Source: Candidatus Iainarchaeum sp. (GTDB lineage Archaea; Iainarchaeota; Iainarchaeia; Iainarchaeales; DTGL01). Taken from it: a stretch of 64,000 nucleotides of DNA. The DNA lies in contig JAOAJX010000002.1 in NCBI GenBank assembly GCA_026413945.1, forward strand, positions 4,618 to 68,617, written 5' to 3'. The translations under genes were made by a program, and so were the position numbers. The notes below the pieces were generated by a model that saw nothing but the letters and a program-made list of their open reading frames with translations, was not told the origin of the DNA and made no database searches. Below are positions 1 through 64,000 of this stretch, in pieces (within the stretch, counting starts at the first letter, position 1; the number at the start of each line of letters is the position of its first letter).

Positions 1-108
1 CAGTGCCTGAAGCAAAATGCGTTTCCGGCAAATGTGTGCACTCCGACTAATTTTTACCCGTTTTGCTTCCCCCAACATTTTTATTCTCCATTGCATTATT
101 ATTACTGC

Positions 109-1095
109 ATGGACATCCTGTGGAAAAAAGGCCTTTTGCTTTCAGATGGAATTTCTTTGGCAATTGACTGTAGCTATGCGGAGCACAGCATAGTTACGCA
201 CGCACACACAGACCATGTTTTTTCCTCAAAAGGCGCAGTTATTGGCTCAGAGGAAACGCTTAGGCTGATTGAGAAAGAAAAAAGCCGCTTTGCAAGAAAA
301 AAACCATTGAAAATTGGTGAAAGAACCGAGCTCGGTTCATTTGAAATCTCTCTTAAAAACTCAGGGCACATTCTTGGCTCAGCCCAAGTTTATATTGATG
401 CTTCCGAAAGAATTGCAATAACTTCTGATTTCAAACTCCAAGATTCTTTGATAACAGAGGGCGCAGAGATTTTGCAGTGCGATGCCTTAGTAATTGAAAC
501 AACATTTGGCTTGCCAGAATACGTTTTTCCGGAAAGGGAAAAAGTTTATCAAGAATTTGCATCTTGGGCAAACAAGCAACTTGCTAGTGGGCATTATCTG
601 ATACTTTCAGGCTATGCGCTTGGCAAAGCACAAGAGCTTACAGCATTTGCAAATGAATATTTGGGTGCATCACCAGTAGTGCATGAAGAGGTTTATAAGA
701 ACAACCAGATCTATGAAGAGTTTGGAGTTAAGCTTGGCACATATTTTAAGCTTGACCACAACCTTCGCGAGTCTAATGTGTTGATATTGCCACCATCTTT
801 ATGTAGCACGCATCTTTTTCAGGCAGTAGAATATTCGATAGGCAAGAAGGTTGCAAGCGCAAAGGCAAGCGGTTGGCCTTATAAGGGCTGCTTTGATAAG
901 ATTTTTCCTTTATCAGACCATGCTGATTTTGACCAGCTTATTACATATGTTAAAGAATCTGGTGCAAAGCAAGTCTATACGATGCATGGTTTTTCGAGGG
1001 AGTTTGCACAACACATCAGGCACAGGTTTGGCATTAACACAAAACAGTTGGACATAAATTCACAACAAAAGGCATTGTGGGAATCAGAAAAATAA
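109..1095 (+). CDS. MBL-fold/beta-CASP nuclease (RNA-processing or ligase-associated exonuclease family)
   Basis: Motifs THAHTDH, SGHILGS, TSDF, IETTFG and LSDHADF. Start moved to ATG 109 because the upstream extension is unconserved-looking. Confidence 0.85.
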   Translation: MDILWKKGLLLSDGISLAIDCSYAEHSIVTHAHTDHVFSSKGAVIGSEETLRLIEKEKSRFARKKPLKIGERTELGSFEISLKNSGHILGSAQVYIDASERIAITSDFKLQDSLITEGAEILQCDALVIETTFGLPEYVFPEREKVYQEFASWANKQLASGHYLILSGYALGKAQELTAFANEYLGASPVVHEEVYKNNQIYEEFGVKLGTYFKLDHNLRESNVLILPPSLCSTHLFQAVEYSIGKKVASAKASGWPYKGCFDKIFPLSDHADFDQLITYVKESGAKQVYTMHGFSREFAQHIRHRFGINTKQLDINSQQKALWESEK

Positions 1096-1143
1096 AAAAG
1101 AAAAAGGAAAAAAAATAAAAAGAATAGGAAAAATCCAATCAAA

Positions 1144-1170
1144 TTATTTTTTCTTTTTCTTTGCTGGCAA
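1144..1170 (-). CDS. candidate micropeptide MPAKKKKK (TTG start; alternative ATG at 1197 gives MEYFEKGGRLPAKKKKK)
   Basis: Minus strand reads AAGGGTGG-AAGA-TTG CCA GCA AAG AAA AAG AAA AAA TAA. TATA-like TTATTAAT at about 1217-1224; U-rich tract downstream (1096-1143). Confidence 0.45.
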   Translation of the reverse strand: MPAKKKKK

Positions 1171-1249
1171 TCTTCCACCCCTTTTCAAAATATTCCATTT
1201 CTATAAAAGTAAAAACTTATTAATAAGCTTTTCTATAAGGATTTTTTTC

Positions 1250-1936
1250 ATGCACTCATGCTCTGGTGCTGGACTAAAAAAACTTTTTTCAGAACTTTTT
1301 GAATTTTTTGGTGAGCAGCACTGGTGGCCAGCCAAAACAAAGTTTGAGGTCTGTGTTGGCGCAATACTAACACAGAATACCTCGTGGAAAAATGTAGAGA
1401 AATCAATCATGGAATTGAAAAAGAAAAGAAAACTCACCGTATCAGCAATGAATTCCACTAGCTTAAGAGATCTTACAAAACTTATAAGAAGCTCTGGCTA
1501 CTATAATCAGAAAGCAAAGACATTGAAAGATTTTTGTAAACATGTAGTTTGCAATTACCACGGCAATTTAAACTCATTTCTAAGCAAACCAAATGATGGG
1601 CTTCGTGAGGAGTTGCTTTCAATTAAAGGCATAGGCCCAGAAACTGCAGATTCAATAATACTATACGCTGCGAAAAAACCAAGCTTTGTGGTTGATGCAT
1701 ACACAGAAAGAGTAATGAATAGATTTTTTGGCTTGAAAATGAAAAGCAAAGTCGCACTTAAGGAGTTTCTCGAGAAAAATCTCAACAAAGATGTAGCGCT
1801 TTACAATGAATTTCATGCTCTTTTAGTTGCTTTGGGCAAAGAATTTTGCAGAAAAAAGCCACTTTGTTGCGATTGCCCAATTAATAAAAAATGTTCACAT
1901 TATGGATTTAATAAAAAAACAGCTGTGAAAATATGA
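1250..1936 (+). CDS. endonuclease III-like HhH-GPD DNA glycosylase with Fe-S cluster
   Basis: GAILTQNTSW, HhH LSIKGIGPETADSI, FVVDAY, C-terminal CRKKPLCCDCPINKKC. Confidence 0.9.
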   Translation: MHSCSGAGLKKLFSELFEFFGEQHWWPAKTKFEVCVGAILTQNTSWKNVEKSIMELKKKRKLTVSAMNSTSLRDLTKLIRSSGYYNQKAKTLKDFCKHVVCNYHGNLNSFLSKPNDGLREELLSIKGIGPETADSIILYAAKKPSFVVDAYTERVMNRFFGLKMKSKVALKEFLEKNLNKDVALYNEFHALLVALGKEFCRKKPLCCDCPINKKCSHYGFNKKTAVKI

Positions 1937-2682
1937 AAGTAACAGTTCTAGGTTCCGGCGCAATAATGTCTAGCACAAGAGCTTGTTCTGGATATTTGGT
2001 AGAATCAGAAAATGCAAAAGCCGTAGTTGACCTCGGTTCAGGCTCCTTTTTAAACCTTAAAAAAACATCTGATGTTCTAAGTATAGGAACTATTCTCTTA
2101 ACTCATTACCATCCGGATCACGCTTCAGAGTTGGCTTCTTTTCTAGCATATAAATTAGTCGCATTTAAATTTGGAGATAAAAGAAGCTTATCGCAGATAA
2201 ATTTGATAGGCCCAAAAGGCCTTAACGATTTTATTGAGAAAATAAGGGCTGCCTTTCCCATCCTGCAAGAAGCGCAGTACAGGATAATAACAAAGGAATT
2301 GGATAATGGCAAAATCGTAGTGCCAGGCTTCAAGGTAAAGTCCATGCCAATGGCTCATGATAACTGTATTGGCTATAGGCTTGAAGCTCAGGGCAGAAGT
2401 GTAACATTCTCTGGCGATACTGCTTATACAAAAAATTTAGTTTCACTTGCAAAGAATGTGGATCTCCTTGTTGCTGATTGCTCTTTTCCAGATTCTGTTG
2501 GCTCTGCTGTGCATATGACTCCATTGCAGTGTGCTAATATTGCAAAAGAAGCAGAAGCAAAAGCGCTGCTGCTTTCACATCTTTATCCTGCAGTTGAAAC
2601 AGAACCAATTTTAAAAATTGTTAAGTCAGTTTATAAAGGTAAAACATATGTCGCTAATGATCTTTTTGCTGTAGAGTTTTGA
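1933..2682 (+). CDS. MBL-fold metallohydrolase, RNase Z-like
   Basis: VLGSG, THYHPDH, FSGDT, DCSF, LLSHLYP. Confidence 0.85.
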   Translation: MKVTVLGSGAIMSSTRACSGYLVESENAKAVVDLGSGSFLNLKKTSDVLSIGTILLTHYHPDHASELASFLAYKLVAFKFGDKRSLSQINLIGPKGLNDFIEKIRAAFPILQEAQYRIITKELDNGKIVVPGFKVKSMPMAHDNCIGYRLEAQGRSVTFSGDTAYTKNLVSLAKNVDLLVADCSFPDSVGSAVHMTPLQCANIAKEAEAKALLLSHLYPAVETEPILKIVKSVYKGKTYVANDLFAVEF

Positions 2683-2694
2683 TGGGGTGTTTTT

Positions 2695-3456
2695 ATGGAT
2701 GAATATCTTAATGCTGCAATAAAAGCAGCAAAAGAAGCAGGTAGAATTGCATTGAGCAGAAGCTATGATTTAAAGGTTTCAAAGAAGAACTCGAAAGGCG
2801 AAATAGTTACAAATGCAGATCTTGAGGCAGAACAGGCCATAATTGCAAGGCTTTCTTGCGAATTTCCAGAGATTGGTTTTGTTGGGGAAGAAAAAGGCGT
2901 CTTGCCTTCAAAATCAGATTTTTTATGGATTGTTGATCCCATAGATGGTACGAGAAATTATTCCTTGGGCATTCCTTTCTACTGCACATCCATTGCTCTG
3001 GTAAAGAACAACGAGCCGCTGATAGGCGTTGTCTATGACCCAACAAAAGACGAGCTCTTTTACGCAATTAAAGGAAAGCATTCATACCTTAACAGCGAAT
3101 GGATCCATGTCTCAAAAAAAGAATCTCTTGATAAAGCGGTTGCATCGATGGGTTGCATCCTCGCAAAGAAAGTTCAGGAAATTGCCAAAGGAAAACTCTT
3201 TACAACATACAGGTATTTCGGGGCTATTGCACTAGAGCTTTGCTATGTTGCTTGTGGGCGGATTGATTTCATGCTTCATAATGACATAAATCCATGGGAT
3301 GGTGCTGCCGGAGCATTAGTAGTGCGCGAATCCGGCGGTGTTGTGGTTAACCATATTGGTAAGCAATGGCAACTTAATGATCGCTTTTTGCTTGCCTCAA
3401 ATCTAAAACTGCAAAAAGAATTTACGGCTAAACTTCCTCAAGAACAACTGATGTAA
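2695..3456 (+). CDS. suhB: inositol monophosphatase family protein
   Basis: VTNAD, GEE, WIVDPIDGTRNY, PWDGAAG; SD GGGGTG upstream. Confidence 0.88.
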   Translation: MDEYLNAAIKAAKEAGRIALSRSYDLKVSKKNSKGEIVTNADLEAEQAIIARLSCEFPEIGFVGEEKGVLPSKSDFLWIVDPIDGTRNYSLGIPFYCTSIALVKNNEPLIGVVYDPTKDELFYAIKGKHSYLNSEWIHVSKKESLDKAVASMGCILAKKVQEIAKGKLFTTYRYFGAIALELCYVACGRIDFMLHNDINPWDGAAGALVVRESGGVVVNHIGKQWQLNDRFLLASNLKLQKEFTAKLPQEQLM

Positions 3457-3871
3457 CTGTTTTGGCAACGCCGTCAACATTTCTAAGCTTGCTGGTAAGG
3501 AATGAGTTCAGTTCTTTTATAGACTTGAATCTTGCTTTTATTATCATGTCAATATCTCCTGTAACTATTGACACACTCTCAACGTTTGCAAACATTTTTT
3601 TAATATAAGTTGCAATTTCTTTCTGTGAGTATTTCTTTCCGTCAGGTGAGTTTTGCTGTATGCTTACAAGGATATATGCGCATATGCCGAAGCCGAGCTT
3701 TTCATGATCAATTTCTATGGTATATTTCCTTATGATTCCTTCTTTTTCCATCTTTTTTATCCTATGAAAGACAGTTGTAAGAGGCAGGCCCGATCTCTTG
3801 GCAATTTTTCTCTTTGAAAGTGCGCTGTTTTCATTTAATTCTTCTAAAATTTTTTCATCTATTTGATCCAT
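3428..3871 (-). CDS. Lrp/AsnC family transcriptional regulator
   Basis: MDQIDEKILEEL, HTH 'TVFHRIKKMEKEGII', RAM domain 'VTGDIDMII'. Confidence 0.93.
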   Translation of the reverse strand: MDQIDEKILEELNENSALSKRKIAKRSGLPLTTVFHRIKKMEKEGIIRKYTIEIDHEKLGFGICAYILVSIQQNSPDGKKYSQKEIATYIKKMFANVESVSIVTGDIDMIIKARFKSIKELNSFLTSKLRNVDGVAKTVTSVVLEEV

Positions 3872-3873
3872 AA

Positions 3874-3889
3874 TGGAACAAATGTTCCA
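3874..3889. promoter_or_regulatory. palindrome TGGAACA-AA-TGTTCCA, candidate Lrp operator
   Basis: Perfect 7-bp inverted repeat right upstream of the Lrp start, in a divergent promoter. A second repeat, TGTAA-TTT-TTACA, lies at 3917-3929. Confidence 0.55.
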
Positions 3890-3984
3890 AAAAGCTTTAA
3901 ATCATATGCATTATTTTGTAATTTTTACATAGATTTTTGCAAAAAATTTATATTAAATGATTGCGCTTTTATTAAAAAAAGCGA

Positions 3985-4977
3985 GTGATTTCTATGCGCC
4001 ATGATACTTGCATTGCAGAAATTGAGAAGATTGAAAAAAGGCACCTTTATTTTGGAGATAAGCAGACAAAAATGGCTTTAAAGGTACAATCAGATGCGTG
4101 CTTTTATCTAAGCAAATTTCTGAGGAAAAAGGGTTTTGTTGAGATAAGGCCCCCAATAATTTCAAGCTGCACTGATACTGGCATAAGAGGCGCTGGCACT
4201 GCAATCATTGATTTTTATGGTAGGCCTTACAAGGTTACAACAAGCATGATCCTGCACAAGCAGCTGGCAATAACTGCTTTTGAGAAAATATTTGCTTTTT
4301 CACCAAACGTTCGACTTGAGCCATTGGAAAGCATAGGAACCAAAAGGCATTTGGCGGAATTCACACAACTTGACCTTGAAGCAGCTTATCAAGATAGAGA
4401 CTATGTTATGGGTTTGGCTGAAGAGATGCTTTGCTACTGCATCAAAAAAGTAAGGAAAAGTTGTGAGGAAGAACTGCTTACACTGGAACGCAATTTAAAG
4501 AAGCCCAAGAAACCATTTAAAAGGATCTCTTATGCAAAAGCGTTGGATTTGCTTTCTTCAGAAGGATTTGGGGTTACTTATGGTTTAGAAATACCATGGA
4601 ATGGAGAAAAATTTTTATCAGGGCTTATCGGTGATTTTTTTTGGATAATTGATTACCCTGTGGGCTCAAGAGGTTTTTATGAAAAGCAAAACCGCGATTC
4701 TCTCATAGATTTCGATCTAATCTACCCTGAAGGCTACGGCGAGGCTATATCCGGCAGCGAAAGAGAGCACGACGTTGGCAAGGTAATACAAAAAATGCAA
4801 CAGGCCTCATTAAAGCTTGATGACTTTAAATGGTATGTTGAGCTGCTAGAGAAAGGAGTTCCACCTTCGGCTGGTTTTGGCTTGGGCATTGAACGGTTTA
4901 CAAGATATCTTTGTGGATTAGAGGCTGTTTGGCAGGCAGCAGCTTTCCCCAAGGTTCCGGGAATTTATTCACCATAG
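3985..4977 (+). CDS. archaeal asparagine synthetase (AS-AR; AsnRS/AspRS catalytic-core paralog without anticodon domain)
   Basis: Class II aaRS motifs (SPNVRLE...RHLAEFTQLDLE; GFGLGIERF), no N-terminal OB fold, adjacent to full-length AsnRS. Confidence 0.85.
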   Translation: MISMRHDTCIAEIEKIEKRHLYFGDKQTKMALKVQSDACFYLSKFLRKKGFVEIRPPIISSCTDTGIRGAGTAIIDFYGRPYKVTTSMILHKQLAITAFEKIFAFSPNVRLEPLESIGTKRHLAEFTQLDLEAAYQDRDYVMGLAEEMLCYCIKKVRKSCEEELLTLERNLKKPKKPFKRISYAKALDLLSSEGFGVTYGLEIPWNGEKFLSGLIGDFFWIIDYPVGSRGFYEKQNRDSLIDFDLIYPEGYGEAISGSEREHDVGKVIQKMQQASLKLDDFKWYVELLEKGVPPSAGFGLGIERFTRYLCGLEAVWQAAAFPKVPGIYSP

Positions 4978-5036
4978 CAAAAAGTCAACATTTTTATAAT
5001 TAAACCAGCATTCACTAATATTAGGAAGGTATTTTT

Positions 5037-6332
5037 ATGGGATTTATCAAAATTCTTGAAGCCATTAAAAAATGCCCACAAAAGGCAAAGATTCGTGGCT
5101 GGATAAAGAGAATGCGCGAGCACAAGGGCAAAATATTCTTTCTTTTGCGCGATGAAACCTCAGAGTTGCAGTGTGTTGCCGATTCAGAAAAAACAAACAA
5201 AGAGCTTTGGCAGATGTGCCTAAATGCAACAATAGAATCAAGCGTTGAACTTTCTGGTACGCTACGAAGAGATGAAAGAGCACCGCACGGCGTTGAGCTC
5301 TCAATCGAAGACTTTAAAATAATTGGTCTGGCAGAAAAATTTCCGATACAAAAAGATTTTTCAACAGAATTTCTTCTTGATGTGAGGCATTTATGGTTAA
5401 GAAGCGCAAAGATGAGGGATGCACTAAAAGTAAGAGACACTGTATTTAGAGCATTTAGAGAATTTATGAGGAAAGAATTAAATGCTTACGAAACTCAAGG
5501 CGCAATGTTTGTTTCTGGAATGGTTGAAGGCGGCTCAACCCTTTTTGAAGTGCCTTATTTCGGAAAGAAAATTTATCTTACGCAAAGCTCGCAATTTTAC
5601 CTTGAAGCTGTGATGTATTCCTTAGGCAATGTTTATACCATAGCCCCAAGCTTTCGTGCTGAGAAAAGCAAAACAACAAGGCATCTTACAGAATTCTGGC
5701 ATGCTGAGGGCGAATTTCCATGGATTGGTCTAAAAGAGTTGTTGGATATTGAAGAGAATATGATAAAATATATGGTTCGCGCTGTTCTTGAGCAGAACGA
5801 AATAGAACTCAAAGCATTAGGCAGAGAGCCTAAAACACTTGAACCTAGCGCTTATAAAAAATATGATCGTATGCGTTATGAGGAAGTGCTCAAAATCGTG
5901 CAAAAAAGGTTTCCATATTTAAAAGGAGCTACAGACTTCGGGGAAAAGGAGGAACGCGAAATTACTAAAGAGAGGAAAGTCCCATTGCTTGTGACCCACT
6001 ATCCTAAGGAGCTCAAGCCCTTTTATCACCGACTTGATCCAGAAGACAATAAGCATGTGCTTTGTTGCGATGTTCTTGCCCCAGAAGGTTATGGCGAAAT
6101 AATTGGCTCTGGCGAACGCATCTGGGAACTTAAGGAAATGCTTGAGAGAATGAAAGAAGAAGGCCTTAGCCCAGAGCAATATGGCTGGTATGTTGACTTG
6201 AGGCGCTACGGCTCTGTGCCGCATGCTGGCTTTGGCTTAGGCCTTGACAGATTTACTGCTTGGGTTACAAAAGCACAGCACATTAGAGATGTTGTGCCAT
6301 TTCCAAGAACATTAAATAGATACTATCCTTGA
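5037..6332 (+). CDS. asnS: asparagine--tRNA ligase
   Basis: N-terminal OB fold (IRGWI...FFLLRD), FRAEKSKTTRHLTEFWH, YGSVPHAGFGLGLDR. Confidence 0.93.
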   Translation: MGFIKILEAIKKCPQKAKIRGWIKRMREHKGKIFFLLRDETSELQCVADSEKTNKELWQMCLNATIESSVELSGTLRRDERAPHGVELSIEDFKIIGLAEKFPIQKDFSTEFLLDVRHLWLRSAKMRDALKVRDTVFRAFREFMRKELNAYETQGAMFVSGMVEGGSTLFEVPYFGKKIYLTQSSQFYLEAVMYSLGNVYTIAPSFRAEKSKTTRHLTEFWHAEGEFPWIGLKELLDIEENMIKYMVRAVLEQNEIELKALGREPKTLEPSAYKKYDRMRYEEVLKIVQKRFPYLKGATDFGEKEEREITKERKVPLLVTHYPKELKPFYHRLDPEDNKHVLCCDVLAPEGYGEIIGSGERIWELKEMLERMKEEGLSPEQYGWYVDLRRYGSVPHAGFGLGLDRFTAWVTKAQHIRDVVPFPRTLNRYYP

Positions 6333-6337
6333 TTGTA

Positions 6338-6412
6338 TGGGCATGGGCAGATTTGAACTGCCGACCTCCCGGTTATCAGCCGGGTGCTCCAGCCAAGCTA
6401 AGCTACATGCCC
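6338..6412 (-). tRNA. tRNA-Ile(GAT)
   Basis: Cloverleaf on minus strand; anticodon arm CCCGG-CTGATAA-CCGGG; T-loop GTTCAAAT. Confidence 0.96.
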
Positions 6413-6581
6413 ACTGCTATTTTACAGAATAAATTTATGCAGAGTATCATTTAAAATGATTATTTTTTGCTTTTTTTGCAAATGAGCCAAACATATTTGT
6501 TTTTATTAAGATTGGTGAGAGAAAATTATATAAATCGCTGTTTCTTAATTTGTGTTAAGCGAGTTTTGAATCTTAAATTAT

Positions 6582-7367
6582 ATGTGGGTGATTTGTTTGG
6601 TTTTAAATATACCAATAGAAGATAATAAAAAATTGAATGTAATAATAGATGCCTTGAAGAAAAGCCCAGAAATCGAACAGTATTGGGATTCAGCCAATAT
6701 GATTGCAGTAAACCGTATGAACATAAATGATCATGGCAAGGTCCATGCTGCAATTGTATCAAATATTGCGCTTCGCCTTCTTAGGTTGCTCACAGAATCA
6801 GGCCTCGAGCCAGCTATGGTAAAAGACCATAAGATGACAAAGCATGATTCAGAAGTTGTTGTTGTTTTGGCTGGCTTGTTGCACGATATTGGGCATGCTA
6901 TTCACAGAGACAAACACGCGGACTTTAGCATTGTGCTCGCATCAGGCATATTAGATAAACTTCTCAGCAAAGCTTACAATTCCAAAGAAGCTGTCATAGT
7001 GAAAAGCGAGATCCTGCATGCCATAATATGCCACCATGTTGATTATACCCCTTTGACGCTTGAAGCTGGCTGCGTAAGGATTGCTGATGCACTGGATGCT
7101 AAAGAAGGCCGCGCAAGAATACCCTTTGAAATGGGTCGCGTTTCAATACATTCTGTCAGTGCAATGGCAATAAAAGATATAAAAATAAGCAAAGGCAAGA
7201 GTGTGCCTGTTTCAATAGAAGTTGTGATGAAAAATTCAGCAGGCATATTCCAGGTTGATGAACTAATAAAAGCAAAGCTTACTAACTCAGGACTTGAGAA
7301 ATACATTGAGATTATCGCAAGGATTGAAGGCGAAGAAGAGAAGATCGTAAAGGAATTTAGGCTTTAA
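6582..7367 (+). CDS. HD-domain phosphohydrolase (conserved archaeal family)
   Basis: NDHGKVH, LLHDIGHAIHR, CHH, IADALD. Confidence 0.85.
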   Translation: MWVICLVLNIPIEDNKKLNVIIDALKKSPEIEQYWDSANMIAVNRMNINDHGKVHAAIVSNIALRLLRLLTESGLEPAMVKDHKMTKHDSEVVVVLAGLLHDIGHAIHRDKHADFSIVLASGILDKLLSKAYNSKEAVIVKSEILHAIICHHVDYTPLTLEAGCVRIADALDAKEGRARIPFEMGRVSIHSVSAMAIKDIKISKGKSVPVSIEVVMKNSAGIFQVDELIKAKLTNSGLEKYIEIIARIEGEEEKIVKEFRL

Positions 7368-8274
7368 TTCCTCTTTGCTTAGATCTATGGAGTTTTGAGC
7401 TCACATTTTTAGGCCAAAAATCCCCCCGCCGAATTCTTGCAGATACCCTTGTTTTTGCCCATCTGTATCCAGCAGATATTCTAGTTTTTAGAGGCAGTCC
7501 ACGACTAGTAGCAATTTTTGCCCTTAATTCAGCTAAAAAAGATCTTCGTCCTATAAGACCTAAAGCACTAAGCTGCATTTTTCCAGCTTCGAATCTTCTC
7601 ATTTGATTTTCGTAATCCTTAATGCTAAGAGGTGGTTTAAAATAAACCTTTGCACTAAAAACTTTCATGTATTGCTCCTTTGGAGTAACTGCCTGTATGT
7701 AGGCGTCCTCAATAAGAATATTATCTGGCATCTTCTTTGCAATTTCGAGAGCATGATTTCTGTTTATTCCATATAGAGCCCCAGAAAGGTGCTTTGGCTT
7801 ATTTTTAAGCACTCTTTTTCTATATGCCTCATTTATTTGTCGCATGCGTTGATCCTTAGTTTCTCTTACTCCAAACGGAACAGCGAAGCCGCCAACAAGC
7901 AAAATCCAAGGCTTTTCTTTGAAAGCGGCAGCTATTCTTTCAAGAGCATGATGATGCACAACAACATCAGCATCAACAAAAAATATTTTGGAAGCTGCTG
8001 GGCTCGAGCTATGAACTATTCTTTTCCAAGCTAATGCCTTGCTTTTTTCACTTATTTCTATCAACTTAATTTCAGGGTGTTCTTTTGAGATCTTTTTTAC
8101 AATGGCTGCAGTATTATCTGTGCAGCCATTTGCACAAATTATAATTTCTCTTCTATCTGGTGATGTTTTTTTCCACAATGTTTGCTTAAAAATGTGCTCA
8201 AGTGTCTTGGCTATACTTTCCTCTTCGTTATGTGCACATATGCCAATTGAAAGCATTTCAGGAACATTCTCCAT
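7357..8274 (-). CDS. glycosyltransferase family 2 with very basic C-terminal tail
   Basis: SIGICAHNEE, NGCTDNT, FVDAD (DxD), IEDA. Start placed at MENVPE. Confidence 0.8.
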   Translation of the reverse strand: MENVPEMLSIGICAHNEEESIAKTLEHIFKQTLWKKTSPDRREIIICANGCTDNTAAIVKKISKEHPEIKLIEISEKSKALAWKRIVHSSSPAASKIFFVDADVVVHHHALERIAAAFKEKPWILLVGGFAVPFGVRETKDQRMRQINEAYRKRVLKNKPKHLSGALYGINRNHALEIAKKMPDNILIEDAYIQAVTPKEQYMKVFSAKVYFKPPLSIKDYENQMRRFEAGKMQLSALGLIGRRSFLAELRAKIATSRGLPLKTRISAGYRWAKTRVSARIRRGDFWPKNVSSKLHRSKQRGIKA

Positions 8275-8328
8275 TAAATCCTCAATGTTATTTTCCTTAA
8301 TATTCTTTTTGGTAAAATGAATTCTGCA

Positions 8329-8344
8329 AATGTTTATAAACATT
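8329..8344. promoter_or_regulatory. 16-bp palindrome AATGTTTATAAACATT, probable bidirectional TATA box
   Basis: Perfect palindrome with TTTATAAA core between the divergent GT2 and PHP genes. Confidence 0.5.
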
Positions 8345-8363
8345 GAAATATTATATTCACTAT

Positions 8364-9221
8364 ATGCTTAAGGTTAAGCCTCTTAAAGCAGAGCTGCACG
8401 CCCATACTTGGTATTCTATGGGTGAAAAAATAAAGGTTGAAGGCATACATAGTCCAGAGCAACTGGTTAGGCATGCAAGCAGAGTGGGGCTTGATGTGTT
8501 GGCAATAACGGATCACAATGTTTTCAATGGCGCTATTGAGGCTGAAAAGGTTGCAAAAAAATATGGCATTGTTGTTATAAAAGGGGAAGAGATCGAAACT
8601 GCTGAGGGCAAGCATGTTATTGGTTTAGGTCTAAGTGAATATATTGCACCAAGAAAGACATTTTGGGAGACACTTGACACAATAAGGGAACAAGGTGGCA
8701 TAGCAATAGCGCCACACCCATTTGATATAGATAACAAAGGCGTTGGAAAGAAAGCATTGGCTTGTGATGCAATAGAAGTTTTTAACGCTATAAATAAGGA
8801 CAGATTTTCTAATATCAGGGCAAAGCGCCTCGCAAAAAAGAAAAATGTTCCAATGGTTGCAGGAAGTGACGCACATTGCGTAGAGATGCTTGGCTATGGT
8901 AAAACCGAGATTATATCAGAAGCTGATACTGAATCTGTCCTCAAAGCAATAAAAGATGGAAAAACAAAGGTTATGGGCAAATATGTGCCTGTTAGAATTA
9001 TTAAAGATTGGTCATTAAAAAGAGTAAACTACTCATATATTGCATTGACTCACTATATATATGAGAACTATGGTCTTCCAAAAAGGTTGATTAGTAAAAA
9101 ACTACTTCAACTCGCAAGGAAAAGCCCAAAAAAGGCTGATTTTCTTTTCTCTGCAATCGCTTATGCAGGTCTCTTCGGCGCAACTATTTACAGCGCCTTC
9201 AAAACGCCTTTGCGAAAGTGA
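8364..9221 (+). CDS. PHP-domain metallophosphoesterase
   Basis: ELHAHT, AITDHN, GEEI, APHPF, AGSDAH. Confidence 0.9.
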   Translation: MLKVKPLKAELHAHTWYSMGEKIKVEGIHSPEQLVRHASRVGLDVLAITDHNVFNGAIEAEKVAKKYGIVVIKGEEIETAEGKHVIGLGLSEYIAPRKTFWETLDTIREQGGIAIAPHPFDIDNKGVGKKALACDAIEVFNAINKDRFSNIRAKRLAKKKNVPMVAGSDAHCVEMLGYGKTEIISEADTESVLKAIKDGKTKVMGKYVPVRIIKDWSLKRVNYSYIALTHYIYENYGLPKRLISKKLLQLARKSPKKADFLFSAIAYAGLFGATIYSAFKTPLRK

Positions 9222-9272
9222 TTTGGCCAAGCAAAAAAATTTTAAACTATATTCTTACTATTCTTTTTGTGT

Positions 9273-9358
9273 AGCCCCGTGGTGTAGCGGCCAAGCATGC
9301 GAGGCTCTGGATCTTTAGGAGTAACCTCGCGACGGGAGTTCAAATCTCTCCGGGGCTA
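9273..9358 (+). tRNA. tRNA-Gln(CTG) with 13-nt intron (9311-9323) at position 37/38
   Basis: Acceptor, D and T arms match tRNA-Gln(TTG) at 17672. Insertion ATCTTTAGGAGTA forms a BHB (CTCT/GGAG helix with GGA and TAA bulges). Confidence 0.93.
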
Positions 9359-9362
9359 TTGC

Positions 9363-9839
9363 TTATTCCTTTCTTATTATCGGCATACCAGTGCGACGAT
9401 TTTCGTGAATTTTGTAACCAGTTGGCAGTGGCACAGCCCCCTCCGGAGACCTTGAGAAGAAGTAGAAATTTCCCTTGCGCTGCAAATAATATATTTCGCC
9501 TTTAGAGTTTATGTGAACATATGGCTTCTCAGCCTGTGCTGGCTTTTCAACTGCAGCTTTTATCTGCATCAGCTTGTCGTTCGTTGCGTTCTCAACATTT
9601 TTGGGCTCGGTTTCGAAATCTTTTTGTGTTTGTTCCTCAAGAAGCTTCAATGTGAATTTATATGCTTTTACAAGATCAGAAAGAGCAAGCTGCCTTTTAA
9701 TGCTTCTAGATGCTATTTCTTTGAAGTATATGCTCAGTAGTTCACAAGCAACCTTTGAATTGTGTTCTTTGTCTTCATTTGTGTTTGCAACAAAAATACC
9801 CTTTTCGAGCTTCTTTACTTTTACCTGTTTTTTTGCCAT
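9363..9839 (-). CDS. hypothetical two-domain protein
   Basis: Helical N-domain, acidic/Pro linker, compact basic beta-rich C-domain (YVHINSKGEIYYL...FFS...LPTGYKIHENRRTGMPIIRK); SD-like GGTG upstream. Confidence 0.7.
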   Translation of the reverse strand: MAKKQVKVKKLEKGIFVANTNEDKEHNSKVACELLSIYFKEIASRSIKRQLALSDLVKAYKFTLKLLEEQTQKDFETEPKNVENATNDKLMQIKAAVEKPAQAEKPYVHINSKGEIYYLQRKGNFYFFSRSPEGAVPLPTGYKIHENRRTGMPIIRKE

Positions 9840-9912
9840 TTAAACACCAAAAAAATAGTGGTGGCATTTTATTTAAAATTTAACGGTTTACAGTTAATCT
9901 TTTTTATTTTGT

Positions 9913-10716
9913 CTAACCCAGGTTTTCTATACCACAAATTCCTTGTGCGCATTCTGTTATCATATTGTAGAAGCCTTGAATTGATGATCCGCCTTCTTTA
10001 ATATAGAGCCGACCTCCTTTTTCTTCGGCCTTGCAAGAAGCTACCAGTTCAAGCGCTTTCAATAGCGCTGGCCCGGAACAATTCCATATGTACTTTTCAT
10101 TTGAGAGCCTTATGAACCTTTCAAAGTCATCACTTATGCTAATCGCGCCTAATTTTTGTAGGTCTATTTGAAATTTCTTTGATAGCACAAAAAGATGCTT
10201 ACTTCCATTTATGTATAAGAATACACCAGCCCTAAGCTCTCTCTTATCGTTAAGGATTGCATTTCTAATAGCATTTTCTCCAGAAAATGTTGTTACCTTT
10301 ACTCCTTCTATGCACACAACCATAGAGTCCAAGACAGGCATTTTAAATATATTCTCTATTGAGCCACCATCTGTTGCAAAATTGTCCAAAATTATTATGT
10401 TTGGCTTAAATTCAGCTGTAAGTTCTTTGATCTTTGCAACGAACTCAGCATCACAATTTTCCTTAGAACCACCTTTTTTGCTTGTAAAAAGCTTTCTATC
10501 AAATGACCTATAGTATATGTTTTTCATATCGATTGTTTTTATGCCTGTGGCGCGCACGTTATCTGTAGCAGAGCCAACTATAGAAAATAATCCTTTCATT
10601 GCAGAATTTTTCTCTATCTCTGATATTACATACAATGATGACGATAAACTATTGCTGAAAAGCAAAAGCACCCTTGCTTGACCTGATGGCAATGCAACTC
10701 TTGGCTTGAAGAACAT
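9913..10716 (-). CDS. PurN/formyltransferase-fold protein, catalytically degenerate
   Basis: VLLLFS, SATDN..A.GI, FKPNIIIL, FSGENAIRNAI and WNCSGPALLKALELV align by eye to archaeal GAR transformylase-like proteins; NxH and DxGP motifs are absent. Confidence 0.65.
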   Translation of the reverse strand: MFFKPRVALPSGQARVLLLFSNSLSSSLYVISEIEKNSAMKGLFSIVGSATDNVRATGIKTIDMKNIYYRSFDRKLFTSKKGGSKENCDAEFVAKIKELTAEFKPNIIILDNFATDGGSIENIFKMPVLDSMVVCIEGVKVTTFSGENAIRNAILNDKRELRAGVFLYINGSKHLFVLSKKFQIDLQKLGAISISDDFERFIRLSNEKYIWNCSGPALLKALELVASCKAEEKGGRLYIKEGGSSIQGFYNMITECAQGICGIENLG

Positions 10717-10769
10717 ACGCAAATAATATGCACTACGGATATAAAAATTTTTTGTCTCAAGCAATTTCT

Positions 10770-11411
10770 ATGCTAAAAAATTTTTTTTCAAAGCCATTTT
10801 TTGAGATTTGGCTTGAGCAAGCCGATGGCGAAATTAAAGATTGGTTTCAAAAAGAAATTTGCTATCTGGAAGAGAATATAAAACCAAAAGCAAAAATTTT
10901 GGATGTTGGTTGTGGTTTTGGGAGACATATTGAAATATTGGCTAATTCCTCAAAAGAAGTCATTGGCGTTGACATCAACCCAGCTATGATCCAAAGAGCG
11001 AAAAAAACTATCGGCATCCAAAAACGTAAAGCTACTTGTAATGGATGCAAAGAAGCTGGATTTTAAGAATGACTATTTCGATTATGTGATTTGCATGGGT
11101 AATACTTTTGGTGTTTTTCCAAAAATAAAAAAGCGTGTTTTAAAAGAAATGGTTCGGGTATGTAAAAAAGCGGCAAAGTAATAATATCCGTTTATAATGA
11201 CAAGTCATTAGAGGTTAGGAAGAGATCTTACAAAAGAGTTGGCTTACATATAAATCGGATTAGAAAAGGTATTGTTTATACTAAAGAGGGTCTGATTTCT
11301 GAACATTTCTCAAAATTGCAGCTTAAAAGATTGTTTGACACACTAAAATTGAATAGCAAAATTATAGAGCTAAATGAAATTAGCTTCCTATGTGAATTAC
11401 AAAAGCGGTGA
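10770..11411 (+). pseudogene. class I SAM-dependent methyltransferase disrupted by two compensating frameshifts
   Basis: ILDVGCGFGRH, then one extra base at the A7 run (11001-11007), then KLLVMDAKKLDFKNDYFDYVICMGNTFG, then one missing base near 11170, then GKVIISVY... to TGA 11411 back in the original frame. Confidence 0.85.
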
Positions 11412-11490
11412 TTCAAAAATCACAAAAAACAAGAAATGATCGCATAGATAACATTTAAATACGCAAAAAACAAACTAAATATGAGCAGCC

Positions 11491-12135
11491 ATGGTGGAAA
11501 TGTTTTTTTTGAATAGTAAATTCTTATTAGCCATGTTTCTTCTTATTATTCTTTCTCTTTTTTCATTTGCTCTTTTTTGGCCTAAGTCTTTTTCATACAC
11601 CGACTGCGGTAATTGTGAGATGCTTGGAGTAAAGAAAAATATAGAGAGAATTGTTTCAATCCGCAAAAATTTTTTTGGCTACGAAATCAAAGTTATTGCA
11701 AACACTTGTTGTGGAATCAAGTTGGCACCTAAAACCCAGATCTCTAAGGGCATAATAAGACTCCATTTAAATGCACTTGGCAGTAACTGTCCTATGGGTT
11801 GTTTATGTGACAAAGAATTAAAAATCAACATTCCATCCAGCCAAGAGCTTAAGGTTATTGAGTTTTACATTGATGACATCCTTATAGACAAAAGAAGCGT
11901 TTACGGTGATAAACTGAGCAATGGAGAGGAGTTTTGCGAGCAAATTCCTAGTTACAAGGAAAGGTGCTATACTCGTGTGGCTTTCATAAAAAAAGATTTA
12001 AACTTATGCAACATCAGTGGTAATAAAGAGTGCTTTCTGGAGCTTCAAGAATACTTGCTTTTAAGCTGCCTTTCACAAAAAATAAAGAGTTGTAAAGAAA
12101 TATTCTCAGAAAATTATAAGCAAGAGACAATATAG
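11491..12135 (+). CDS. Cys-rich exported/membrane-anchored hypothetical protein
   Basis: N-terminal TM segment; many Cys; C..I......CY..VA motif. Confidence 0.65.
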   Translation: MVEMFFLNSKFLLAMFLLIILSLFSFALFWPKSFSYTDCGNCEMLGVKKNIERIVSIRKNFFGYEIKVIANTCCGIKLAPKTQISKGIIRLHLNALGSNCPMGCLCDKELKINIPSSQELKVIEFYIDDILIDKRSVYGDKLSNGEEFCEQIPSYKERCYTRVAFIKKDLNLCNISGNKECFLELQEYLLLSCLSQKIKSCKEIFSENYKQETI

Positions 12136-12150
12136 CAATTATAAATGCAA

Positions 12151-12351
12151 CTATTTCAAAGCAAGCCTTATATCCTCAGCAGTTATTGTCTTTCTTTTTG
12201 CATGCTCTGCCAATACTTTTGCCTTTAATGAGATTCTTATGCCTTCTTCTTCAAGTATTTTTGCAAGTTCTACTGCTGCGGAGTTGCTTACTCTAAGACC
12301 ACTTCCTTTTCTAATTATTCTATCAACCGCCGCTACTGGAAGTTCAGTCAT
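12151..12351 (-). CDS. archaeal histone (HMfA/B type)
   Basis: ELPVAAVDRIIRK...RVS...AEHAKRKTITAEDIRLA; SD GGTGA-TATT-ATG. Confidence 0.96.
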   Translation of the reverse strand: MTELPVAAVDRIIRKGSGLRVSNSAAVELAKILEEEGIRISLKAKVLAEHAKRKTITAEDIRLALK

Positions 12352-12482
12352 AATATCACCAATAAAAGTAAAGTATTAAAGAATTTAAAGCTTTCTTTTG
12401 CCTTTCTTTTGTTCTTTAATATTTATAAACTGAAAAAAAACTCAGAAATACGTATTTTTTGCTGTTTAAAGCTTTTTGGGCC

Positions 12483-13937
12483 TTAATATCCCTTTCCAAC
12501 AAGCAAGATTTTTTCTGTTGGCTTTGTACAGATACAGCAAGAAGAGTTTTTGTGCTCATGCAAAATGCTGCCAGCTGCGTCCAAACCTTCGTCCATTGAA
12601 ACTATTTTTTCATAGCATTGAATATTTTCACACCATGGTACTTTAGCAGCACCGCCCTTTTTTATCCATTTAAGCGCATCGACTATGTTTTCAAAATACT
12701 TTATTTTTTCTTCAGCAAGTCTTTTTGTTTTTTCGTAGAGTTCTTTTGGAATCTCTTCATCAAGAAGTTTTTTCACGAATTTGCATAGTTGTGCTTTTTC
12801 AACTAAAATCCTCTCTTTTGTATCTCTCCTGAAAACAGTGAACTTACCGCAATTGAGTTCTTTTTCTCCAATTTCTATACGCAGGGGCACACCTTTTATA
12901 TCCCACACGTAGAATTTTTCTCCAGCACTCTTGTCTTTTCTCGCGTCAACATTTGCAACAACCCCATTTCTTTTAAGCTCATCAGCAACCTCATTTGCAA
13001 TTTTTTCTATTTCCGTGGAGTTTTTCTTAAATATTGGTATTATTATAACTTGGATTGGTGCTAGTGCTGGTGGCAACACAAGACCTCTTTCATCACCGTG
13101 CAAAGCGATTGTTGATACTAAATAACGAGCGCCGTTGCCAGTACATATTTGCCAACAATATTGTTTTTTCCCATTGGCATCTTCAAACACAAGACCAAAT
13201 TTTTTCGCATACGCTTGTCCAAGGTTGTTAACTGAGCCGTTCTCAAGTAAGCGACCATCCGGCAAAAGAACGTAAAATTCTATTGCTGATTCTGCTCCTG
13301 GGAAAAGCTCATACTTGGGCTTTTCAATCTTTATTGTGTAGCAGCACAACAGCTTCCAAATGTTTTCATTTATTTTTATGTGCTTTTGCATTTCTTCATA
13401 TGCTTCTTCCCTTGTCTTGTGCGCAGTGTGTATCTCATACCAATAAGTTATCTCACGGTCTCTTATCATTGCATGTGTTTTTTTGCCCTCTAGCCTAAAT
13501 GAAGATACAGTTTCATAGATCTTTATAGGAAGCTTGCCGTCTCTAATCCAAAGCTTGAACATAGGGTACATTGCAGGCTCTCCAGTTGGCCTTATAATAA
13601 GTTTTTCTTGTGCATTATCACCCAGAAATGGAACAGCAGCATATAGATTTTTCTTGAAGCCCTCAAACCAAGAGTCATTCTGTTCGGCATATTTGAGCGG
13701 CACAAAAAGCGGAAAGTATGTTTCCTCAATTCCAGCTTCTTCAAAGAGTCTATCCCAAGTACGGACAAGTTTTTTCATTATCTTGAGGCCATATGGCATC
13801 CATACAAAAGTGCCTTTTACACCATAGCGCCTATCTATTACCTCTGCTAGCTCAATGACTTTATTGTACCAATCAATGAAATTTTTCCTGGACGGCAATC
13901 TTTCAGGCAAAATTTCTTTTTTTTCCTTATCTTTCAT
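12483..13937 (-). CDS. proS: proline--tRNA ligase (archaeal type)
   Basis: YGVKGTFVWMPYG, IIRPTGE, HGDERGLVLPP, IQVIIIPI anticodon domain. Confidence 0.93.
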   Translation of the reverse strand: MKDKEKKEILPERLPSRKNFIDWYNKVIELAEVIDRRYGVKGTFVWMPYGLKIMKKLVRTWDRLFEEAGIEETYFPLFVPLKYAEQNDSWFEGFKKNLYAAVPFLGDNAQEKLIIRPTGEPAMYPMFKLWIRDGKLPIKIYETVSSFRLEGKKTHAMIRDREITYWYEIHTAHKTREEAYEEMQKHIKINENIWKLLCCYTIKIEKPKYELFPGAESAIEFYVLLPDGRLLENGSVNNLGQAYAKKFGLVFEDANGKKQYCWQICTGNGARYLVSTIALHGDERGLVLPPALAPIQVIIIPIFKKNSTEIEKIANEVADELKRNGVVANVDARKDKSAGEKFYVWDIKGVPLRIEIGEKELNCGKFTVFRRDTKERILVEKAQLCKFVKKLLDEEIPKELYEKTKRLAEEKIKYFENIVDALKWIKKGGAAKVPWCENIQCYEKIVSMDEGLDAAGSILHEHKNSSCCICTKPTEKILLVGKGY

Positions 13938-13941
13938 AAAA

Positions 13942-15072
13942 CTACTTCCTTGTGAGCCACTCTACCTCTTGAAGCATTTTTGATTGCCTAGGTTTTTTAA
14001 AGTGCTTTCTTGCAGGCTCAAGTATCTCAATTATTTTCTCAGCAACCGCGTTTTTTAGGTCAAGTGGATGCAATTTTTTTTCCAAGAAATCTTTCTCGAG
14101 TAAATCATAGGATTTATAAGTTACATTGCCACCAAATTTAGCGGGCCTCTTAATAATTAGCTCTGCATTTTGCTTTGCAAATATTATATTTTTTGCCCAA
14201 TTGAGTATTGGGTTGTAGCAAACTTCGCCTGCACAGCAGAATGCATTTGAAAGCTTCCTGCGTATTTCTTCTTCAGTATCGTGTATGAAAATACAACTGT
14301 CCGGCTGTGATTTACTCATTTTTAGTTCTGAAAGCATTTCTTTTGCTTTCTCTCTAGGAATCGGCCAAATAGGCGGCTTACAAAGCCCGGCCAATAGAGG
14401 CGTGTGTATTGCAACAGGCTTTATCTTATTGCCATTATTATCAAGCAAAGGCCTGATCTTAAGCTTTAGGGCTACCTCTCTTGCAATCACATGTGCCTTT
14501 CTTTGGTCTATTCCTGCATGAGCTATGTTAATTCCCTGGAAATATATGTCCGCAACCTGCATTGGTGGATATATTAGCTTTGCGAAATCAATCGCTGAAC
14601 CTTCTTTTCTACCCATTATCGTTATGCTTCTCATTATTCGCGCAAGCGTACAGTTTTTGCTAACATCAACTACTGTTGCCCAATATTCATCATTTTCTTT
14701 GTAGAGGTCTGATGCAAGTACAAATTTTACTTTTTTTGGGTCTCCGCCATTGCACTTTATGCCTGCAATTAAACTCTCTTTAAAGTAGCCCTTAGCAACC
14801 TTTATTATTGTTTCCCTATCACCGCCAAGCTTGTCATTTATCCATGTGTGCCAGTCAGCAAGAAAAATAGAAACATCAACATTGGCTTTAATAAGATCTA
14901 CAACCTTTGACATTGTTAATAGACCAGTACCAAGGTGTACCCTGCCAGAGATTTCAAAGCCAATGTAGTGCTTAAGTTTCAAACCAGCCTCAATATATTG
15001 TCTAAGATCTTCGGCAGTTAGAACCTCTTCAGTGTTCCTTGTTATTAGTTCAAAAACTCTTTCTGAATCCAT
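13942..15072 (-). CDS. tyrS: tyrosine--tRNA ligase
   Basis: YIGFEISGRVHLG (HIGH-like), YPPMQVADI, GIDQRKAH, KMSKS. Confidence 0.95.
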   Translation of the reverse strand: MDSERVFELITRNTEEVLTAEDLRQYIEAGLKLKHYIGFEISGRVHLGTGLLTMSKVVDLIKANVDVSIFLADWHTWINDKLGGDRETIIKVAKGYFKESLIAGIKCNGGDPKKVKFVLASDLYKENDEYWATVVDVSKNCTLARIMRSITIMGRKEGSAIDFAKLIYPPMQVADIYFQGINIAHAGIDQRKAHVIAREVALKLKIRPLLDNNGNKIKPVAIHTPLLAGLCKPPIWPIPREKAKEMLSELKMSKSQPDSCIFIHDTEEEIRRKLSNAFCCAGEVCYNPILNWAKNIIFAKQNAELIIKRPAKFGGNVTYKSYDLLEKDFLEKKLHPLDLKNAVAEKIIEILEPARKHFKKPRQSKMLQEVEWLTRK

Positions 15073-15082
15073 CTAAATCCTC

Positions 15083-15679
15083 TTAATTGCTTATTTTAAA
15101 AAACCTCCTAATTGCGGTAGCAGCAATCTCAAAAACATCATCAGCATCAAGATTATCTGTTTTTATTACAAGGTCAAACGGAGACCTATCGCTAATAATA
15201 TCTACATTGTAAAGCTTTTTGTATATTTTGGCATCAGTTTTTAAGCGCTTTTCCATCGCTTTGGCAACCTCGCAAATTTTTTTCCGATCGCGCTTAGCTA
15301 TTCTTTTTGCTCTCACATTTGGACTAGCGTCAACCCAAATTCTAAATGCATCTTTGCCTTTGTAAAGCCATGCCATCATCCGGCTATCAAAAATAGCCCT
15401 ATTCTCTTTTTCTGCTATACTCAAAAGCCTCTTATCGAGCTCGATGTCATAATAAAAATTCTTTTGCCTTTCCTTAACAAGCTTCTTTCCTGCATCAGAT
15501 TCCCAAAATCCTGTGCCTTTAGATGCTTTTTCAATATCAATATTTGCTTCTTCCTTAATTTGTTTCATTATTCCAGATGCAAAAATCCTTTTAAGCTTAA
15601 ATTCTTCTGCTAGGCGCTCGGTTAATGTGCTTTTTCCCGAACCAGGAGTTCCAGAAATCAATATAAAGAGCTTTTTCAT
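15083..15679 (-). CDS. cmk: cytidylate kinase (archaeal type)
   Basis: ISGTPGSGKST, DSR, RAKRIAKRD, YKKLYNVDI. Confidence 0.88.
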   Translation of the reverse strand: MKKLFILISGTPGSGKSTLTERLAEEFKLKRIFASGIMKQIKEEANIDIEKASKGTGFWESDAGKKLVKERQKNFYYDIELDKRLLSIAEKENRAIFDSRMMAWLYKGKDAFRIWVDASPNVRAKRIAKRDRKKICEVAKAMEKRLKTDAKIYKKLYNVDIISDRSPFDLVIKTDNLDADDVFEIAATAIRRFFKISN

Positions 15680-15867
15680 AAAAACACCTTTGAGCTCAAT
15701 TTATAAATTTTGAACAGCAACAAATAAATAATTATATCAGCATGCGTTATTTTGAAAATGTTGCTATTAGAGGTAAATAGTTTTTTTATCTAAAAAAAGC
15801 CCCTGAGCAAAGTTAGTTTTGCAAAACTACATGTTTTATATATAAGGTTTGCTAATATAATATTATT

Positions 15868-15949
15868 GGGTGGTGGGAAGCAATCCGACTTCTTTCCCAA
15901 AGGAGGAGGCAAAAGGCAAAGGAGGGGCTCTGCTCCTCCTCTAATTTTT
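15868..15949 (+). ncRNA. candidate structured small RNA
   Basis: GC-rich intergenic island with two hairpins; TTTTATATATAA box at 15834-15845; T-tract at the 3' end. Family not recognised. Confidence 0.4.
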
Positions 15950-15977
15950 ACGCAAGTTCCCAGAGAAGTGTGAGGTA

Positions 15978-16328
15978 TTAATTCCAAGATAGAATATCTC
16001 CAATATCTGCAGCATCAATTTTCTCTGCTGGCAGTTCAACTATATATTTGCTGGGTTTTTTTGGAGTGTAATTTAATGCAAAGGGTTTCATTAGTTTTTT
16101 ATCAACAACTTTCTTGCGGCTATCGAGAAAAAAAACTGCAATCGGAAAAAATACAAACAGCATGTGTATGCTTGCTTTAATCCGCGATTCTTCGTCTAAG
16201 CATAGCACGAGAGCATAATCAAATTTTTTTTTGTGCTCAAACATCAAGCCGCGCATTTTTGAAAAGTAGTTATCTGCGATACGCACTTTTCCTGCTATGT
16301 TGTTTTTTTTGCTTGTATTTTTGAGCAT
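15978..16328 (-). CDS. DUF192 family protein
   Basis: ADNYFSKMRGLMF, IHMLFVFFPI.V.FLD, YIVELP. Confidence 0.85.
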   Translation of the reverse strand: MLKNTSKKNNIAGKVRIADNYFSKMRGLMFEHKKKFDYALVLCLDEESRIKASIHMLFVFFPIAVFFLDSRKKVVDKKLMKPFALNYTPKKPSKYIVELPAEKIDAADIGDILSWN

Positions 16329-16337
16329 TAAATCAGC

Positions 16338-16571
16338 CTATTTTCCTTTGAGTATCTTAAGCGGAGGCACATCTATAAGTTCTAAAAAGGGCTCATTCTT
16401 TTTTGAAAAGAAAGACTGCCTTTCAACTCTTGCGTTTTCTCTTGCCTTATTTATGATTTCCATTTCTTTCTGCAGGTTGTCTAAAAGACCTTTTAACTCA
16501 TCATGTTTTTCTTCAATCCTCTTTATTACTTTTTCCTGCTGTTTTTTTGGCAATAGTAACTCTTCTGGCAT
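16338..16571 (-). CDS. small coiled-coil hypothetical protein
   Basis: 77-aa ORF co-oriented with neighbours; heptad-like helix. Confidence 0.55.
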   Translation of the reverse strand: MPEELLLPKKQQEKVIKRIEEKHDELKGLLDNLQKEMEIINKARENARVERQSFFSKKNEPFLELIDVPPLKILKGK

Positions 16572-16916
16572 GTAATAGAGTAGAATTAAACCAGTATTTA
16601 AAGATTTGCTTGGCTAGTTATGATAGGCCATCTTTCTGGTTCGGCTCAAATGAAGTAACAAAAACGAAGTAACAAGTTTGCGCTTGTTTTAATTACTCCA
16701 CATTGCTTTCCGATACTTTGTGCTGAGTAAATTTTTAGGTATTTTGTTCATATTACCTTTGTAAGCAGAAACTACTATATAAACTTTGTTGGACTGAGCT
16801 AATGGCAAATAAGCCTAAACGTAACTGAAAATTCTACAAAATAATATTTTAAAAACAATCTTTGGAAGATTCTAATATAACTAGGCAGCTACCCTTGTTG
16901 CAAGTGGGAGATTTTG

Positions 16917-17612
16917 ATGCTAAAGTCCATCGCTTTTATCCCAGATGGTAATCGCCGTTTTGCCAAAGAAAGCGGCATGTCATTGGCAAAAGCCTATAGT
17001 TTGGGCGTTAAAAAAGCTTGGCAAACTTTGGAGTGGCTTGAAGAATATCCATCCATAAGAGTTGGAAGTTTTTATGCTCTTTCTCTGAAAAATTTGGAGA
17101 GAAGCAAGAGGGAATTAAATCTATTATTTAAAATATTTGACAAGGAATTCTTGTCCATAAAGAAAAAAAATTATCTTAGAGATAAAGGGATTAGAGTAAA
17201 GTTTATAGGTAGGTTGGATCTTTTGGGTAAACACATTAGGAAACATATATTAGATATTGAAAGTAAAACTGCAGACTTAAACAATAAGCTAATAAACATA
17301 GCTATAGGCTATGATGGGCGGCGCGAAATTGTTGATGCTGCTGTAAATATTGCTAGAGAAGTTAGCGAAGGTAAGCTTAGGGCAAACGAAGTAGATGAAA
17401 AAGTATTCTCAAACTATCTTTATGGAAATTTTCAAGAACCCGACTTAATAATAAGGACGAGTGGTGAACAAAGATTGAGCGGCTTTTTGACATATCTTTC
17501 TGCATACTCTGAGCTATACTTTTGTCAAAAATATTGGCCTGAGTTTGAAAAGAGAGACCTTGATGAAGCAATAGCTGAGTATTCTAGGAGAGAAAGGCGG
17601 TTTGGGAAATAA
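16917..17612 (+). CDS. uppS: cis-prenyltransferase (undecaprenyl diphosphate synthase)
   Basis: IPDGNRRFA, YALSLKNLER, GYDGRREI, DLIIRTSGEQRLSGFL. Confidence 0.93.
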   Translation: MLKSIAFIPDGNRRFAKESGMSLAKAYSLGVKKAWQTLEWLEEYPSIRVGSFYALSLKNLERSKRELNLLFKIFDKEFLSIKKKNYLRDKGIRVKFIGRLDLLGKHIRKHILDIESKTADLNNKLINIAIGYDGRREIVDAAVNIAREVSEGKLRANEVDEKVFSNYLYGNFQEPDLIIRTSGEQRLSGFLTYLSAYSELYFCQKYWPEFEKRDLDEAIAEYSRRERRFGK

Positions 17613-17671
17613 ATTGTGTAGCAATTTTTAAAATTTGTGCAATACTAATAATATTGACTACAATTTCTTTT

Positions 17672-17744
17672 AGCCCCGTGGTGTAGCGGCCAAGCATCCT
17701 GGCCTTTGGAGCCAGGGACGGGAGTTCAAATCTCTCCGGGGCTA
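17672..17744 (+). tRNA. tRNA-Gln(TTG)
   Basis: AGCCCCG acceptor; anticodon arm CTGGC-CTTTGGA-GCCAG; GTTCAAAT T-loop. Confidence 0.96.
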
Positions 17745-18193
17745 ATTTTTTTATTTAGGATTTTTTTTGCAAAGTCCTCGGCTTTAGCCAAATCATCTTT
17801 GTTTGGCCGCCCTTTATTGAGTCCACCGAAGAGCTTAAATATTGCAAAAGTATCATAACCCGGACATGCAAATTCTCCAATTACTTTGTTTCCCTTTGAT
17901 TCTAGCGTTTTTTTCAGTGTCTTGTGATATTTAGCATTTCCACTGCCAGATGTTGAAAAAATAAAAAAGCTAGATTTTAGCTTTGGAATCTTGCATGCAA
18001 GCTCCAAAATCTCCTTATCATGCTTAAAAGCATAAATGCCGGAGCCAAGACCTATGAAATCATATTCTTCAAGTTTCTTTGTTTTAACATCTTTTGGCTC
18101 GAAAATATCTGCTTTTAGAATTTTTGCCATCGCTTTAGCTATTTTTTTCGTGTTGCCATGGTGCTTTGAAACGCATATTATGGCTGTTTTCAT
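17726..18193 (-). CDS. flavodoxin family protein
   Basis: SKHHGNTKKIA, GLGSGIY, FSTSG, GEFACPG, NKGRP. Confidence 0.9.
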   Translation of the reverse strand: MKTAIICVSKHHGNTKKIAKAMAKILKADIFEPKDVKTKKLEEYDFIGLGSGIYAFKHDKEILELACKIPKLKSSFFIFSTSGSGNAKYHKTLKKTLESKGNKVIGEFACPGYDTFAIFKLFGGLNKGRPNKDDLAKAEDFAKKILNKKISPGEI

Positions 18194-18197
18194 AACA

Positions 18198-19334
18198 CTA
18201 CCTAAATCTTAATAGCATTGGCAGAAAGCCCCAAAATCTAGGTTTAGAGAGCATCTTTGGAATAAATCTACTTGGCCAATCCATATCTCCATGCTCTGAC
18301 AAAAATTCACCGAGGTTTGCTTTCTGCGCTCTTATAAATAGTTTGTCTAACGTATTTTCGCTTAATTTGTTAAGATATGAGCGCATCTTCCAGTGTAAAA
18401 TAAGCTCTTTTGTGATTGGTTTAAGCAAAAATTTGTAGTTTTCCAAGCCAGTATTATTTCTGAAGTTACTGTCAATTGCCCGAGCGCAAATTTTTGCTGC
18501 ATTAAGGCCCATTATAATGCCTCCGCCGGTTGTTGCCTTTGCATGGAAGGCTGCATCACCCACGAGTAAAATATTATTATTTATCGGCTCATTAATTGGT
18601 GGCCCGCAGGGTATCTTAAAAGATGATTCTTCTATTTTTTCAAAATCAAGCAAATATTTCTTTTTAAATTCATCAAAAGCTTCTTTAGGGTTAATGCCAA
18701 ATGATGTTGCAATGCCAATCCTTGCAATTGAATTATTTTCAGGTATAATCCAAGCAAAAAAACCTTTAGCAAAAGAGCCCAAGTAAAGCTTCACTTTTTT
18801 GCTCTCAAAAGAACCATTTGCACGAATTTGGTATGAATTAAGATAGTGGCTTTTGTCTGGTTTTACACCAATGATTTCCCTAGTGCGAGAATTAACTCCG
18901 TCTGCGCCAACAACAACCTTTGCCTTTCTAAGTTCGCCTCTGTTCTTCTTTTGAATGAAAATATTCTCTTTGCGAACATCAATAAGCTTCGACTCAAATT
19001 CAACTTTAACACCATTTTTGATTGCATCCTTAAGAAGCATTAAATCAAATTCTTTGCGTGAAATAACCAAAGCCACGGGCACATCTTTTTCAACTAAGAT
19101 TTTGTGCCCAGAAGGAGAAAAGATTTCTGCACCATTTATCTCGTTTACTGTGCAATTATTTGCATTAATACCAAGCTCTCTAAGGCCAGTCACGGAAAGT
19201 AATCCGGCGCAATGTTCTGGTGTACCAACATTTGGGTGTTCTTCGATGAGAGTAACATCCCAACCATTTTTTGATAGTTCAGAAGCTGTCATAATGCCGG
19301 CAGGACCAGCACCGGCTACAAACACAGCACACAT
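18198..19334 (-). CDS. geranylgeranyl reductase family (digeranylgeranylglycerophospholipid reductase)
   Basis: GAGPAG, PEHCAG, GADG, FAWIIP, LVGDAA...TGGGI. Confidence 0.9.
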   Translation of the reverse strand: MCAVFVAGAGPAGIMTASELSKNGWDVTLIEEHPNVGTPEHCAGLLSVTGLRELGINANNCTVNEINGAEIFSPSGHKILVEKDVPVALVISRKEFDLMLLKDAIKNGVKVEFESKLIDVRKENIFIQKKNRGELRKAKVVVGADGVNSRTREIIGVKPDKSHYLNSYQIRANGSFESKKVKLYLGSFAKGFFAWIIPENNSIARIGIATSFGINPKEAFDEFKKKYLLDFEKIEESSFKIPCGPPINEPINNNILLVGDAAFHAKATTGGGIIMGLNAAKICARAIDSNFRNNTGLENYKFLLKPITKELILHWKMRSYLNKLSENTLDKLFIRAQKANLGEFLSEHGDMDWPSRFIPKMLSKPRFWGFLPMLLRFR

Positions 19335-19391
19335 ATATTCATTAGAAAAGAAAAAAATTAAATGTGTGCTGCCGAGAATATTTCTATCAGT

Positions 19392-22300
19392 TTAGCCCCT
19401 ATATGCCCATCTTGGGCCTCTTCTTTGAGTTTCTGCTTTTCCACCACCAAAGCTGCTGTTCTTTCGCTTTAGAATATATAAGATTATAAGCCCAACTATA
19501 AGCAACAAAAAGAGTATTACTACTGCATAAAGAATTACTTCTAAGATGCCCCCTCCAGGCAATTGCTGCTCAAGCACTAATGCAAATGCTGTTGGCTCAA
19601 ATGCATTTTTAGCTTTTAGCGCTTGGTATTCAGCTGCGTTTATTGGTGTTTTAAGGTAGTATTCCACTATAATATCTTCAGAATCCTTTTTTTGTGGCTT
19701 AAACAGCAACACAGGATCATCTTTTATGACTTCAAAGGCTACGTCAGATTTTATTTGGGAAGCATTTTTTGCAAGATCTTTTGGAATGTTTTCCCATAAA
19801 AGGATTTTATCATCCGATGACTTGAATTGCAAAAATACTTTTATATAATATTTTGTAACATTTTTATCTTTTATCATTAAAACCTTTATTATTTTCTTTG
19901 CTGATAACTCAACAGTTTTCTTTGCCGCTTCCTCGGCAGCATCATTAGCAAAACCATTTGCCAAAAGAAGTTCTTTTGCTATATCTTTGCTTATCTCAAG
20001 CACTTTTGTTTCAGCCTCTGAGAAACCGTAGTTTTCAAACAGAGCATTCAGTTTTGCGGATGCTTCATTTGCCTTTTCAATGGCGCTGTCATAATCGCCT
20101 TTGCTGTAATTTGTGTTTGCATCGAATATTGCTTGAAGCACCGCATTGTAAAGATCAGTTGCTTCTTTGCTTATTTCAAGATTGTAGCTCCTTATGCTTT
20201 GCAACATATTTGCAGCTTCCGTTCTTTTTGTCATTATATCTGATATTTTTTTCTCGGCTTCAGTTTTCTTTGGCGGCTGCGTTGAAGTAATCCCAATACC
20301 GACGTTTACTGTTGCTAAAGCTTCATTGCCTGCTTTGTCTAAAGCAACTGCCTTGAGGGTGTAACTTCCTTTTGGTAAATTTGCAGTATTCCAACTATGT
20401 GACCAATAAAGTCCTTCCTCAGAGGCTGTTGTAAGCGTTGTTATTTTGTTATTGTCAATGTAAAATGTGACACTTTCCATTTTTGTTTGTGACTCATTAA
20501 TCTTAACCTTAAGCAAATAAGTGCCATCAATAGAAGCCCCTTGCTCTGGCGCAATCCAGACTATTTCAGGCTTTTTTGTATCTATTTCGAAAGTTTTTAT
20601 TGTTTCTTCAAGATTATCCGCAATAACTCTTATTTTTGCAACACCATCATCTCCACTTTCAACAGTAAATGTTGCAGTGAAGTCATCATCAGTAATGGGG
20701 CCTTTAATCTTAATCCAGTCGCTATCTGATGCTTTTTTTATGTAAACATATGCATCTATAAGCTCATCAGTAGATCTAATCCTAACGCTTTTGCTTCCTG
20801 CATTTACATATTGTGATATGTCAACTACGACTTTTGCTGCAGCTGTAGCAATATTAACGCTAGCAATGTCGCTCTCATTGCCAGCATTATCAATTGCAAG
20901 TACTTTGTAGTAGTATTTTGTTCCACTGCTTGTTTTTGTATCAGTCCATGTTGTATCAACAAGAATTGCTCGCCTGTTATTTTCATCTATATTAAAATCG
21001 CTTGCCGTACCTCTGTAAACGCGGTATTCCTTTATGCCGCTTCTTGCATCTGTCGAGGCATTCCAAGTAAGTTTTACATTGTTGTTATCAATTACTGCTC
21101 CAAGGTTGCTCGGCTTACTGGGCTTTGTAAAGTCGATCTTCACAGTGAATGTAGCAACATTGCTGCAAATGCCATTGGCATCACATGCGCGAACTTTCAA
21201 ATAATATACGCCTTCATTTAAATTTTTTAAATCTAAGCGCCTATTTGAACAATAGCTGTTTGAATCTATTACTTTGTCAGGTTCTTTCGCAGCTGAAGTA
21301 TCCCAAGTGCATGAATAACCTATTGCTCCAGGTATCGCATTCCAAGTTATTATAACATTTCTGTCTTTGCTCCAAACATTGTTTTTGTGTGTATTTGATG
21401 AAAATTCAGGCAAAGATGGGAGTATACGTATATTTGGTTTTATTTTGTTGCAATCTGAGAGTTCGCTTTCATTGCCGCTAAAATCAACAGCGGAAATCCT
21501 AAAATAATAGTTTAGATCGCTATTGAGATCTTGTAAAACATAATTTGTTCTGGTTGTAAAACCAGCAAATGTGCCAGTCGCCTTTGTGAAGTTGCAATCA
21601 TTTGTTCTATAGTATATCTTGTAGCCATTCAGATCATAATCTGTATTAGCACTCCATGTAAGTGTTATTGAGCCAGGCCCAGCATATGTAATTAAGCGCA
21701 ATGGCTTAGCTGGTGGGGTGTTGTCTGAGTAGTGAAAGATTACATTGCAGTCCGCACTATTTCTCGTTTCTGATTGGTTCAAAGCACGATCATAAGCAAA
21801 AGCCCTGGTGTTATAACTTCCAGTTCGATCTATGGCTAACTCATTGTAATCACAAACATATGTTCTGCCGCCATCCGCTGTGGAGCAGGCATTTGAAAAG
21901 TTGAAGCTACTGTTCCTTTGTATACCTATTATTGCTATTGTTGCGGTTGCTACACCACTTGCAGTATCGCTTAAGGTGAACTTTAAATTGTTGCTTGTTA
22001 TGTTTGTATTACTATTACAGTTAACATCTGGTGAGGTAAATTTGATTGTTGGTGGAGTATTATCAACATAAAAAACCTTGGAAGATATCTTATTGAAGTC
22101 ATTTATTGTATTAACTTGTTTTTCATAAAAATTCATGTCCAAGAAATAATTGCCATCTGAAATTATAGGTAATGTTATATTAACAAAACATCTCACAAAG
22201 CTCGTAAAATTTGGGCTTTGGCAAAAACCTAAGTTTTGATCTGAAAGATTGTGTGAGCTTATAAAATTTTGGAATTGTCCTTGAACATTGCTATAATAGA

Positions 22301-22517
22301 AATCAACCAATAACTCTTTATCGGTGCTGCCATTTATATCTGAGTCCATTACGTTGAAATCAACCCTTTGTAATCCACTTTTAAAGTACACTCCTTCCAT
22401 GGGCGCAATTAGCTGTATTGCTGGCTCTGCACCAATTGCTGAAGTCGTAAAAATAGCACAAATAATGAGTAAAACAAATACCTTTTTTAAACAAAATTTT
22501 GAATTTCCTTTAACCAA
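19392..22517 (-). CDS. large cell-surface protein with Fn3/Ig-like repeats, C-terminal TM anchor and RWAYRG tail
   Basis: Signal-like N-terminus; Fn3 motifs (LTW..N...GYKIYY; YYFRISAVD..GNES; DKAGN); TM near the C-terminus. TTG start after SD GGGTGA. Confidence 0.8.
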   Translation of the reverse strand: MVKGNSKFCLKKVFVLLIICAIFTTSAIGAEPAIQLIAPMEGVYFKSGLQRVDFNVMDSDINGSTDKELLVDFYYSNVQGQFQNFISSHNLSDQNLGFCQSPNFTSFVRCFVNITLPIISDGNYFLDMNFYEKQVNTINDFNKISSKVFYVDNTPPTIKFTSPDVNCNSNTNITSNNLKFTLSDTASGVATATIAIIGIQRNSSFNFSNACSTADGGRTYVCDYNELAIDRTGSYNTRAFAYDRALNQSETRNSADCNVIFHYSDNTPPAKPLRLITYAGPGSITLTWSANTDYDLNGYKIYYRTNDCNFTKATGTFAGFTTRTNYVLQDLNSDLNYYFRISAVDFSGNESELSDCNKIKPNIRILPSLPEFSSNTHKNNVWSKDRNVIITWNAIPGAIGYSCTWDTSAAKEPDKVIDSNSYCSNRRLDLKNLNEGVYYLKVRACDANGICSNVATFTVKIDFTKPSKPSNLGAVIDNNNVKLTWNASTDARSGIKEYRVYRGTASDFNIDENNRRAILVDTTWTDTKTSSGTKYYYKVLAIDNAGNESDIASVNIATAAAKVVVDISQYVNAGSKSVRIRSTDELIDAYVYIKKASDSDWIKIKGPITDDDFTATFTVESGDDGVAKIRVIADNLEETIKTFEIDTKKPEIVWIAPEQGASIDGTYLLKVKINESQTKMESVTFYIDNNKITTLTTASEEGLYWSHSWNTANLPKGSYTLKAVALDKAGNEALATVNVGIGITSTQPPKKTEAEKKISDIMTKRTEAANMLQSIRSYNLEISKEATDLYNAVLQAIFDANTNYSKGDYDSAIEKANEASAKLNALFENYGFSEAETKVLEISKDIAKELLLANGFANDAAEEAAKKTVELSAKKIIKVLMIKDKNVTKYYIKVFLQFKSSDDKILLWENIPKDLAKNASQIKSDVAFEVIKDDPVLLFKPQKKDSEDIIVEYYLKTPINAAEYQALKAKNAFEPTAFALVLEQQLPGGGILEVILYAVVILFLLLIVGLIILYILKRKNSSFGGGKAETQRRGPRWAYRG

Positions 22518-22622
22518 AATTATCACCCTCACCAAATAAATATTTAGATAAAATCTTTCTTATACTAAAATCTCCTCTAAAAATGTTTTTAATACTTTTT
22601 AAAGTGTTTTATTATTGATAGT

Positions 22623-23306
22623 ATGCTTGGGGTGTTGGGGGGCACTGTTTTCCTAAAGAAAAACTTACTTGGTTTCTACTCAGAGAAAAAAATAAAGACA
22701 AGTTATGGAACAACTATTGTAAGAATTGGTGATGGTTTTGCATTTGTGCAGCGCCATGGAAAAGAAAATCTGCCGCCACACAAAACAAACCATTACGCTA
22801 ATATTCTTGCTTTTAAAAAATTAGGTATTAAGGAAATATTGGCCATCAACTCAGTGGGTAGCCTTAAACGCAGGATAAAGCCGGGTTCACTTGTTGTGCC
22901 TCATGATTATATTCAATTTTTTCCAAAGACTTATTTCAATGACCACATGTATTGCATAACTCCAGCGCTTTGTGAAGAAATGAGGGCTAAAATTTTAAGA
23001 GCATGTGATTTTCTTGGCTATCCTGTAATTTGCAAGGCAATCTATTTCCAAACAATAGGGCCGAGGCTTGAAACCGTTTCTGAAGTAAAATTCATAAGGC
23101 GCTTTGCCGATATTGTTGGGATGACGCTTGCAGATGAAGCAACGCTTGCTCAAGAACAAGGTTTGTGTTATGCTAGCATTTGCACAGTAGATAATTATGC
23201 TCATGGAATTTCAAAGTCATTGACATATGAAGAAATCGTAAGCAATGCGTCAAAGAATGTAGAAACTATAGCCAATATCATTTATGCGTTGGTGAGAACA
23301 AAATGA
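22623..23306 (+). CDS. mtnP: 5'-methylthioadenosine/inosine phosphorylase (MTAP family)
   Basis: RHG...PPHKTNHYANI, SVGSL, GPRLET..E, VGMT, VDNYAHG. Confidence 0.88.
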   Translation: MLGVLGGTVFLKKNLLGFYSEKKIKTSYGTTIVRIGDGFAFVQRHGKENLPPHKTNHYANILAFKKLGIKEILAINSVGSLKRRIKPGSLVVPHDYIQFFPKTYFNDHMYCITPALCEEMRAKILRACDFLGYPVICKAIYFQTIGPRLETVSEVKFIRRFADIVGMTLADEATLAQEQGLCYASICTVDNYAHGISKSLTYEEIVSNASKNVETIANIIYALVRTK

Positions 23307-24535
23307 CTATTTTTATCAAAGGGGCTTTGCTGCCAAATGGAAAGCGCTCAAACATACTAATTGAAGACAATAAGATCTCAGCAATGGGCAAGGGCGTGAT
23401 TGACAAAAGTGATGTTGTAATTGATGGTAAAGAGCTTGCTGCAATACCTGGATTCTTCAATATGCATACACACGCTGCAATGTCATTGCTAAAAGGTTTT
23501 GCCGATGATTTTGAGTTACACACTTGGCTAACAGAGTACATATTTCCAATTGAAGCGAAAATGAAGCCAAAGCATGTTTATTACGGCACAATGCTCGCTT
23601 GCGCAGAGATGATACGCTCTGGCACGACTTGTTTTAATGATATGTATTTCTTCGAAGAAGAAGGAGCCAAAGCCGCAAGCAAAGCTGGTTTGAGAGCAAT
23701 TATAAGCAAAGTTATTACAAATAAATTAAATGAAAGTGATGTGAAAAAGTCCATTAATGTGCTTGGCCGATATAAAAACATAATACCTGCGCTTGGACCT
23801 CATGCCATTTATACGACAACGGAAGATGTTTTACTTGGAGCAAAATCACTTTCAGAAGAGCTTTCTGTGCCAATACATTTTCACTTAAGCGAAACTCAAA
23901 AAGAAGTATCTGATTGCTTAAAAGAAAAGAACATGAGGCCTGTGGAATACCTTGCGCATATTGGCTTCTTGAACAAAAATCTTTTCAACGCACACTGCGT
24001 TTGGTTAAATGAAAAGGAAATAAAGTTGTTGGCTAAAAATTGTGCTAAAGCAATTAGTTGTCCAACCTCAAACTTAAAGCTTGCCAGCGGCATAGCACCA
24101 CTAAAGATGCTTCTGGACAACAAGGTTTTGCTGATGCTTGGCACAGATGGGTCAGCAAGCAACAATTCTTTAAACATGTTTGAAGCAATGAAGTTCGCAT
24201 CGTTATTGCAAAAGCACAAGCAGAACGATGCATCTGTGCTTAATGCCCAATGTACATTTAAGCTATCAAATATCAATGCAGCAGAGGCGCTAAACATTGA
24301 TTGTGGTAAATTATTTGTTGGATGCCTTGCAGATATCTCTCTTATTGATCTTAACCACATATCAATGGTGCCGTGCCACAATCTCCTATCAAATATAGTT
24401 TATTCTGCTGAACCAAATGCTGTTCATACAGTGATATGCGACGGTGAAATACTAATGGATGCAAGAGTAATTAGTTGGGAAGATAAGATTAAGAAAAAGG
24501 CATCTAAGGAGGCATTAAAGTTAGCGAAACATTAA
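23303..24535 (+). CDS. mtaD: MTA/SAH/adenosine deaminase (amidohydrolase)
   Basis: NMHTHAAM, HFHLSET, AHCV, LGTDGSASNN. Confidence 0.85.
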   Translation: MTIFIKGALLPNGKRSNILIEDNKISAMGKGVIDKSDVVIDGKELAAIPGFFNMHTHAAMSLLKGFADDFELHTWLTEYIFPIEAKMKPKHVYYGTMLACAEMIRSGTTCFNDMYFFEEEGAKAASKAGLRAIISKVITNKLNESDVKKSINVLGRYKNIIPALGPHAIYTTTEDVLLGAKSLSEELSVPIHFHLSETQKEVSDCLKEKNMRPVEYLAHIGFLNKNLFNAHCVWLNEKEIKLLAKNCAKAISCPTSNLKLASGIAPLKMLLDNKVLLMLGTDGSASNNSLNMFEAMKFASLLQKHKQNDASVLNAQCTFKLSNINAAEALNIDCGKLFVGCLADISLIDLNHISMVPCHNLLSNIVYSAEPNAVHTVICDGEILMDARVISWEDKIKKKASKEALKLAKH

Positions 24536-24572
24536 TGCTAAATCGGTAAGTATAATTGCAAGAGGTGATATT

Positions 24573-24614
24573 ATGGCTGGTTGCTGCGGAGCAAAAACCA
24601 AAAAAGGAAAGTAA
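24573..24614 (+). CDS. candidate micropeptide MAGCCGAKTKKGK
   Basis: GAGGTGA-TATT-ATG, with the 12-mer GGTGATATTATG identical to the histone RBS; T-rich tract follows the stop. Confidence 0.6.
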   Translation: MAGCCGAKTKKGK

Positions 24615-24651
24615 ATGTGCTTTTCCATAAATTTTCTTTTTTTCTTTATTT

Positions 24652-25287
24652 TTACTTCTTTAAAAGCTCTTTTCTTATCACTACTATTTCTGGAAGGCCG
24701 CGGTAATGTCCAGCATAATCTAAACCATAACCGCCTACAAACACGCGTGGTATTTGAAATCCAACGAAGTCAACTTGCACATCTTTTGCAATTCCTTTAT
24801 CAAGTAGCACGCATGTCTTAAACCTTTTTGCATTTTTGCCAATCATTTCTTGAAGAATTTTGAGTGTTTTACCAGTATCAACAATATCCTCTATAAGTAA
24901 TACGTTTTCACCCTGCAGTTCATCTATCTTATAGAGATCAACTTTGCCACTAGATTTTGAGCTGTTTCCGTAGCTGGAACATTTTATAAAATCAAGCTTT
25001 GTCCTAATATCACTTTGCTCATCGAGTGCTCTAATTAAATCTGCGGCAAAAAACATGCCTCCTTTAAGAATTACATAGCAGTCAAGTTCTTTAATTCTCT
25101 TAAATGTTGCACTTATTTCCAATGCAAGAGCCGTTATTCTTGCTTCAAGGCAACCTTTGGTTATGAGTATGCGATCGATTTCTTGTTCATATTTTTTCCT
25201 AACAACAGGCTCTGGCTCATTTTTTAGCTTTATGCCCTCTTCAGGCACAATTACTTTCCTTGAAAAGTTAGTTACTATTGTATGCAT
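24652..25287 (-). CDS. hpt: hypoxanthine phosphoribosyltransferase (bacterial-type)
   Basis: ILKGGMFFAADL, IKCSSY, LLIEDIVDTGKTL, FVGGYGLDY...YRGLP. Confidence 0.92.
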   Translation of the reverse strand: MHTIVTNFSRKVIVPEEGIKLKNEPEPVVRKKYEQEIDRILITKGCLEARITALALEISATFKRIKELDCYVILKGGMFFAADLIRALDEQSDIRTKLDFIKCSSYGNSSKSSGKVDLYKIDELQGENVLLIEDIVDTGKTLKILQEMIGKNAKRFKTCVLLDKGIAKDVQVDFVGFQIPRVFVGGYGLDYAGHYRGLPEIVVIRKELLKK

Positions 25288-26035
25288 CGAACCACCTTCT
25301 AAAAAATGTTGCTTTTTTTATTGCAATCTCATACTTTTCAGGCGTATCTGTTGGGAACCATTGGCCCACGCATTTGCAACCATAAAGACTTTGCTCGAAT
25401 GAAAGCACAGGAAAAACATCCCTTTCTAAGCTATAGCGTCTTTTTTTAGGTATCATTCTTAAAATCTTGTTGGATAATGCATATGCGCCCGCATTTACTA
25501 TTCTGCTTTCCGTTTCCCATGATTTTGGTTTTTCTATGAACCTAAGAACTTTATTACCTTCAAGCTCGACAACGCCAAAGTTTTCAATGTTTTTAAGTTT
25601 TTTTAGTGCAATAACGCCAAGTGCTTTTTTCTTTTCAAGCAAAAGTGCCATTTTGCTATAATTTACATCTTTTACTTCATCACCATTGCAAACAAAGAAG
25701 CTCTTGCCTTTTAAGTATTTTTCCGCATTTTTTAGAGCACCCGCAGTACCCAGGAGTTTTTCTTCTTTGCAATAGGTTATTCTTGCACCATCAAACTTTT
25801 TGCCAAAATAGTCATTTATTACTTCATTTTTGTGGCTAACGCCGAGGATGATTTGCTTTACGCCATGCTCTATAAGGTTCCTTATATTGTATTCGAGTAT
25901 AGGCCTGCCTTTCACAAGAAGCATTGGCTTTGGTATTTCGAGAGTGAATGGTCTTAGGCGCAATCCCATGCCGCCAGCAAGCACAAATGCTTTTCTTGTT
26001 TTTGTTTTTTCATTTATTGCATTTTCTTTTTTCAT
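25268..26035 (-). CDS. NDP-sugar pyrophosphorylase (nucleotidyltransferase)
   Basis: LAGGMGLRLRP...PKPM, LGTAGAL, NGD, FIEKP, NAGAY. Confidence 0.9.
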   Translation of the reverse strand: MKKENAINEKTKTRKAFVLAGGMGLRLRPFTLEIPKPMLLVKGRPILEYNIRNLIEHGVKQIILGVSHKNEVINDYFGKKFDGARITYCKEEKLLGTAGALKNAEKYLKGKSFFVCNGDEVKDVNYSKMALLLEKKKALGVIALKKLKNIENFGVVELEGNKVLRFIEKPKSWETESRIVNAGAYALSNKILRMIPKKRRYSLERDVFPVLSFEQSLYGCKCVGQWFPTDTPEKYEIAIKKATFFRRWFDAYNSN

Positions 26036-26077
26036 ATGCGTTTATGTATGCGATATGTTTATAATTTGGAGTTATGC

Positions 26078-26905
26078 TCACAAAAGAATATTTGCTTTCT
26101 CAATATCTAATCTTTTGTTTATATTCAAGTACAGGCCTTGAAATGGATACCCATAAACTATGCCCTGCCTTGACAATCTAGGAAGAATATCCCTTTCAAT
26201 GCTTTTATCTGTTGGCTGTATGTAAGAGAATATCGTTGGCTCTATTATAAAATAACCAGAGTTTACAAGATAGCTTTCAACCTTTGATTTTGGCTTTTCA
26301 ACAAAATTCCTTATCTTTGGGCCTTCCATAACAGCAACACCATATTTTTTTGGTTCATCCACACTTGTTAGCGCAATAGTCATTATGCTTGAATGGTCTT
26401 TATGGAAAGCGTACATGCTTCCCAAATCCACCCTACATATTGTGTCGCCATATGCAAGTAAAAAAGATTCTCTAATATAGTCCTTTGCCATAAGCAAAGG
26501 CCTTACCGTGCCGCTCGCCCTTTCCGCATTTATAAATGTGATGTTATATGGTTTACTCAAAGCACTGAAATAATTGACAATTTCTTCTTTTTTGTAGTCT
26601 AAATACACAATGAACCTGTTTATGCCAAAACCATGTAAATGGTCTAACACATGCTCTAGCAAAGCCTTTTTGCCAATCTGAACCATGAACTTTATTTTAC
26701 CATCAATGCTTATATCACTTGGTTTTCCACCAGCTAGCACTAGTGCAGTGCTTAGCTTATCAGAGAGCGCCTTGGTGAGCACGTATTCAACAGCTTGGCT
26801 TCTGCTCCTTATCGATAGGCCATCAACTAAAGAATCTACTTTCGAAAGTATATCTTCGCTTATAGAAATGGTGGTCCTTGTTCTTCTTTTAGGAGTTTTT
26901 ATCAT
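26078..26905 (-). CDS. ribbon-helix-helix DNA-binding domain fused to degenerate sugar-nucleotidyltransferase domain
   Basis: RTRTTISISEDILSKVD...SRSQAVEYVL, then LAGG lacking GTRL; YGDT, FVEKP. Confidence 0.8.
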   Translation of the reverse strand: MIKTPKRRTRTTISISEDILSKVDSLVDGLSIRSRSQAVEYVLTKALSDKLSTALVLAGGKPSDISIDGKIKFMVQIGKKALLEHVLDHLHGFGINRFIVYLDYKKEEIVNYFSALSKPYNITFINAERASGTVRPLLMAKDYIRESFLLAYGDTICRVDLGSMYAFHKDHSSIMTIALTSVDEPKKYGVAVMEGPKIRNFVEKPKSKVESYLVNSGYFIIEPTIFSYIQPTDKSIERDILPRLSRQGIVYGYPFQGLYLNINKRLDIEKANILL

Positions 26906-26909
26906 AATC

Positions 26910-26928
26910 TTTCATACTATTTATGAAA
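26910..26928. promoter_or_regulatory. inverted repeat TTTCATA-N5-TATGAAA, candidate RHH operator
   Basis: Perfect 7-bp arms 4 nt upstream of the RHH-fusion start. A second repeat, ATTTAAATG-N5-CATTTAAAT, lies at 26938-26960. Confidence 0.55.
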
Positions 26929-26961
26929 CATTCATTTATTTAAATGTTATGCATTTAAATC

Positions 26962-28257
26962 TTGCTGGATTATATGCGCATCGCAATGATAGGAACAGGT
27001 TATGTTGGCTTAGTAACTGGCACATGCTTAGCACAAATTGGACATAATGTTGTCTGCGTTGACATCGATGAGAAAAAAATAAAGATGCTTAAGGCTGGCA
27101 TATGCCCCATTTATGAACCACAATTAGAAGCAATGATTAGAGAGAACCTTAAAAATGGAAGATTAAAATTTACCACAGACACAAAAAGAGCAGTTCAGGA
27201 GTCTTATGTAGTTATGATTGCTGTCTGTACACCACAGACTAAAAATGGCAAAGCGGATCTCAGCTCTTGGAAGAAAGCTGCCTGCACTATAGCTGAAGCA
27301 ATAAATGAGGAAAAAGTAATTGTTAATAAGAGCACTGTGCCTGTTGGCACTGCAGAACTATTGAAAAAAATAATCAACGCAAGATACAAAGGTAAATTTT
27401 ATGTTGTATCGAATCCAGAGTTTCTTAGAGAGGGAAATGCAGTTAATGATTTTATGAAACCCGACAGAATTGTTGTTGGTTATGAAAGTACAAAAGCTAA
27501 GAAAGCAATGCAGGAACTTTATAGAAATATAAAATGTAAAAAGTTTTACACTGATTTGCGTACAGCAGAACTAATAAAATATGCATCAAACGCGCTTCTT
27601 GCAATAAAAATTTCATTCATAAATGAGATTGCAATGCTTTGCGATAAAGTTGGTGCAAACGTTGTTTCTGTCTCAAAAGGCGTTGGGATGGATAGAAGGA
27701 TAGGCCCCTATTTTCTCAATGCTGGTTGTGGCTGGGGCGGGTCTTGTTTTCCAAAGGATGTAAGTGCGCTTGTTTATATGGGTAAAAGAAACAAAGCAGC
27801 ACAGAGCATTGCCAGAGCAGCACATATTTCTAATGAAAGAGCGAAGCTTCAGCCAGTATTAAAGCTTAAGAAGCACCTTGGAAAATTGAACGGCAAGAAG
27901 ATTGCCTTGCTTGGCCTTTCATTCAAGCCGAATACTGATGATGTTAGGAGCGCTAGTAGCTTAACAATAATTGGGGCACTTAAAAAAGAAGGCGCAATTA
28001 TTCGTGCTTATGATCCAGCAGCCATGAAAAACACAAAGCCCTTATTTCCAGATATTCGTTATTGCAAAAACGCTTATGATGCAACAAAAGGTGCTGATGC
28101 TATAATAATTATTACTGAATGGCGAGAATTCGCTAATCTTGACTATAAGAAAATCCATAATTCAATGAAAAAACCATTGATAATAGACGGCAGAAACCTT
28201 TTAAATAGGAAAAACATTACTGATATTGGCTTTGTTTATGAGGGAATTGGGGTATAA
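26962..28257 (+). CDS. ugd: UDP-glucose 6-dehydrogenase
   Basis: GTGYVG, PIYEP, KSTVP, NPEFLREG, GGSCFPKD, FKPNTDDVR. Confidence 0.94.
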   Translation: MLDYMRIAMIGTGYVGLVTGTCLAQIGHNVVCVDIDEKKIKMLKAGICPIYEPQLEAMIRENLKNGRLKFTTDTKRAVQESYVVMIAVCTPQTKNGKADLSSWKKAACTIAEAINEEKVIVNKSTVPVGTAELLKKIINARYKGKFYVVSNPEFLREGNAVNDFMKPDRIVVGYESTKAKKAMQELYRNIKCKKFYTDLRTAELIKYASNALLAIKISFINEIAMLCDKVGANVVSVSKGVGMDRRIGPYFLNAGCGWGGSCFPKDVSALVYMGKRNKAAQSIARAAHISNERAKLQPVLKLKKHLGKLNGKKIALLGLSFKPNTDDVRSASSLTIIGALKKEGAIIRAYDPAAMKNTKPLFPDIRYCKNAYDATKGADAIIIITEWREFANLDYKKIHNSMKKPLIIDGRNLLNRKNITDIGFVYEGIGV

Positions 28258-28281
28258 AATGCATATTAAGGAGGTGTATAG

Positions 28282-29397
28282 ATGGGGTTAATTACTGTGT
28301 CTTGCATAAAAGCAGATGTTGGAAGCCTTTCTGGGCATATCACAGTATTGCCGGAAATGATAAAAATGATGGAGGACCATCTTGATGCAGCTAAAAAAGT
28401 GGGCACAATAGTAGACTACCATGTTTTTAATTGTGGTGATGACCTTGAAACCGTGATGACCCACAGAAAAGGGCGTGATAATGCTGAAGTGCATAAACTA
28501 GCTTGGGATGGATTCATGAAGGTTGCAAATTATGCAAGAAGCAAGAAGCTTTACGCTGCAGGTCAAGATCTACTGAGCGACTCTTTCTCAGGCAATGTAA
28601 GAGGCCAAGGTCCAGGTATTGCGGAAATGACTTTCATGGAAAGAAAGTCAGATCCAGTGCTTATATTTGCTTGTGATAAGACAGAGCCGGCTGCTTTTAA
28701 CCTGCCGCTTTTCAAAGTATTTGCTGATCCCTTTACTACCGCAGGTCTTGTCATTGACCCGAAAGCAACTGCTGGTTTTTCATTTGAAATAATGGATGTC
28801 TATAAGCATTTGAAGGCAACACTGCATTGTCCTGAAGAAATGTATGCACTTTTGGCGCTCATAGGCACCACAAGTACTTATGCAATCAAGCGCATTTACA
28901 AAAAGGGCAGTGAATCACCAGAAGAGAGGATTGCTGCAGAGGTTTGCACTGAAAAGCTTAATGTTCTAGCAGGACAATATGTTGGCAAAGATGACCCAGT
29001 CTGCATTGTAAGAGCACAGAGCGGATTTCCATCAGTTGGTGAAGTTATTGAAGGCTTTACCTTAGGGCATTTAGTGAGCGGCTGGATGAGAGGTTCTCAT
29101 AAGGGTCCTTTAATGCCAGTGTCACTTAAGTATGCGACACCAACACGGTTCGATGGCCCACCGAGAGTTGTTGGCCTCGGCTTCCAGATTTGCAATGGAG
29201 AACTAATAGGTCCAAAGGATTTGTTTGACGATGTAAGCTTTGATCATGTAAGGGAAAGATGCAATTTGATAGCAGACTATATGCGAATGCACGGTCCATT
29301 TGAGCCACACAGAGTTAGCGAAAAAGAGCTTGAATATACAACACTACCAGATGTCCTAAAAAAGCTTGAGCAGAGGTTTAAGCCGACAGAGGAATAG
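28282..29397 (+). CDS. fbp: fructose-1,6-bisphosphate aldolase/phosphatase (class V)
   Basis: KADVGS..GH, GDD, YAAGQDLL, GNVRGQGP, YVGKDDP, GWMRGSH, TRFDGPP; SD GGAGGTG. Confidence 0.96.
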   Translation: MGLITVSCIKADVGSLSGHITVLPEMIKMMEDHLDAAKKVGTIVDYHVFNCGDDLETVMTHRKGRDNAEVHKLAWDGFMKVANYARSKKLYAAGQDLLSDSFSGNVRGQGPGIAEMTFMERKSDPVLIFACDKTEPAAFNLPLFKVFADPFTTAGLVIDPKATAGFSFEIMDVYKHLKATLHCPEEMYALLALIGTTSTYAIKRIYKKGSESPEERIAAEVCTEKLNVLAGQYVGKDDPVCIVRAQSGFPSVGEVIEGFTLGHLVSGWMRGSHKGPLMPVSLKYATPTRFDGPPRVVGLGFQICNGELIGPKDLFDDVSFDHVRERCNLIADYMRMHGPFEPHRVSEKELEYTTLPDVLKKLEQRFKPTEE

Positions 29398-29401
29398 TTC
29401 C

Positions 29402-30154
29402 ATGAAAGCAATAATACCCGCAGCCGGCTATGGCACAAGGCTGCGGCCTTTAACTTATTACATACCAAAAGCACTCATTGATATTGCTGGGAGGCCTGTG
29501 ATTGAGCACATACTCGACAAAATAGTTGAGCTTGGCTGTATTGATTCAGTTTATATAATATCAAACAATTATTACTATGATGTATTTGCAAAATGGCTTA
29601 AAGGAATAAGTATTAACAGCAATTATCCATTTCACATAGAAATAATCAATGATGGTACCAACAATGAGCAAGAGCGCTTAGGCGCAATAGGTGACAAATT
29701 GCTAGCAATAAGGCAGAATGGACTTGAATGCGAACTTCTAGACATAAGCAGTGATAATATATTCGATTTCTCACTTTTGCCAATCTACGATTTATATAAA
29801 AAGAAGAAAAGCTGTGTTTTGGGTGCCTATGATGTTGGCTCAATAGAGTTAGCAAAAAAATATGGGGTTTTAGCAGTTGACAAAAACTGGAAAATAATAG
29901 AATTCCAAGAAAAACCACCAGAACCAAAATCAACGCTTGCTAGCACAGGCATATACTTCTATACAAAAAAGATAGTAAAACTCTTTGAAGAGTATGCTAA
30001 TGCGGGCCATTGTCTTGATGCACCCGGTACTTTCATTCAGTGGCTACACAAAAAAGAAGATAGTTACGCTTATAATTGTAAAGGAAAATGGTTTGATATT
30101 GGCTCAATGGAATCTCTTGAAATAGCTAGGAGGGAGATGAAATGCGTGCCTTAG
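29402..30154 (+). CDS. sugar-phosphate nucleotidyltransferase
   Basis: MKAIIPAAGYGTRLRPLT..PKAL, FQEKP, WFDIGS. Start at MKAII. Confidence 0.9.
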   Translation: MKAIIPAAGYGTRLRPLTYYIPKALIDIAGRPVIEHILDKIVELGCIDSVYIISNNYYYDVFAKWLKGISINSNYPFHIEIINDGTNNEQERLGAIGDKLLAIRQNGLECELLDISSDNIFDFSLLPIYDLYKKKKSCVLGAYDVGSIELAKKYGVLAVDKNWKIIEFQEKPPEPKSTLASTGIYFYTKKIVKLFEEYANAGHCLDAPGTFIQWLHKKEDSYAYNCKGKWFDIGSMESLEIARREMKCVP

Positions 30155-31086
30155 TTACTGGCTGTGCAGGTTTTCTTGGCTCACATCTTTCAGAATATCT
30201 CATAGCCAATGATTACTATGTAATTGGCATTGATAACCTTTGTACTGGATCAGCAGAAAACATAAGGAATTTACCAAAAAAGAAATTCAAATTCGTAAAA
30301 GGGGATATAACAAAAAAAATTAAAGTGGCTGGTAAAATTGACGAAATATATAATCTTGCATCGCCAGCATCACCTTTGCATTACCAGCGCATGCCAATAG
30401 AGACTATGTTTGCAAACTCATTGGGTGTAAAAAACTTATTAGAGCTTGCAATAAAAAAAGATGCAGCTTTTCTACACACTTCAACTTCTGAGGTTTATGG
30501 CAACCCACTTATTCATCCACAGGTTGAGAGTTATTTTGGCAACGTAAATCCAATAGGGCCAAGGGCATGCTATGATGAATCAAAACGTTTTGCAGAGGCT
30601 TTAATCATAAACTATCAGCAGAGATTTGGCATGAAAACGAGGATTGCGAGGATATTCAATACATATGGCCCCAGAATGGCTATAAATGATGGTAGAGTTA
30701 TGCCAAATTTTATTATGCAGGCCATAAATAACGAACCGATAACTGTTTATGGTAAAGGTGAGCAAACAAGATCTTTTTGCTATGTAAGTGATACTATTGA
30801 AGGCCTTTACCGGCTAATGAAATGCAATTATTCAATGCCTGTAAATATCGGCAATCCACAAGAAAATAAGATTATTGAACTTGCAGAAATTATAATAAAG
30901 CTCACCGGATCGAAATCTAAAATAATTTACAAAGACATGCCAAAAGATGATCCTGAAAGAAGAAAACCTGACATTTCTTTGGCAAAAAAGCTTCTTTCTT
31001 GGGAACCAAAGATTGGGCTTGAAGAAGGGCTTTCAAAAACAATACCTTGGTTTAGACAATTTGTTAGAAAACAACCAAAACGTTAA
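30142..31086 (+). CDS. UDP-glucuronate decarboxylase (UDP-xylose synthase), extended SDR
   Basis: TGCAGFLGSH, LASPASP, STSEVYG, CYDESKR, FNTYGPRM, DDPERRKPDI. Confidence 0.92.
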   Translation: MRALVTGCAGFLGSHLSEYLIANDYYVIGIDNLCTGSAENIRNLPKKKFKFVKGDITKKIKVAGKIDEIYNLASPASPLHYQRMPIETMFANSLGVKNLLELAIKKDAAFLHTSTSEVYGNPLIHPQVESYFGNVNPIGPRACYDESKRFAEALIINYQQRFGMKTRIARIFNTYGPRMAINDGRVMPNFIMQAINNEPITVYGKGEQTRSFCYVSDTIEGLYRLMKCNYSMPVNIGNPQENKIIELAEIIIKLTGSKSKIIYKDMPKDDPERRKPDISLAKKLLSWEPKIGLEEGLSKTIPWFRQFVRKQPKR

Positions 31087-31115
31087 TATTAAAAAGAGTT
31101 TAATTTTTCATATGT

Positions 31116-32654
31116 TTGGTAATTATGTCTGATCTGCGTGAGAGAATAAGCAATTTGAACTTTTATCTAAGTTCTTGGCTTGATCTCTCGCATGGTTTAC
31201 ACAGCTATATTGTAGACCCCATCAGAAGTCAGCTTGCTTTCATTGATCCTGATAGTGCTTCTCAAGGTGCGCTATTGCTTGGCTATTTAAAGCTATATGA
31301 AAAGACCGCTGTGCAAGAATATTTAGACAGTGCATTGAAATGTGGTGAATGGCTGGTCGCAAACTATATATGGGAAGCAAACATATTCTACAACTCCTGT
31401 TTTGAGCATAAGCCCGGCAATGATGAGAACTATGCATCACTTTTCGGAAACGCTTACGCAACCCTTGCACTGACAAGGTTGTGCAGCGTATTAAAAAAAC
31501 AGAACATGAATTATAACAGGTTTTTCAATGTTGCAAAAAACAACATTGAGCGCTTTATAATAGCAAAGTGTTGGGACTATAAGAGATCGTTTTTAGAGTT
31601 TAGCCATAATAGTCAATTATTTAATCTTCCGGCAGCTGCAACAACAATCCGTGCAATTATGCGTTATTCGCTTTTGGTTGATGAACCTTCTATGATCACA
31701 GACTATTGCATTCCAACAGCTATACAACTACTTAAATTTCAATATAAAGATGGCTGTTTTGCAATGGATGAAAAAGATGAAATTTCCCCACTTTTCAGGT
31801 GTGCCTTTACAATAAAGGGTCTTGCTGAAATGTGTGAAGTAAGACAAGATGAAAAAGTTGTTGAGCGCCTAAAGGATGCTGTCTCTTTTTTGAACAAGAG
31901 CGTGCATCCTACAGAAAAGCTCTATTATTATGGATACAGAGGAAACACATTCCTTAAGTATCCACTTTATGTTGCGCATAGTGCTGTAATTGCTTCCACA
32001 ATCAAACAATTGGCACCATTAGGAATTAACAGCAATGTTGCTGATAGTGTTATTGAGAGCGTTTTATCAAGGCAATATTCTAATGGCGCTTTGCCTTCTT
32101 ACATTGGCTTTTGTAATGTTCTTTCTGAAATTTGTGAGAAGCCAAAGCAACCACTTTGGCAAGATGTCTTGCCTTGCCCAGCATGGAATGCTTTTGCCTT
32201 TGAATCATTAGCAAATCTCTTGCCGATTAAGGCAGAGCTACCACTAACAAACGCAGATTTTCCTTGCACATACGAGTCGAAGGATTATTCCATAACAGAA
32301 AGAAATTCTACGGTAATATTTTTTGCAAAAGATGGAAGCATAGCTGCAAAATGGTTTAAAGGTCACAGTAATTGGCTTTTTGGGAAGCTTTATATTACAG
32401 CAACTGAAGAAAAGAAAAAAAGCTCAAAGAAAATGCTTAAAAAAAGCGAAGCGACAACAAAAAAGAAGGCAAAGGTTTCTAAGAAAGCAGCCAAAGTTGA
32501 AGTAAAGGCAAACGTAGCCAAATTAGTGGAACAGAAGCAAAAAGAGCTTCAGCCAACGCAGCCAACACAAGAGCCTGAGAAACCTGCACAAACCCAACCA
32601 GTAATTCAAACAGAGAAACCAAAACGCTTTTTGTTTGGGCTTTTTAGGAGATAG
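31116..32654 (+). CDS. (alpha/alpha)-toroid protein with Lys-rich and Q/P linker and amphipathic C-terminus
   Basis: Helical repeats with Q..DG.F and Q..NG motifs; tail KRFLFGLFRR. Confidence 0.55.
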   Translation: MVIMSDLRERISNLNFYLSSWLDLSHGLHSYIVDPIRSQLAFIDPDSASQGALLLGYLKLYEKTAVQEYLDSALKCGEWLVANYIWEANIFYNSCFEHKPGNDENYASLFGNAYATLALTRLCSVLKKQNMNYNRFFNVAKNNIERFIIAKCWDYKRSFLEFSHNSQLFNLPAAATTIRAIMRYSLLVDEPSMITDYCIPTAIQLLKFQYKDGCFAMDEKDEISPLFRCAFTIKGLAEMCEVRQDEKVVERLKDAVSFLNKSVHPTEKLYYYGYRGNTFLKYPLYVAHSAVIASTIKQLAPLGINSNVADSVIESVLSRQYSNGALPSYIGFCNVLSEICEKPKQPLWQDVLPCPAWNAFAFESLANLLPIKAELPLTNADFPCTYESKDYSITERNSTVIFFAKDGSIAAKWFKGHSNWLFGKLYITATEEKKKSSKKMLKKSEATTKKKAKVSKKAAKVEVKANVAKLVEQKQKELQPTQPTQEPEKPAQTQPVIQTEKPKRFLFGLFRR

Positions 32655-35600
32655 TTAGGATTTCCTCTCTTTTATCTTTGTTATAAACATTATAACTATT
32701 GCTATAATTAAGACAAAATAAATATTTAGCTCGGCTGCTGCGGTTTCTTTAGGTTGACTTACAACTGAAATATATTTTCCTTGTTTACAATCAGAAGTTT
32801 TGCAAATACTATATCCTGGAATATCTAATTCTGCTTCAATATAATAAACACCTGGTTCTTGCACCGTACCAATTGCGACGTAATCTTTATTACACTTCAT
32901 TTTTATGTTTTGCAATACTGGTTTTGAACCCTTTATTGTTCCATCAGTTGGCCATAAACTAATTTTCAGGTTTAGATCGGCTGTGCAAGTTACACTAACT
33001 TCAATTGGTTCACCGACTTTTGTATTTTTTGCATTCAAAGATTTTATTGCATAAACTTCATTTGGAAATAAGTCAAAGGTTATACTTTTAATTCCTTGGT
33101 TTTTTTTGCACGAAATAGTGTAGCCATTATAAGAATAATAGATATCTATCCTTGGTTTTATTGTAAAAACTATTGACTCAATTATCACATCTGTTGCTTC
33201 ACCAGGCTTTAATATTATGCCCTTGCCTTGGATTACGCTTAGTTGTCCTTTTGGTTCTTTTAGTTCAATAGAATCTATTTTTACTGGATATTTATCTGTG
33301 TTTGTTACCCTAAACTTGGTAATTACTTTTTCCCAGCCACCAGTTGTTTGGAATCTAGTGTGTGTGACGTCAGATATTTCAATTTTATCAGTGTTGAAGA
33401 GAGTATTAGGGTCTACAACATTAAGAGTAACTTCCCCACTTAATGTAGCTGGCAAGAGGTTTTTATAAGGCGGTAATCCGACAGGGCCAGGAGAGCGGCT
33501 ATATGAATTTAGTTTTACATAGTGAGGCCTATTCCAGCAAAAGCCCAAAAAATAACCGCTATAACCAAGACAATCAACATCTAATGTTGCTTTTATTTTG
33601 TACTCTGAAGCGCCGGCTGGAACATTAAAGGATGTGCTCGGTGGAGCACTTGTTATGTCAAAACTTTGTTTTACTGAATTATTTTCATATATTTTTACAT
33701 TACCTTTGCAGAATATATTCCATGTGCTTAGTTGAGAACCTGGCGTAGTTACTCGACAAGTGTAGCAAGGAATATTGTTATGTTGGCCGGCTGGCTGTGG
33801 TTGACCTGATGGCACTGTACATTTAGCACACTTATATTCAAGCGGTTGACCAAGTACGTTATATTTACCAGTTGGTGAGTACAGGCAATCTTCACACGTT
33901 ATATTTTCAAGCGTATTTACACCTATTTGACAACCATTGCAGAGAGCATAGCTTTTTCCGTTTAATATTAGTTGTGGTTGAACTATATTAGCATTGCAGT
34001 ACTCGTTTATCCCATGTCCATAAAACATATCCCAAGATGAAATTTTATCGTAATCGCTTATTTTTTTCCATGCAATAGGCGGGCAAGAAGTATACCCCCC
34101 AGCAATCATAAAGTCTCCAGAAACACTTGAGTTCATGTCAAACTTTATTTGACCACCTTCTCCTTCACAATAAAGTACATTCCCACTTATAACTTTCCCA
34201 TCTAATGTAGTAAAAGTTGGTTCCCAACTGATACGCATATATGCCTTAACATAACTTTCCCAACAGGCTGGATCAGCAACATCTGGCGTTGTTGGGCAAA
34301 AAAGCTGAAATCCATCTATTTCAGCAGCCCTATGGGTTTCCATTAAACCAAGGAAAATTGACAATAAAATAAATAAAAAAGCCATTTTTATGACTTTTTT
34401 TTGTCTTAAATACTTCAATAAGAGTAATGATAACAAAGCAACTAATGCAAAGGTTGCAAAACTAATTCCAATTATCATGGACATACTCATACCTTTATTT
34501 CCAACATCTTTTACTACAATACCGGGAGTTATGTTTTCGTTTTTAATATTTGGAGTTTCTTGAATTTCTTTACTTTTTATTTCAGCTTCGGCAGTTATGG
34601 AATTGTTTTCTGCGAGTACTGCTCTTATAATATAGCTTTCTGTTACTATTGGCAAAATGACTTCGGTATTTCCAACGCAATCTGAAAGTTTAATTGTCTT
34701 TGTTGTAATTGGTTTAAGATCTTTCTTATTTATAACAATAAGGTTTACATTTTTTTCAAGTTTGCATCTGCTGCCAATGTCATCGACCAATTCTATCTCT
34801 GCAGCAACTTTGGGGCCATCCTCTATAAATTTGCAATTAATATTTAGTTTCATTTTTACATCAGCATACTTGCTGTAATCGTAATACGTTTCTTCAATAT
34901 CATGGAGACGCCCATTAATATCCCACAGTTTGGTTATTAGCTTACCTCTTGAGAGGTTTTTTTCTGCCTTAAATGGAACCTCAACAGCTCTCATTTCGTC
35001 TATTATCAGTATCGGTTTCACAGTTTCATGCAAAAGAGATTTTCCGCTTTCGTCTTGAAATTCAAATTCTATGCTGCCAAGCGTTGAAAAAGAATTAAAA
35101 TCGTTTATTGATACTTCACCAGGTTCTTTACCATCACCAACATAAACAGATTCAGAAAGAGTTTCACGTATGGTTGTTGATATTGAAAAACATGCACCAA
35201 TTGTTGTACTTTCACCTGCAGCTAAAGGAAACTTTGCTATTGAAGCGAAAGCTATTCTTGCTTTGGTTCCATGTATTGGGACTCGAATTGGCATAACACT
35301 CTTCTGCTGTGTTGCTTTATTCTCTGCAGTTATTATAACCATGTAAGCCTCTGGTGGTAATAGACCAAGTTCATATTTTATATCTTTTGTTGAGTCAGCA
35401 CCAATTTCGAACTCTTCAGTTTTCTGAAGGCCGCTAACTGCTTTCAGTTCAGCAATTATTGGACTATTTTCAGGAATAGCACCTTTTTTATTCAACTCTA
35501 ATAATCGCGGATATTTTACGTCATCCCACAAGTAAATTCTTTTTGTGACAATTACATCTTTTGCTTTACCAATATTTTTTAATGGAATTTTTATTGTCAA

Positions 35601-36221
35601 TGGTATGCCATATTCATACTCTGGCAAAAAGAAGTTTGGATTATACTGGGTTTCATTCACAAATACGGCTGTTCGATCAAAATATATATAGCTAACATCA
35701 TTGCTTTCTTTAACCTTAAATGTTATTCCAGTAGAATATAGACCTGTTACATCTGAGTGTCCTCCAAGACTATAAGAAGACATGTAGTAATAGAAAGCTA
35801 TTTTGTACCTTCCAGATGGAAGCCCATTGGGAATTTTCCAGTTAAAATCTACATGTTGCTGGCTATATGTTTTAAAACTTATTTCGTCTGGAATAAAAAA
35901 TTCATCAACAACGTCTTCACCAAAACCGAAACTACCTCTAAAGTAAGTCAGTACTTGTATTTTTATTTTACCTTCTGACATAGGATGTTCTATTGCACCA
36001 ACGATATCAAATGACCCAAAAATAGTTTCACCAGGCAAATATTCCAATTTATCTATAGTCAAATTTTCAAAGCGAACAGAAAAAGATCTGTGATATTTTT
36101 CACAAGGCACACAGCGACCTTTAACTCTAGCACAAATTGGTTCTTCCTCGGCACTAACAAAGGAATTCAATAAAATCAAGTAAATAAATAATATCAAAAA
36201 TAGCCACACTTTCGAAGCCAT
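32655..36221 (-). CDS. large surface protein, apparent fusion of two exported modules
   Basis: Signal peptide; TM plus basic patch, then internal signal-like MAFLFILLSIFLG at 34385; Cys-rich domain; C-terminal TM + KKR-type sorting-like tail. SD GGTGA-TTTT-ATG. Confidence 0.75.
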   Translation of the reverse strand: MASKVWLFLILFIYLILLNSFVSAEEEPICARVKGRCVPCEKYHRSFSVRFENLTIDKLEYLPGETIFGSFDIVGAIEHPMSEGKIKIQVLTYFRGSFGFGEDVVDEFFIPDEISFKTYSQQHVDFNWKIPNGLPSGRYKIAFYYYMSSYSLGGHSDVTGLYSTGITFKVKESNDVSYIYFDRTAVFVNETQYNPNFFLPEYEYGIPLTIKIPLKNIGKAKDVIVTKRIYLWDDVKYPRLLELNKKGAIPENSPIIAELKAVSGLQKTEEFEIGADSTKDIKYELGLLPPEAYMVIITAENKATQQKSVMPIRVPIHGTKARIAFASIAKFPLAAGESTTIGACFSISTTIRETLSESVYVGDGKEPGEVSINDFNSFSTLGSIEFEFQDESGKSLLHETVKPILIIDEMRAVEVPFKAEKNLSRGKLITKLWDINGRLHDIEETYYDYSKYADVKMKLNINCKFIEDGPKVAAEIELVDDIGSRCKLEKNVNLIVINKKDLKPITTKTIKLSDCVGNTEVILPIVTESYIIRAVLAENNSITAEAEIKSKEIQETPNIKNENITPGIVVKDVGNKGMSMSMIIGISFATFALVALLSLLLLKYLRQKKVIKMAFLFILLSIFLGLMETHRAAEIDGFQLFCPTTPDVADPACWESYVKAYMRISWEPTFTTLDGKVISGNVLYCEGEGGQIKFDMNSSVSGDFMIAGGYTSCPPIAWKKISDYDKISSWDMFYGHGINEYCNANIVQPQLILNGKSYALCNGCQIGVNTLENITCEDCLYSPTGKYNVLGQPLEYKCAKCTVPSGQPQPAGQHNNIPCYTCRVTTPGSQLSTWNIFCKGNVKIYENNSVKQSFDITSAPPSTSFNVPAGASEYKIKATLDVDCLGYSGYFLGFCWNRPHYVKLNSYSRSPGPVGLPPYKNLLPATLSGEVTLNVVDPNTLFNTDKIEISDVTHTRFQTTGGWEKVITKFRVTNTDKYPVKIDSIELKEPKGQLSVIQGKGIILKPGEATDVIIESIVFTIKPRIDIYYSYNGYTISCKKNQGIKSITFDLFPNEVYAIKSLNAKNTKVGEPIEVSVTCTADLNLKISLWPTDGTIKGSKPVLQNIKMKCNKDYVAIGTVQEPGVYYIEAELDIPGYSICKTSDCKQGKYISVVSQPKETAAAELNIYFVLIIAIVIMFITKIKERKS

Positions 36222-36256
36222 AAAATCACCCATTTTTGATATATAACTATTTATAT

Positions 36257-36729
36257 CTAATTAATAATTATTTCCTTTTCCAATATTATTTCTAAGTTTT
36301 GGATTTCTTTCAAAGTGTAACCCATACAATTAAAAAAGCTAACTGCAACAGCATTGCTTCTTTCAACCACTGCGATTAGTTTTTTGATCCCTTTCAGCTT
36401 GGCTTTTTCCTCAATCGAACTATGCAATTTTTTTGCCAATGCCTTGCCTCTGGTATTTGTCAGTAACAACAACGGCAACTTCAGCGATGCCTCTTTTTAT
36501 TATTGTGGCTCTAGCAACACCAACAAGGTGTTTAGTGGGCAATTCTACAACTATTGCAAACTCTTTTCTTTCGTCTAAAATGCAATAACGCTTGAGCATT
36601 TCGTAGCTCATTTCCTTTATTTTTTCAAAAAATCTTTTGCGAACAGTTTCTTTTGAGAATGACTTAAAAAGCAAGCATCTTTGGAATATCTTCGGGAGTT
36701 ATTTCCCTCAGCAAAAGCCCCTTCACCAT
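36257..36729 (-). pseudogene. GNAT acetyltransferase disrupted by two frameshifts
   Basis: MVKGLLLREITPEDIPKMLAF | FKSFSKETVRKRFF...EVAVVVTDKYQRQGIGKK | LHSSIEEKAKLKGIKKL. Shifts at T5 (36666-36670) and A7 (36428-36434). Confidence 0.85.
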
Positions 36730-36781
36730 AAGCTATTTTTCTTTAAATCAAATTTAAATTTTGATTTGTTCAAATACTTAT

Positions 36782-37759
36782 ATGTCTAGGTTAAAAAGAT
36801 TAAAGGAAATACCTTTGGAAAAGCTCAATGCTAAAAAATTTATCTTAGAAAAAACAAAAGAAATTCAAGCAAAGGTTGGCGCTGAAAAAGCCATTTGTGC
36901 GCTTTCGGGCGGCGTTGACTCTGCAGTTGTTGCAATGCTTGGCCATAAAGCAATTGGCAATAGAATGAAAACCTATTTTGTTGACTCTGGCTTAATGAGA
37001 GATGGTGAAAAGGAGGAAGTTATTGAGACTTTTAAGCAACTTGGAATTCATGTTAATACCATACAAGCCAGCAAAATTTTCTTTAATAGATTAAAAGGTA
37101 TTAAAGATCCAGAAAAAAAGAGGGAGGCAATAACATTCGCTTTTTACAGAGACGTATTCCCAAAAATAATGAAAAGGGAAGGCACAAAGTTTCTGCTGCA
37201 TGGCACAAATTATACTGACATTGAAGAAACAGTGAAAGGCATAAAAAGACAGCACAATATCCTATCGCAAATAGGCCTTAACACAATCAAAGAATTTGGT
37301 TGTATTGTGCTTGAGCCATTGGCTGAGCTTAGAAAACCAGCAATTCGTGTTATAGCAAAAGAGCTTGGCTTACCAAAAGAAATCTATGAAAGAGTGCCAT
37401 TTCCGGGGCCAGCGCTTGCAGCTCGTGTCATTGGTGAAGTAACGCTGCAAAAAATAGCCGTGGTGAGAAAAGCCACAAAGATTGTTGAAGAAGAGCTTAG
37501 AGAAACAAATGCTTTCCAATATTTAGCCATATTGCACGAAGATAAGATTACTGGCATAAAAGAAAATAAACGAGTTTTTGGCAATCAGATTGAAGTGAGG
37601 TGCTGGGAAAGTGAAGATGCTTCAAAAGCAAGGCCAACTGAGCTAAGCTATCAAAAGCTGGCAAGGATTGCTCAAAGAATTACGAATGAGATTCCAAGTG
37701 TTGTGAGTGTTACTTATAATATTTCAAAAAAGCCGCCCTCAACAATAGAAGCAGTTTAG
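36782..37759 (+). CDS. guaAB: GMP synthase ATP-pyrophosphatase subunit B
   Basis: ALSGGVDSAV, HGTNYTDIEE, PFPGPALA, YNISKKPPSTIE. Confidence 0.9.
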   Translation: MSRLKRLKEIPLEKLNAKKFILEKTKEIQAKVGAEKAICALSGGVDSAVVAMLGHKAIGNRMKTYFVDSGLMRDGEKEEVIETFKQLGIHVNTIQASKIFFNRLKGIKDPEKKREAITFAFYRDVFPKIMKREGTKFLLHGTNYTDIEETVKGIKRQHNILSQIGLNTIKEFGCIVLEPLAELRKPAIRVIAKELGLPKEIYERVPFPGPALAARVIGEVTLQKIAVVRKATKIVEEELRETNAFQYLAILHEDKITGIKENKRVFGNQIEVRCWESEDASKARPTELSYQKLARIAQRITNEIPSVVSVTYNISKKPPSTIEAV

Positions 37760-38244
37760 CGGCTTGACCAAGGATAAACAACCCAGCCGTCTGCTTCTTT
37801 TGCAAAATAATCTGGCCTGAATTTAGACCAGGGTTTCCAATGCACTGTTAAGAACTTTACTTGCTCCGGTTTTTGCCTTTCTATGTAATTTTTTACTGCA
37901 ATGCAAGTAGCTCCACTATCAGAGACTTCGTCCACAACTAAAACCTTCTTGCCCTTAATGCTTTTATTGAGTTTTTGTACAATCACCGGCTTTTTGTTTG
38001 TTTTCATGCCATTTTTTACTATATCGTCTTTATAATATTCCACTTTTATTACATAAAGTTCATTATTCTTGAGTTCATGCGATATTATTTGAGCTGGCAC
38101 AAGACCGCCGCGACTGACAGCAATTATAACATCTGGTGAAAAACCATCGCTCTTTATTTGAGAAACAAGTTGCCTACAGAGCAAGTCAAATTCATCCCAA
38201 GAAACAGAAATCTTTTTTTCTATGTTTTTTTCGTTGGCACCCAT
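37756..38244 (-). CDS. type I phosphoribosyltransferase (xanthine/guanine PRT-like)
   Basis: AVSRGGLVPA, VLVVDEVSDSGAT, WVVYPW. Confidence 0.88.
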   Translation of the reverse strand: MGANEKNIEKKISVSWDEFDLLCRQLVSQIKSDGFSPDVIIAVSRGGLVPAQIISHELKNNELYVIKVEYYKDDIVKNGMKTNKKPVIVQKLNKSIKGKKVLVVDEVSDSGATCIAVKNYIERQKPEQVKFLTVHWKPWSKFRPDYFAKEADGWVVYPWSSR

Positions 38245-38247
38245 ATT

Positions 38248-39612
38248 TTATTTAGCACGAAAAACAATAAATTTTTTTCTGCAGATTGCAGAAATAGCCC
38301 TTTTTGTACTTTTAATTATAAATGATAAGAAATAAATCAAATCTTCCAAATTAGGCAAAATTTCTATCTTAAAGCCAAGGATTCTGTATTTTAAGTATAG
38401 ATACACAAAGCCAATGTATGTGCTTGCTATCTGCGATGCCAACAATCCATAAACGCCAAAGTTTTTAGTAAGCGCTAAGCCTAAAACCAAAGTAACTATG
38501 AGTGATATAATTGAGCTTTTGATAGATAAATCAATCCTTTTTAGCATTGTGCATACACAATTGGCCATTATTAAAAGAGAAGCACCAAAAAGCCAAGCCA
38601 TGAAAAGAGGCAACAGCAAATATGCCTCATTATACTTTGGCAAAAATATGTTAAGTATTAGCGGCGCAAAAATCAACGCAAAAAAGCCGAGAGTTACACT
38701 TGCTATCAGAGAAAATTTAAGACCTTTTGATACCAAGCTGGCCAAATCTCTTCTGCTTTTTGCCCTTTGGCTTGCGAATGGCACTATAACATCAATTAGT
38801 GCTAATGTTGGTATTTGCACAGCATAAACAGAAATTTTCTCGGCAATATAGTAAAGACCCATTGTTGCAGAGCTTAAAAATAGACCCATGTAAAAAAGAA
38901 CAGCTTGTATATTTGCCCTCTGTAAAATGTTTGAGACAAAAAGTTCTTTAGCACATTTTTTAATTTCTTTGAATTCTATGTCTTTTTCCTCAAACTTTTG
39001 CTTGCTAAACATTGCGATATAAAATATGAAGCCAATTGTTACTGAAATTATTTTAGCGTAAATTGGTCCCGAAACATTGTACCCCAAAAAAACTACAAAA
39101 ATAAATGCAAACGCAAAGCTAAGGAAGTTCTCGATAGCGGTAACTATCATTACTTTGCCAAAGCTTTTCAAGCCCTTGAAAAGTGCTTCAAAGAGAAGAT
39201 AAAACGGAAAGAAAAGGAAGAGTACGGATGCAGTGCTAAATAGCTTAGCATCACCTCTGCCAATGAGAGAAAGCAAGTGCCCGGAAAAAAGATAAAATAC
39301 AATGAACATAAAAAAGAAAATTGGTATTAGAACTTTTGCAAAGAATAAGAAAAGCGCTCTTGATCTTGCCCTTGGAATATAAACGCAAAGCAGCTGGTAA
39401 AAGACATCAGCGCCAAAAACGTAAACAATATTTCCAATAAATGCAAGCACAAACATTGCTATGCCATATTGTGTAGGCCCAAGGGCATTTGCAATTATAT
39501 AATTGTATAAAAGGCCCGTGACAAGCATTGCAATTCTTGTAGCATAGGAAAATGCTGTGCTTTTGGCAAAAAGCCAAGATTCATCGTTACTCATAAGATT
39601 ACCATTTCTCAA
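38248..39612 (-). CDS. polysaccharide/oligosaccharide flippase (Wzx/MOP family)
   Basis: About 12-14 TM segments; LGPTQYG, GLYYIAEKI; adjacent glycosyltransferases. Confidence 0.8.
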   Translation of the reverse strand: MRNGNLMSNDESWLFAKSTAFSYATRIAMLVTGLLYNYIIANALGPTQYGIAMFVLAFIGNIVYVFGADVFYQLLCVYIPRARSRALFLFFAKVLIPIFFFMFIVFYLFSGHLLSLIGRGDAKLFSTASVLFLFFPFYLLFEALFKGLKSFGKVMIVTAIENFLSFAFAFIFVVFLGYNVSGPIYAKIISVTIGFIFYIAMFSKQKFEEKDIEFKEIKKCAKELFVSNILQRANIQAVLFYMGLFLSSATMGLYYIAEKISVYAVQIPTLALIDVIVPFASQRAKSRRDLASLVSKGLKFSLIASVTLGFFALIFAPLILNIFLPKYNEAYLLLPLFMAWLFGASLLIMANCVCTMLKRIDLSIKSSIISLIVTLVLGLALTKNFGVYGLLASQIASTYIGFVYLYLKYRILGFKIEILPNLEDLIYFLSFIIKSTKRAISAICRKKFIVFRAK

Positions 39613-39618
39613 AAAAAT

Positions 39619-40653
39619 TTACTCTTCAATTATTTTAAGGAACTTTTTCTCCCATTCCACAACATCGTTGTTCCTTTTTATGAAGTTCCTACATTTTTTT
39701 GATATCTTTGAACGATTTTCCAAAATATAGGAAATCTTCTCAGTTATTTCTGCAGTATCATCAGGTTTATTTAAAATTATTTCGGGTATCGCATCAGCTA
39801 TTTCATCACCATACCCAGTTCTAGTAAAAATTGGCGGCGTGCCACAAGCCATAGCTTCGGCTACAGCATAACCGAAACCTTCATGATAAGCTGGATGCAA
39901 TAATATATCTGCACAGTTATATAGCAAAGGCATTTCGCTATCTTTCACGCTCTTAATCCACTGTACTTTTTCGCTCTCGGGGTCAGCCCTGCTCAAGAAT
40001 ACTACTTTATAAAAATCAGCTGTTTTAATAACTGTTTCAACATTTTTCCAGGGCGCATTACTTCCAACATAAAGCAAGAAGTTTTTTGGTAGATCTAAAG
40101 AAAGCTTACTTCTTGCATTTTTGATTGGTCTGAACTTTCTTGTATCAATTCCATGATGTATTAAGATAGGCTCTTTCAAACCTCTGCTCGTGACATAGTC
40201 CTTGACGTGACGGCTAAAGACAACAACAATATCGCTTTTTTTCATTGATTTTTCTTGTAGATGCCCAAGGTGTTGTCCCCAAAGGTAATATGGATATGAT
40301 ATTTTGTGCCTTATAGACTCAAATATGTCACGATAGCAATCATGCAAAAGCATTATCTTTTTTGGTGCTTTTGCATAGTAACCATAATAGTCACTGCTTA
40401 TCACCACATCAAAGCCATTGTTTTTCTTATTAAAATGCGCCCCTAAAAGTTTGGCTTTATAGAGTTCTCTATAGGGAAAAAACCTCATAGCGGAAAGAAT
40501 TATTTTCTGAGATAAATTGAGTTTAAGATCAGAGAAAGCAAATACGCTCACTTCATGGCCATGTCTTTTAAGCGCATCAGCAAGCATCTTTACAAATACT
40601 TCTGCACCACCAATGAAATTCAAGGAATTTGGCAGAATAAAAGCGATTTTCAA
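39619..40653 (-). CDS. glycosyltransferase family 4
   Basis: GGAE, HHGID, LLYVGS, HEGFGYAVAEAMACGTP. Confidence 0.92.
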   Translation of the reverse strand: MKIAFILPNSLNFIGGAEVFVKMLADALKRHGHEVSVFAFSDLKLNLSQKIILSAMRFFPYRELYKAKLLGAHFNKKNNGFDVVISSDYYGYYAKAPKKIMLLHDCYRDIFESIRHKISYPYYLWGQHLGHLQEKSMKKSDIVVVFSRHVKDYVTSRGLKEPILIHHGIDTRKFRPIKNARSKLSLDLPKNFLLYVGSNAPWKNVETVIKTADFYKVVFLSRADPESEKVQWIKSVKDSEMPLLYNCADILLHPAYHEGFGYAVAEAMACGTPPIFTRTGYGDEIADAIPEIILNKPDDTAEITEKISYILENRSKISKKCRNFIKRNNDVVEWEKKFLKIIEE

Positions 40654-41606
40654 CTAACTCCCCCCCTTGCCTTTAAAGTTGTCCAATAATAAATGAAAAC
40701 AAAAAAATTTATGAGATACCACAAGTAAAGAAAGAAGGAATAAGCTGCTAACTCTTTTATGGTGTACTTTCTCTTGCGTGCTTTTGAAGCTAAATAGATT
40801 ATGCCGGTGACTGACAGTGATAAAGCAATTATTAGAAAAGGAAACATCTTGATACCGAGCAAATATGAGAAAAATATGCCCCAAGCAATACAGCCATATG
40901 CTAACTCCCTAAAAATGCTGTAACCGAAATGCTCATGATAGAGTTTAGGAAACTTTTTGTAAAGCAACAGCGTATTCCTTGTTATATGCTGATTTTTTAA
41001 AAAGTTGATTGGGTTTACCAATTTTGCAGGATGAAAAACCCTGACGGTTGGGCTAAAAACTATTTTGTATCCCTTTGAGATTATTTTGAATGCTAGGTCC
41101 GTATCCTCTGCAAAATAACAATATCTTTCATCAAAGCCACCTACTGCTTCAAGAGCAAATTTTTTGAAAGCATAGTTTGCGGATATATATCTCCCACCAG
41201 TGAGGTTTTCGGGAGCTTGTTCGTACAAGTGGTTAAAGTTGCTGTATATCAAGCCTTCCACGCCGGCTATGTCTTCATTTTTTTTGAAAATTTTATCTAT
41301 TTCTTCAAGCCAATCTTTATCTGGAATGCAATCATCGTCAGTGAATGCAATTATTTTTCCTTTTGCTTTTTTTATTCCATAATTCCTCTTTACATCACAG
41401 CACTTGTTTTTGATCTTATAAAACTTTACTTTGTGCTTTCTAAATTTTTTGCTAATTGAACCAAAAGTATTATCTTTGGTGTCACTAATAACCAATACTT
41501 CGTATTTTTCTTTAGGATAAGTCTGCTGCAATAAAGAACCCAGCGCTATGCTTAGCTTATCGGGTCTTTTATGCGTAGGAATCACCACGCTTATTTCAGG
41601 TTGCAT
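40650..41606 (-). CDS. glycosyltransferase family 2 with C-terminal TM helices
   Basis: SVVIPTH, RNYG, AFTDDDC, GGFDE, EDTDL. Confidence 0.92.
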   Translation of the reverse strand: MQPEISVVIPTHKRPDKLSIALGSLLQQTYPKEKYEVLVISDTKDNTFGSISKKFRKHKVKFYKIKNKCCDVKRNYGIKKAKGKIIAFTDDDCIPDKDWLEEIDKIFKKNEDIAGVEGLIYSNFNHLYEQAPENLTGGRYISANYAFKKFALEAVGGFDERYCYFAEDTDLAFKIISKGYKIVFSPTVRVFHPAKLVNPINFLKNQHITRNTLLLYKKFPKLYHEHFGYSIFRELAYGCIAWGIFFSYLLGIKMFPFLIIALSLSVTGIIYLASKARKRKYTIKELAAYSFFLYLWYLINFFVFIYYWTTLKARGGVS

Positions 41607-41676
41607 CTATAACACCCAACAAATTATCTATGGTTATCAACGAAACTTTTAAATAGGGAAAAAGTATGGGTTATAT

Positions 41677-42522
41677 ATGCCAAAAACTCCAAAAAGATTC
41701 CCTAGAGGCGGCAGAAAAGCTGAAATACCTGTTGATAGACCTAGAGAGAAAAAAACAGCCGAGTCAATAATGATGGAATGCGTGCAGATCCTCAAAAGCA
41801 ATTCGCCCAGAGAAAAGAAAGCAGAGTTGATATCTGTTCAGTCAGCCATTATATTGAATCACATTAAAAATGGCATTATTCCTTGGAAGACCGGCAGGCG
41901 CATATTGAGGGCATTGCAACTAAAGACTGAAAAAGCACTTAAGTCAGAAAATTTAGCATTAGCATATGCTGGTGCATATGAGCCAAAAGTTTTTTTAGAA
42001 GTTGAATCACTTGTAAAGAGCAGAGCCCTAAGCAAGCCAGCTGCAGCGCGCCTTGTAGCCGACTATCTAAAAAACCTGTTCTCAAGCAAGAAAATGTTGC
42101 ACGATCTTGTTGTTTCAGAAAAGCCGCTTGATTGGAAGCTTAAATTCATCGAATTGAACAAAGGACTTTCAGAAACAAAAGCAAAACAATTTGGCCTTAC
42201 CCAAGCAATGAAAGATGAAATATCAAGAAAGCTTGCTCGCATTACGGATGCTGTGCTTGACTATGAAGCAAGAAAAACCACTCATATCGTAAATACCGAA
42301 ATCTTTGGTGCAATCGAGCATGCTGCAAAAAAAGGTCTTATTACAGAAGAACAAAAAAACGCATTAAGACATACGGCAATAAAGAGCCAACTTACTAGCA
42401 TGTTGGTTGGCAGAACAAAAACATACAATTATGTTTCCCTCGAATTTGAGATTAGGCAATTGCCTCCTGATATGCGGGCTGATTTAATAGATCTTATAAA
42501 GAAGTTAAGGGCAAGTTTTTAA
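41677..42522 (+). CDS. orphan basic alpha-helical protein
   Basis: 281-aa ORF with Pro/Arg/Lys-rich leader MPKTPKRFPRGGRK; no recognisable motif. Confidence 0.65.
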   Translation: MPKTPKRFPRGGRKAEIPVDRPREKKTAESIMMECVQILKSNSPREKKAELISVQSAIILNHIKNGIIPWKTGRRILRALQLKTEKALKSENLALAYAGAYEPKVFLEVESLVKSRALSKPAAARLVADYLKNLFSSKKMLHDLVVSEKPLDWKLKFIELNKGLSETKAKQFGLTQAMKDEISRKLARITDAVLDYEARKTTHIVNTEIFGAIEHAAKKGLITEEQKNALRHTAIKSQLTSMLVGRTKTYNYVSLEFEIRQLPPDMRADLIDLIKKLRASF

Positions 42523-43173
42523 CTTCTGTTCTTTAGAGTATAAAAAATAAGAGTATATAAAAAGCAGAGCTATTGAAATAATTATTGAAAAGACTGATGC
42601 CAAAATAATTTCTGGTGCCATGTTAGCAAAAATGGCTGCAAAAAGTAATATGGCACCTTGAAAGAGAAAAAGAAAGCTCCCAAGGCGGTGCGTTTTTTCC
42701 CAAACAGTATCGCTGCTTAAAGTCCATGGTGTCCTTATGCCAATGAACCAATTGCGTTTTGATTTTTTTAACAAAAAGGAGAGATAAATAAAGAGCAGAC
42801 TGAGTGCCATGAGCAAAAGTTGGTTAATATTTATTTTGTAACCTAAACCAAAAGAGAGCAAAATGATATGAATGTATAGAAAAAAAAGAATAATAACTAT
42901 CACAAAACCCTTAAAATAAGGCATGAAAAATGAATAATTTTCCTTTAAGGGATCTATTTTTGGGAGATATGCAAGCAGAAGCACAATTATAAAGGAGGAC
43001 AGAGGCATGATCATCAGTGCAAATTCCTTTTGCATATAACCATCTACCTCGCCCTTTATGTTCCAATGGATTGGCATCTTGTCTGGCAGATAAGGAAAAA
43101 AATACGCGCTCAGTACAAAAAAAGAGACTAATATCAAAAAAATTAAAAGCCAGAAATTATCAATGTTTAACAT
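42505..43173 (-). CDS. SdpI/DUF1648 family membrane (immunity) protein
   Basis: PDKMPIHWNIKGEVDGY, RNWFIGIRTPWTLSSDTVWEKTHR. Confidence 0.92.
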   Translation of the reverse strand: MLNIDNFWLLIFLILVSFFVLSAYFFPYLPDKMPIHWNIKGEVDGYMQKEFALMIMPLSSFIIVLLLAYLPKIDPLKENYSFFMPYFKGFVIVIILFFLYIHIILLSFGLGYKININQLLLMALSLLFIYLSFLLKKSKRNWFIGIRTPWTLSSDTVWEKTHRLGSFLFLFQGAILLFAAIFANMAPEIILASVFSIIISIALLFIYSYFLYSKEQKLKTCP

Positions 43174-44176
43174 TTCGTTCAATCCCCAAAAGCTTTTTCA
43201 TTTCTTCATATTTTGGTGGCAAACGATAGCCAATGGCAACAATTATGCGCCTTTTTTCATTAGGATCTCTTATACCAAACCTTTCAAATGCTTTTTCAAA
43301 GTTTGCGGCTTCTTTATTAAAGATTGTACTTCTTAAAAGCTCCCACTCATCTTTGCTCATGCCTCTGAAAATTTTCATTTGTAAAGATTTCAAAGCCTTT
43401 TTATCACCAAAAAAAATTCCTGAAAAAATTTTTTCCAATATGATGGGCCTTTCTCTAGGCATTACCGCCTTGGGATTTATTAATCGTGTTGCGGCATCAA
43501 GCTTTAATCCGTATTTTCTGCAGAGCTGAAGCGCCTTCATTTCTAGCCTTGGAGCAGTGCCGATAAAGACAACATCTATGTCGGATTGCGGAACAAAATA
43601 CCCTTTGGCCATGCTGCCACGTACAATCATACCAACATAGCCTCTGCCAAATTTCAACTTTAATTGATTGTTTATTGCTTTTAGCTTGTTAGCTTTTTCG
43701 AAAAAACTTTTTATGAAAGGGGTTGCTAAATAGGGCTTACGTCTTGTCAAAAGATATTTCTTTGTTTGGTGCTCTGGCAAATCTTGAGCTTTAATCTTGC
43801 CCATTTCAATATGTTCTTTTGACGTTATGCTTTCACTAACAAATGCAAGCTCGCTCTGTATTCTTGCTCTTTGCTCTGGAGCAAAGCTCTCCAAGGCTTT
43901 TGGGACATGCTTCATTAGAAATGATTGGCTTTTTGTGGAAAGGGCACTAATAGCAGCTGAGCGCAAAGCGGGATTTGTGCCTATAAGTGCAGCAAGTGCA
44001 ATTTTAAGCGGCAGTCTTCTTCGTCCAAGCGCACGATAAAATGCAGCATCTTGGCTTTTATTCCAAATATTCGCATACCCTATCCTTATGCCTGCTTTTT
44101 TAGCGCATCTCAGCTGTTCTGCAGCAACCTTAAGCTGCTCAGCGTATTTTGTTGTCATTTTCCTTTGCGCTCGCAT
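43160..44176 (-). CDS. Pol-beta superfamily nucleotidyltransferase with long basic N-terminal extension
   Basis: RGSMAKG...SDIDVVF (GS-DxD) at about residues 185-205. Confidence 0.75.
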   Translation of the reverse strand: MRAQRKMTTKYAEQLKVAAEQLRCAKKAGIRIGYANIWNKSQDAAFYRALGRRRLPLKIALAALIGTNPALRSAAISALSTKSQSFLMKHVPKALESFAPEQRARIQSELAFVSESITSKEHIEMGKIKAQDLPEHQTKKYLLTRRKPYLATPFIKSFFEKANKLKAINNQLKLKFGRGYVGMIVRGSMAKGYFVPQSDIDVVFIGTAPRLEMKALQLCRKYGLKLDAATRLINPKAVMPRERPIILEKIFSGIFFGDKKALKSLQMKIFRGMSKDEWELLRSTIFNKEAANFEKAFERFGIRDPNEKRRIIVAIGYRLPPKYEEMKKLLGIERNVKH

Positions 44177-44236
44177 TGTAACCTTTTTCCATTATAGTTT
44201 TTTTATTTTTTAATGCTTTTGTTTAATTGTTTAATT

Positions 44237-44521
44237 ATGAAGATAACTAATTATGGCTTTTTCGGAGCCCTGTCCTCAAAAAAAAGGTTTTCAATTATTA
44301 AAGCGTTAATGAAAGAAGAACTTTCTGTAAAAGAGATATGCACAAAACTGCGCTGTGAACAAACAAATGTATCGCATCAGCTAAAAATTCTTCAAAATTA
44401 TGGCATTGTTTTTTCCAAAAGAGCTGGTAAGAAAAAGATTTATTCAATCAATGAGGAGTTGAGGCCAATTATTAGACAAGCACAAAGGTTCGTAAGAAAA
44501 AATTGCATAAATAAAGCTTAA
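44237..44521 (+). CDS. ArsR/SmtB family regulator
   Basis: FFGALS...RFSII, ELSVKEI, VSHQLKIL...V...RAG....YS. Confidence 0.88.
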   Translation: MKITNYGFFGALSSKKRFSIIKALMKEELSVKEICTKLRCEQTNVSHQLKILQNYGIVFSKRAGKKKIYSINEELRPIIRQAQRFVRKNCINKA

Positions 44522-45084
44522 ATTTGGTGGGCTTTTAGCCAGAGGGCAAGCTTTTCTGCTGCTAAGGCTCTATGAGATATTTCGTTTTTTTCACTGCGGG
44601 CCATCATGCATAATGGCTTCTTACCATTAAACGGGATGAATATTCTTTCGTATGGCATTACCTTTTTGCTCTTACACCATACACGTTGTGATATTCTTCC
44701 TTTGAGCTTCCCAACGAAAACTTTGGTTTTTTTTCCATCTGTATAGCATATTGCTGTCTTAAAATAAGCTAAGTTTGATTTCTTTGCAGCCATTTTCAAG
44801 AGACCTTCATAGCCGATTTTCTCAAATATGCGCTTAGCCATTACTCCTGGAAAATTAGAATAGCCTTGGAAAAACACGCCAGTATCTTCGACTATTAGCG
44901 GCTTACCAAAGATCTTGTATGCTTCAGCGGCTTTTTGTCTGGCTATCGCCTCAACATTTTTTGCGCCATCTTCAGAAAGCTCTGCCTTTTGCCACATTAG
45001 CTTTACTCCATGCTTTGCCAAAATCTTTTTTAGCTCGAGAAATTTGTGCCTATTGCTTGAGACAAAGATTAGCAAAAGCGACAC
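44518..45084 (-). CDS. rdgB: non-canonical purine NTP pyrophosphatase (Ham1/RdgB family)
   Basis: SSNRHK, EDTG, FPG, KNEISHR. The FGYDPIF motif appears as MPYERIF. Confidence 0.85.
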   Translation of the reverse strand: MSLLLIFVSSNRHKFLELKKILAKHGVKLMWQKAELSEDGAKNVEAIARQKAAEAYKIFGKPLIVEDTGVFFQGYSNFPGVMAKRIFEKIGYEGLLKMAAKKSNLAYFKTAICYTDGKKTKVFVGKLKGRISQRVWCKSKKVMPYERIFIPFNGKKPLCMMARSEKNEISHRALAAEKLALWLKAHQI

Positions 45085-45339
45085 CTAAAAAAAACCTTTT
45101 CTTTTTTCAGGGTATAAACCGGAAACAAAGAACATAAACGCACCAAAAAATATGAAAAAAAAGCCAATAGCGTAAAAAAATTTTAAATTTGCTGCCAATG
45201 CTAAAGACTTATTTGCAGGTAACTCATTCGTTCTTTTCCCATTACTCAAAAATGGCTCCATAAAAAAGTAAGCCAGAACAATAAAAAAAATTCCTGTGAC
45301 ATAGAAAAATAAAGCATTAGTTTTTGTTAAGAATGGCAT
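45085..45339 (-). CDS. small two-TM hypothetical membrane protein
   Basis: Two hydrophobic segments; co-oriented in the operon. Confidence 0.5.
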   Translation of the reverse strand: MPFLTKTNALFFYVTGIFFIVLAYFFMEPFLSNGKRTNELPANKSLALAANLKFFYAIGFFFIFFGAFMFFVSGLYPEKRKGFF

Positions 45340-45351
45340 AATTTTATAAAA

Positions 45352-45939
45352 CTACAAAAAAGCTTTAAAGACAACAAGGTCTTCAAAGAAAAAATGCTTT
45401 CTCGTAAGAACATTATATTTAAACCCAACATATTTAAGCTTTTGTTTAGTTTCTGCTTCATTGGTAATGCTGCTTTGAATAAAGTAAGCGCTGCCATTTT
45501 TTTTAAGAAATCTAGGCAAATGTTCAATAAATCTGAATAAAAGCTCGTTTCCTTTTTTGCCACCGTCAAGAGCTTTGTCTTCTTTGCCATTATTCGGCAG
45601 ATAAGGCGGATTAAAAACAATGCAATCAAACTTTTTACCTTTGACTGGCTCGAATAAGTCACCATACAATATCTTTGCGTTTGAGGAAAAGCCAAGGCGC
45701 TTTATGTTTTCTTCTGTATTTTTTAAAGCATATTTGTTTATATCAGTCGCTGTAACTATTGCTCCTTGCCTAAGTAGATTTATTGCTTGAATTCCACAAC
45801 CACAGCCAATATCAAGTGCACTTGTGCCTGGCATAACTCTTACATTTTCAGCCAAAAGATAGGAATCCTCAAAAGGCTCGTAAACTGAATCATAGACAAT
45901 AAGCTCAAAACCATGAAAAAACACTTTCCTCATCCGCAT
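45352..45939 (-). CDS. HemK2/PrmC-like N5-glutamine methyltransferase
   Basis: VYEPFEDSYLL, DIGCGCG, FNPPYLP, DGGKKG. Confidence 0.9.
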   Translation of the reverse strand: MRMRKVFFHGFELIVYDSVYEPFEDSYLLAENVRVMPGTSALDIGCGCGIQAINLLRQGAIVTATDINKYALKNTEENIKRLGFSSNAKILYGDLFEPVKGKKFDCIVFNPPYLPNNGKEDKALDGGKKGNELLFRFIEHLPRFLKKNGSAYFIQSSITNEAETKQKLKYVGFKYNVLTRKHFFFEDLVVFKAFL

Positions 45940-45987
45940 AAGCTAATAAACCAAACAAATTTAAACATTGGCACACTTAAGTTAATA

Positions 45988-46063
45988 GCGGATTGGCAGC
46001 CTGGTTTGATTGGTTTAAAGACCAGCAAAACCAACTCTCTTAGCAGCATACTGCCAATCCGCA
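45988..46063 (+). ncRNA. candidate ~75-nt structured small RNA with a 12-bp closing stem
   Basis: GCGGATTGGCAG / CTGCCAATCCGC perfect inverted repeat with nested hairpins; ATTTAAAC box about 22 nt upstream; T-rich tail. Confidence 0.45.
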
Positions 46064-46143
46064 TTTTCACTTCTTCTTAGTATAAGAAAAGTATAAATAA
46101 TACCTCTGACATTTATATCTTAACTAAAAAAGGAGGTATTGCT

Positions 46144-46593
46144 GTGTTAGGATTTGGAAAAGGAAAAATTGATTTGCAGCTAGAAAAGTTTAATTATCGC
46201 CCAGGAGAAACAATCCGCGGCAAGATTGTTCTTGCGCTCAATAAGCCGGTAAAGGCAAGGCGACTTAAAGTGAGGTTTTTTGGTGTGAGAGAAGGAAGAA
46301 AAACAGTAGTTATCGGTGGTGGTAGATCAGCGGACTACAGCAATGATATTGTATATTCTTTTGAAATGAATCTCGATGGTGAAAAGGAATACACTGGTGG
46401 TGAATATGACTTTGAGATCATTGTTCCTCAGGATTTACTGACAAAGGTTGATCTAAGCGGTACAGGAGCTTTAGGTGCGCTGATGCAGTTTGTAATGTTA
46501 ATGGCACCTAGGCCTAAATGGTATGTTGAAGCTGCTTTAGATGTGCCAATGGGCCTTGATGTAAGCAAAAGGGTTCAGATAAACATTGGTTGA
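46144..46593 (+). CDS. Spo0M/arrestin-N-like protein
   Basis: YRPGETIRGKI.L..P..ARRL.V.F.G, EYDFEIIVP, WYVEAALD; SD GGAGGT. Confidence 0.7.
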   Translation: MLGFGKGKIDLQLEKFNYRPGETIRGKIVLALNKPVKARRLKVRFFGVREGRKTVVIGGGRSADYSNDIVYSFEMNLDGEKEYTGGEYDFEIIVPQDLLTKVDLSGTGALGALMQFVMLMAPRPKWYVEAALDVPMGLDVSKRVQINIG

Positions 46594-46597
46594 TAAT

Positions 46598-47266
46598 TTA
46601 AAGCCATTTTTTGGCCCAATTACAAAATCCACAGTTTTTATTAGGCTCTGGGGGCTCTTTTAGGCATAATAAGGCGAGTGCCCTCTTGAAAACTTCTGCA
46701 CCTCGTTCTGGGTTTGTCATAACTTTAACAAGATCGGATTCAAAAACGATTTCCCCAGTTTCCTTTATTTCTTTAGGATAATAAAATAAAAGATATCCAT
46801 AATCTTCAGTTTCGTAGCCGTTCTTTCTGAGCAAAAGGTTGTATATGTCAAGTTGCAGCTCATAATACGAAGCACTATCTTCTTTTGGTGCAGAGCCACG
46901 TGTTTTAAAGTCAAGTACAATAAGCTTTCCATTATGTTCTAAAATGCTGTCAATCGCACCAGCAAGCACAATTCCAGAGTTATCTATGTATTGCAACCCT
47001 CTTCTCGAATTGCGCCACTCTCGAAGCTTTTCCTTATCACTAAAAAGCTTGAAACCATCACAAAGCGCATTTTTTCTTATTTCGGGTGGCAATACGCCTT
47101 TGTCAATGTATCTGTCAAAATGCTCTTTAATTATTTTATCCATGCCGCTTTGCAAAGAGGGAAATACAAAATCAGGCCTTTTAATGCCTTTCACAAAGTG
47201 AAGCCAAAAGCACCTCTCACATTCAAGAAACAATGCTAAAGTTGTTGGCGAAAGCCTACACTCCAT
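46598..47266 (-). CDS. Cas4-like/RecB-family PD-(D/E)XK nuclease with 4-Cys cluster
   Basis: LSPT..CERCFW, GAID, LDFKT, QLDIY, C-terminal CGFC. Confidence 0.82.
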   Translation of the reverse strand: MECRLSPTTLALFLECERCFWLHFVKGIKRPDFVFPSLQSGMDKIIKEHFDRYIDKGVLPPEIRKNALCDGFKLFSDKEKLREWRNSRRGLQYIDNSGIVLAGAIDSILEHNGKLIVLDFKTRGSAPKEDSASYYELQLDIYNLLLRKNGYETEDYGYLLFYYPKEIKETGEIVFESDLVKVMTNPERGAEVFKRALALLCLKEPPEPNKNCGFCNWAKKWL

Positions 47267-47318
47267 GATTTTCTTCTTGTGCAATCTTCATAAAAAACTT
47301 TTACTTTATTCTGATTTT

Positions 47319-48053
47319 ATGCTTGCGGATATTCATTGCCATCTTGATGAGTTTTCAAAGCCGGAAGATCAAATAAAAAATGCAGAAAAAATGGGAGTAT
47401 GCTTAATTCTTACCAATTCTGTTGATCTTAAAAGCATGCGAAAGAACATGGAAATTTCGGAAAAATTTCGTTCGGTAAAGTGTGCATTTGGTATTCATCC
47501 AAATGAGATAATTAAAATGACAAATGATGAAATCCTTTCAACTATCACCTTTATTGAAAAAAATATTTCGCTTTGCTCAGCCATTGGCGAAACCGGCCTT
47601 GACTTTAAGTACGCTAACGAAAGGCAAAAAGCACAGCAAAAATCTATATTTGCAAGACACATCGAAATAGCCAAAAATGCAAAAATGCCAATTATTGTGC
47701 ACTCGCGCATGGCACGTGAGGATTGCCTAAAAATCCTTGAGAAATATGAAGCAAGAAAGGTTGTGCTACATTGGTTTGTTTCTTGTGAAAATTTGCTTAA
47801 AAAAGCGATTTCGCTTGGTTATTATATCTCAATAGGACCAAGCGTGCTTTTTGAAAAGCATGTTCAAGAATTTGCTAAGCTTGTACCTGTGGAAAGCGTG
47901 CTTTTTGAGACAGACGCTCCGGTAGAATACAATGGAAAAAAATCCGAACCGGCTTGGATAAAAGATGTTGCTACTAAAGTTGCTGAAATAAGTGGTTTAA
48001 GCTATGGAGAGATTTGCCACATTGCGAAAAAAAATTTAGAGAAATTATTTTAG
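47319..48053 (+). CDS. tatD: TatD family deoxyribonuclease
   Basis: DIHCHL, GIHP, IGETGLD, HSR, LHW, FETDAP. Confidence 0.93.
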   Translation: MLADIHCHLDEFSKPEDQIKNAEKMGVCLILTNSVDLKSMRKNMEISEKFRSVKCAFGIHPNEIIKMTNDEILSTITFIEKNISLCSAIGETGLDFKYANERQKAQQKSIFARHIEIAKNAKMPIIVHSRMAREDCLKILEKYEARKVVLHWFVSCENLLKKAISLGYYISIGPSVLFEKHVQEFAKLVPVESVLFETDAPVEYNGKKSEPAWIKDVATKVAEISGLSYGEICHIAKKNLEKLF

Positions 48054-48100
48054 TCTGTTTTTGGCAAAACCTTTTATATGCCTTTTACCTAATAGTTTGC

Positions 48101-50800
48101 ATGGACTGGCATTCGATGAGTGCTTCTGATGTCCTAAAAGCCTTAAAAACAAGTTCTTCGGGCTTAACTGAAAGTGAAGTTGAGAGGCGCCTCTGCCAAT
48201 ATGGCAAAAATTTAATTGAGTCAGAGTACAAGATAAATCCAATAAAAATATTCCTCAAACAATTCACAGATTATTTGATTCTTATTCTAATTGCTGCTGC
48301 AGTTGTCTCATTCATAATGAGTTTACTTCCTGGCGGGGAAGGTCACGAGATTGATGCAATTCTAATTGCAATAATATTAATAGCAAATGCAACTATTGGA
48401 TTTTTTCAGGAATATAAAGCCGAAAAGAGCATTCTTGCGTTGAAAAAACTTGCTGCCCCTAATGCAGTAGTTTTACGTGAGGGTTTTGAAAAAATAGTGC
48501 CTGCGGAACTAATTGTACCAGGAGATATAATAGTTCTAGAAGCCGGATCAAAAGTCCCTGCAGACGCAAGGATTATCGAGCATGTAAATCTGCAAGTTGA
48601 CGAATCGATGCTAACCGGTGAAAGCATGCCTGTTTCAAAAGACTTGGAGGCGCTTCCAGAAGAAACTGTTTTGGCTGAGAGAGCAAACATGCTTTACATG
48701 AATACGTTCATAATCAGCGGCAAGGCAAAGGCGGTTGTTGTCGCCATTGGCAAGGAAACAGAAATAGGAAAAATCGCAAAGATGCTTTCAGAAGTGAAGG
48801 AAAGACCAACTCCATTTCAGGTTGAGGTTGATAAACTCGGAAAAGCAATTGGCCTTGGCGTAATTGCAATAATCTCTTTTGTGGCTGTTTTGCAATTTGC
48901 AGTAATAAATGACACTCCATTTGAGATCTTCTTAAGATCAGTTTCTTTAGCAGTGGCTGCAGTCCCGGAAGGTCTGCCAGTCGTTGTAAGTGTTGTGCTC
49001 ACTTTAGGGATAAGAAAAATGGCAAAGAAGAGAGCACTTGCAAGAAAGCTTCCTGTTGCAGAAAGCTTAGGATCTGTGAATGTAATATGTACTGACAAAA
49101 CTGGCACGCTAACAGAGAATAAAATGACTGTTAGGAAAATATATTTCAATGGCCATACATATGATGTTACTGGCACTGGTTACGACGAAAAAGGACATTA
49201 CAGTGGGGATAAAGCTATAGATGAAAATGAATTGAGGCCTTTGCTTCTTTGTGGTGTCCTTTGCAATGATGCAAAGGAGCACGTATTTCAAGATAAAAAA
49301 GAGTATTTTGGGGACCCGACTGAAATAGCCCTATTAATTGCAGCCAAAAAGGGGCATATAGAACCAGCTGTTGAAAATTCAAAAAATACACGCATTTACG
49401 AAGTACCCTTTACTAGTGAAAGGAAAATGATGAGTGTTGTTTGCAAAAGCAATAATGAACTAGTTGTTTATACCAAGGGGGCCCCAGAGATCTTGCTTGA
49501 GCATTGTAGCCATGTTTTTATAAATGGCAAGGAAGTAAAAATGACCACAGAAATAAAAGAAAAAATAATTAACGAGAACAAAGAGATGGCTAAAAATGCA
49601 TTGAGGGTTCTTGCCTTCGCTACTAAAAAAATTAGCGCTTTGGATCTCAACGAAAAAACTATTGAAAAAAATCTTGTTTTTTTGGGTTTGCAAGGTATGA
49701 TAGATCCACCAAGAGCCGGTGTCAAAGAAGCACTTGAGGATTGCAGAAGAGCTGGTATAAAAGTAATAATGGTAACCGGTGACAACCTTGATACTGCAAT
49801 TGCAATAGGAAAAGAGCTTGGCTTTAATGTCAAAAATGCTACAAGCAGCAAAGATCTTGAAAATATGGGTGATGAAGAACTAAAAAGCAAAATTGATTCA
49901 GTAGAGATTTTTGCAAGAGTTACACCAATACAAAAGGTAAGGATTGTGGATGCGCTACACGCTAAAAACTACATTGTAGCAATGACTGGTGATGGTGCAA
50001 ATGATGCTTTAGCTTTAAAAAAAGCTGATGTTGGCATTTCGATGGGCATACGTGGCACAGATGTTGCTAAAGAAGTAAGTGATCTTGTTTTGCTTGATGA
50101 CAATTTTGTCACTATAAGAGATGCTGTAGAAGAGGGTCGTGCCATATTCGACAACATAAAGAAGTTTGTGACTTACATGCTATCAGCAAACTTGGGCGAA
50201 GTACTTGTAGTTTTTTTCTTTACAATTATGCAATTATTCCACAGCTTTGGCGATAATGTCGCGATACTAACAGCAGCACAGCTATTGTGGATTAACATGC
50301 TAACAGACAGTATGCCAGCAATTGCACTCGGTCTAGACCCAGCTGCAAAGAATATAATGGAAAGAAAGCCGAGAAAAGCGGAGGAAGGTGTTATAGACCA
50401 AAAAGTTCTTTTCTCAATAATTAGCATAGGGCTTATTATGTCTGTAATTATACTTTTGACTTTTATGTATGCCTTCTTATATTCAACAGATAAAACAAAT
50501 CGTTTCTTAAGGGCGCAAACAATTGCTTTTACGAGCGTAGTCGTTTTTGAATTGGTGCGTGCAAATATTGTAAGAGCAAATTATAAAATAAACATACTCG
50601 CAAACAAATGGCTTTGGGCTTCTCTGATATTTGCTATGATTTTGCAATTTATTATATTGTACACTCCATTAAATACAGTTTTCAAAATAGTGCCATTGTC
50701 TTTCTACGACTGGCTTCTGATTTTAGTTTCTACTATAATATTTACAGCAATAATGTTTTTAGTCACCAAAGCAGAAAAAATAATTTTTGTTGGTGAGTAA
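48101..50800 (+). CDS. P-type ATPase, P2A (Ca2+-type)
   Basis: TGES, VPEGL, CTDKTGTLT, KGAPE, MVTGD, TGDGAND, INMLTD. Confidence 0.95.
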   Translation: MDWHSMSASDVLKALKTSSSGLTESEVERRLCQYGKNLIESEYKINPIKIFLKQFTDYLILILIAAAVVSFIMSLLPGGEGHEIDAILIAIILIANATIGFFQEYKAEKSILALKKLAAPNAVVLREGFEKIVPAELIVPGDIIVLEAGSKVPADARIIEHVNLQVDESMLTGESMPVSKDLEALPEETVLAERANMLYMNTFIISGKAKAVVVAIGKETEIGKIAKMLSEVKERPTPFQVEVDKLGKAIGLGVIAIISFVAVLQFAVINDTPFEIFLRSVSLAVAAVPEGLPVVVSVVLTLGIRKMAKKRALARKLPVAESLGSVNVICTDKTGTLTENKMTVRKIYFNGHTYDVTGTGYDEKGHYSGDKAIDENELRPLLLCGVLCNDAKEHVFQDKKEYFGDPTEIALLIAAKKGHIEPAVENSKNTRIYEVPFTSERKMMSVVCKSNNELVVYTKGAPEILLEHCSHVFINGKEVKMTTEIKEKIINENKEMAKNALRVLAFATKKISALDLNEKTIEKNLVFLGLQGMIDPPRAGVKEALEDCRRAGIKVIMVTGDNLDTAIAIGKELGFNVKNATSSKDLENMGDEELKSKIDSVEIFARVTPIQKVRIVDALHAKNYIVAMTGDGANDALALKKADVGISMGIRGTDVAKEVSDLVLLDDNFVTIRDAVEEGRAIFDNIKKFVTYMLSANLGEVLVVFFFTIMQLFHSFGDNVAILTAAQLLWINMLTDSMPAIALGLDPAAKNIMERKPRKAEEGVIDQKVLFSIISIGLIMSVIILLTFMYAFLYSTDKTNRFLRAQTIAFTSVVVFELVRANIVRANYKINILANKWLWASLIFAMILQFIILYTPLNTVFKIVPLSFYDWLLILVSTIIFTAIMFLVTKAEKIIFVGE

Positions 50801-51298
50801 ATGGATTTCTTCGAAGTTGTTAATAGAAGGTTTTCTGCAAGAAAATACTTACAAAAAAGCATGGATAAACACTTACTTGATACAATCCTAGAAACCGTAA
50901 CAAAAGCACCAAGTGCAGGAAACCTTAAAGCATATAAAATTCTTGCATTAAATAATAAAGAAATCAAGAGCGAACTTGCTAAAGCTGCATTTAACCAAAA
51001 TTTCATTTTTGAGGCACCTGTAGTTTTAGTTTTTTGCGCATTACCTGAAATAAGTTCGGCAGTATACGGCAAAAGAGGCGCAGAACTTTATAGCATACAA
51101 GACGCAACAATTGCTGCAAGCTATGCGCAGTTAGCTGCAACAGCAGTTGGTTTAGCGACATGTTGGGTTGGTGCGTTTGATGAAGATTTGGTCAAGAAGA
51201 TTCTCGGACTAGTTAATGAAAGGCCTATAGTTTTGATGCCAATTGGATTTGCCGCAGAAAATAAAATAAGCAAGAAAAATTATATAAAAAATAAATAA
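50801..51298 (+). CDS. nitroreductase family protein
   Basis: RRFSARKY, APSAGN, QDATIAA, GLATCWVGAF. Confidence 0.9.
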   Translation: MDFFEVVNRRFSARKYLQKSMDKHLLDTILETVTKAPSAGNLKAYKILALNNKEIKSELAKAAFNQNFIFEAPVVLVFCALPEISSAVYGKRGAELYSIQDATIAASYAQLAATAVGLATCWVGAFDEDLVKKILGLVNERPIVLMPIGFAAENKISKKNYIKNK

Positions 51299-51318
51299 AA
51301 GTTTAAGTAAAATCTAAA

Positions 51319-51351
51319 TTACTTCTTCTTTGCCTTCTTCTTTGCCGCCAC
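51319..51351 (-). CDS. candidate micropeptide MAAKKKAKKK
   Basis: GGGGGTGA-AGTG-GTG GCG GCA AAG AAG AAG GCA AAG AAG AAG TAA; BRE/TATA AAAACAA-TTAAATA at 51401-51414; T-rich tract downstream. Confidence 0.6.
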   Translation of the reverse strand: MAAKKKAKKK

Positions 51352-51445
51352 CACTTCACCCCCTTGCTAATTTAGATACACCAATAGATGTAAGAACAAC
51401 TATTTAATTGTTTTGGTAAGAAAACAAGTTTTGGGAGAAAAAAGT

Positions 51446-51465
51446 ATATGAAAAATTTTTCATAT
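51446..51465. repeat. perfect 20-bp palindrome ATATGAAAAATTTTTCATAT
   Basis: Directly visible, between the ABC operon 3' end and the micro-ORF promoter. Confidence 0.7.
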
Positions 51466-51475
51466 GTAAATTTTT

Positions 51476-52621
51476 TCATTCTGCCCTTAGCGCTTCAATT
51501 GGGTCAAACTTACTTGCCTTCCAAGCTGGGTAAAGCCCTGCAAACAAGCCTATAAGTACAGCAAAAAGAAAGGACTCAATAGCCAATGCTGGCGATATAT
51601 ACAATCTTACAGGTATTTTTCCATATAAATAATCAGCAATCAATACGCCAAACATAAGCCCTAGCACACCACCAAACACTCCAATTATGGTAGACTCATA
51701 GAGGATCATCTTTATTATTGTACCATTGGTCCACCCAGATGCTTTCAGAATGCCAATTTCCTTGTAGCGCTCCATAACGCTCATAAGCATTGTGTTGAGT
51801 ATGCCAACTGCAGCCACTAATGAGGCTATTGATGCAACAGCCATCACAAGTAGCCTGATGTTTCCTAAGACACCAGATAATGACTCAGTAAACTGGCTTG
51901 AACTCACTACACGATAATTGTCACCAAGCTTAAATTTTATAAGTTTTGCCATTTTTTCTGAATTTTCTGGATTTTCGAGTTCTACGCTTATCTGCGTAAC
52001 CTTATTCTTTGGAAAACTTATTAGGTCGCGCAATTCATCAATGTCCATCAGAATACCATAGTTGAATAGCTTTGAACCAGTTCTGTAAACACCAACGATA
52101 ACAAATTGCTTATCATTTATCTTTATTTTGTTTCCAACAAATTTTCGGTAATCATCAGATATGCCTTCCCCTATAACAACACTTCCTTTTTCACCCGGTT
52201 GTAGATTCCTGCCCTTAAGAATTTCGCCGGTTACTCCGCCGACTGTCTGACCGCTTTTTTCAAAAACCGTACCAAAAAGCCTTATGGTGCCGGTCATACT
52301 CATCGAACCCAGTGGTGTTTCCTTGCCATCTATGCTTCTAGTAAGCGCAGTTATAACCGGTGTTGCCTTTTTTATACCAGGCATTCTTCTCAATTCGTAA
52401 ACTATTTTTTCGTCAGTTTGCGCATATATTGGGCCATAAGCACTTCTTTCAAAAACAATTATGCCCTGAACCTGAGAAATTGTATTTTTTATCTCAAGAA
52501 AGAGACCATCTGCCAATGCAGTCATTAAGATTATCGCAAGTACTCCAACTGCTATCATTCCAACTGAAAGAAATGTTCGCAACTTTTTTCGTTGCAGGTT
52601 CATCAAGGCTGTCTTAAACAC
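51476..52621 (-). CDS. ABC transporter permease (MacB/FtsX/SalY type)
   Basis: RKKLRTFLS, GILNTMLMSVMERYKEIGILKASGW, FDPIEALR. Confidence 0.9.
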   Translation of the reverse strand: MFKTALMNLQRKKLRTFLSVGMIAVGVLAIILMTALADGLFLEIKNTISQVQGIIVFERSAYGPIYAQTDEKIVYELRRMPGIKKATPVITALTRSIDGKETPLGSMSMTGTIRLFGTVFEKSGQTVGGVTGEILKGRNLQPGEKGSVVIGEGISDDYRKFVGNKIKINDKQFVIVGVYRTGSKLFNYGILMDIDELRDLISFPKNKVTQISVELENPENSEKMAKLIKFKLGDNYRVVSSSQFTESLSGVLGNIRLLVMAVASIASLVAAVGILNTMLMSVMERYKEIGILKASGWTNGTIIKMILYESTIIGVFGGVLGLMFGVLIADYLYGKIPVRLYISPALAIESFLFAVLIGLFAGLYPAWKASKFDPIEALRAE

Positions 52622-52622
52622 C

Positions 52623-53315
52623 TTATCTTTCCTCCATTTTATCAATAAGGCCATCTTTTATGTAAAGAATTCTATTGCCATATTTTGTAAGGGACAAGTC
52701 ATGTGTTACTATTATGAAAGTTTTATTTTTTTCCTTGTTCATCTTTTGCAATGTATCCATTATTTGCATAGTTGTTTTGCTGTCAAGGTTTCCTGTTGGT
52801 TCATCAGCAAGTACAATTTTAGGATCGTTTATTAAGGCCCTTGCAATTGCTACTCTTTGTGATTCACCACCGCTAAGCTCTGTGGGTTTGTGGAACATTC
52901 TATGTTCAACACCCACTATTTTGAGCAACTCCTTGGCTCTCTTAATCTTTTCGATATCATCGATTTTAGTTGGCTCGAGAGGTAGCATTACATTTTCCAA
53001 GGCATTAAGAGTCGGAATCAAGTGAAAAGATTGGAATACAAAGCCAATGAATTTCCTCCTAAGCATAGCTAAGCCCCAATCGTCAAGTGTTTGCAAATCC
53101 TTTCCGTTTATAAAAACTTTTCCTGAGCTCGGTTTATCGAGAGCACCCATCAAATGCAACATAGTGCTTTTTCCGGAGCCACTAGGGCCTATTATCACAA
53201 TGAAGTCGCCTTCGTATACATCGAGGGTGACGCCGCAGAGTGCCTTTACTTTTACCTTTCCCATGGTGTATTCTTTACAGACATTTTTCATTTCAATAAC
53301 CTTTTTTTTAGGCAC
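52623..53315 (-). CDS. ABC transporter ATP-binding protein (LolD/MacB type)
   Basis: GPSGSGKST, LSGGESQRV, LADEPTGNLD, VTHD. Confidence 0.95.
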   Translation of the reverse strand: MPKKKVIEMKNVCKEYTMGKVKVKALCGVTLDVYEGDFIVIIGPSGSGKSTMLHLMGALDKPSSGKVFINGKDLQTLDDWGLAMLRRKFIGFVFQSFHLIPTLNALENVMLPLEPTKIDDIEKIKRAKELLKIVGVEHRMFHKPTELSGGESQRVAIARALINDPKIVLADEPTGNLDSKTTMQIMDTLQKMNKEKNKTFIIVTHDLSLTKYGNRILYIKDGLIDKMEER

Positions 53316-54450
53316 CCCTCATCGCCTCCACAGGATCCAGCTTTGCTGCTCGATATGCAGGATACGCTCCTGCAAATAAACCCACAAAAAATGCAAAAAG
53401 CGCAGCTTGGACAACTGAGTTTGTAGTTACTAGGGTTGGTATTCCAAAATAAGTGTCTATATAATGTGCTATTGCTATGCCGATAAATATTCCAATGAGG
53501 CCTCCAAGCAAACCCATAAATGCAGATTCTAGCAAGATCAATTTCATTATGCTCCAGCTAGTCCAACCGGATGCTTTTAAAGTGCCTATTTCTTTATAGC
53601 GCTCCATAACGCTCATCAGTATAGTATTAATTATGCCCATTGCCGCAACAAAAGCAGATATTGCTGCAATTGCAAATGCAACTATGTTAAAGTTTCCAAG
53701 CATGTTAGAGACGGTTTCAGAAAAATCGCTAGTTGCCATTGCTTCAACTTGAGAACCATATAAGAAATTTATAAGCTGTGCAACTTTTTTGTCTTCTTTT
53801 GGGTCTTCAAGTTCAACATAGAATGTGTTAACTTTATCTTTACTTATGCCTGCAAGTTCTCTAGCAACATCTATATCCATCACAATTATATTGCCATAAA
53901 GTTCAGACTCTGTCTTTAATATGCCCTTTACCTTAAACTGTTTCTCATTCACTCTTATATTGGAGCCTACAAACTTTTTTCTGTCATCAGCTATGTTTTT
54001 TCCCAAGAGAACATAACTTTTGTCATTGCTGCCTAGCATTTCGCCACGCTCTAATTCACCAATCCACCCAGAACCGCGAAGTTTTTTGTATTGTGCCGGA
54101 TCTATGCCATATATAAAGACAAAAGAAGACATTGAGGTAAACCTCAATGGTTGATTATCTATGGACTTTGGAGCAGCCCATATCTCAGAAACTACTGTTC
54201 TTACACCTTGCACATTTGTTAGCTTTTGCCCCAATGATTCTTCAAGCCTAGAAAAAGGCTGGTCCGCAACGCCTTTTTGCATTACCATTACGCCTTGAAA
54301 AGAGCCAAAAACAGAGGTCATCTCATTGTATATCCCGTCTATGACTGCAGTCAGTGTTATAAGCGCAGTTATGCCTATCACAATGCCCAGCACTGCTAAA
54401 AATGTCCTTATTTTTCTCCTGAAAAGGTTGAAGAAAGCTAACTTTATCAT
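53308..54450 (-). CDS. ABC transporter permease (MacB/FtsX/SalY type), second paralog
   Basis: RRKIRTFLA, GIINTILMSVMERYKEIGTLKASGW, LDPVEAMR. Confidence 0.9.
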   Translation of the reverse strand: MIKLAFFNLFRRKIRTFLAVLGIVIGITALITLTAVIDGIYNEMTSVFGSFQGVMVMQKGVADQPFSRLEESLGQKLTNVQGVRTVVSEIWAAPKSIDNQPLRFTSMSSFVFIYGIDPAQYKKLRGSGWIGELERGEMLGSNDKSYVLLGKNIADDRKKFVGSNIRVNEKQFKVKGILKTESELYGNIIVMDIDVARELAGISKDKVNTFYVELEDPKEDKKVAQLINFLYGSQVEAMATSDFSETVSNMLGNFNIVAFAIAAISAFVAAMGIINTILMSVMERYKEIGTLKASGWTSWSIMKLILLESAFMGLLGGLIGIFIGIAIAHYIDTYFGIPTLVTTNSVVQAALFAFFVGLFAGAYPAYRAAKLDPVEAMRGA

Positions 54451-54468
54451 CTTCTATCATCGGCCAAA

Positions 54469-55698
54469 TTAGAGCTTCCTTAAAGCAAGTTGTCTTATTA
54501 TCAGCTTTATTATGATATAAACAAGAACTAATATTATGATTATGAATACATAGTGCATGTATTGGCTTGGTTCTGGGGCTGCTGCAACATAAACAGAGTA
54601 GGCAGTATGCAACTTCTGCTCTTTTTGCATTTCATCGAGGTATGTTATTGTTATCTTTATTTCATGGTAGCCAATGGTTGCGTTTTTATCCACGCTCAAA
54701 TCAAAAATGGCTGATCCGGAATCCTCACTTTTTATTTCACCAATGTATGCGCTTTTGGAGCCAACAAGTGACGAATCGTTTTCTATATTCACTATGACCT
54801 TTTTTGCACTCTCTTTACCAAGATTATCAAGCTGCACTGCAAGTGAAATATTGTCACCTTGCATTATTTTTTTATCGTCTCTACCTGAAATTGAGTAATC
54901 TATGCCGGAGATTATAATGTCAGGTCTGCCGTATAAGTGTATGGAAAAAATCTGTGTCTTCGTTTCGCAGTCCCTACAGCCAGCGCTCAGTTTAAAGGCA
55001 TAAGTGCCTGGCTTTGATGCCTCGCTTGCAGTTATTTCAAATGCAATTTTTTTTGATTCTCCCACAGTCATATTTCCAAGTTCTTGCCTCATGTCTGACT
55101 GCAATATGAAGCCCGGCGCCGTATTTGCGCCCAAAATAGATAGCTCAGCATAAACATTTCTTGCTTCTAATGAGCCAGCATTTACTATATCTGCGCTTAT
55201 AACAATTTTATCACCAATATGTGGGAAATAATTTGAAGATCTTACGTTTGAGATAGAAACATCATATATGTCAGATATAAGCAAGTTTATGTACCTGTTG
55301 TCATTTATGTCAATAATACCACTTTTATATTTCATAAAAAGAGTTAAAGTATAAGTGCCAGAAGGCAAATCTCGCGGTGTATCAAAAACAAACACCACTG
55401 TTTTTTTCTCTTTCGGTTTTATGGCATCAACAATTTGTTCAACCGCACCTCTCTTAAACTGAGCTGGAAATAAAAGCTGAAGTTTAATATTTTCAGCAGT
55501 TGTGTAAAGCCCTATATTTTCTAGAGTTATGGCTAAGTTTACTGAATTGCCTGGATAAGCCACAGTTGGTTTCTGTAAAGTAGAATCAATTCTAAGTAGA
55601 TAATAAGGGTCTGCCGGCTGTTGTGCCAAGGAGATATTTGGATAGATAAGAACAAATAAAATTAATATCAAATAACTATGCTTACAGCTGCTTACCAT
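54469..55698 (-). CDS. COG1361-type S-layer-domain protein
   Basis: Signal peptide; repeated Ig-like CARDB modules (YPG..V.L.I.LEN.G; N.G...A.NV); C-terminal TM. Confidence 0.8.
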   Translation of the reverse strand: MVSSCKHSYLILILFVLIYPNISLAQQPADPYYLLRIDSTLQKPTVAYPGNSVNLAITLENIGLYTTAENIKLQLLFPAQFKRGAVEQIVDAIKPKEKKTVVFVFDTPRDLPSGTYTLTLFMKYKSGIIDINDNRYINLLISDIYDVSISNVRSSNYFPHIGDKIVISADIVNAGSLEARNVYAELSILGANTAPGFILQSDMRQELGNMTVGESKKIAFEITASEASKPGTYAFKLSAGCRDCETKTQIFSIHLYGRPDIIISGIDYSISGRDDKKIMQGDNISLAVQLDNLGKESAKKVIVNIENDSSLVGSKSAYIGEIKSEDSGSAIFDLSVDKNATIGYHEIKITITYLDEMQKEQKLHTAYSVYVAAAPEPSQYMHYVFIIIILVLVYIIIKLIIRQLALRKL

Positions 55699-55738
55699 CT
55701 TAATCACATTTAATTTTAACATGGGTATTATTTTAAAC

Positions 55739-55755
55739 ATATCGGAATCCGATAT
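55739..55755. promoter_or_regulatory. palindrome ATATCGGA-A-TCCGATAT, candidate PadR operator
   Basis: Perfect 8-bp arms between TTTTAAAC (55731) and the PadR ATG, in the divergent promoter. Confidence 0.6.
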
Positions 55756-55759
55756 AATT

Positions 55760-56278
55760 ATGCCTGAAAACGACTCCAAAATAATAAAAATGCTTTTCAA
55801 GGGACATCTTAAATATCTTGTACTAAAAGCACTAAAGCAAAAGAAATTGCATGGCTATGCTCTTGACAATGCATGTTTTGAGCTTACAAACCGCATGTGG
55901 AAGCCATCTTTCGGTTCCTTATACCCAGTGCTTGCAAAGCTTGAAAAAAACGGGCTTATAAGAAGCTCTGCTGAGAATAAGGGAAGAAAAATAAAGCAGT
56001 ATTCTTTAACTCGCAAAGGGAGAAGAGAGCTAGGCAAAATAGAAAAAAGCATGGACTGCTTAAAGCAGCTTGTAAAAGTAAAGGAAAGAACAAGAGAAAG
56101 CATAATAGAGGGCTTGTCTAAAGTGGCTTGCAAAGAGCTACAAAAACTACAAAAAAGCTTTCTTAGTCTCTCCATATTGGCAAATGAGGGAAAGCTTAGT
56201 AACAGTCAGATAAGAGAAATCCGTGCTGAAATGAACGAATTTAACAATAGAATAAAAGAGATAGCAAAAATGAGTTAG
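55760..56278 (+). CDS. PadR family transcriptional regulator
   Basis: LKYLVLKAL...LHGY, PSFGSLYPVLAKLEKNGLI, K.YSLTRKG. Confidence 0.92.
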   Translation: MPENDSKIIKMLFKGHLKYLVLKALKQKKLHGYALDNACFELTNRMWKPSFGSLYPVLAKLEKNGLIRSSAENKGRKIKQYSLTRKGRRELGKIEKSMDCLKQLVKVKERTRESIIEGLSKVACKELQKLQKSFLSLSILANEGKLSNSQIREIRAEMNEFNNRIKEIAKMS

Positions 56279-56337
56279 CTTTTATGCGATGCATTTTATA
56301 ATTTAGTTTAATACTATTTTATAGCACACCAATAAAT

Positions 56338-56421
56338 GCACGGGTGTCCGAGTGGCCAAAGGAGCAGGGCTTAGGACCCTGCGGCTTAGTGCCTTCCCAG
56401 GTTCGAATCCTGGCCCGTGCA
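56338..56421 (+). tRNA. tRNA-Leu(TAG)
   Basis: Anticodon arm CAGGG-CTTAGGA-CCCTG, long variable arm, GTTCGAAT. Confidence 0.96.
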
Positions 56422-56458
56422 TTTTAACTATAAATGAAAGAGAATGTAATGCGCACAG

Positions 56459-57670
56459 TCATCTTAAAAGCTCTGGCGCAAAAAGCAAAATAAGGCCAAG
56501 CAGTATAAGTATTGCTCCGCCAATTCCCTTGCAGTATCTTGCGTATTTTTCCCCGAGTTTGCTGCTTAATGCAAAGGCAGCAGTACCAAAAATTAACAGA
56601 TCATCGAGCATGAAAAAGAAAACATAAAGCGTTATATAAAAATAGCGCTCTATTGAAGCAATGGCACTTAAAGCGAGGATTTGAGTAAAAACAGCAGGTA
56701 AAGCAGAGCTACACACAAATTCAATAGAATTTACGACAAAAGCCAAGGCAAAAATACCAAAAATCACAGCAATTGAAAGGGGTTTTGAAACAAGTTCCTC
56801 AATTCTGCTAATTGTTTTTTCATGCGATTTTTCATCGCCAACTTTGCATGTTATTGTGCCTTTAGTGGTTAAGAAATCTTTTAAGCCATATATGCCCCCG
56901 CCAAGTGCAACAAGCCCTATCAATATTGTTACAGACCTAAGATATCCAACAAACAAGAACAAATTAAGCCATGCGGTCATAAACAAGAAATAAAGTATGC
57001 CTGAAGCAAGCACGAAGCTTCCAACAATTAGCCATATCTTTTTTCTCTCCCCGATGCCAACCAAAAGCGCTATTAAATATACAAGAACCCACATAGCACA
57101 GGGATTAAAGCCATCAATCAGGCCGAGAATTATTGCTAAAACTGGAAGAGAAAATGAAGTAAGATCCGTTTTTCCGAGAAATGGCAGTTTAAACTCTTTA
57201 AGATTCTCTTCAAGGCCTTGCGACTTGTGATGGCTAACTTGACCTGCTTGTGCGCGCTTGCATTCCTCAATGCACTCTAGTATTGTGCTTCTTATTTCCT
57301 CTTTAGAATGCACACCAATTAAGGCCCTTATATGATCTTTACCAACAAATATTGCTGGAACTCTGACTCTGGGTTCTAGGCCTACTTCAGAGGCAAGTTT
57401 GTGATAAAGAGAAAGCCCTTCAGGTGTTGAAGCATCATGGAAAAAAAAATTTATATCGCGCATTTCTTTTTGAAGTTCGAGAACAATTGGCCTTTGCTCA
57501 GCGCAATGCGGGCATGTTGGAAGATAAAAGTAATGAACTGCAAAGCCCTCTATTGTTGTGGGCTGGCTTGTCTGTTGGTATAATAAAAGAAAAGTGCCCA
57601 GCATGGCAAGAGCTAAGAAAAGAACCAAATTGAACCTTGAGCCGAAAAAACTCTTTATAGAAGAGAGCAT
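56459..57670 (-). CDS. thioredoxin/glutaredoxin (CPHC) fused to CcdA/DsbD-like TM domain
   Basis: PTCPHC; DGFNPCAMWVL; EFVCSSALP. Confidence 0.85.
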   Translation of the reverse strand: MLSSIKSFFGSRFNLVLFLALAMLGTFLLLYQQTSQPTTIEGFAVHYFYLPTCPHCAEQRPIVLELQKEMRDINFFFHDASTPEGLSLYHKLASEVGLEPRVRVPAIFVGKDHIRALIGVHSKEEIRSTILECIEECKRAQAGQVSHHKSQGLEENLKEFKLPFLGKTDLTSFSLPVLAIILGLIDGFNPCAMWVLVYLIALLVGIGERKKIWLIVGSFVLASGILYFLFMTAWLNLFLFVGYLRSVTILIGLVALGGGIYGLKDFLTTKGTITCKVGDEKSHEKTISRIEELVSKPLSIAVIFGIFALAFVVNSIEFVCSSALPAVFTQILALSAIASIERYFYITLYVFFFMLDDLLIFGTAAFALSSKLGEKYARYCKGIGGAILILLGLILLFAPELLR

Positions 57671-57714
57671 ATTGAGATATTTAGATTAAATGTTTAAATA
57701 ACCTTCTTTTTTTT

Positions 57715-58224
57715 ATGATAAGTATGTATTGCAAATATTCAAAAAAAGCCTTTTTGCTTTTTATTCTGAGCTTCACTATATTTTTGTTAGCTATTGTACT
57801 TAGCGGCTGCATCGAGGAAACAAAAAAAGAGATTAATGCATCAGAGCAAGAAAATATTACCAACTATGGCCAAATTTCACCACAAAAAACCCATGTTGCT
57901 TTATCAATCGAAACCGACAAGAAAGAATACTCATCCAATGAAAATGCAAAGATTAACGTTATTGCGATATCTTCTGCCAGCATTCCAAATGTAAAGGTAA
58001 AAATCTGGGGAATAGAAACTTACACTAGAAATTACATTCAAGATGAAAGAATAGTAAATCTAAAAATCGGGGATAATAGAATAGAGTTCAATACAAAAAT
58101 GCCTTATTGCACTTCTGGCTGTGGTGGCGTATATCCCGGAGCATATTTAATACATGCAACTTTAGAGGCCCAAGGCAATGAAATTGCGCAGGCCAAGACA
58201 GAAATTTTGCTCCTAAATAAATAA
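57715..58224 (+). CDS. putative lipoprotein
   Basis: Hydrophobic stretch ending VLSGCI; Ig-like body with CTSGCGG. Confidence 0.65.
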   Translation: MISMYCKYSKKAFLLFILSFTIFLLAIVLSGCIEETKKEINASEQENITNYGQISPQKTHVALSIETDKKEYSSNENAKINVIAISSASIPNVKVKIWGIETYTRNYIQDERIVNLKIGDNRIEFNTKMPYCTSGCGGVYPGAYLIHATLEAQGNEIAQAKTEILLLNK

Positions 58225-58226
58225 CC

Positions 58227-58460
58227 TTAATCGTGTTCCTCGAAGGCTTTCGCTTGCTCTGGATCATTCTTTTGAATCCATTCCATCAGCATTGCAACAT
58301 GCTCTTTTTCTTCATCCCTGTTGTGCTCCAATATTCTCTTTAGTTTTGTATCTTTTGTGCTAACAATTCTTGTCTCATACCAATTTATTGCCTCAAGCTC
58401 TTCAATCAAGCTTTGCCTTGCCATCTTTAAATCTGTATTTTCAACTTCCTTGGAATACAT
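58227..58460 (-). CDS. short ferritin-like protein (encapsulated-ferritin family)
   Basis: SLIEELEAINWY, ILEHNRDEEKEHVAML.EW. Confidence 0.88.
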   Translation of the reverse strand: MYSKEVENTDLKMARQSLIEELEAINWYETRIVSTKDTKLKRILEHNRDEEKEHVAMLMEWIQKNDPEQAKAFEEHD

Positions 58461-58473
58461 AAATTCACCCCCT

Positions 58474-59256
58474 TTATACCAACATCACAAGCGTAATACC
58501 CATTACGGCACAGCCAACAAAAAAGCCAAAGGTCATTATATGCTGCTTTTCAGACACGCAATCATATGCAACTGGGAGAAGCTCATCTATACAAATATAA
58601 ACCATTATCCCAGCAACAATGGCAAGCGAAGCGCCTATAAGTTGCGCTGACAATAAAGGAACTAAGAAAACTGCAGCAATAACAGCACCTAGCGGCTCAG
58701 CAATGCCGGAAAGAAATGACGCCAAAAAGGCTTTCTTTCTGCTCTTTGTTGCATAATAAACAGGCATAGAAACAGCAAAACCTTCTGCTATGTTGTGTAT
58801 TGCAATCGCTAACGCAATGACAATACCGAGCTTAATAGAACTTAAGCTTGCGGCGAATATTGCAAAGCCTTCTGGAAGGTTGTGTATGGAAACACCGAGT
58901 GCAACGAGCACGCCTATTCTAAACAACCTTTTTTCAGAAACTTTTCCTTTATTTTCATCCTCAAGAAGATAGCTGTGTGGCACAAAAAAGTCAGTAAAAA
59001 AAGCAATGCATGAACCTACAAAGAAAAGAGTTAGTGCAGTTCCATAGCCAAGCACTTCAATGCCTGCTGGCAAAATCTCAACAAATGAAACCATTAGCAT
59101 TACGCCAGTTGCAAAGGCCAGTGAAAAGCCCAAATAATATTTTTTAAAGTCCCTAATAAGAAAAATTAATAAGCCACCAACAGCGGTGCTAATGCCAGCA
59201 AAAAAAGCCAAAAGAAAGCCATTCAGCATACTATGAAAAATTACTGCCAAGAACAT
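58474..59256 (-). CDS. zupT: ZIP family zinc/metal transporter
   Basis: GVMLMVSFVE, IHNLPEG, IHNIAEG, SGIAEP, DELLP. Confidence 0.93.
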   Translation of the reverse strand: MFLAVIFHSMLNGFLLAFFAGISTAVGGLLIFLIRDFKKYYLGFSLAFATGVMLMVSFVEILPAGIEVLGYGTALTLFFVGSCIAFFTDFFVPHSYLLEDENKGKVSEKRLFRIGVLVALGVSIHNLPEGFAIFAASLSSIKLGIVIALAIAIHNIAEGFAVSMPVYYATKSRKKAFLASFLSGIAEPLGAVIAAVFLVPLLSAQLIGASLAIVAGIMVYICIDELLPVAYDCVSEKQHIMTFGFFVGCAVMGITLVMLV

Positions 59257-59314
59257 TTAAAATAATAATTAGTAAAATAAGATAATAGGGTTTGCCGTCA
59301 AATGGGGTTATAAG

Positions 59315-59512
59315 ATGGAATGCAAAAAGGAAAGAAATCTTAAGAATTGTCCATGCTCTTATCAAGGTTGTTCAAGAAAAGGCATTTGCTGTGAATGCCT
59401 TAAGCATCATCGTGAAAATGGTGAATTGCCTGCATGCTATTTTTCTAAAGAAGCAGAAAAAAAATATGATAGGAGCATTGAGGCATTTATAGAAGATTGG
59501 AAAAAGCGCTGA
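59315..59512 (+). CDS. small Cys-rich metal-binding protein (DUF6485-like)
   Basis: [19 protein letters not shown]....LPACYF. Confidence 0.75.
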
Positions 59513-59522
59513 TAGAATTTCT

Positions 59523-60182
59523 TTAGTGAGAGCGATTCTCAAGTATTTTATTTAGTGCGTTAATTTCCATCTGCAGCAAATCCCGAATTTCACCTTTTGC
59601 GCTCTTTATTTCTTGTTTTAATCGTTCCATTTCAGCTTTAATTTCATTTCCTGGCTTTTGTGACCAACTATTAAATTTCTCAAGATAAGCTTTGATAAGT
59701 TTTCTCTGCCTTGGATCATGAAGCTCTTGTGCAGCATGTGGCGTTTTCCTCAATAAGGAAATGGCCTCCCTTTCATGCCAACTGCCAGTTGCTTTAATTT
59801 CACCAATAACGGTTCTTATTGATTGTTCTCCAACTTTAAGCTTTCTAGCAAGCTCTCCTTTACTCCTAACGCCTTTTAATATTTGTTCTACAACTTTTTG
59901 TCTAAGAGCAGCTAGTCTTCTTCTTTCTTTAATAATAATTGCCCTTTTATGCTCAGCAACAATCGACATTGTTTCTGGCTCTAAAGATAAGCGGAAAAGA
60001 TCTCTTTGTACAGCGTCTTGGCTTATTCCCAGCATTGTCGCGAGTTCTTTTGTTGGTATTCCTGGCCTTCTAGTTATAATTTCAATCAATTTCTTGCGCC
60101 TTTCCGCAATGTCTGACCGCCTCAATTTTGGCAACCTGAAAGGCTCTTTTGATGTCATTCCACGATTCTTGCTTATTGGCAT
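59523..60182 (-). CDS. orphan tandem-HTH protein (paralog A)
   Basis: HTH1 PGIPTKELATMLGISQDAVQRDL; HTH2 SKGELARKLKVGEQSI; shared C-terminal helical hairpin. Confidence 0.7.
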   Translation of the reverse strand: MPISKNRGMTSKEPFRLPKLRRSDIAERRKKLIEIITRRPGIPTKELATMLGISQDAVQRDLFRLSLEPETMSIVAEHKRAIIIKERRRLAALRQKVVEQILKGVRSKGELARKLKVGEQSIRTVIGEIKATGSWHEREAISLLRKTPHAAQELHDPRQRKLIKAYLEKFNSWSQKPGNEIKAEMERLKQEIKSAKGEIRDLLQMEINALNKILENRSH

Positions 60183-60183
60183 C

Positions 60184-61209
60184 CTATTTTCTCCTTATTA
60201 GATCACCCAAGCTAAAGCGCTTTTTTTCTTCTGGCTCTTTTTCTTTTTGATCGCCCTTATATGCCCAGCGACCGCCTGCTTGCACATCCTCGGTAATTAC
60301 GTCTTCAAGCACTTCACTGGTGTCTTTATGGCTTTCTGTCTCAAATAAGCTTCTGCGCTTGCTTTTCTTCTTTGCGATTGACAAAGCAAGGAAGATGGCA
60401 ACAACCAGCAAAACCAAGGTTAAGAAAATAGCACTATTTTCAAGAGTAAGAAAACCAAATGCTGGAGTCTTTTTTTCTTCCATTTTTTCCTCAACCTTTC
60501 CGACTCTTTCTGTCAAAACAGTAATTTGTTCATTTAGATCATTATACTGAGCTTTTGCTTCTGAAAGCGATGCCTTTTGCTCATTAAGTGAATCATTTGT
60601 GCTTGAAAGGCTTGTGCTTAGCTGATCAACCTCAGCTTCCAAATCTTGCAATGATTTAGACAATGACTGCAGCTCATTTTTGAGCGATGAAACTTCTGCT
60701 TCATTATTGCTTAGTTTGGTTTCGAGTGATGATGTTTTATCTTTAACCGCATTTATTTCACTCTTAAGGGAATTCAGCTCTGATTTAAGTGAGCTTACAT
60801 CTCTGTTCAAAGCATCAAAATTCGAGGCACTTGCAACCTTGAAAACATTAAAAGTTACAGAATCTTTGCTTTTAGTTGAATTAGCTGCTAAAAGACGTAT
60901 TTCAAGCTCATATTTTCCTGCCTTTAAGGGATTTAGCAGAAGCACAAGGCTTTTATCCCCCAAAGGCGAATATTCCTTATAATAGGCAACATATTCTGCA
61001 TTTGTCTCAACACCTAGCTTTTGAGTGAATATAACCTTATCACCCAAAAGCACACGTATCTCATCAAAGCCGGTTTCGGAAATTTTAGCAAAAGCTGAGA
61101 AACTCGTGCCTTCTGGAACATTTTCTGGCAAAATAAGATTCAATGCAAAAGCATTGGTTAGGAAAAACCATAAAACAAATAATACAAAAGCCCTTTTTAA
61201 AAAAACCAT
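60184..61209 (-). CDS. exported Ig-like plus coiled-coil protein with TM anchor and RWAYKG tail
   Basis: Signal peptide, about 120-aa heptad region, TM, cytoplasmic tail; SD GGTGA-TTTT-ATG. Confidence 0.75.
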   Translation of the reverse strand: MVFLKRAFVLFVLWFFLTNAFALNLILPENVPEGTSFSAFAKISETGFDEIRVLLGDKVIFTQKLGVETNAEYVAYYKEYSPLGDKSLVLLLNPLKAGKYELEIRLLAANSTKSKDSVTFNVFKVASASNFDALNRDVSSLKSELNSLKSEINAVKDKTSSLETKLSNNEAEVSSLKNELQSLSKSLQDLEAEVDQLSTSLSSTNDSLNEQKASLSEAKAQYNDLNEQITVLTERVGKVEEKMEEKKTPAFGFLTLENSAIFLTLVLLVVAIFLALSIAKKKSKRRSLFETESHKDTSEVLEDVITEDVQAGGRWAYKGDQKEKEPEEKKRFSLGDLIRRK

Positions 61210-61285
61210 AAAATCACCCTCCTGATTTGAGCTCATTGCTGCTTTGTTTGTGAAAAACCACTATAATTAAGATATGAGGTATTTA

Positions 61286-61316
61286 ATATATCTTACGGAA
61301 ATTATGCTAAATTTCC
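61286..61316 (-). promoter_or_regulatory. TATA plus upstream palindrome GGAAATT-N6-AATTTCC
   Basis: Perfect 7-6-7 inverted repeat at 61297-61316 abutting the TATA region; near-copy at 62065-62098. Confidence 0.6.
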
Positions 61317-61333
61317 TGTAGCAATAAAAAGCG

Positions 61334-62044
61334 CTAATCTCGCCTCTTCTCGAGTATTTTTTTTAGGGCGTTGACCATCATCTGAAGCTTGTCACGCTCT
61401 TCACCACTGGCTCTTTTAATTTCCAAATTAAGTCTTTTTATCTCGCCATCAATGGCTGGTGTTGGTCTATCCTTCCATTCGGCAAATTTCTCAAGGTAAG
61501 TAGTTAATAGCATTCTTTGCCTCTTATCCATTAATGGCATTTCTCCAACGGCTGATCTTGCAAAGTTTAGTCTTGCTACAAGTTCCTTTTCATAATCGCT
61601 TCCTTTTGTCATAATCTCCCTTACTAAGCTATGAAGAAACTCCTTGCCTATGCCCAGGGCTTTAATGAGTTCTTCCTGACTTAAAATATTGCGCCTTATC
61701 AATTCAAGCAGCTCTCTTTTTTTTATTTCCCTCTTCAAACGTTTATTCAATTCCTTGGCTCTCTTACTCTCTAAAACTACTTGCTTTGTTCTCGGATCAT
61801 TTAATAGCTTAGCTATATAAGACTCAACTGTTGACTTTGGCATACCAAGCATTTGTGCAAGTTCTCTGTGTGTTATCGTTGGTCTTTCACGCAAGATTTC
61901 AATAATTTGCATGCATCTCTGCTCTGCTTCTGCCTTGTTGGCCATTCTTCTCCCAAGAGGTTTTCCTTTTCCATGACTATTTGGGCCTAATGGCATCCTT
62001 CTCATCGATGCTGACATAATCATGGCCTCACTAAAAATCAGCAC
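61334..62044 (-). CDS. orphan tandem-HTH protein (paralog B); true start probably further downstream (62023-61996)
   Basis: HTH1 PTITHRELAQMLGMPKSTVESYI; HTH2 SQEELIKALGIGKEFL; C-terminus RQR.L..YLEKF..W...RD.LQM..NAL.KILE shared with paralog A. Confidence 0.7.
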   Translation of the reverse strand: MLIFSEAMIMSASMRRMPLGPNSHGKGKPLGRRMANKAEAEQRCMQIIEILRERPTITHRELAQMLGMPKSTVESYIAKLLNDPRTKQVVLESKRAKELNKRLKREIKKRELLELIRRNILSQEELIKALGIGKEFLHSLVREIMTKGSDYEKELVARLNFARSAVGEMPLMDKRQRMLLTTYLEKFAEWKDRPTPAIDGEIKRLNLEIKRASGEERDKLQMMVNALKKILEKRRD

Positions 62045-62064
62045 AATTATATTCGAAGTAATTT

Positions 62065-62098
62065 ATATATTTAACGGGAAATTGGCTGATAACTACCC
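62065..62098 (-). promoter_or_regulatory. second copy of the promoter motif (ATATATTTAACGGGAAATT-N7-AACTACCC)
   Basis: Aligns with 61286-61316; the second arm has 2 mismatches. Confidence 0.5.
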
Positions 62099-62137
62099 AA
62101 TATCCTTTTATTTTTTATTTTTCATTGTAGCTCAATA

Positions 62138-62209
62138 GGGCCTGTGGTCTAGTGGTATGACGCCACCTTCACACGGTGGAAGTCAGCGGTTCAATTCCGC
62201 TCAGGCCCA
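62138..62209 (+). tRNA. tRNA-Val(CAC)
   Basis: Anticodon arm CCACC-TTCACAC-GGTGG; GGTTCAATTCC. Confidence 0.96.
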
Positions 62210-62358
62210 TTTTTAGTTTTTGCTTTTTGGAAAAGGAGTTGACTTGACTATGCCTCTATGCTGCCTCTGGACAAAAAATACGCGGTTGAGTAAAATGTTA
62301 TGCACATCTCAATGGCGTATATAAAAAAGCCACCTCTTTTTCCTCTTCCAAACAAGGA

Positions 62359-63909
62359 CTATTTTGCCACAATTACTTTTCCCTTGTGGCCATTTTCCTT
62401 TATTTCAGTGAGCACGGACAAAAGCTGCCATGTTGACCCGGCATAGGCCTTAACAAGAATTATGCTTCTATCACCATATTCAAAGCGCTTCATCACTTCT
62501 ATATCAGCAAATTTATCGCCGATATACTGCCTTGAGTCAGTATTCTTATCCCAGTAGATGTAAATCGACTCGTAAAAAGGCCTCAATGCAGTTTCATCAG
62601 CATAAAGATAAGTTTCTGGCTTTAGTTTTTGCCTTAGATAATCGGCAACCTCTTTATCTGTAACAATGCCATTGGGCATTATTTTAGCAAAAGCAACCCA
62701 CCCAGTCTTGTTTAGCTCAAGCACTGTGCCAAAATTCTCAAGCTCCTGTTTTAAAGCTCCTTCATTCAATTCCCTTGGGAGCCCATAGATGAAAAGGCCG
62801 GCACCTGGCTCAATATCAGCATATATTTTTGAATAATCAACAAGTATCTTGCCATTAGCATATGGCAAAAGTGTCCTGTAAATTTCGGCCCAAGAAAAAT
62901 AAAGAAGCACAACTGAAACAAAAAAAACCACGGCTTCTTTCTTATGCGAAAACAAAAATGAAAACTTATTTGTTTTTTCTTTGCCTTTAATTATTTGGAA
63001 AAGCTCATAAGCACTGAAGTAAGTCATATAAGCAAAGGCCATAAAAAACACTAAGCCAAGCTGGAAATTGCTCACTGGAATATAATAGTCAAAGATTGCA
63101 ACGCTCAAGTAATTTATGGCAAAGGTTATTGCAAGTGCAAATATTGCTTTTGAAATATGGCCTTTGCAGAAATTAAAATAGCGCCTTGCAATAAAAAGAA
63201 TGAAAAGGAAAATAACGCTACTTATGGGTGCTGCTGCAATGCCACCATCAATTATGTATATTAGAAACCCAAGCGCTGATGCGCTTAAGATGAAAAAGTC
63301 AAAGAATGAAAGCTTTGAGGATATTGAAAAAAAGTATGCGATTAGCAAAAGCATAGAAAGAAGCACTATTGAAAGGTAAAGCTTTGCGTAAAGTTCTGCA
63401 TCGGGCAATACCTCAAACCAAGGCCTACCATCATCGTATTTTTGCCCAAAATCAAGACCGATGAGGTTAGCAACATAGTAAACCGAAACCTTTGGAAAGT
63501 GGTTATGGTAGAACTTGCTTGCCTCCCAGTTCTTGTAGTTATCTTCGTAGATTATTGAACCAAACATCCATCTTGGCTTATATTTCACACCAAAGCTTAT
63601 GAATTGGAAAGCGCCTAGGTAAAAGCCAAATGATATTAACACGAGAAAACACACAAGCAACGCTTTTTCATATCGTGAGAAAAAAGTGTGGAGCTTAAAA
63701 AAATAGCCAAAAGCCAAAATCAGCGCGGACAATATAAGCCACGCAAAAGTAACTATGAGCTTTCCCAATGAATAGCCGCTGTAATATGATTTATTTATCG
63801 CATAAAGAGCATTTAGCAATGGCTCATAACTCAGTGCGATTGCAAATAAAAACGCAGCTACTACTGTGAAAACTACAAGCTGAAAGTCAAGCCTTTCCAG
63901 AAGCTTCAT
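62359..63909 (-). CDS. polytopic membrane protein with C-terminal soluble domain, function unknown
   Basis: About 10-11 hydrophobic segments; loop motifs YHNHFPK, DDGRPW, IIDGG. Confidence 0.7.
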   Translation of the reverse strand: MKLLERLDFQLVVFTVVAAFLFAIALSYEPLLNALYAINKSYYSGYSLGKLIVTFAWLILSALILAFGYFFKLHTFFSRYEKALLVCFLVLISFGFYLGAFQFISFGVKYKPRWMFGSIIYEDNYKNWEASKFYHNHFPKVSVYYVANLIGLDFGQKYDDGRPWFEVLPDAELYAKLYLSIVLLSMLLLIAYFFSISSKLSFFDFFILSASALGFLIYIIDGGIAAAPISSVIFLFILFIARRYFNFCKGHISKAIFALAITFAINYLSVAIFDYYIPVSNFQLGLVFFMAFAYMTYFSAYELFQIIKGKEKTNKFSFLFSHKKEAVVFFVSVVLLYFSWAEIYRTLLPYANGKILVDYSKIYADIEPGAGLFIYGLPRELNEGALKQELENFGTVLELNKTGWVAFAKIMPNGIVTDKEVADYLRQKLKPETYLYADETALRPFYESIYIYWDKNTDSRQYIGDKFADIEVMKRFEYGDRSIILVKAYAGSTWQLLSVLTEIKENGHKGKVIVAK

Positions 63910-64000
63910 AAAAGACTATATAAACATGAATATTTTAAATCGCTGCCCATAATAGTAATTTATGCTTACAAAAGAAAATGTGTTTCTAGCAGGAATTTTT

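What the first reader, a model, noticed from the sequence alone, without database searches (positions are those of the whole stretch)
19395..19418. RWAY[RK]G cytoplasmic-tail motif shared by two unrelated single-pass surface proteins
Seen: the 1047-aa Fn3 protein ends ...RRGPRWAYRG, and the coiled-coil protein at 60184-61209 carries ...AGGRWAYKG (60253-60276) in its post-TM tail. Their ectodomains are unrelated and the genes are 41 kb apart. Inference: a short linear motif for docking surface proteins to a cytoplasmic adaptor or scaffold, or an unrecognised sorting signal.
Basis: partly seen in the sequence, partly recalled or inferred. Interest (0 to 1): 0.62.

Follow-up and report, generated by a model that had tools for sequence, protein, structure and literature searches.

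The report
Conserved tryptophan motif in archaeal surface-protein tails
Two otherwise unrelated surface proteins of a tiny DPANN archaeon (Iainarchaeota) share a short tryptophan-containing motif in their intracellular tails; it is kept across the whole order and is among the best-conserved parts of both proteins, so something inside the cell probably recognises it, but that partner is unknown.

Summary
The 1047-aa Fn3/Ig protein (A) ends in GPRWAYRG, and the 341-aa Ig/coiled-coil stalk protein (B) carries GGRWAYKG in its tail.

It is not chance:
- RWAY[RK]G is expected 0.002 times in this 0.95-Mb genome and occurs twice.
- Orthologues of both proteins across the order keep [GP][KR][WF]x[YFW][KR][GDE] (A, at the C-terminus) or G[KR]W[AS][FY] (B), while the rest of the tail diverges.
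- In a 26-sequence alignment of B (27% mean column identity), the tail Trp is the only invariant residue.
- Of 118 long-tailed B representatives from 1.8 billion proteins, 107 have [KR]W.
- A DNA-pattern census of 196 genomes found the strict motif only in A-type and B-type tails (20 of 23 hits; the other 3 were chance).
- The motif lies about 40 residues after the membrane helix in both families, in tails predicted to be disordered.

The motif is part of a shared C-terminal anchor module: a TGF-like pre-TM motif, the TM helix, a linker and the motif. The only BLASTP similarity between A and B lies in this module.

Best reading: a docking motif for an unidentified intracellular partner (confidence about 0.5). 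Rivals are an extended archaeosortase signal and a lipid-interface anchor. No family model or paper found describes it.

The parts
19392..22535 (-). Protein A: a 1047-aa type-I envelope protein. It has a signal peptide, Fn3/Big Ig-like domains, a membrane-proximal helical-bundle plus beta module, a TM helix and a 25-aa tail.
   Evidence: ORF. Pfam fn3, Big_7 and Big_13 hits. The C-terminal module is found in 181 of 196 genomes of the order. AF2 of the last 296 aa gives pLDDT 91, with no PDB fold match at E<0.01.
19470..19547 (-). TM helix of A (ILEVILYAVVILFLLLIVGLIILYIL), preceded by EQQLPGGG
   Evidence: AF2 helix 246-276 of the 296-aa construct
19395..19469 (-). Cytoplasmic tail of A (KRKNSSFGGGKAETQRRGPRWAYRG)
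   Evidence: Sequence. AF2 confidence is low over the tail. This genus has a shortened tail (23-24 aa); most orthologues have 42-50 aa.
19395..19418 (-). The finding: motif GPRWAYRG at the extreme C-terminus of A
   Evidence: Sequence. The order-wide consensus over 50 orthologues is [GP][KR][WF][ASK][YWF][KR][GED], followed by the end of the protein.
60184..61209 (-). Protein B: a 341-aa type-I stalk protein. It has a signal peptide, an Ig-like beta-sandwich, a 116-aa single helix (coiled coil), a TM helix and a tail of about 60 aa.
   Evidence: ORF. AF2 model. The family is found across the order and not in the sister order.
60442..60465 (-). Pre-TM motif PAFGFLTL. Order-wide it reads [TA]G[FL][FVL][ST][LF][GE] and resembles PGF-CTERM.
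   Evidence: The G of this motif (G252) is one of only two nearly invariant residues of the family besides the tail Trp. Sequence.
60373..60435 (-). TM helix of B
   Evidence: AF2 helix 259-281; hydropathy
60253..60276 (-). Motif GGRWAYKG in the tail of B. W315 is the only invariant column of the 26-sequence family alignment.
   Evidence: Of 118 long-tailed representatives, 107 have [KR]W. Position table.
60187..60225 (-). Second conserved tail element, KKRFSLGDLIRRK, at the C-terminus of B. A related RFSLPRIK / GFFDRIG-type element lies upstream of the Trp motif in long-tailed A orthologues, so the order of the two elements is permuted between A and B.
   Evidence: There is a small AF2 confidence islet at residues 332-338.

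Best explanation
G[P]-[KR]-W-A-Y-[KR]-G is the conserved core of a cytoplasmic short linear motif. It belongs to a C-terminal anchor module with four parts:
- a TGF/PGF-like motif at the outer membrane face;
- one TM helix;
- a disordered linker of about 40 residues rich in K, E, G and S;
- the basic-aromatic-small-aromatic-basic motif.

Two envelope-protein families of the DPANN order that contains Candidatus Iainarchaeum carry this module, and only these two. A is a large Fn3/Ig protein of about 1000 aa. B is a stalk protein of about 340 aa with an Ig domain and a coiled coil.

Proposed mechanism: the Trp and the aromatic residue two positions on lie on one face of a short extended peptide, flanked by Lys/Arg and by Gly/Pro. 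They dock into a pocket of one shared intracellular or membrane-peripheral partner. Both envelope proteins are thereby positioned, retained or assembled by the same machinery, and this is how the cell interior is coupled to its surface coat.

Shown here: the motif exists; it is cytoplasmic by topology; it is under protein-level selection; it is exclusive to the two families; its spacing from the membrane is fixed; and its context is predicted to be disordered.

Inferred: that it binds a protein, and what that binding achieves.
For: 1. Conservation against a diverging background.
- All 9 in-family hits of a DNA pattern are in frame, in post-TM tails, and use different codons.
- 50 of 71 sampled proteins with the A C-terminal module carry [KR][WF]x[YFW] 0-5 residues from the C-terminus. 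Of the 21 others, about ten have short basic tails (3-19 aa; they include the ~735-aa paralogue subfamily), and the rest have longer tails with only a partial motif (KWSAP, KWEANKP) or none.
- In B, W315 is the only invariant column of a 26-sequence alignment with 27% mean column identity.
- 107 of 118 long-tailed B representatives from 1.84 billion proteins have [KR]W, and about 6 more have [KR]F.

2. Exclusivity. In G000 only A and B carry the motif. In 196 genomes, 20 of 23 strict-pattern hits lie in A-type or B-type tails, against 6 hits for the reversed control pattern.

3. SLiM-like context. AF2 gives the B tail a pLDDT of about 41, with islets of 50 or more exactly at R314/W315 and at 332-338. 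The A tail is also low-confidence.

4. Independence from position. The motif is C-terminal in A but 19-31 residues from the end in B. Its order relative to the RFSL-type element is permuted. One A orthologue (G176) carries the unit twice.

5. Fixed distance from the TM helix. The median is 41 aa in A (n=50) and 40 aa in B (n=29).

6. Sequence specificity. Flanking Gly/Pro, a small residue between the aromatics, and a basic residue followed by Gly/Asp/Glu are more specific than a generic interfacial patch.

7. Partial co-variation. In family f2 genus g35, A reads GRFS[YF][KR]G and B reads KRKFSF or has no motif. The sister genus g47 keeps W in both proteins.
Against: - No partner was identified and no binding was tested.
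- W/F and Y/F/W exchange freely in A, and position +3 of B is often non-aromatic (V, T, H, A, S in about 40%). This tolerance also fits a lipid-interface role.
- Co-variation between A and B breaks down in several families: A reads KFAW and B reads KWAF in f17 and f24.
- Both proteins carry a sortase-like pre-TM motif. If they are cleaved there, the tail leaves the mature protein, and a permanent docking role would be impossible.
- B has lost the motif in a few lineages (G038, G177) while A keeps it.
Confidence: 0.5

Rival explanations
1. Extended archaeosortase-type sorting signal. A and B would be substrates of one of the small archaeosortase-family enzymes. The TGF/PGF-like motif would be the cleavage site. 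The conserved tail would act only on the precursor, for example to present it to the sortase or to bring it to the site of envelope growth, and would then be cut off with the TM helix. The released TM-tail remnant might even have a role of its own.
For: - B has a pre-TM [TA]G[FL][FVL][ST][LF][GE] motif order-wide, and its G252 is nearly invariant. Many A orthologues show the same (AGFFALGD, TGLFALSD, PGFSGF).
- G000 has two PF09721 hits above the curated cut-off (C17:26453, C18:37119), and 150 of 196 genomes of the order have one.
- The B C-terminal HMM aligns end to end with motif-bearing A proteins at up to 39 bits, against 17 bits or less for TM-only background. This fits a shared, mobile CTERM-like module.
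- Earlier agents independently noted 'TGF-like motif + TM + Lys tail' substrates next to mini-archaeosortases in other Iainarchaeota.
Against: - Known tripartite signals end in a short basic cluster. Here the tails are 23-75 aa long and hold the best-conserved residue of the protein.
- Other type-I proteins of G000 with GF-type or PEI-type pre-TM motifs have short tails without the motif, so the motif is not needed for that kind of signal.
- NCBIfam gives no CTERM-domain hit at E<=1.
- The archaeosortase genes are not adjacent to A or B.
- The presence of archaeosortase does not track the motif: f30 and f31 have the enzyme, yet in f31 B is absent or gives only marginal hits and the A module was found in only one of seven genomes, weakly. 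In G000's own A the pre-TM motif is degenerate (LPGGGILE).
Confidence: 0.2
2. Lipid-interface cleat. The basic-aromatic-small-aromatic-basic patch inserts into the cytoplasmic membrane interface. It would brace the single TM anchor of proteins that are pulled from outside, or sense or shape membrane curvature, without any protein partner.
For: - Trp, Tyr and Phe flanked by Lys/Arg are typical interfacial residues.
- The aromatics interchange (W/F, Y/F/W) across families.
- A third type-I family (G000 C17:58529-59458) also keeps a Trp near the end of its short tail, in a different context ([KR]EPWxE or KKRFEWE).
- The GGR-like neighbour of A ends in KP[KR][FM]W followed by a hydrophobic helix.
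Against: - About 40 residues of charged, disordered linker separate the motif from the membrane, at a conserved distance. A cleat would be expected close to the TM helix.
- The flanking G/P and the small middle residue are conserved.
- About 30 other type-I proteins in the same genome manage with 5-15 aa basic tails.
- Hydrophobic-moment analysis of the tails is no better than shuffles (z about 0).
Confidence: 0.15
3. Regulatory handle of another kind, such as a degron or protease-recognition site or a site of post-translational modification, controlling turnover of the two envelope proteins.
For: The motif is a conserved, exposed peptide in a disordered tail. In A it lies at the extreme C-terminus, where C-terminal degrons are commonly read.
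Against: In B the motif is internal, 19-31 aa from the end. No modifying enzyme or protease is linked by gene context. Nothing was tested.
Confidence: 0.07
4. Chance resemblance, or neutral retention from a common ancestral tail, without function.
For: The C-terminal modules of A and B may share ancestry.
Against: The motif persists order-wide while the surrounding tail diverges almost completely. Codon usage at the motif varies. In B the Trp is the only invariant residue. The pattern census far exceeds its control.
Confidence: 0.03

Closest known systems
Tripartite C-terminal sorting domains of prokaryotes (PGF-CTERM/archaeosortase A, PEP-CTERM/exosortase, LPXTG/sortase, GlyGly-CTERM/rhombosortase, MYXO-CTERM/myxosortase)
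   Same: A small C-terminal module, with a signature motif at the outer face followed by a TM helix and then basic residues, is attached to unrelated ectodomains. A TGF/PGF-like motif is present. Archaeosortase-family genes are present in the genome.
   Different: The tail is 23-75 aa long rather than a few Arg/Lys, and it holds the most conserved residue of the protein. There are only two client families per genome. No CTERM HMM matches. There is no gene adjacency to a sortase. Cleavage is untested.
Short linear motifs in cytoplasmic tails of eukaryotic single-pass receptors (for example YxxPhi, NPxY, KKxx, or the integrin beta-tail motifs that bind talin and kindlin)
   Same: A peptide of 4-7 residues forms an island of conservation in a disordered tail, is shared by proteins with unrelated ectodomains, and sits at a fairly fixed distance from the membrane.
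   Different: The organism is archaeal (DPANN). The sequence pattern ([GP][KR]W[AS][YF][KR]G) is different. No adaptor is known. I found no described archaeal counterpart.
Two-component stalk-and-canopy S-layers of Sulfolobales (SlaA canopy, SlaB stalk) and the TM-anchored colossal S-layer protein PySLP of Pyrobaculum (bioRxiv 10.64898/2026.08.21.746120)
   Same: B has the SlaB-like build of beta-sandwich, long coiled coil and C-terminal TM anchor. A is a large Ig-rich, TM-anchored protein. The PySLP preprint notes a conserved basic cytoplasmic tail.
   Different: There is no sequence membership: the SlaB HMM scores 33 bits against a cut-off of 700. Both A and B have their own TM anchor. The PySLP tail is a short basic stub ending in Lys, not a spaced aromatic motif. 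Whether A and B form an S-layer is unknown.
HbYX C-terminal docking motif of proteasomal ATPases (PAN/Rpt, Cdc48)
   Same: A Tyr-containing peptide at the C-terminus of protein A could in principle dock into a pocket.
   Different: HbYX needs Tyr at the penultimate position of the chain. Here Tyr is 2-5 residues from the end in A, and the motif is internal in B. Rejected.

Membership tests
PGF-CTERM / archaeosortase-type tripartite sorting domain | Short signature motif (PGF or similar) immediately before the TM helix | tested here: inconclusive
   B has [TA]G[FL][FVL][ST][LF][GE] order-wide, with G252 nearly invariant. Many A orthologues have AGFFALG or PGFSGF. The window's own A reads LPGGGILE.
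PGF-CTERM / archaeosortase-type tripartite sorting domain | The protein ends in a short cluster of basic residues right after the TM helix | tested here: not met
   Tails are 23-75 aa long and carry conserved motifs. The median distance from the TM helix to the motif is 40-41 aa.
PGF-CTERM / archaeosortase-type tripartite sorting domain | Match to a curated CTERM-domain HMM (such as TIGR04126) | tested here: not met
   The NCBIfam scan of A and B at E<=1 lists no CTERM sorting domain. Pfam lists none either.
PGF-CTERM / archaeosortase-type tripartite sorting domain | A cognate archaeosortase is encoded in the genome | tested here: met
   PF09721 hits above the cut-off at G000 C17:26453-26806 and C18:37119-37538. 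They are not adjacent to A or B.
PGF-CTERM / archaeosortase-type tripartite sorting domain | Proteolytic removal of the TM helix and tail, with lipid attachment | not testable with these tools
   This needs proteomics or biochemistry.
Cytoplasmic-tail short linear motif (SLiM) | Lies in an intrinsically disordered region on the cytoplasmic side | tested here: met
   AF2 gives pLDDT of about 41 over B residues 283-341, and the A tail is low-confidence. Topology follows from the signal peptide, the single TM helix and the positive-inside rule.
Cytoplasmic-tail short linear motif (SLiM) | An island of conservation in otherwise fast-evolving sequence, kept in orthologues | tested here: met
Cytoplasmic-tail short linear motif (SLiM) | Occurs in proteins with unrelated folded domains | tested here: met
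   BLASTP of A against B finds similarity only in the anchor. The anchor modules themselves may be homologous, so fully independent origin is not shown.
Cytoplasmic-tail short linear motif (SLiM) | A defined binding partner or domain | not testable with these tools
   Only single-chain prediction was available. No conserved cytoplasmic neighbour gene was found.
HbYX proteasome-docking motif | Hydrophobic-Tyr-X as the last three residues of the chain | tested here: not met
   A ends ...WAY[KR]G(E). In B the motif is 19-31 aa from the end.
SlaB-type S-layer stalk (for protein B) | Sequence membership (NCBIfam NF040788) | tested here: not met
   33 bits against a cut-off of 700. Only the architecture is alike.
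MinD/FtsA-type amphipathic membrane-targeting helix (for the RFSLGDLI / GFFDRIG element) | Hydrophobic moment clearly above composition-matched shuffles | tested here: not met
   Mean z is -0.4 for B tails and +0.1 for A tails.

The most novel reading that the evidence does not exclude
The Trp motif is the handle by which an intracellular machine grips the two core envelope proteins of Iainarchaeota. Candidates for that machine are the FtsZ/SepF division apparatus, another membrane-proximal scaffold, or the cytoplasmic face of a sortase complex. This would be the first defined adaptor-type linear motif coupling an archaeal surface coat to the cell interior. In the sortase version, cleavage would release a conserved TM-tail peptide that still carries the motif and could report envelope assembly to the cytoplasm.
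Probability: 0.25. Interest if true: 0.8.

Novelty: new variant of a known kind. Interest (0 to 1): 0.55.

Why it matters
How archaeal surface layers are positioned, inserted and tied to events inside the cell is largely unknown. For DPANN archaea, whose surface is also the contact face with any partner cell, almost nothing is known.

In this case the most conserved residue of a conserved envelope stalk protein lies not in the ectodomain but in a disordered cytoplasmic tail. The same peptide also ends a second, unrelated envelope protein. That gives a concrete, testable bait of 7-15 residues for finding the intracellular component that handles the envelope in an uncultivated phylum.

It also defines a C-terminal anchor module that current CTERM-domain libraries do not recognise.

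Tried and rejected
1. HbYX-type C-terminal docking: rejected on position.
2. The double-HTH protein encoded next to B as the general partner: it is adjacent only in G000 and G004.
4. Conserved neighbours. B has none. A is followed by a GGR-like FAD oxidoreductase in 26 of 30 loci, but B is not, so that enzyme is not a shared-context partner.
5. Archaeosortase phyletic correlation: no clean pattern.
6. Amphipathic-helix test of the second tail element: no better than shuffles.
7. Tail-only word searches in 5.8 billion proteins returned only close orthologues, so they could not reveal other clients.
8. A third type-I family with RFEW at its end turned out to conserve a different motif, [KR]EPWxE.
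9. Fold search of A's membrane-proximal module found no PDB match at E<0.01. B's N-terminal domain is a generic Ig-like sandwich.
11. Giant type-II proteins of the genome were inspected for the motif in their N-terminal cytoplasmic modules. They have different aromatic-rich helices, not this motif.
Full report
**What is in the window.** On the minus strand, 19392-22535 encodes a 1047-aa protein (A). It has a signal-peptide-like N-terminus, Fn3 and bacterial-Ig-like domains (Pfam fn3 8.8e-15, Big_7 7.7e-11), one C-terminal TM helix and a 25-residue tail, KRKNSSFGGGKAETQRRGPRWAYRG, followed by a stop. The finding's coordinates 19395-19418 translate exactly to GPRWAYRG.

Also on the minus strand, 60184-61209 encodes a 341-aa protein (B). 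AlphaFold2, run with 26 orthologues, predicts a signal helix, a confident Ig-like beta-sandwich (residues 23-123), one 116-residue helix (128-243), a TM helix (259-281) and a disordered tail (283-341, pLDDT about 41). The tail holds GGRWAYKG at 60253-60276 and ends in KKRFSLGDLIRRK.

Both tails follow a Lys/Arg cluster, so they face the cytoplasm. Record titles of close B orthologues name Candidatus Iainarchaeum. The genome is 0.95 Mb and 37% G+C.

**Is it more than chance?** Within the genome, RWAY occurs only in these two ORFs. About 0.27 RWAY and 0.0023 RWAY[RK]G are expected, and two are observed. Because the match was found post hoc, the stronger argument is conservation.

A back-translated DNA pattern searched in 61 relatives gave 10 hits, 9 of them in the window's own GTDB family, where the reversed control pattern gave none. 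All 9 are in frame, lie in post-TM tails and read G(P)RWAY[KR]G, with different codons for the same residues. The selection is therefore on the peptide and not on the DNA.

**Protein A across the order.** A profile of A's last 330 residues finds the module in 181 of 196 genomes of the order. I read the C-termini of 71 such proteins from about 25 families.
- Fifty carry [KR][WF]x[YFW] 0-5 residues from the C-terminus. Examples are PKWAYKG, GKWGYKGE, SRWSYKGE, GRFSYKGN, GKFAWKGK and KKFKYRG.
- Of the other 21, about ten have tails of only 3-19 residues; these include a shorter (~735-aa) paralogue subfamily. The rest have longer tails with only a partial motif (KWSAP, KWEANKP) or none.
- The position table is [GP]-[KR]-[W32/F18]-[A/S/K]-[Y37/W7/F6]-[KR]-[G/E/D]-end.
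- The rest of the tail is barely alignable.
- Paralogues in the window's own genome that share the membrane-proximal domain lack the motif.

**Protein B across the order.** B is found in most families of the order but not in the sister order of the class, where only coiled-coil noise appears.
- In a 26-sequence alignment with 27% mean column identity, the only invariant column is W315, the motif's Trp. The only other nearly invariant residues are G98 and G252.
- Twenty further orthologues mostly keep [KR]W. A few have [KR]F or have lost the tail.
- An exhaustive HMM search of 1.84 billion representative proteins returned 126 B-family proteins of 280-500 aa. Of these, 118 have tails of at least 30 aa; 107 of the 118 contain [KR]W and about 6 more contain [KR]F. 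KWAF is the commonest form, and the window's RWAY is a minority variant.

**Who else carries it?** A degenerate DNA pattern for [GPAR][KR]W[small][YF][KR]G across 196 genomes gave 23 hits, against 6 for the reversed control. Twenty hits lie in tails of A-type or B-type proteins. The other three are two tiny ORFs and one sulfatase-like protein, in line with the control rate. Within the limits of that pattern, the motif therefore has two client families only.

A third type-I family (G000 C17:58529-59458, ending KKRFEWE) looked like a relaxed match. Its orthologues conserve a different Trp motif, [KR]EPWxE.

1. The distance from the end of the TM helix to the motif is the same in both families. 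The median is 41 aa in A (most 39-44) and 40 aa in B (27-46). The window's genus is an exception, with a shortened A tail.
2. B carries a pre-TM motif, [TA]G[FL][FVL][ST][LF][GE], order-wide. Many A orthologues have one too (AGFFALGD, PGFSGF).
3. The only significant BLASTP alignment between A and B is this anchor region. An HMM of B's C-terminal 105 positions aligns end to end with motif-bearing A proteins at up to 39 bits, while TM-only background in the G000 proteome stays at 17 bits or below. The full B model also picked up A genes of two genomes at 1e-11 and 6e-9.

The two proteins therefore probably share a homologous C-terminal anchor module on unrelated ectodomains.

A second mini-element accompanies the Trp motif. 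It reads RFSLGDLI[KR][KR] at the C-terminus of B, and RFSLPRIK or GFFDRIGG-like upstream of the Trp motif in long-tailed A. Its order relative to the Trp motif is therefore opposite in the two families. One A orthologue (G176) has the pair twice. I could not show that this element is an amphipathic helix, because its hydrophobic moment is no better than shuffles.

**How it most likely works.** The evidence fits a short linear motif. It is a conserved island in a disordered cytoplasmic tail. Its function does not depend on lying at the chain end. It sits at a fixed reach from the membrane. It has specific flanks: Gly/Pro before, a small residue between the two aromatics, and a basic residue plus Gly/Asp/Glu after.

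I therefore favour docking to one shared intracellular or membrane-peripheral partner, which would couple both envelope proteins to the same machinery. My confidence is about 0.5.

In family f2 the change from W to F occurs in both A and B in one genus and in neither in the sister genus. This is what a shared pocket would predict. The pattern is not general, however: in f17 and f24, A reads KFAW and B reads KWAF.

**Rivals.**
- *Extended sortase signal.* The pre-TM TGF-like motif, the two small archaeosortase-family genes in the genome and earlier agents' notes on TGF-type signals next to mini-archaeosortases in other Iainarchaeota keep this alive. In that case the tail would act on the precursor only, or on the released remnant. 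Against it: the long tail is unlike any known tripartite signal; other GF-type or PEI-type proteins of this genome have short tails without the motif; no CTERM HMM matches; and there is neither gene adjacency nor phyletic correlation.
- *Lipid-interface cleat.* This is plausible from the chemistry and from the W/F/Y interchange. It is hard to square with the conserved 40-residue charged spacer and with the specific flanks.
- *Degron or modification site.* This cannot be excluded.
- *Chance.* This is excluded by the conservation data.

**Partner candidates examined.**
- The double-HTH genes flanking B are adjacent only in this genome and one relative. That agrees with an earlier agent's description of a rare cassette, so they are not the general partner.
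- A is followed by a geranylgeranyl-reductase-like FAD enzyme in 26 of 30 loci, but B is not.

**Comparison with the known.** No Pfam or NCBIfam model covers the tails. Database annotation of A orthologues is only 'Ig-like domain-containing protein'. Full-text searches found nothing on such a motif. The nearest published remark is that the Pyrobaculum colossal S-layer protein has a conserved short basic tail ending in Lys (10.64898/2026.08.21.746120).

B resembles SlaB in architecture only: the SlaB HMM scores 33 bits against a cut-off of 700. A's membrane-proximal module folds confidently (pLDDT 91) but has no PDB fold match at E<0.01. Whether A and B form the S-layer of these organisms is not known.

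**Verdict.** I file it as a new variant of known kinds (C-terminal anchor or sorting modules, and tail SLiMs). Interest is moderate to good, because it offers a concrete bait for the unknown link between envelope and cytoplasm in DPANN archaea.

Noticed in passing
window 18198-19334 (-), immediately downstream of protein A: A geranylgeranyl-reductase-like FAD oxidoreductase (Pfam FAD_binding_3, GGR_cat) follows the A gene in 26 of 30 loci across the order. Its C-terminus is a conserved KP[KR][FM]W followed by a hydrophobic helix. This conserved pairing of an envelope-protein gene with a lipid-saturating enzyme gene is unexplained.
   Followed up: partly
G000 contig C17:58529-59458 (outside the window); loci L130-L145: A third type-I surface-protein family (about 300-420 aa, with a pre-TM GLFSL/GLFTL motif) has a short cytoplasmic tail with its own conserved Trp motif. 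It reads [KR]EPW[QML]E in most orthologues and KKRFEWE in this genome.
   Followed up: partly
L115 (G176:C67), A orthologue: The tail carries the two-part unit (KILDKISSGL...GRKWIFKKE, then GLKQLFGNLEF...SKWAFKENADI) twice in tandem. This natural duplication of the tail module argues for modular function.
   Followed up: no
G000 C14:118419-119546 and C15:89667-90749 (outside the window): The two FtsZ homologues end in ...DLGIDFTG and ...DLGLDFIP. The C-terminal peptide of B (RFSLGDLIRRK) is loosely similar in shape (Leu-Gly, then an acidic and a hydrophobic residue). This is a weak lead that B's C-terminus might address an FtsZ-tail-binding protein such as SepF. It was not tested.
   Followed up: no
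G000 contig C18:37750-70424 and C17:3568-8625 (outside the window): The giant (1685-2826 aa) N-terminally anchored surface proteins have conserved aromatic-rich cytoplasmic N-terminal segments (EEKWFELL, KEKWENFKFW, REFYYHLEDRYYEV). Several classes of Iainarchaeota envelope proteins thus carry conserved cytoplasmic handles, each of a different kind.
   Followed up: no
loci L110-L113, L128 and others: A paralogue subfamily of about 735 aa shares A's membrane-proximal module but has only a 3-19-aa basic tail and no Trp motif. It co-exists with the long A form in many genomes (for example G031, G097, G104).
   Followed up: partly
window 59523-60182 and 61334-62044 (-): The two double-HTH paralogues flanking B are found next to B only in this genome and in G004. 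B itself is order-wide, so the cassette is a recent local association.
   Followed up: partly
G000 C16:53320, C17:60968, C17:63402, C20:828, C18:5307 (outside the window): A set of paralogous Cys-rich surface proteins ends in a common signal of the form ...C..C..fsV...PEI(N)x + TM + short basic tail. It looks like a separate, PEF/PEI-type sorting signal and may serve the second archaeosortase.
   Followed up: no

Follow-up and report, generated by a model that had tools for sequence, protein, structure and literature searches.

A probable 13-codon micro-gene with a cysteine head and a lysine tail at a conserved locus of the archaeal genus Iainarchaeum

Cysteine clusters and basic stretches near a chain terminus have been described in several quite different settings. 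GAP-43 (MLCCMRRTKQ), the Src family (MGC...) and the K-Ras4B tail carry targeting signals on large proteins, and anchors of the GAP-43 and Src type require N-myristoyl and DHHC palmitoyl transferases, none of which we know of in archaea. To our knowledge, gene finders never call genes of 13 codons, almost nothing is known about the micro-proteins of DPANN archaea, and these archaea have not yet been grown alone. HypB has a disordered N-terminus that binds Ni(II) with picomolar affinity via the N-terminal amine and the thiolates of Cys2, Cys5 and Cys7 (PMC12284835). The polycysteine short ORFs of mycobacteria (Ms5788A type) are leaderless and lie 5' of cysteine-metabolism operons, where they act as cysteine-responsive attenuators in which ribosome stalling unmasks the next ribosome-binding site (RBS) (bioRxiv 10.1101/834739). 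Here, we describe a free-standing 13-codon open reading frame (ORF) that shares features with each of these systems.

The micro-ORF lies within a window (the whole 64,000-nucleotide stretch of DNA that was analysed) that lies on contig C14 of a 0.95-Mb, 21-contig genome of the DPANN archaeon Candidatus Iainarchaeum, called G000 here. Its nucleotides read ATG GCT GGT TGC TGC GGA GCA AAA ACC AAA AAA GGA AAG TAA. Two purine-salvage genes on the same strand, which overlap each other by 4 nt, precede it (Table 1). The deaminase stop is 37 nt from the micro-ORF, a gap of only 11 nt in G004, and another 37 nt separates the end of the micro-ORF from the stop of the convergent hypoxanthine phosphoribosyltransferase (HPRT) gene. 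There is no gene 3' of it on the same strand; the T-rich tract comes next, and then HPRT in antisense orientation.

Table 1. Features in and around the micro-gene (positions are those of the window)
Feature	Position	Strand	Details
Archaeal histone ORF, 66 aa	12151-12351	-	PF00808, E 1e-15; start = second copy of 12-mer GGTGATATTATG
PNP_UDP_1 phosphorylase, purine-nucleoside / 5'-methylthioadenosine (MTA) type	22623-23306	+	PF01048, E 3.8e-33; operon gene 1
Amidohydrolase (MTA/adenosine deaminase-like, Amidohydro_1)	23303-24535	+	PF01979, E 3.6e-63; operon gene 2
Shine-Dalgarno (SD) GAGGTGAT	24562-24569	+	8 nt; GGTG begins 9 nt 5' of ATG
12-mer GGTGATATTATG, copy at the micro-ORF	24564-24575
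Micro-gene	24573-24614	+	13 codons + TAA; product MAGCCGAKTKKGK
T-rich tract	24621-24653	+	runs T4, T4, T7, T3, T5; reaches 3' end of convergent HPRT gene
HPRT	24652-25287	-	PF00156; convergent, marks syntenic position
Oligolysine ORF MAAKKKAKKK	51319-51351		with its own SD

The translation signal is a strong one by the standards of this genome. The SD ends 3 nt ahead of the ATG, and its GGTG stands at -9, the modal spacing ahead of long ORFs in G000. The 12-mer that spans the SD and the start occurs exactly twice in the window, the other copy being at the histone gene, and at one mismatch or fewer there are 4 sites vs 0.22 expected. The original prediction had pointed to the ORF, its SD, the 12-mer in common with the histone gene, the T-rich tract and the position after a purine-salvage operon, and all of these were found as claimed.

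Signals of this kind can also arise by chance, and the genome-wide counts have to be considered. GGTGA-N4-ATG occurs 85 times in G000, 69 times ahead of an ORF of 60 aa or longer and 12 times ahead of one of at most 40 aa; at off-spacings the short ORFs number 4-27, comparable with those 12, so that an SD, an ATG and a short ORF by themselves are within chance. An SD-like 5-mer precedes 67 of the 3295 intergenic ORFs of 5-40 codons, and an ATG combined with a full-strength SD is seen in a handful. Just two other SD-led, Lys-rich micro-ORFs exist in the genome, both of them inside the window, one being the oligolysine ORF of Table 1. Perhaps, then, the frame is no functional gene, and what is seen either arose by chance within conserved non-coding sequence (for example, a common terminator region) or is a young neutral ORF. 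About 12 short GGTGA-N4-ATG ORFs are both expected and seen per genome, and in G000 the Lys codons coincide with T runs behind HPRT on the minus strand, as this explanation would have it. The decision between gene and accident falls to the comparison with relatives.

The comparison set comprised one genome per species; copies at the same locus were found by DNA search of relatives, and more came from contigs that encode close HPRT homologs. The genus has 7 GTDB species, 5 of which carry the ORF between the amidohydrolase gene and the convergent HPRT gene, as do seven additional lineages known from metagenomes or assemblies. In G002 the ORF reads GTG GCA GGT TGC TGC GGA GCA AAG ACC AAG AAA GGC AAA TAA, so that the peptide is identical to that of the window in spite of five synonymous third-position changes and an ATG to GTG change of the start; copies encoding MAGCCGAKTKKGK start with ATG or GTG and carry 5-6 synonymous changes. 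The G004 ortholog is MAGCCGSKTKKGK, and those of G005 and G001 are xACCCGGKKGKKKK. Contigs with HPRT homologs add the variants MAGGCGNKTKKGK, MAGGCGDKTKKGK, MPCCGGTKKGSKK, (CTG)PCCGGGKKGKKK, (ATA)PYCGDKKGKKRK and, with ATG, MACCCGGKKGKKKK; the forms at the locus also include MAGG CG[ND]KTKKGK, xPCCGGGKKGKKK and xPYCGDKKGKKRK, and a single-Cys ortholog within the genus is AGGCGNKTKKGK.

All copies have 13-14 codons, with in-frame indels only and without a single internal stop or frameshift. Among six equal-length copies (codons 2-13), the 14 variable columns fall on codon positions 1, 2 and 3 in the ratio 2/1/11. In the micro-ORF frame pS is 0.5-1.0 and pN 0-0.125 (pN/pS 0-0.13), and the other two frames show the inverse, with pS of about 0-0.2 and pN of 0.13-0.34. 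When an equal number of substitutions was placed at random, as few amino acid changes were obtained with P = 4e-4 for G002, 0.014 for G004 and 0.0014 for the L103 copy. The spacer on either side diverges far faster than the ORF and is partly unalignable. These patterns make it highly probable that the 13-codon ORF is a true gene whose peptide is under selection. The original prediction had let its case for a real micropeptide depend on conservation in close relatives; that conservation is there, with substitutions of the coding type, and lends the proposal support.

Does the conservation have a source other than the peptide? Three observations weigh on the side of a non-functional ORF: the start codon is gone in three lineages, the entire element is missing in two species, and the signals, as noted above, are not rare. 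Against this stand the third-position periodicity, the restriction to in-frame indels across some 10 distinct variants, the faster divergence of the flanking spacer and the recurrence of the same gene build at other loci (see below). The idea that the Lys codons are merely the oligo-T terminator of HPRT on the minus strand was rejected, since G002 encodes the same peptide with AAG codons and no A/T run. We therefore regard the absence of a functional gene as highly improbable. At the level of RNA, no Rfam family matched in the micro-ORF region, the predicted fold was no better than that of shuffled sequence (z -0.69 on the plus strand and +0.29 on the minus strand), a small hairpin of G000 is lost in G004, and a scan of the region for bacterial-type promoters and hairpin terminators found neither. 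Conservation of the locus is not explained by an RNA family, a fold or a hairpin terminator.

How would such a frame be transcribed? The simplest reading of the sequence is that the micro-ORF is co-transcribed with the phosphorylase-deaminase operon, because the stretch from the deaminase stop to the micro-ORF contains no T run of 5 or more, and because the gap shrinks to 11 nt in G004. The T-rich tract behind it is likely the archaeal oligo-T terminator of the operon. A TATA-like box, GTATAAT, lies 17-22 nt 5' of the ATG; it was rejected as a promoter, being too near for an SD-containing transcript and being deaminase coding sequence in G004. A read-through or frameshift extension of the deaminase was likewise rejected, given three in-frame stops and the different frame of the micro-ORF.

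The history of the locus can be followed in the length of the spacer. The convergent order of the deaminase and HPRT genes is kept across the entire family, and spacers without the ORF measure 0-38 nt (G003, G006, G007-G010, G012 and one assembly contig) while those with it measure 93-331 nt. In the sister genera the spacer is 0-11 nt long; at the base of the genus it comes to about 100 nt and contains the gene. A tree built from both flanking proteins divides the genus into one clade of G000, G002 and G004 and another of G005/G001, lineage L049, G003 and G006; since the ORF occurs in both clades, it would have been present at the genus root and deleted later in G003 and G006, where no micro-ORF is found in the deaminase/HPRT spacer. 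Judging from its deletion in these two species, the micro-ORF is dispensable. In three lineages of the genus the start-position codon is ACA, CTG or ATA and the rest of the ORF is intact; translation of these copies is doubtful or non-canonical, and such starts may represent either the first step of decay or a tolerated near-cognate initiation.

Invariant within the genus are a small residue next to Met, one Cys with Gly directly behind it, a tail rich in Lys that includes one Gly or Ser, the position of the stop, an SD at -9 or -10 (as GAGGTGAT, TAGGTGAT, GGGGGG or GTGGTGAT) and a run of T5-T7 located 10-35 nt past the stop. The Cys-Cys pair is not part of this set: three genus lineages (MAGGCGNKTKKGK, MAGGCGDKTKKGK and ..PYCGDKKGKKRK) have one Cys. 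Searches with the peptide core itself stayed within the genus. A degenerate core pattern matched 5 of the 196 genomes of the order, all of them in the window's genus, with 0 matches for the reversed-pattern control. The strict pattern, run over GTDB genomes and JGI metagenomes, found only Iainarchaeum besides about 70 chance or unrelated matches, and loosening it to 2 mismatches within the family yielded nothing beyond chance matches. A 28-nt match in G026 was rejected as a chance match within a gene.

Two sequence-only covariance models, R1 from the genus copies and R2 from 13 diverse copies, were run on the order (196 genomes), and R2 was applied to the phylum (215 genomes) as well. Members at E <= 5e-5 were found in about 18 of the 215 genomes, several of them used in training; because model searches that spanned more than 40 genomes applied strict filters, this count is a lower bound. 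SD-led micro-ORFs of the same build occur at unrelated loci in at least 12 genomes from 9 other genera in 5 families. In the window's own family (f1), two genomes of genus g3 encode MPCCCGGSSTKKKTKKK (G008) and MPCCCGETTKKKPKKKTTKKKKK (G011), with a TATA-like box in common and a conserved terminator hairpin. In family f5, MPCCCCGGVKKKPKAKKGKKKK (G048) and MPCCCCGEVKKKPKAKKGKKKKK (G049) differ by 8 synonymous changes, 1 non-synonymous change and one extra in-frame codon, with a promoter-like box in both, and G049 has a second micro-ORF, MGCCGTKTKPKK. Family f21 contributes MGCGCCCESDKKKKKK (G098) and MGCSCCGSEKKAKKKK (G100), which are syntenic and immediately behind a gene, as well as MGCCGSKSKKKKK (G083), MSCGCCGGKKKKK (G102), MCGSCGCGSKKKKK (G081) and MCGSCGCKDKPKKKKK (G092); f2 adds MPCGCGTTKKKKKKKK (G057) and f25 adds MADCCCCGPKKATKKTAKTKSKKK (G176). 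G008/G011, G048/G049 and G098/G100 are three orthologous pairs at the genus level.

Members score 22-41 bits with the sequence models, and their peptides are short and of low complexity. Pooled, the class consists of 41% K, 18% C and 17% G, with no hydrophobic residues and net charges of +3 to +10. At residue 2 only A, P, G, S and C occur, and from their small size removal of Met1 is predicted on the specificity of methionine aminopeptidase; the mature window peptide is thus predicted to be AGCCGAKTKKGK. We defined the class by an SD, 12-24 codons, a small residue 2 and 1-4 Cys among Gly in the first 8 residues, followed, for the Lys-tail class, by a tail of at least 50% Lys and no hydrophobic residues; the window ORF and 17 further distinct peptides have this anatomy. 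The looser pattern MxCCGxK had 16 matches, against 3 in the control, and the only Lys-tailed micro-ORFs among them are the two with an SD. The others lie inside genes and lack the Lys tail, so that the full anatomy is unlike chance matches. The motif proposed in the original prediction for such searches, M[AG]xCC[GS], proved too narrow for the class that was recovered. We assign the window ORF to a class of micro-genes, with a Cys head and a Lys tail, that has not been described before. Members at different loci could reflect common descent or repeated invention, and those outside the genus may be convergent.

If the peptide is what selection has preserved, what does it do? One proposal is that translation matters more than its product: ribosome pausing at the Cys and Lys codons would sense tRNA supply and alter termination or read-through at the T tract, antisense into HPRT. 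The mycobacterial polycysteine attenuators provide a precedent, the T runs begin 7-40 nt past the end of the ORF, and in G083 the micro-ORF runs into the start of the gene that follows. However, there is no downstream gene on the same strand for the window ORF to control, the ORF is SD-led rather than leaderless, and Ala, Gly and Thr are conserved at the amino acid level alongside Cys and Lys. In genera g3 and g34 the members form monocistronic units, each with a promoter-like box and a terminator to itself, and the fold values given above reveal no alternative RNA pairing. A regulatory short ORF is quite improbable on these grounds.

A second proposal concerns the thiols themselves, with the peptide acting as a redox-active vicinal dithiol/disulfide, a small thiol redox shuttle. 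The GCUG/GCCG redox centre at the C-terminus of large thioredoxin reductases is the model here, likened to Gly-Cys-Cys-Gly. The window peptide has an exact A-G-C-C-G-A, adjacent cysteines are found in most members, and the G048 micro-ORF follows a membrane thioredoxin-like gene. It is difficult to see how a vicinal pair could be the essential feature when, in three genus lineages, Gly-Cys or Tyr-Cys substitutes for Cys-Cys and the rest of the peptide is kept; in addition, other members space their cysteines as CxC or CxxC. A redox role is most improbable, and the emphasis that the original prediction placed on the Cys-Cys pair and a disulfide is weakened by the same single-Cys lineages.

A third proposal puts the Lys tail first. 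The peptide would be an electrostatic polycation that binds nucleic acid, the ribosome or an acidic membrane, in the manner of eL41-type peptides or MAAKKKAKKK, with Cys serving only for a disulfide dimer or a covalent attachment. The genus conserves just a single Cys plus the Lys tail, the two other SD-led, Lys-rich micro-ORFs of the genome both lie in the window, and the charge of the class fits. On the other side, most members have 2-4 clustered Cys together with Gly near the N-terminus, which exceeds the needs of dimerisation; the cytoplasm of an anaerobe is reducing; and the genome already has oligolysine genes without Cys. As for attachment through a lipid, which had been suggested earlier, the DHHC family (PF01529) has 0 matches in G000 and 0 in the control genomes as well, so that lipidation gains no support. 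A polycation of this kind seems doubtful. The related suggestion that the ORF is the Cys variant of a Lys-rich set is sound as a description of composition, but does not extend to homology with MAAKKKAKKK/MPAKKKKK.

We tentatively favour the metal-binding reading of the original prediction, by analogy with the HypB motif in sister members and with the neighbours at a few other loci, and rate it as a real possibility that falls somewhat short of being probable: the product would be a translated micropeptide with a thiolate head for metals or metalloids at its N-terminus and a polylysine tail. The micro-gene would have arisen in, or been inserted into, a near-empty convergent intergenic spacer at the base of the genus Iainarchaeum, and purifying selection on the peptide would have kept it since. 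The frame would be translated from its own strong SD as the last cistron of the phosphorylase-deaminase operon, transcription stopping at the oligo-T tract behind it. Without Met1, the peptide of about 12 residues would consist of a head with a free alpha-amine and 1-3 cysteines among glycines, and an oligolysine tail. The head could provide a small hook of thiolate (plus amine or amide nitrogen) for Ni, Co, Cu(I), Zn, Cd or As(III), each ion being bound by one or a few peptides, and might serve in buffering, hand-over or detoxification. The tail may help to solubilise the anionic metal-thiolate complex, or tether it to polyanions such as membrane or nucleic acid. The presence of one Cys in three lineages means that a single peptide cannot fill a metal coordination sphere.

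The neighbours of some distant members point towards thiol-loving metals. In G083 and G057 the micro-ORF adjoins the gene of an ArsP_1-like permease (PF03773, about 131 bits) whose N-terminus carries CPxC, and the two permeases are orthologs of one rare subfamily; in G049 a micro-ORF follows a membrane protein with CCLHH and has next to it a PadR regulator whose TRASH domain is of the metal-sensing kind. The thioredoxin-like neighbour in G048, mentioned above, belongs to the same list. The G083 micro-ORF overlaps the first in-frame ATG of the permease, and from this arrangement it might be an upstream ORF of the permease. A general link to ArsP was rejected, as a micro-ORF is missing from more than 30 other ArsP loci; ArsP_1 was not found in G000. 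The neighbours of the window ORF, which belong to purine and MTA salvage, show no metal link.

A broader conjecture is that Met-processed peptides with a Cys/Gly head and an oligolysine tail form the low-molecular-weight thiol and soft-metal buffer of the Iainarchaeales, replacing glutathione or phytochelatin and born repeatedly de novo. We consider this rather improbable. If it were true, the class would be a ribosomal stand-in within genome-reduced archaea unable to make glutathione or phytochelatin, and the window ORF would be a dated birth, in the gap between two convergent genes, at the base of a single genus. Whatever the function, the window ORF is among the shortest reading frames with a clear coding signature from comparative data alone, and the change from a spacer of 0-11 nt to one of about 100 nt lets the origin of a micro-gene be located on a tree. 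Should the peptides bind metals, no smaller gene-encoded metal ligands would be known, and organisms with genomes of about 1 Mb would have found a cheap solution; if they bind none, the conserved design of Cys and oligolysine still wants explaining. The peptides are short enough for direct synthesis and testing.

How, then, do these peptides compare with the known systems? Like the ribosomal protein eL41 and the oligolysine peptide MAAKKKAKKK, they are extremely basic and fall near 10-25 residues, but neither of those has a Cys head, and eL41 is Arg-rich and helical within the ribosome. With anchors of the GAP-43 and Src type they have in common an N-terminal Met-small-Cys-Cys followed by a basic stretch, and MGCCGSKSKKKKK resembles a dual-acylation signal. 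The mycobacterial polycysteine ORFs are likewise very short, unannotated and conserved in their lineage, with consecutive Cys codons. The window ORF differs in having an SD that is conserved in its orthologs, in being the last member of its operon, with no gene following on that strand, and in conserving its non-Cys residues; moreover, there is no duplex that would sequester an RBS, and no fold that beats shuffled sequence.

Metallothioneins, small bacterial metal sponges such as SmtA/BmtA, and phytochelatins are Cys-rich, aromatic-free and often Lys-containing, and soft metals are bound by the thiolates of their CC, CxC and CxxC motifs. In the window peptide, 2 of the 13 residues (15%) are Cys, a CC motif is present and aromatics are absent; one ortholog has a Tyr. 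A metallothionein, however, wraps a cluster of 7-20 Cys within one chain, whereas the micro-peptides have 1-4 Cys in 12-24 residues, so that several chains would be needed per metal site, and a sequence relationship between the two is undetectable. In HypB (MCTTCGCG... in E. coli) the hook belongs to a protein with a G3E GTPase domain. The window ORF is free-standing, with 13 codons, a Lys tail and no such domain; its peptide reads M-A-G-C-C-G-A (A2-G3-C4-C5-G6) rather than CxxCGC, and no link of the micro-genes to hydrogenase maturation was seen. What they share with HypB is a short, disordered, Gly-containing Cys cluster right at the N-terminus. In two distant members, G081 and G092, the peptides start MCGSCGC and thereby reproduce the C2-x-x-C5-G-C7 spacing itself; the Cys-Lys build recurs in at least six families of the order, the window's own and five others, with some members copying the best-studied nickel hook in biology.

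Searched as a whole, the 0.95-Mb genome contains only three Shine-Dalgarno (SD)-led, Lys-rich intergenic micro-ORFs: the present ORF, MAAKKKAKKK and MPAKKKKK (Table). Elsewhere in the same genome there are three longer SD-led frames, each encoding one hydrophobic helix (e.g. MSMDEEKLKTLKGIYLNTIAILVLNSIMVGVMLAKLIL), and these are likely to be unannotated small membrane proteins.

The spacer between the deaminase and HPRT genes, where the present ORF lies, is normally empty, but one genome of a sister genus (G011:C78, L093) has a 752-nt insertion there; the insertion contains an ORF of about 240 aa. The largest spacer, 331 nt, is found on a Logan contig from SRR14702244 (L102), a lineage that has about 250 nt of additional sequence upstream of its micro-ORF, MPCCGGTKKGSKK.

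Table. Micro-ORFs and related small proteins in the window and in compared genomes (G, genome; C, contig; L, sequence piece examined)
Feature	Location	Strand	Piece
(GTG)MAAKKKAKKK, Lys-rich, SD-like site	window 51319-51351	-	
(TTG)MPAKKKKK, Lys-rich, SD-like site	window 1144-1170	-	
SD-led intergenic ORF, 30-38 codons	same genome, outside window, C11:83279-83395	+	
SD-led intergenic ORF, 30-38 codons	same genome, outside window, C15:139574-139678	+	
SD-led intergenic ORF, 30-38 codons	same genome, outside window, C15:24520-24612	+	
MPCCCGG.../MPCCCGE... micro-gene, monocistronic	G008:C17:11406-11478 and G011:C22:1531-1595		L176/L185
ArsP_1-like permease + Cys-Lys micro-ORF	G083:C7 about 24338-25464		L120/L227
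ArsP_1-like permease + Cys-Lys micro-ORF	G057:C62 about 10616-11588		L125
Micro-ORF MGCCGTKTKPKK, after 306-aa membrane protein	G049:C12:1-1713		L124
Longer small protein, same head as micropeptides, MGCCCGHEETKKEHCGKEMEKKENKYVCSECGF...	G053:C11:76220-76276		L183
Longer small protein, same head as micropeptides, MDDCCSEKNKKKEKIELKTDCCGACVV...	G016:C3:21697-21757		L195
Bacterial protein, about 75 aa, ends ...NVGCCGSKASAGCCGAKASKKK	Lentisphaeria MAG JAQWBY010000083.1, 4048-4086		L070

At other loci, the G008 and G011 copies of the MPCCCGG.../MPCCCGE... micro-gene have in common a TATA-like box, ATAGCTTTTTAAA. Also conserved between them is a hairpin, ATGCCAAAC...GTTTGGCAT, with a T8 run behind it, and together these elements look like a complete small transcription unit. 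In two different families (G083 and G057), a Cys-Lys micro-ORF adjoins a permease of an ArsP_1-like subfamily (about 131 bits, N-terminal CPxC); in G083 the micro-ORF is read in a different frame from the permease and overlaps that gene's first in-frame ATG, and the SD there is better suited to the micro-ORF than to the permease start. The membrane protein upstream of the G049 micro-ORF has a CCLHH motif, and the pair adjoins a divergent PadR-family regulator whose C-terminus carries a metal-sensing TRASH domain. The micro-ORF of three f21 genomes (G098, G100 and G081; L175/L182/L187) adjoins a protein of about 127-133 aa without a Pfam match, which by eye resembles beta-barrel domain 2 of translation GTPases.

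The longer G053 and G016 small proteins begin with the head of the micropeptides, which suggests that the head is also used as an N-terminal module. The Lentisphaeria protein has at its C-terminus repeats of a GCCG[SA]K motif together with a basic tail, and this end reads like the archaeal micropeptide joined to a larger domain.

Follow-up and report, generated by a model that had tools for sequence, protein, structure and literature searches.

A conserved ten-codon lysine-rich frame of Iainarchaeum as a probable unannotated micro-gene

Can a lysine-rich frame of only ten codons, placed by itself between two convergent genes of an archaeon, be a gene? The question is raised by a gap of 177 nt (51299-51475) in the window, by which we mean the whole analysed stretch of 64,000 nt of a Candidatus Iainarchaeum sp. 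contig. An earlier note had described such a frame there, together with a BRE/TATA element, a Shine-Dalgarno (SD) sequence and a U-rich tail, and the sequence reads as described, with the correction that the start codon is GTG and not ATG. The frame, here called micro-ORF A, occupies 51351..51319 on the minus strand (GTG GCG GCA AAG AAG AAG GCA AAG AAG AAG TAA, that is (M)AAKKKAKKK, 10 codons and a stop), and the second GTG, at 51351, is its start, as shown by those orthologues that carry ATG at the aligned position. Lysine accounts for six of the nine sense codons after the start.

The 8-nt SD GGGGGTGA (51363..51356, minus strand) lies 4 nt 5' of this start, and the promoter block TTACCAAAACAATTAAATAGTTGTTC (51395..51420, minus strand), which contains the BRE/TATA box AAAACAATTAAATA (51414..51401, minus strand), has its TATA end approximately 50 nt 5' of the start codon. 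On the 3' side, a U-rich tail with T4, T4 and T6 runs (51283..51318, minus strand; T6 at 51291..51286) extends over the final codons of the convergent nitroreductase gene (165 aa, 50801-51298, plus strand), and is likely to be the archaeal terminator of an A micro-transcript, where we infer that transcription ends. The other neighbour encodes an FtsX/MacB_PCD permease (392 aa, 51476-52654, minus strand) and is the last gene of a permease-ATPase-permease operon. Directly 3' of its stop codon, the palindrome ATATGAAAAA/TTTTTCATAT is followed by T6 (51438..51465, minus strand; the perfect palindrome spans 51465..51446), likely forming a terminator of the ABC-transporter operon that separates the operon from the A promoter. 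An independent Logan contig of the source run, a hot-spring metagenome, shows no differences across the A stretch.

An archaeal SD-led protein-coding transcription unit is marked by a BRE/TATA element about 25 nt 5' of the transcription start, a 16S-complementary SD 4-8 nt before an ATG, GTG or TTG, an open frame, a stop codon and oligo-T, and micro-ORF A has the promoter, the SD spacing, the frame, the stop and the oligo-T. The spacing of GGTGA, 4 nt and start, which the earlier note had likened to that of the histone gene (66 aa, 12351..12151, minus strand; a bare fold without tails) and of the genes starting at 36221 and 61209, was indeed found at A and at all three of these, the histone gene reading ggtgatattATG. 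Furthermore, GGGGTG occurs at four intergenic sites of the window, each time 4-5 nt 5' of a start codon, and two of these sites belong to A and to a second micro-ORF, B. The predicted A transcript of about 96 nt is less structured than its shuffles (z = +1.98; 198 of 200 shuffles have an equal or better fold) and thus fits an open mRNA and not a structured RNA. Scans of the gap for tRNAs and Rfam families gave no match, and at the loci of A, B and a third micro-ORF, C, no Rfam 15 model reached its gathering score, the best local E-value being 0.54 for an unrelated model. Among public sequencing runs the window is contained in one DNA run and no RNA run, and the hot-spring metatranscriptome X12 held nothing on window positions 50800-52700 or on the locus of the relative L105, a result that is uninformative rather than negative. 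Computed masses are 999.692 Da for AAKKKAKKK, 1130.732 Da for MAAKKKAKKK, 826.575 Da for PAKKKKK and 1150.595 Da for AGCCGAKTKKGK. A preference for AAG over AAA (6/6 in A against 34% AAG in the genes of the window) was dropped as a signal, being inconsistent across orthologues.

One objection is that A is not a gene but a chance ORF, a non-coding RNA, or the antisense image of the convergent gene's T-rich terminator. In a genome of 37% GC the A-rich antisense of T-rich 3' regions readily yields Lys-rich frames, and each of the three micro-ORFs is antisense to the 3' flank of a convergent gene. The earlier note had looked to enrichment over shuffled controls, and such enrichment is present: a strict pattern (GG[AT]G[AG]-N4-start, <=15 codons, >=40% Lys) is matched twice in some 5 kb of intergenic sequence, where chance would give 0.01, with none of 300 dinucleotide shuffles reaching the observed count, and a longer pattern common to A and B has two matches against none in 100 shuffles of the whole window; since both patterns were defined after the matches had been seen and shuffling breaks A-runs, it is conservation in relatives, and not the shuffles, that is decisive. 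When 153 kb of Iainarchaeal DNA were scanned more loosely for an SD, a start and a basic frame without acidic residues, the orthologues of A and B were recovered together with five further short frames.

Conservation of the frame in relatives was found for all three micro-ORFs, as the earlier note had anticipated. For A, the order P-type ATPase - nitroreductase -> <- micro-ORF <- permease - ATPase - permease is kept in nine relatives with the frame. One further relative, L243, keeps the same gene block without the gap or the frame, the two genes being 4 nt apart, and there the gene is therefore dispensable or has moved. The frame has 10-11 codons in three close relatives, namely MAAKKKAKKKK in L001 and L002 (GTG start, 11 aa) and MAKKKKAKKK in L003 (ATG, 10 aa), and 7 in L240 (ATG, MAKKKKK, 7 aa). 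Four more distant relatives carry ATG-started frames of 34-66 codons of the type MATKRKKK(TTKKK)n: a polybasic K/R/T frame with a hairpin and T-run on its 3' side in L242 (34 aa), MAKKKRKAAKKRTKKSTKKKSTKKKTKKKTKKKKKKRK in L241 (38 aa), MATKKKKKTTKKKKVTKRK... in L250 (43 aa) and MATKRKKKSHKTTKKKKPTKKKK(TTKKK)n...KKKKRR in L248 (66 aa), the last three being gene-called in their source records. In every orthologue the GTG or ATG start follows a GGTGA-type SD by 4-8 nt and a TATA box lies upstream; the stop codon comes directly after the basic run, and T-rich tails are next wherever the 3' flank was read.

The signals and the frame stand out from a diverged background, as even the nitroreductases of the closest relatives are only 59-69% identical to that of the window. 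Compared with L001, 4-fold third positions of the flanking genes, used as a neutral proxy, are 42-49% identical and the spacers of the gap 38% (10/26 and 17/45), as against 25/26 for the promoter block (22/26 to L003), 18/20 for SD plus start and 23/28 for the frame. The SD GGGGGTGA is invariant in the window, L001, L002 and L003, and the palindromic terminator of the operon is 29/33 identical to L001 and 24/33 to L240, and is visible in L241, L242, L248 and L250 as well. On these grounds we regard it as almost certain that A is a functional conserved element.

Micro-ORF B (1170..1144, minus strand; TTG CCA GCA AAG AAA AAG AAA AAA TAA, (M)PAKKKKK) and micro-ORF C (24573..24614, plus strand; MAGCCGAKTKKGK, 13 codons) both exist where the earlier note had placed them, and both have orthologues. 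B has the SD GGGGTGG (1181..1175, minus strand) and lies between a convergent gene for a beta-CASP/RMMBL-type hydrolase and a divergent gene for an HhH-GPD glycosylase. In a pattern scan of one genome per species, syntenic orthologues were found in L037 and L078 (MPAKKKKKK), which are the same two genomes that carry A orthologues, and in L080, a further Iainarchaeum (MAKKKTKKKKK). The TTG start is kept in four genomes and the SD in all. The palindromic TATA CTTATTAATAAG (1216-1227), common to B and the HhH-GPD gene, is kept in L037 and L078 and missing from L080; since it also lies about 25 nt 5' of the ATG of the divergent gene and may serve both directions, its conservation alone is no proof of a B promoter. 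Taken together, the sequence suggests that B is a further copy of the type represented by A.

At the codon level, the short A frames differ from their closest relatives by synonymous third-position changes (GCG/GCA, AAG/AAA), a GTG/ATG start swap and one whole-codon Ala-to-Lys replacement, and all indels are of 3n nt. Over the orthologues of A and B together, at least 11 third-position differences are all synonymous (AAA/AAG, GCA/GCG, CCA/CCG), aligned sense codons have no differences at positions 1 or 2, and every indel is a multiple of three. Synonymous third positions, 3n indels and retained start and stop codons form the pattern of purifying selection, with the caveat for A and B that their frames are of low complexity, and the third-position and in-frame arguments are weaker for them than for C because (AAG)n slips by triplets and holds its G's in one phase by construction. 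For the long forms, frame 0 alone is free of acidic residues, and stop codons occur in frame 2 in all four and in frame 1 in L250. Searches of the long orthologues (34-66 aa) against Pfam, NCBIfam and PDB, in a word-indexed protein search and in a profile search of 1.8 billion representatives gave no family match, to which composition filters probably contribute.

Micro-ORF C, with the SD GAGGTGA (24562-24568, plus strand), lies 38 nt 3' of an amidohydrolase gene. Rather than standing alone, it probably closes the upstream operon as the final cistron, since its sole TATA-like box is too close to the ATG. Its orthologues are an identical peptide with a GTG start and four synonymous changes in L244, MAGCCGSKTKKGK in L245 and MAGGCG[N/D]KTKKGK in L246 and L247. 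Over the five sequences, the variable columns at codon positions 1/2/3 number 2/1/11 (11/12 third positions as against 3/24 of the other two), a substitution pattern that marks this 13-codon gene unambiguously as coding, and micro-genes of such a size are therefore real in this lineage. Its peptide differs in type from those of A and B, having a fixed sequence and Cys residues. Hence, of the set of three like members that the earlier note proposed, A and B look alike and C belongs elsewhere.

With these comparisons in hand, the objection that A is not a gene appears extremely improbable. The mirror of a terminator leaves unexplained the conserved TATA box, SD and start of A, the 100-200-nt frames of L241, L242, L248 and L250, and the 2/1/11 pattern of C, and the plus-strand image of A (CTTCTTCTTTGCC...) would make a poor terminator because it holds no T-run >3. 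The lack of an Rfam match and of a stable fold speaks against a non-coding RNA. The antisense image of an oligo-T terminator was accordingly dropped on the evidence of the orthologues, being largely refuted by the comparative data. A is thus very probably a real, unannotated micro-gene, as judged from conservation and layout.

Such a gene could still be dying, the ten codons being the non-functional rest of a 34-66-aa gene whose promoter and terminator are kept for the neighbours. The long form does occur in the more distant relatives, with 7-11 codons in the clade of the window and in L240, and one relative has lost the locus altogether. We nonetheless hold such decay to be quite unlikely, since the short form retains promoter, SD, start and stop despite nitroreductases of 60-69% identity and saturated neutral sites, and another short locus survives as well, namely B, whose TTG start is unchanged in four genomes. 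In addition, no neighbouring gene can use the A promoter because both neighbours end here.

The conserved gene order invites another reading, in which A belongs to the MacB-type ABC transporter operon, which terminates on the same strand 125 nt 5' of it, and encodes an exported cationic peptide with an antimicrobial, host-directed or signalling role. MacB/BceAB-type transporters handle peptides, including cationic ones; the FtsX and MacB_PCD domains were confirmed, and the same-strand adjacency to the permease-ATPase-permease operon holds in all nine relatives with the frame. However, the adjacency carries little weight because synteny extends over an entire block of about ten genes, and a conserved hairpin with T6 terminator and a separate promoter stand between the operon and A. 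Moreover, A lacks a leader or signal sequence, neither B nor C has a transporter in its vicinity, and L243 has the transporter and no peptide gene, which makes export a very unlikely explanation. A functional link to the nitroreductase and P-type ATPase neighbours, which recur in the Methanosarcinales and Nanoarchaeota matches, was also considered and judged too thin.

What would the gene make? In the mechanism that we propose, the BRE/TATA promoter would drive a monocistronic message of about 90-110 nt with a short unstructured leader, the 8-nt SD would bring the 30S subunit to the GTG start, and ten codons would be read into (M)AAKKKAKKK, with a net charge of about +6, before transcription ends in the U-tracts that follow. 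The syntenic products in other Iainarchaeia have 7, 10-11, 34, 38, 43 or 66 residues and consist only of K/R/T/A (with rare S/H/P/V), and selection therefore appears to act on a translated run of positive charge and not on a fold. The A locus would represent the short end of a lineage-specific, length-plastic, low-complexity polybasic small-protein family of 7-66 residues. Its product would be a polycation that acts in trans, binding nucleic acid and neutralising its charge, with rRNA/ribosomes or DNA as the target, much as basic ribosomal micro-proteins, the tails of histones or H1, or polyamines do. Since only charge and composition are kept, the mode of action is likely electrostatic, and lengths from 7 to 66 residues argue against a defined ribosomal pocket.

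We infer transcription, translation, peptide stability and the nucleic-acid target of A from sequence anatomy and conservation, and our confidence differs between the parts of this reading. The orthologous frames make it probable that A is translated, and that it is this peptide which does the work, by binding nucleic acid as a polycation, is about evenly balanced. A product of 7-10 residues might be short-lived. The joint reading, a translated A micro-gene at the short end of a polybasic family that acts in trans as a nucleic-acid- or ribosome-binding polycation, has slightly better than an even chance on the comparative evidence. The earlier note's idea of conserved polycationic micropeptide genes below gene-caller cut-offs is thereby supported by comparison, and its stand-alone family holds for the conserved frames of A and B; a fixed decapeptide is not what is conserved, A being a 34-66-aa K/R/T protein in distant relatives.

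Alternatively, the act of translating the Lys-codon run, or the small RNA itself, might be the function and the peptide a by-product. As a regulatory micro-ORF, A might sense Lys-tRNA or ribosome state, or, as a convergent unit with strong transcription, modulate the 3' ends of its neighbours by antisense overlap or transcriptional collision; either variant we consider unlikely, if less so than decay or export. Single-amino-acid runs in tiny SD-led frames are a hallmark of attenuator leaders, which A shares; A, B and C are all situated at convergent 3' ends, the A U-tract reaches into the last nitroreductase codons, and the length of the peptide is free to vary. The RNA of about 116 nt of a bacterial look-alike described below, made up of SD, frame and a highly conserved hairpin, points the same way. 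On the other hand, no same-strand gene follows A or B, the A transcript lacks alternative hairpins and is less structured than its shuffles, and the distant orthologues of 34-66 aa are far beyond the length of leader peptides. Neighbours are wholly different among A, B and C and among lineages, and L243 retains both neighbour genes without the element. The translated polycation remains our preferred reading of A.

Are such frames confined to Iainarchaeia? The A/B search pattern, applied to genome and metagenome collections, mostly hit the N-termini of ordinary proteins, but it also gave groups of stand-alone frames of 10-13 codons that are conserved within their groups; as the pattern demanded the motif, the number of look-alikes is uninformative on frequency. 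It further returned 47-aa MPAKKKAKRPAAKK... frames from uncultured Gammaproteobacteria. In Rokubacteria/Methylomirabilota contigs of 67-69% GC (L012, L067, L145, L156, L230 and L182), a frame MAKKKAKKKKK starts with ATG or GTG and shows only AAG/AAA changes and one in-frame 6-nt insertion; no change occurs in six of seven -35 bases (TTGACA), the whole TAGCAT box, GGGGTGAG or a hairpin further downstream. In four low-GC bacterial contigs (L020, L151, L190 and L212), the frame is flanked by phosphoglucomutase-like and FtsK-like genes, and hairpins 3' of it differ by compensatory changes and are accompanied by T-runs. Single look-alikes occur in one genome each of Nanoarchaeota, another uncultured archaeon, Methanosarcinales and Omnitrophota. 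The bacterial loci had no Rfam match.

One of the Rokubacteria-type loci, L145, is seen as RNA. A contig of the metatranscriptome run X2 with a word depth of 64.5 consists of adapter, positions 967-1082 and adapter, corresponding to a discrete RNA of about 116 nt that spans SD, frame and hairpin with no coverage on either side. In DNA-like runs a related strain has 11 substitutions and two indels in 853-966 and is identical over 967-1083, with differences resuming beyond 1083. This shows that a bacterial look-alike is expressed as a small RNA; the X2 contig does not imply its translation. These loci may share descent with the archaeal genes or have converged with them, 30 nt being too few to tell the two apart. 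We put forward only tentatively, as a possibility less likely than its opposite, that stand-alone oligolysine micro-genes are an unrecognised class in both domains, whose products would be genetically encoded, polyamine-like counter-ions or a new ribosome-associated peptide. This speculative class would comprise genes of 7-13 codons with the consensus M-A-K3-A-K4-5, a perfect SD and their own promoter and terminator. Its range might extend over Iainarchaeia, other DPANN, Rokubacteria/Methylomirabilota and several low-GC bacteria, and its members would be systematically invisible to gene callers and to tryptic proteomics.

If translated, A would rank with the shortest known conserved genes that have a promoter of their own, for which mccA with its 7 codons is the usual benchmark. 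To our knowledge, no earlier case of a genome encoding plain oligolysine has been described, so that A would be the first, if translated, and literature searches gave no description of oligolysine micro-genes. Trypsin destroys K-rich peptides, and A is a concrete example of what is lost through gene-calling length cut-offs and trypsin-based proteomics. For DPANN, genome-reduced and partly thermophilic archaea, it suggests that nucleic-acid counter-ions or accessories of ribosome and chromatin may be supplied from micro-genes, and the parallel bacterial frames, one of them matching an abundant discrete RNA, suggest a general phenomenon.

How does A compare with known systems? The mccA gene, encoding the microcin C precursor in 7 codons with its own RBS, is a true gene with a used product (PMC4231749, PMC6495379). 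In contrast to MccA, which needs its partners MccB-E in one operon, A has no such genes nearby and its peptide ends in Lys; no MccB-type adenylating enzyme adjoins A, the genes there being those of the ABC transporter, the nitroreductase and the P-type ATPase. The his, trp and leu attenuator leaders are, like A, tiny SD-led frames dominated by the codons of one amino acid, and the codon run of A corresponds to theirs. Their location and hairpins do not, since A has no regulated gene on the same strand and no competing hairpins, the next gene being convergent for both A and B with no stable hairpins found, and the orthologues of A include full small proteins. Similar in composition are the H1-tail- and protamine-like DNA binders, with which A shares runs of K/A/T/P, low-complexity repeats, free length variation and probable charge neutralisation. 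A is an order of magnitude shorter than these and lacks a globular or repeat architecture, and any binding of its product to DNA is putative.

The tiny basic ribosomal proteins eL41 (= eS32; archaea and eukaryotes) and bS22 and bL37 (bacteria) are likewise very small, contain more than 55-60% K/R and are often missed by annotation. Borrelia bS22, for example, was unannotated, starts with GUG and has 61% K/R, and bS22 of bacteria occupies the same pocket as eL41/eS32 (10.1101/2023.04.16.537070). That pocket lies at h27/h44/h45 of the small subunit. Membership in these families was examined with the long orthologues, since the A peptide with its 10 aa is too short for a search. The 34- and 38-aa orthologues had no Pfam match at E<=1, which speaks against eL41/eS32, the 38-aa orthologue had no PDB chain at E<=10, and the long orthologues had no NCBIfam family at E<=10, which speaks against bS22 and bL37. 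While eL41, bS22 and bL37 are helices of 24-37 residues with conserved sequence, the A frame has 10 residues (7-66 in its orthologues) made of K/A/T only. The long A orthologues of 34-43 aa match the size range of the tiny basic ribosomal proteins, which by analogy would be the nearest functional counterparts of A.

A clear coding signature was seen in micro-ORF C (24573-24614, plus strand), which encodes the 13-aa sequence-conserved peptide MAGCCGAKTKKGK with the consensus M-A-G-[CG]-C-G-x-K-T-K-K-G-K across the window and its orthologues in the public loci L244-L247. Of the four GGGGGTGA-type SD sites in the intergenic DNA of the window, one precedes a further small gene, a 77-aa ORF beginning MYSKEVENTDLKMARQSLIEELEAINWYETRIV (58227-58460, minus strand), which falls below the 90-aa cut-off of the ORF map.

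For micro-ORF B (1144-1170, minus strand), a perfectly palindromic TATA element, CTTATTAATAAG, was identified at 1216-1227, approximately 47 nt upstream of the frame and, on the opposite strand, approximately 25 nt upstream of the ATG (1250) of the divergent HhH-GPD gene, which is apparently leaderless. The element is a candidate bidirectional promoter.

At the locus of micro-ORF A (51319-51351, minus strand), a perfect 10+10 palindrome, ATATGAAAAA/TTTTTCATAT, followed by T6 (51438-51465, minus strand) lies directly 3' of the permease stop codon. In relatives carrying the gap, 24-29 of 33 positions are kept, a conservation that exceeds the need of a simple oligo-T terminator. In one syntenic Iainarchaeal relative (L243, 1267-1272), the nitroreductase and permease genes are just 4 nt apart with no micro-ORF between them, and therefore the A locus can be lost or moved.

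Pattern searches also returned archaeal look-alikes: a MAKKKAKKARR frame convergent with a nitroreductase gene on a Methanosarcinales contig (L018, 2541-2576), and a MAKKKKAKKKKR frame on a Nanoarchaeota contig (L038, identical to L124; start 1938, minus strand) with a P-type ATPase gene 481 nt downstream. Both neighbour types are also found at the window locus, a recurrence that is possibly coincidence.

Among bacteria, an 11-12-codon MAKKKAKKKK[KR] frame (MAKKKKAKKKKK in L212) was found on four low-GC contigs (L020, L151, L190, and L212), flanked by phosphoglucomutase-like and FtsK-like genes and followed by a hairpin and T-run; the hairpin carries compensatory differences from contig to contig, and the unit looks like a monocistronic micro-mRNA. 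Rokubacteria/Methylomirabilota-type contigs of 67-69% GC (L012, L067, L145, L156, L182, and L230) carry a stand-alone MAKKKAKKKKK unit, ordered as TTGACA-N17-TAGCAT, GGGGTGAG, ATG/GTG, the frame, and an invariant hairpin. In one metatranscriptome, this unit (L145, 967-1082) appeared between adapters as a discrete RNA of approximately 116 nt at a word depth of 64.5, with no coverage of its flanks, and its extent exactly matches the block conserved in a related strain.
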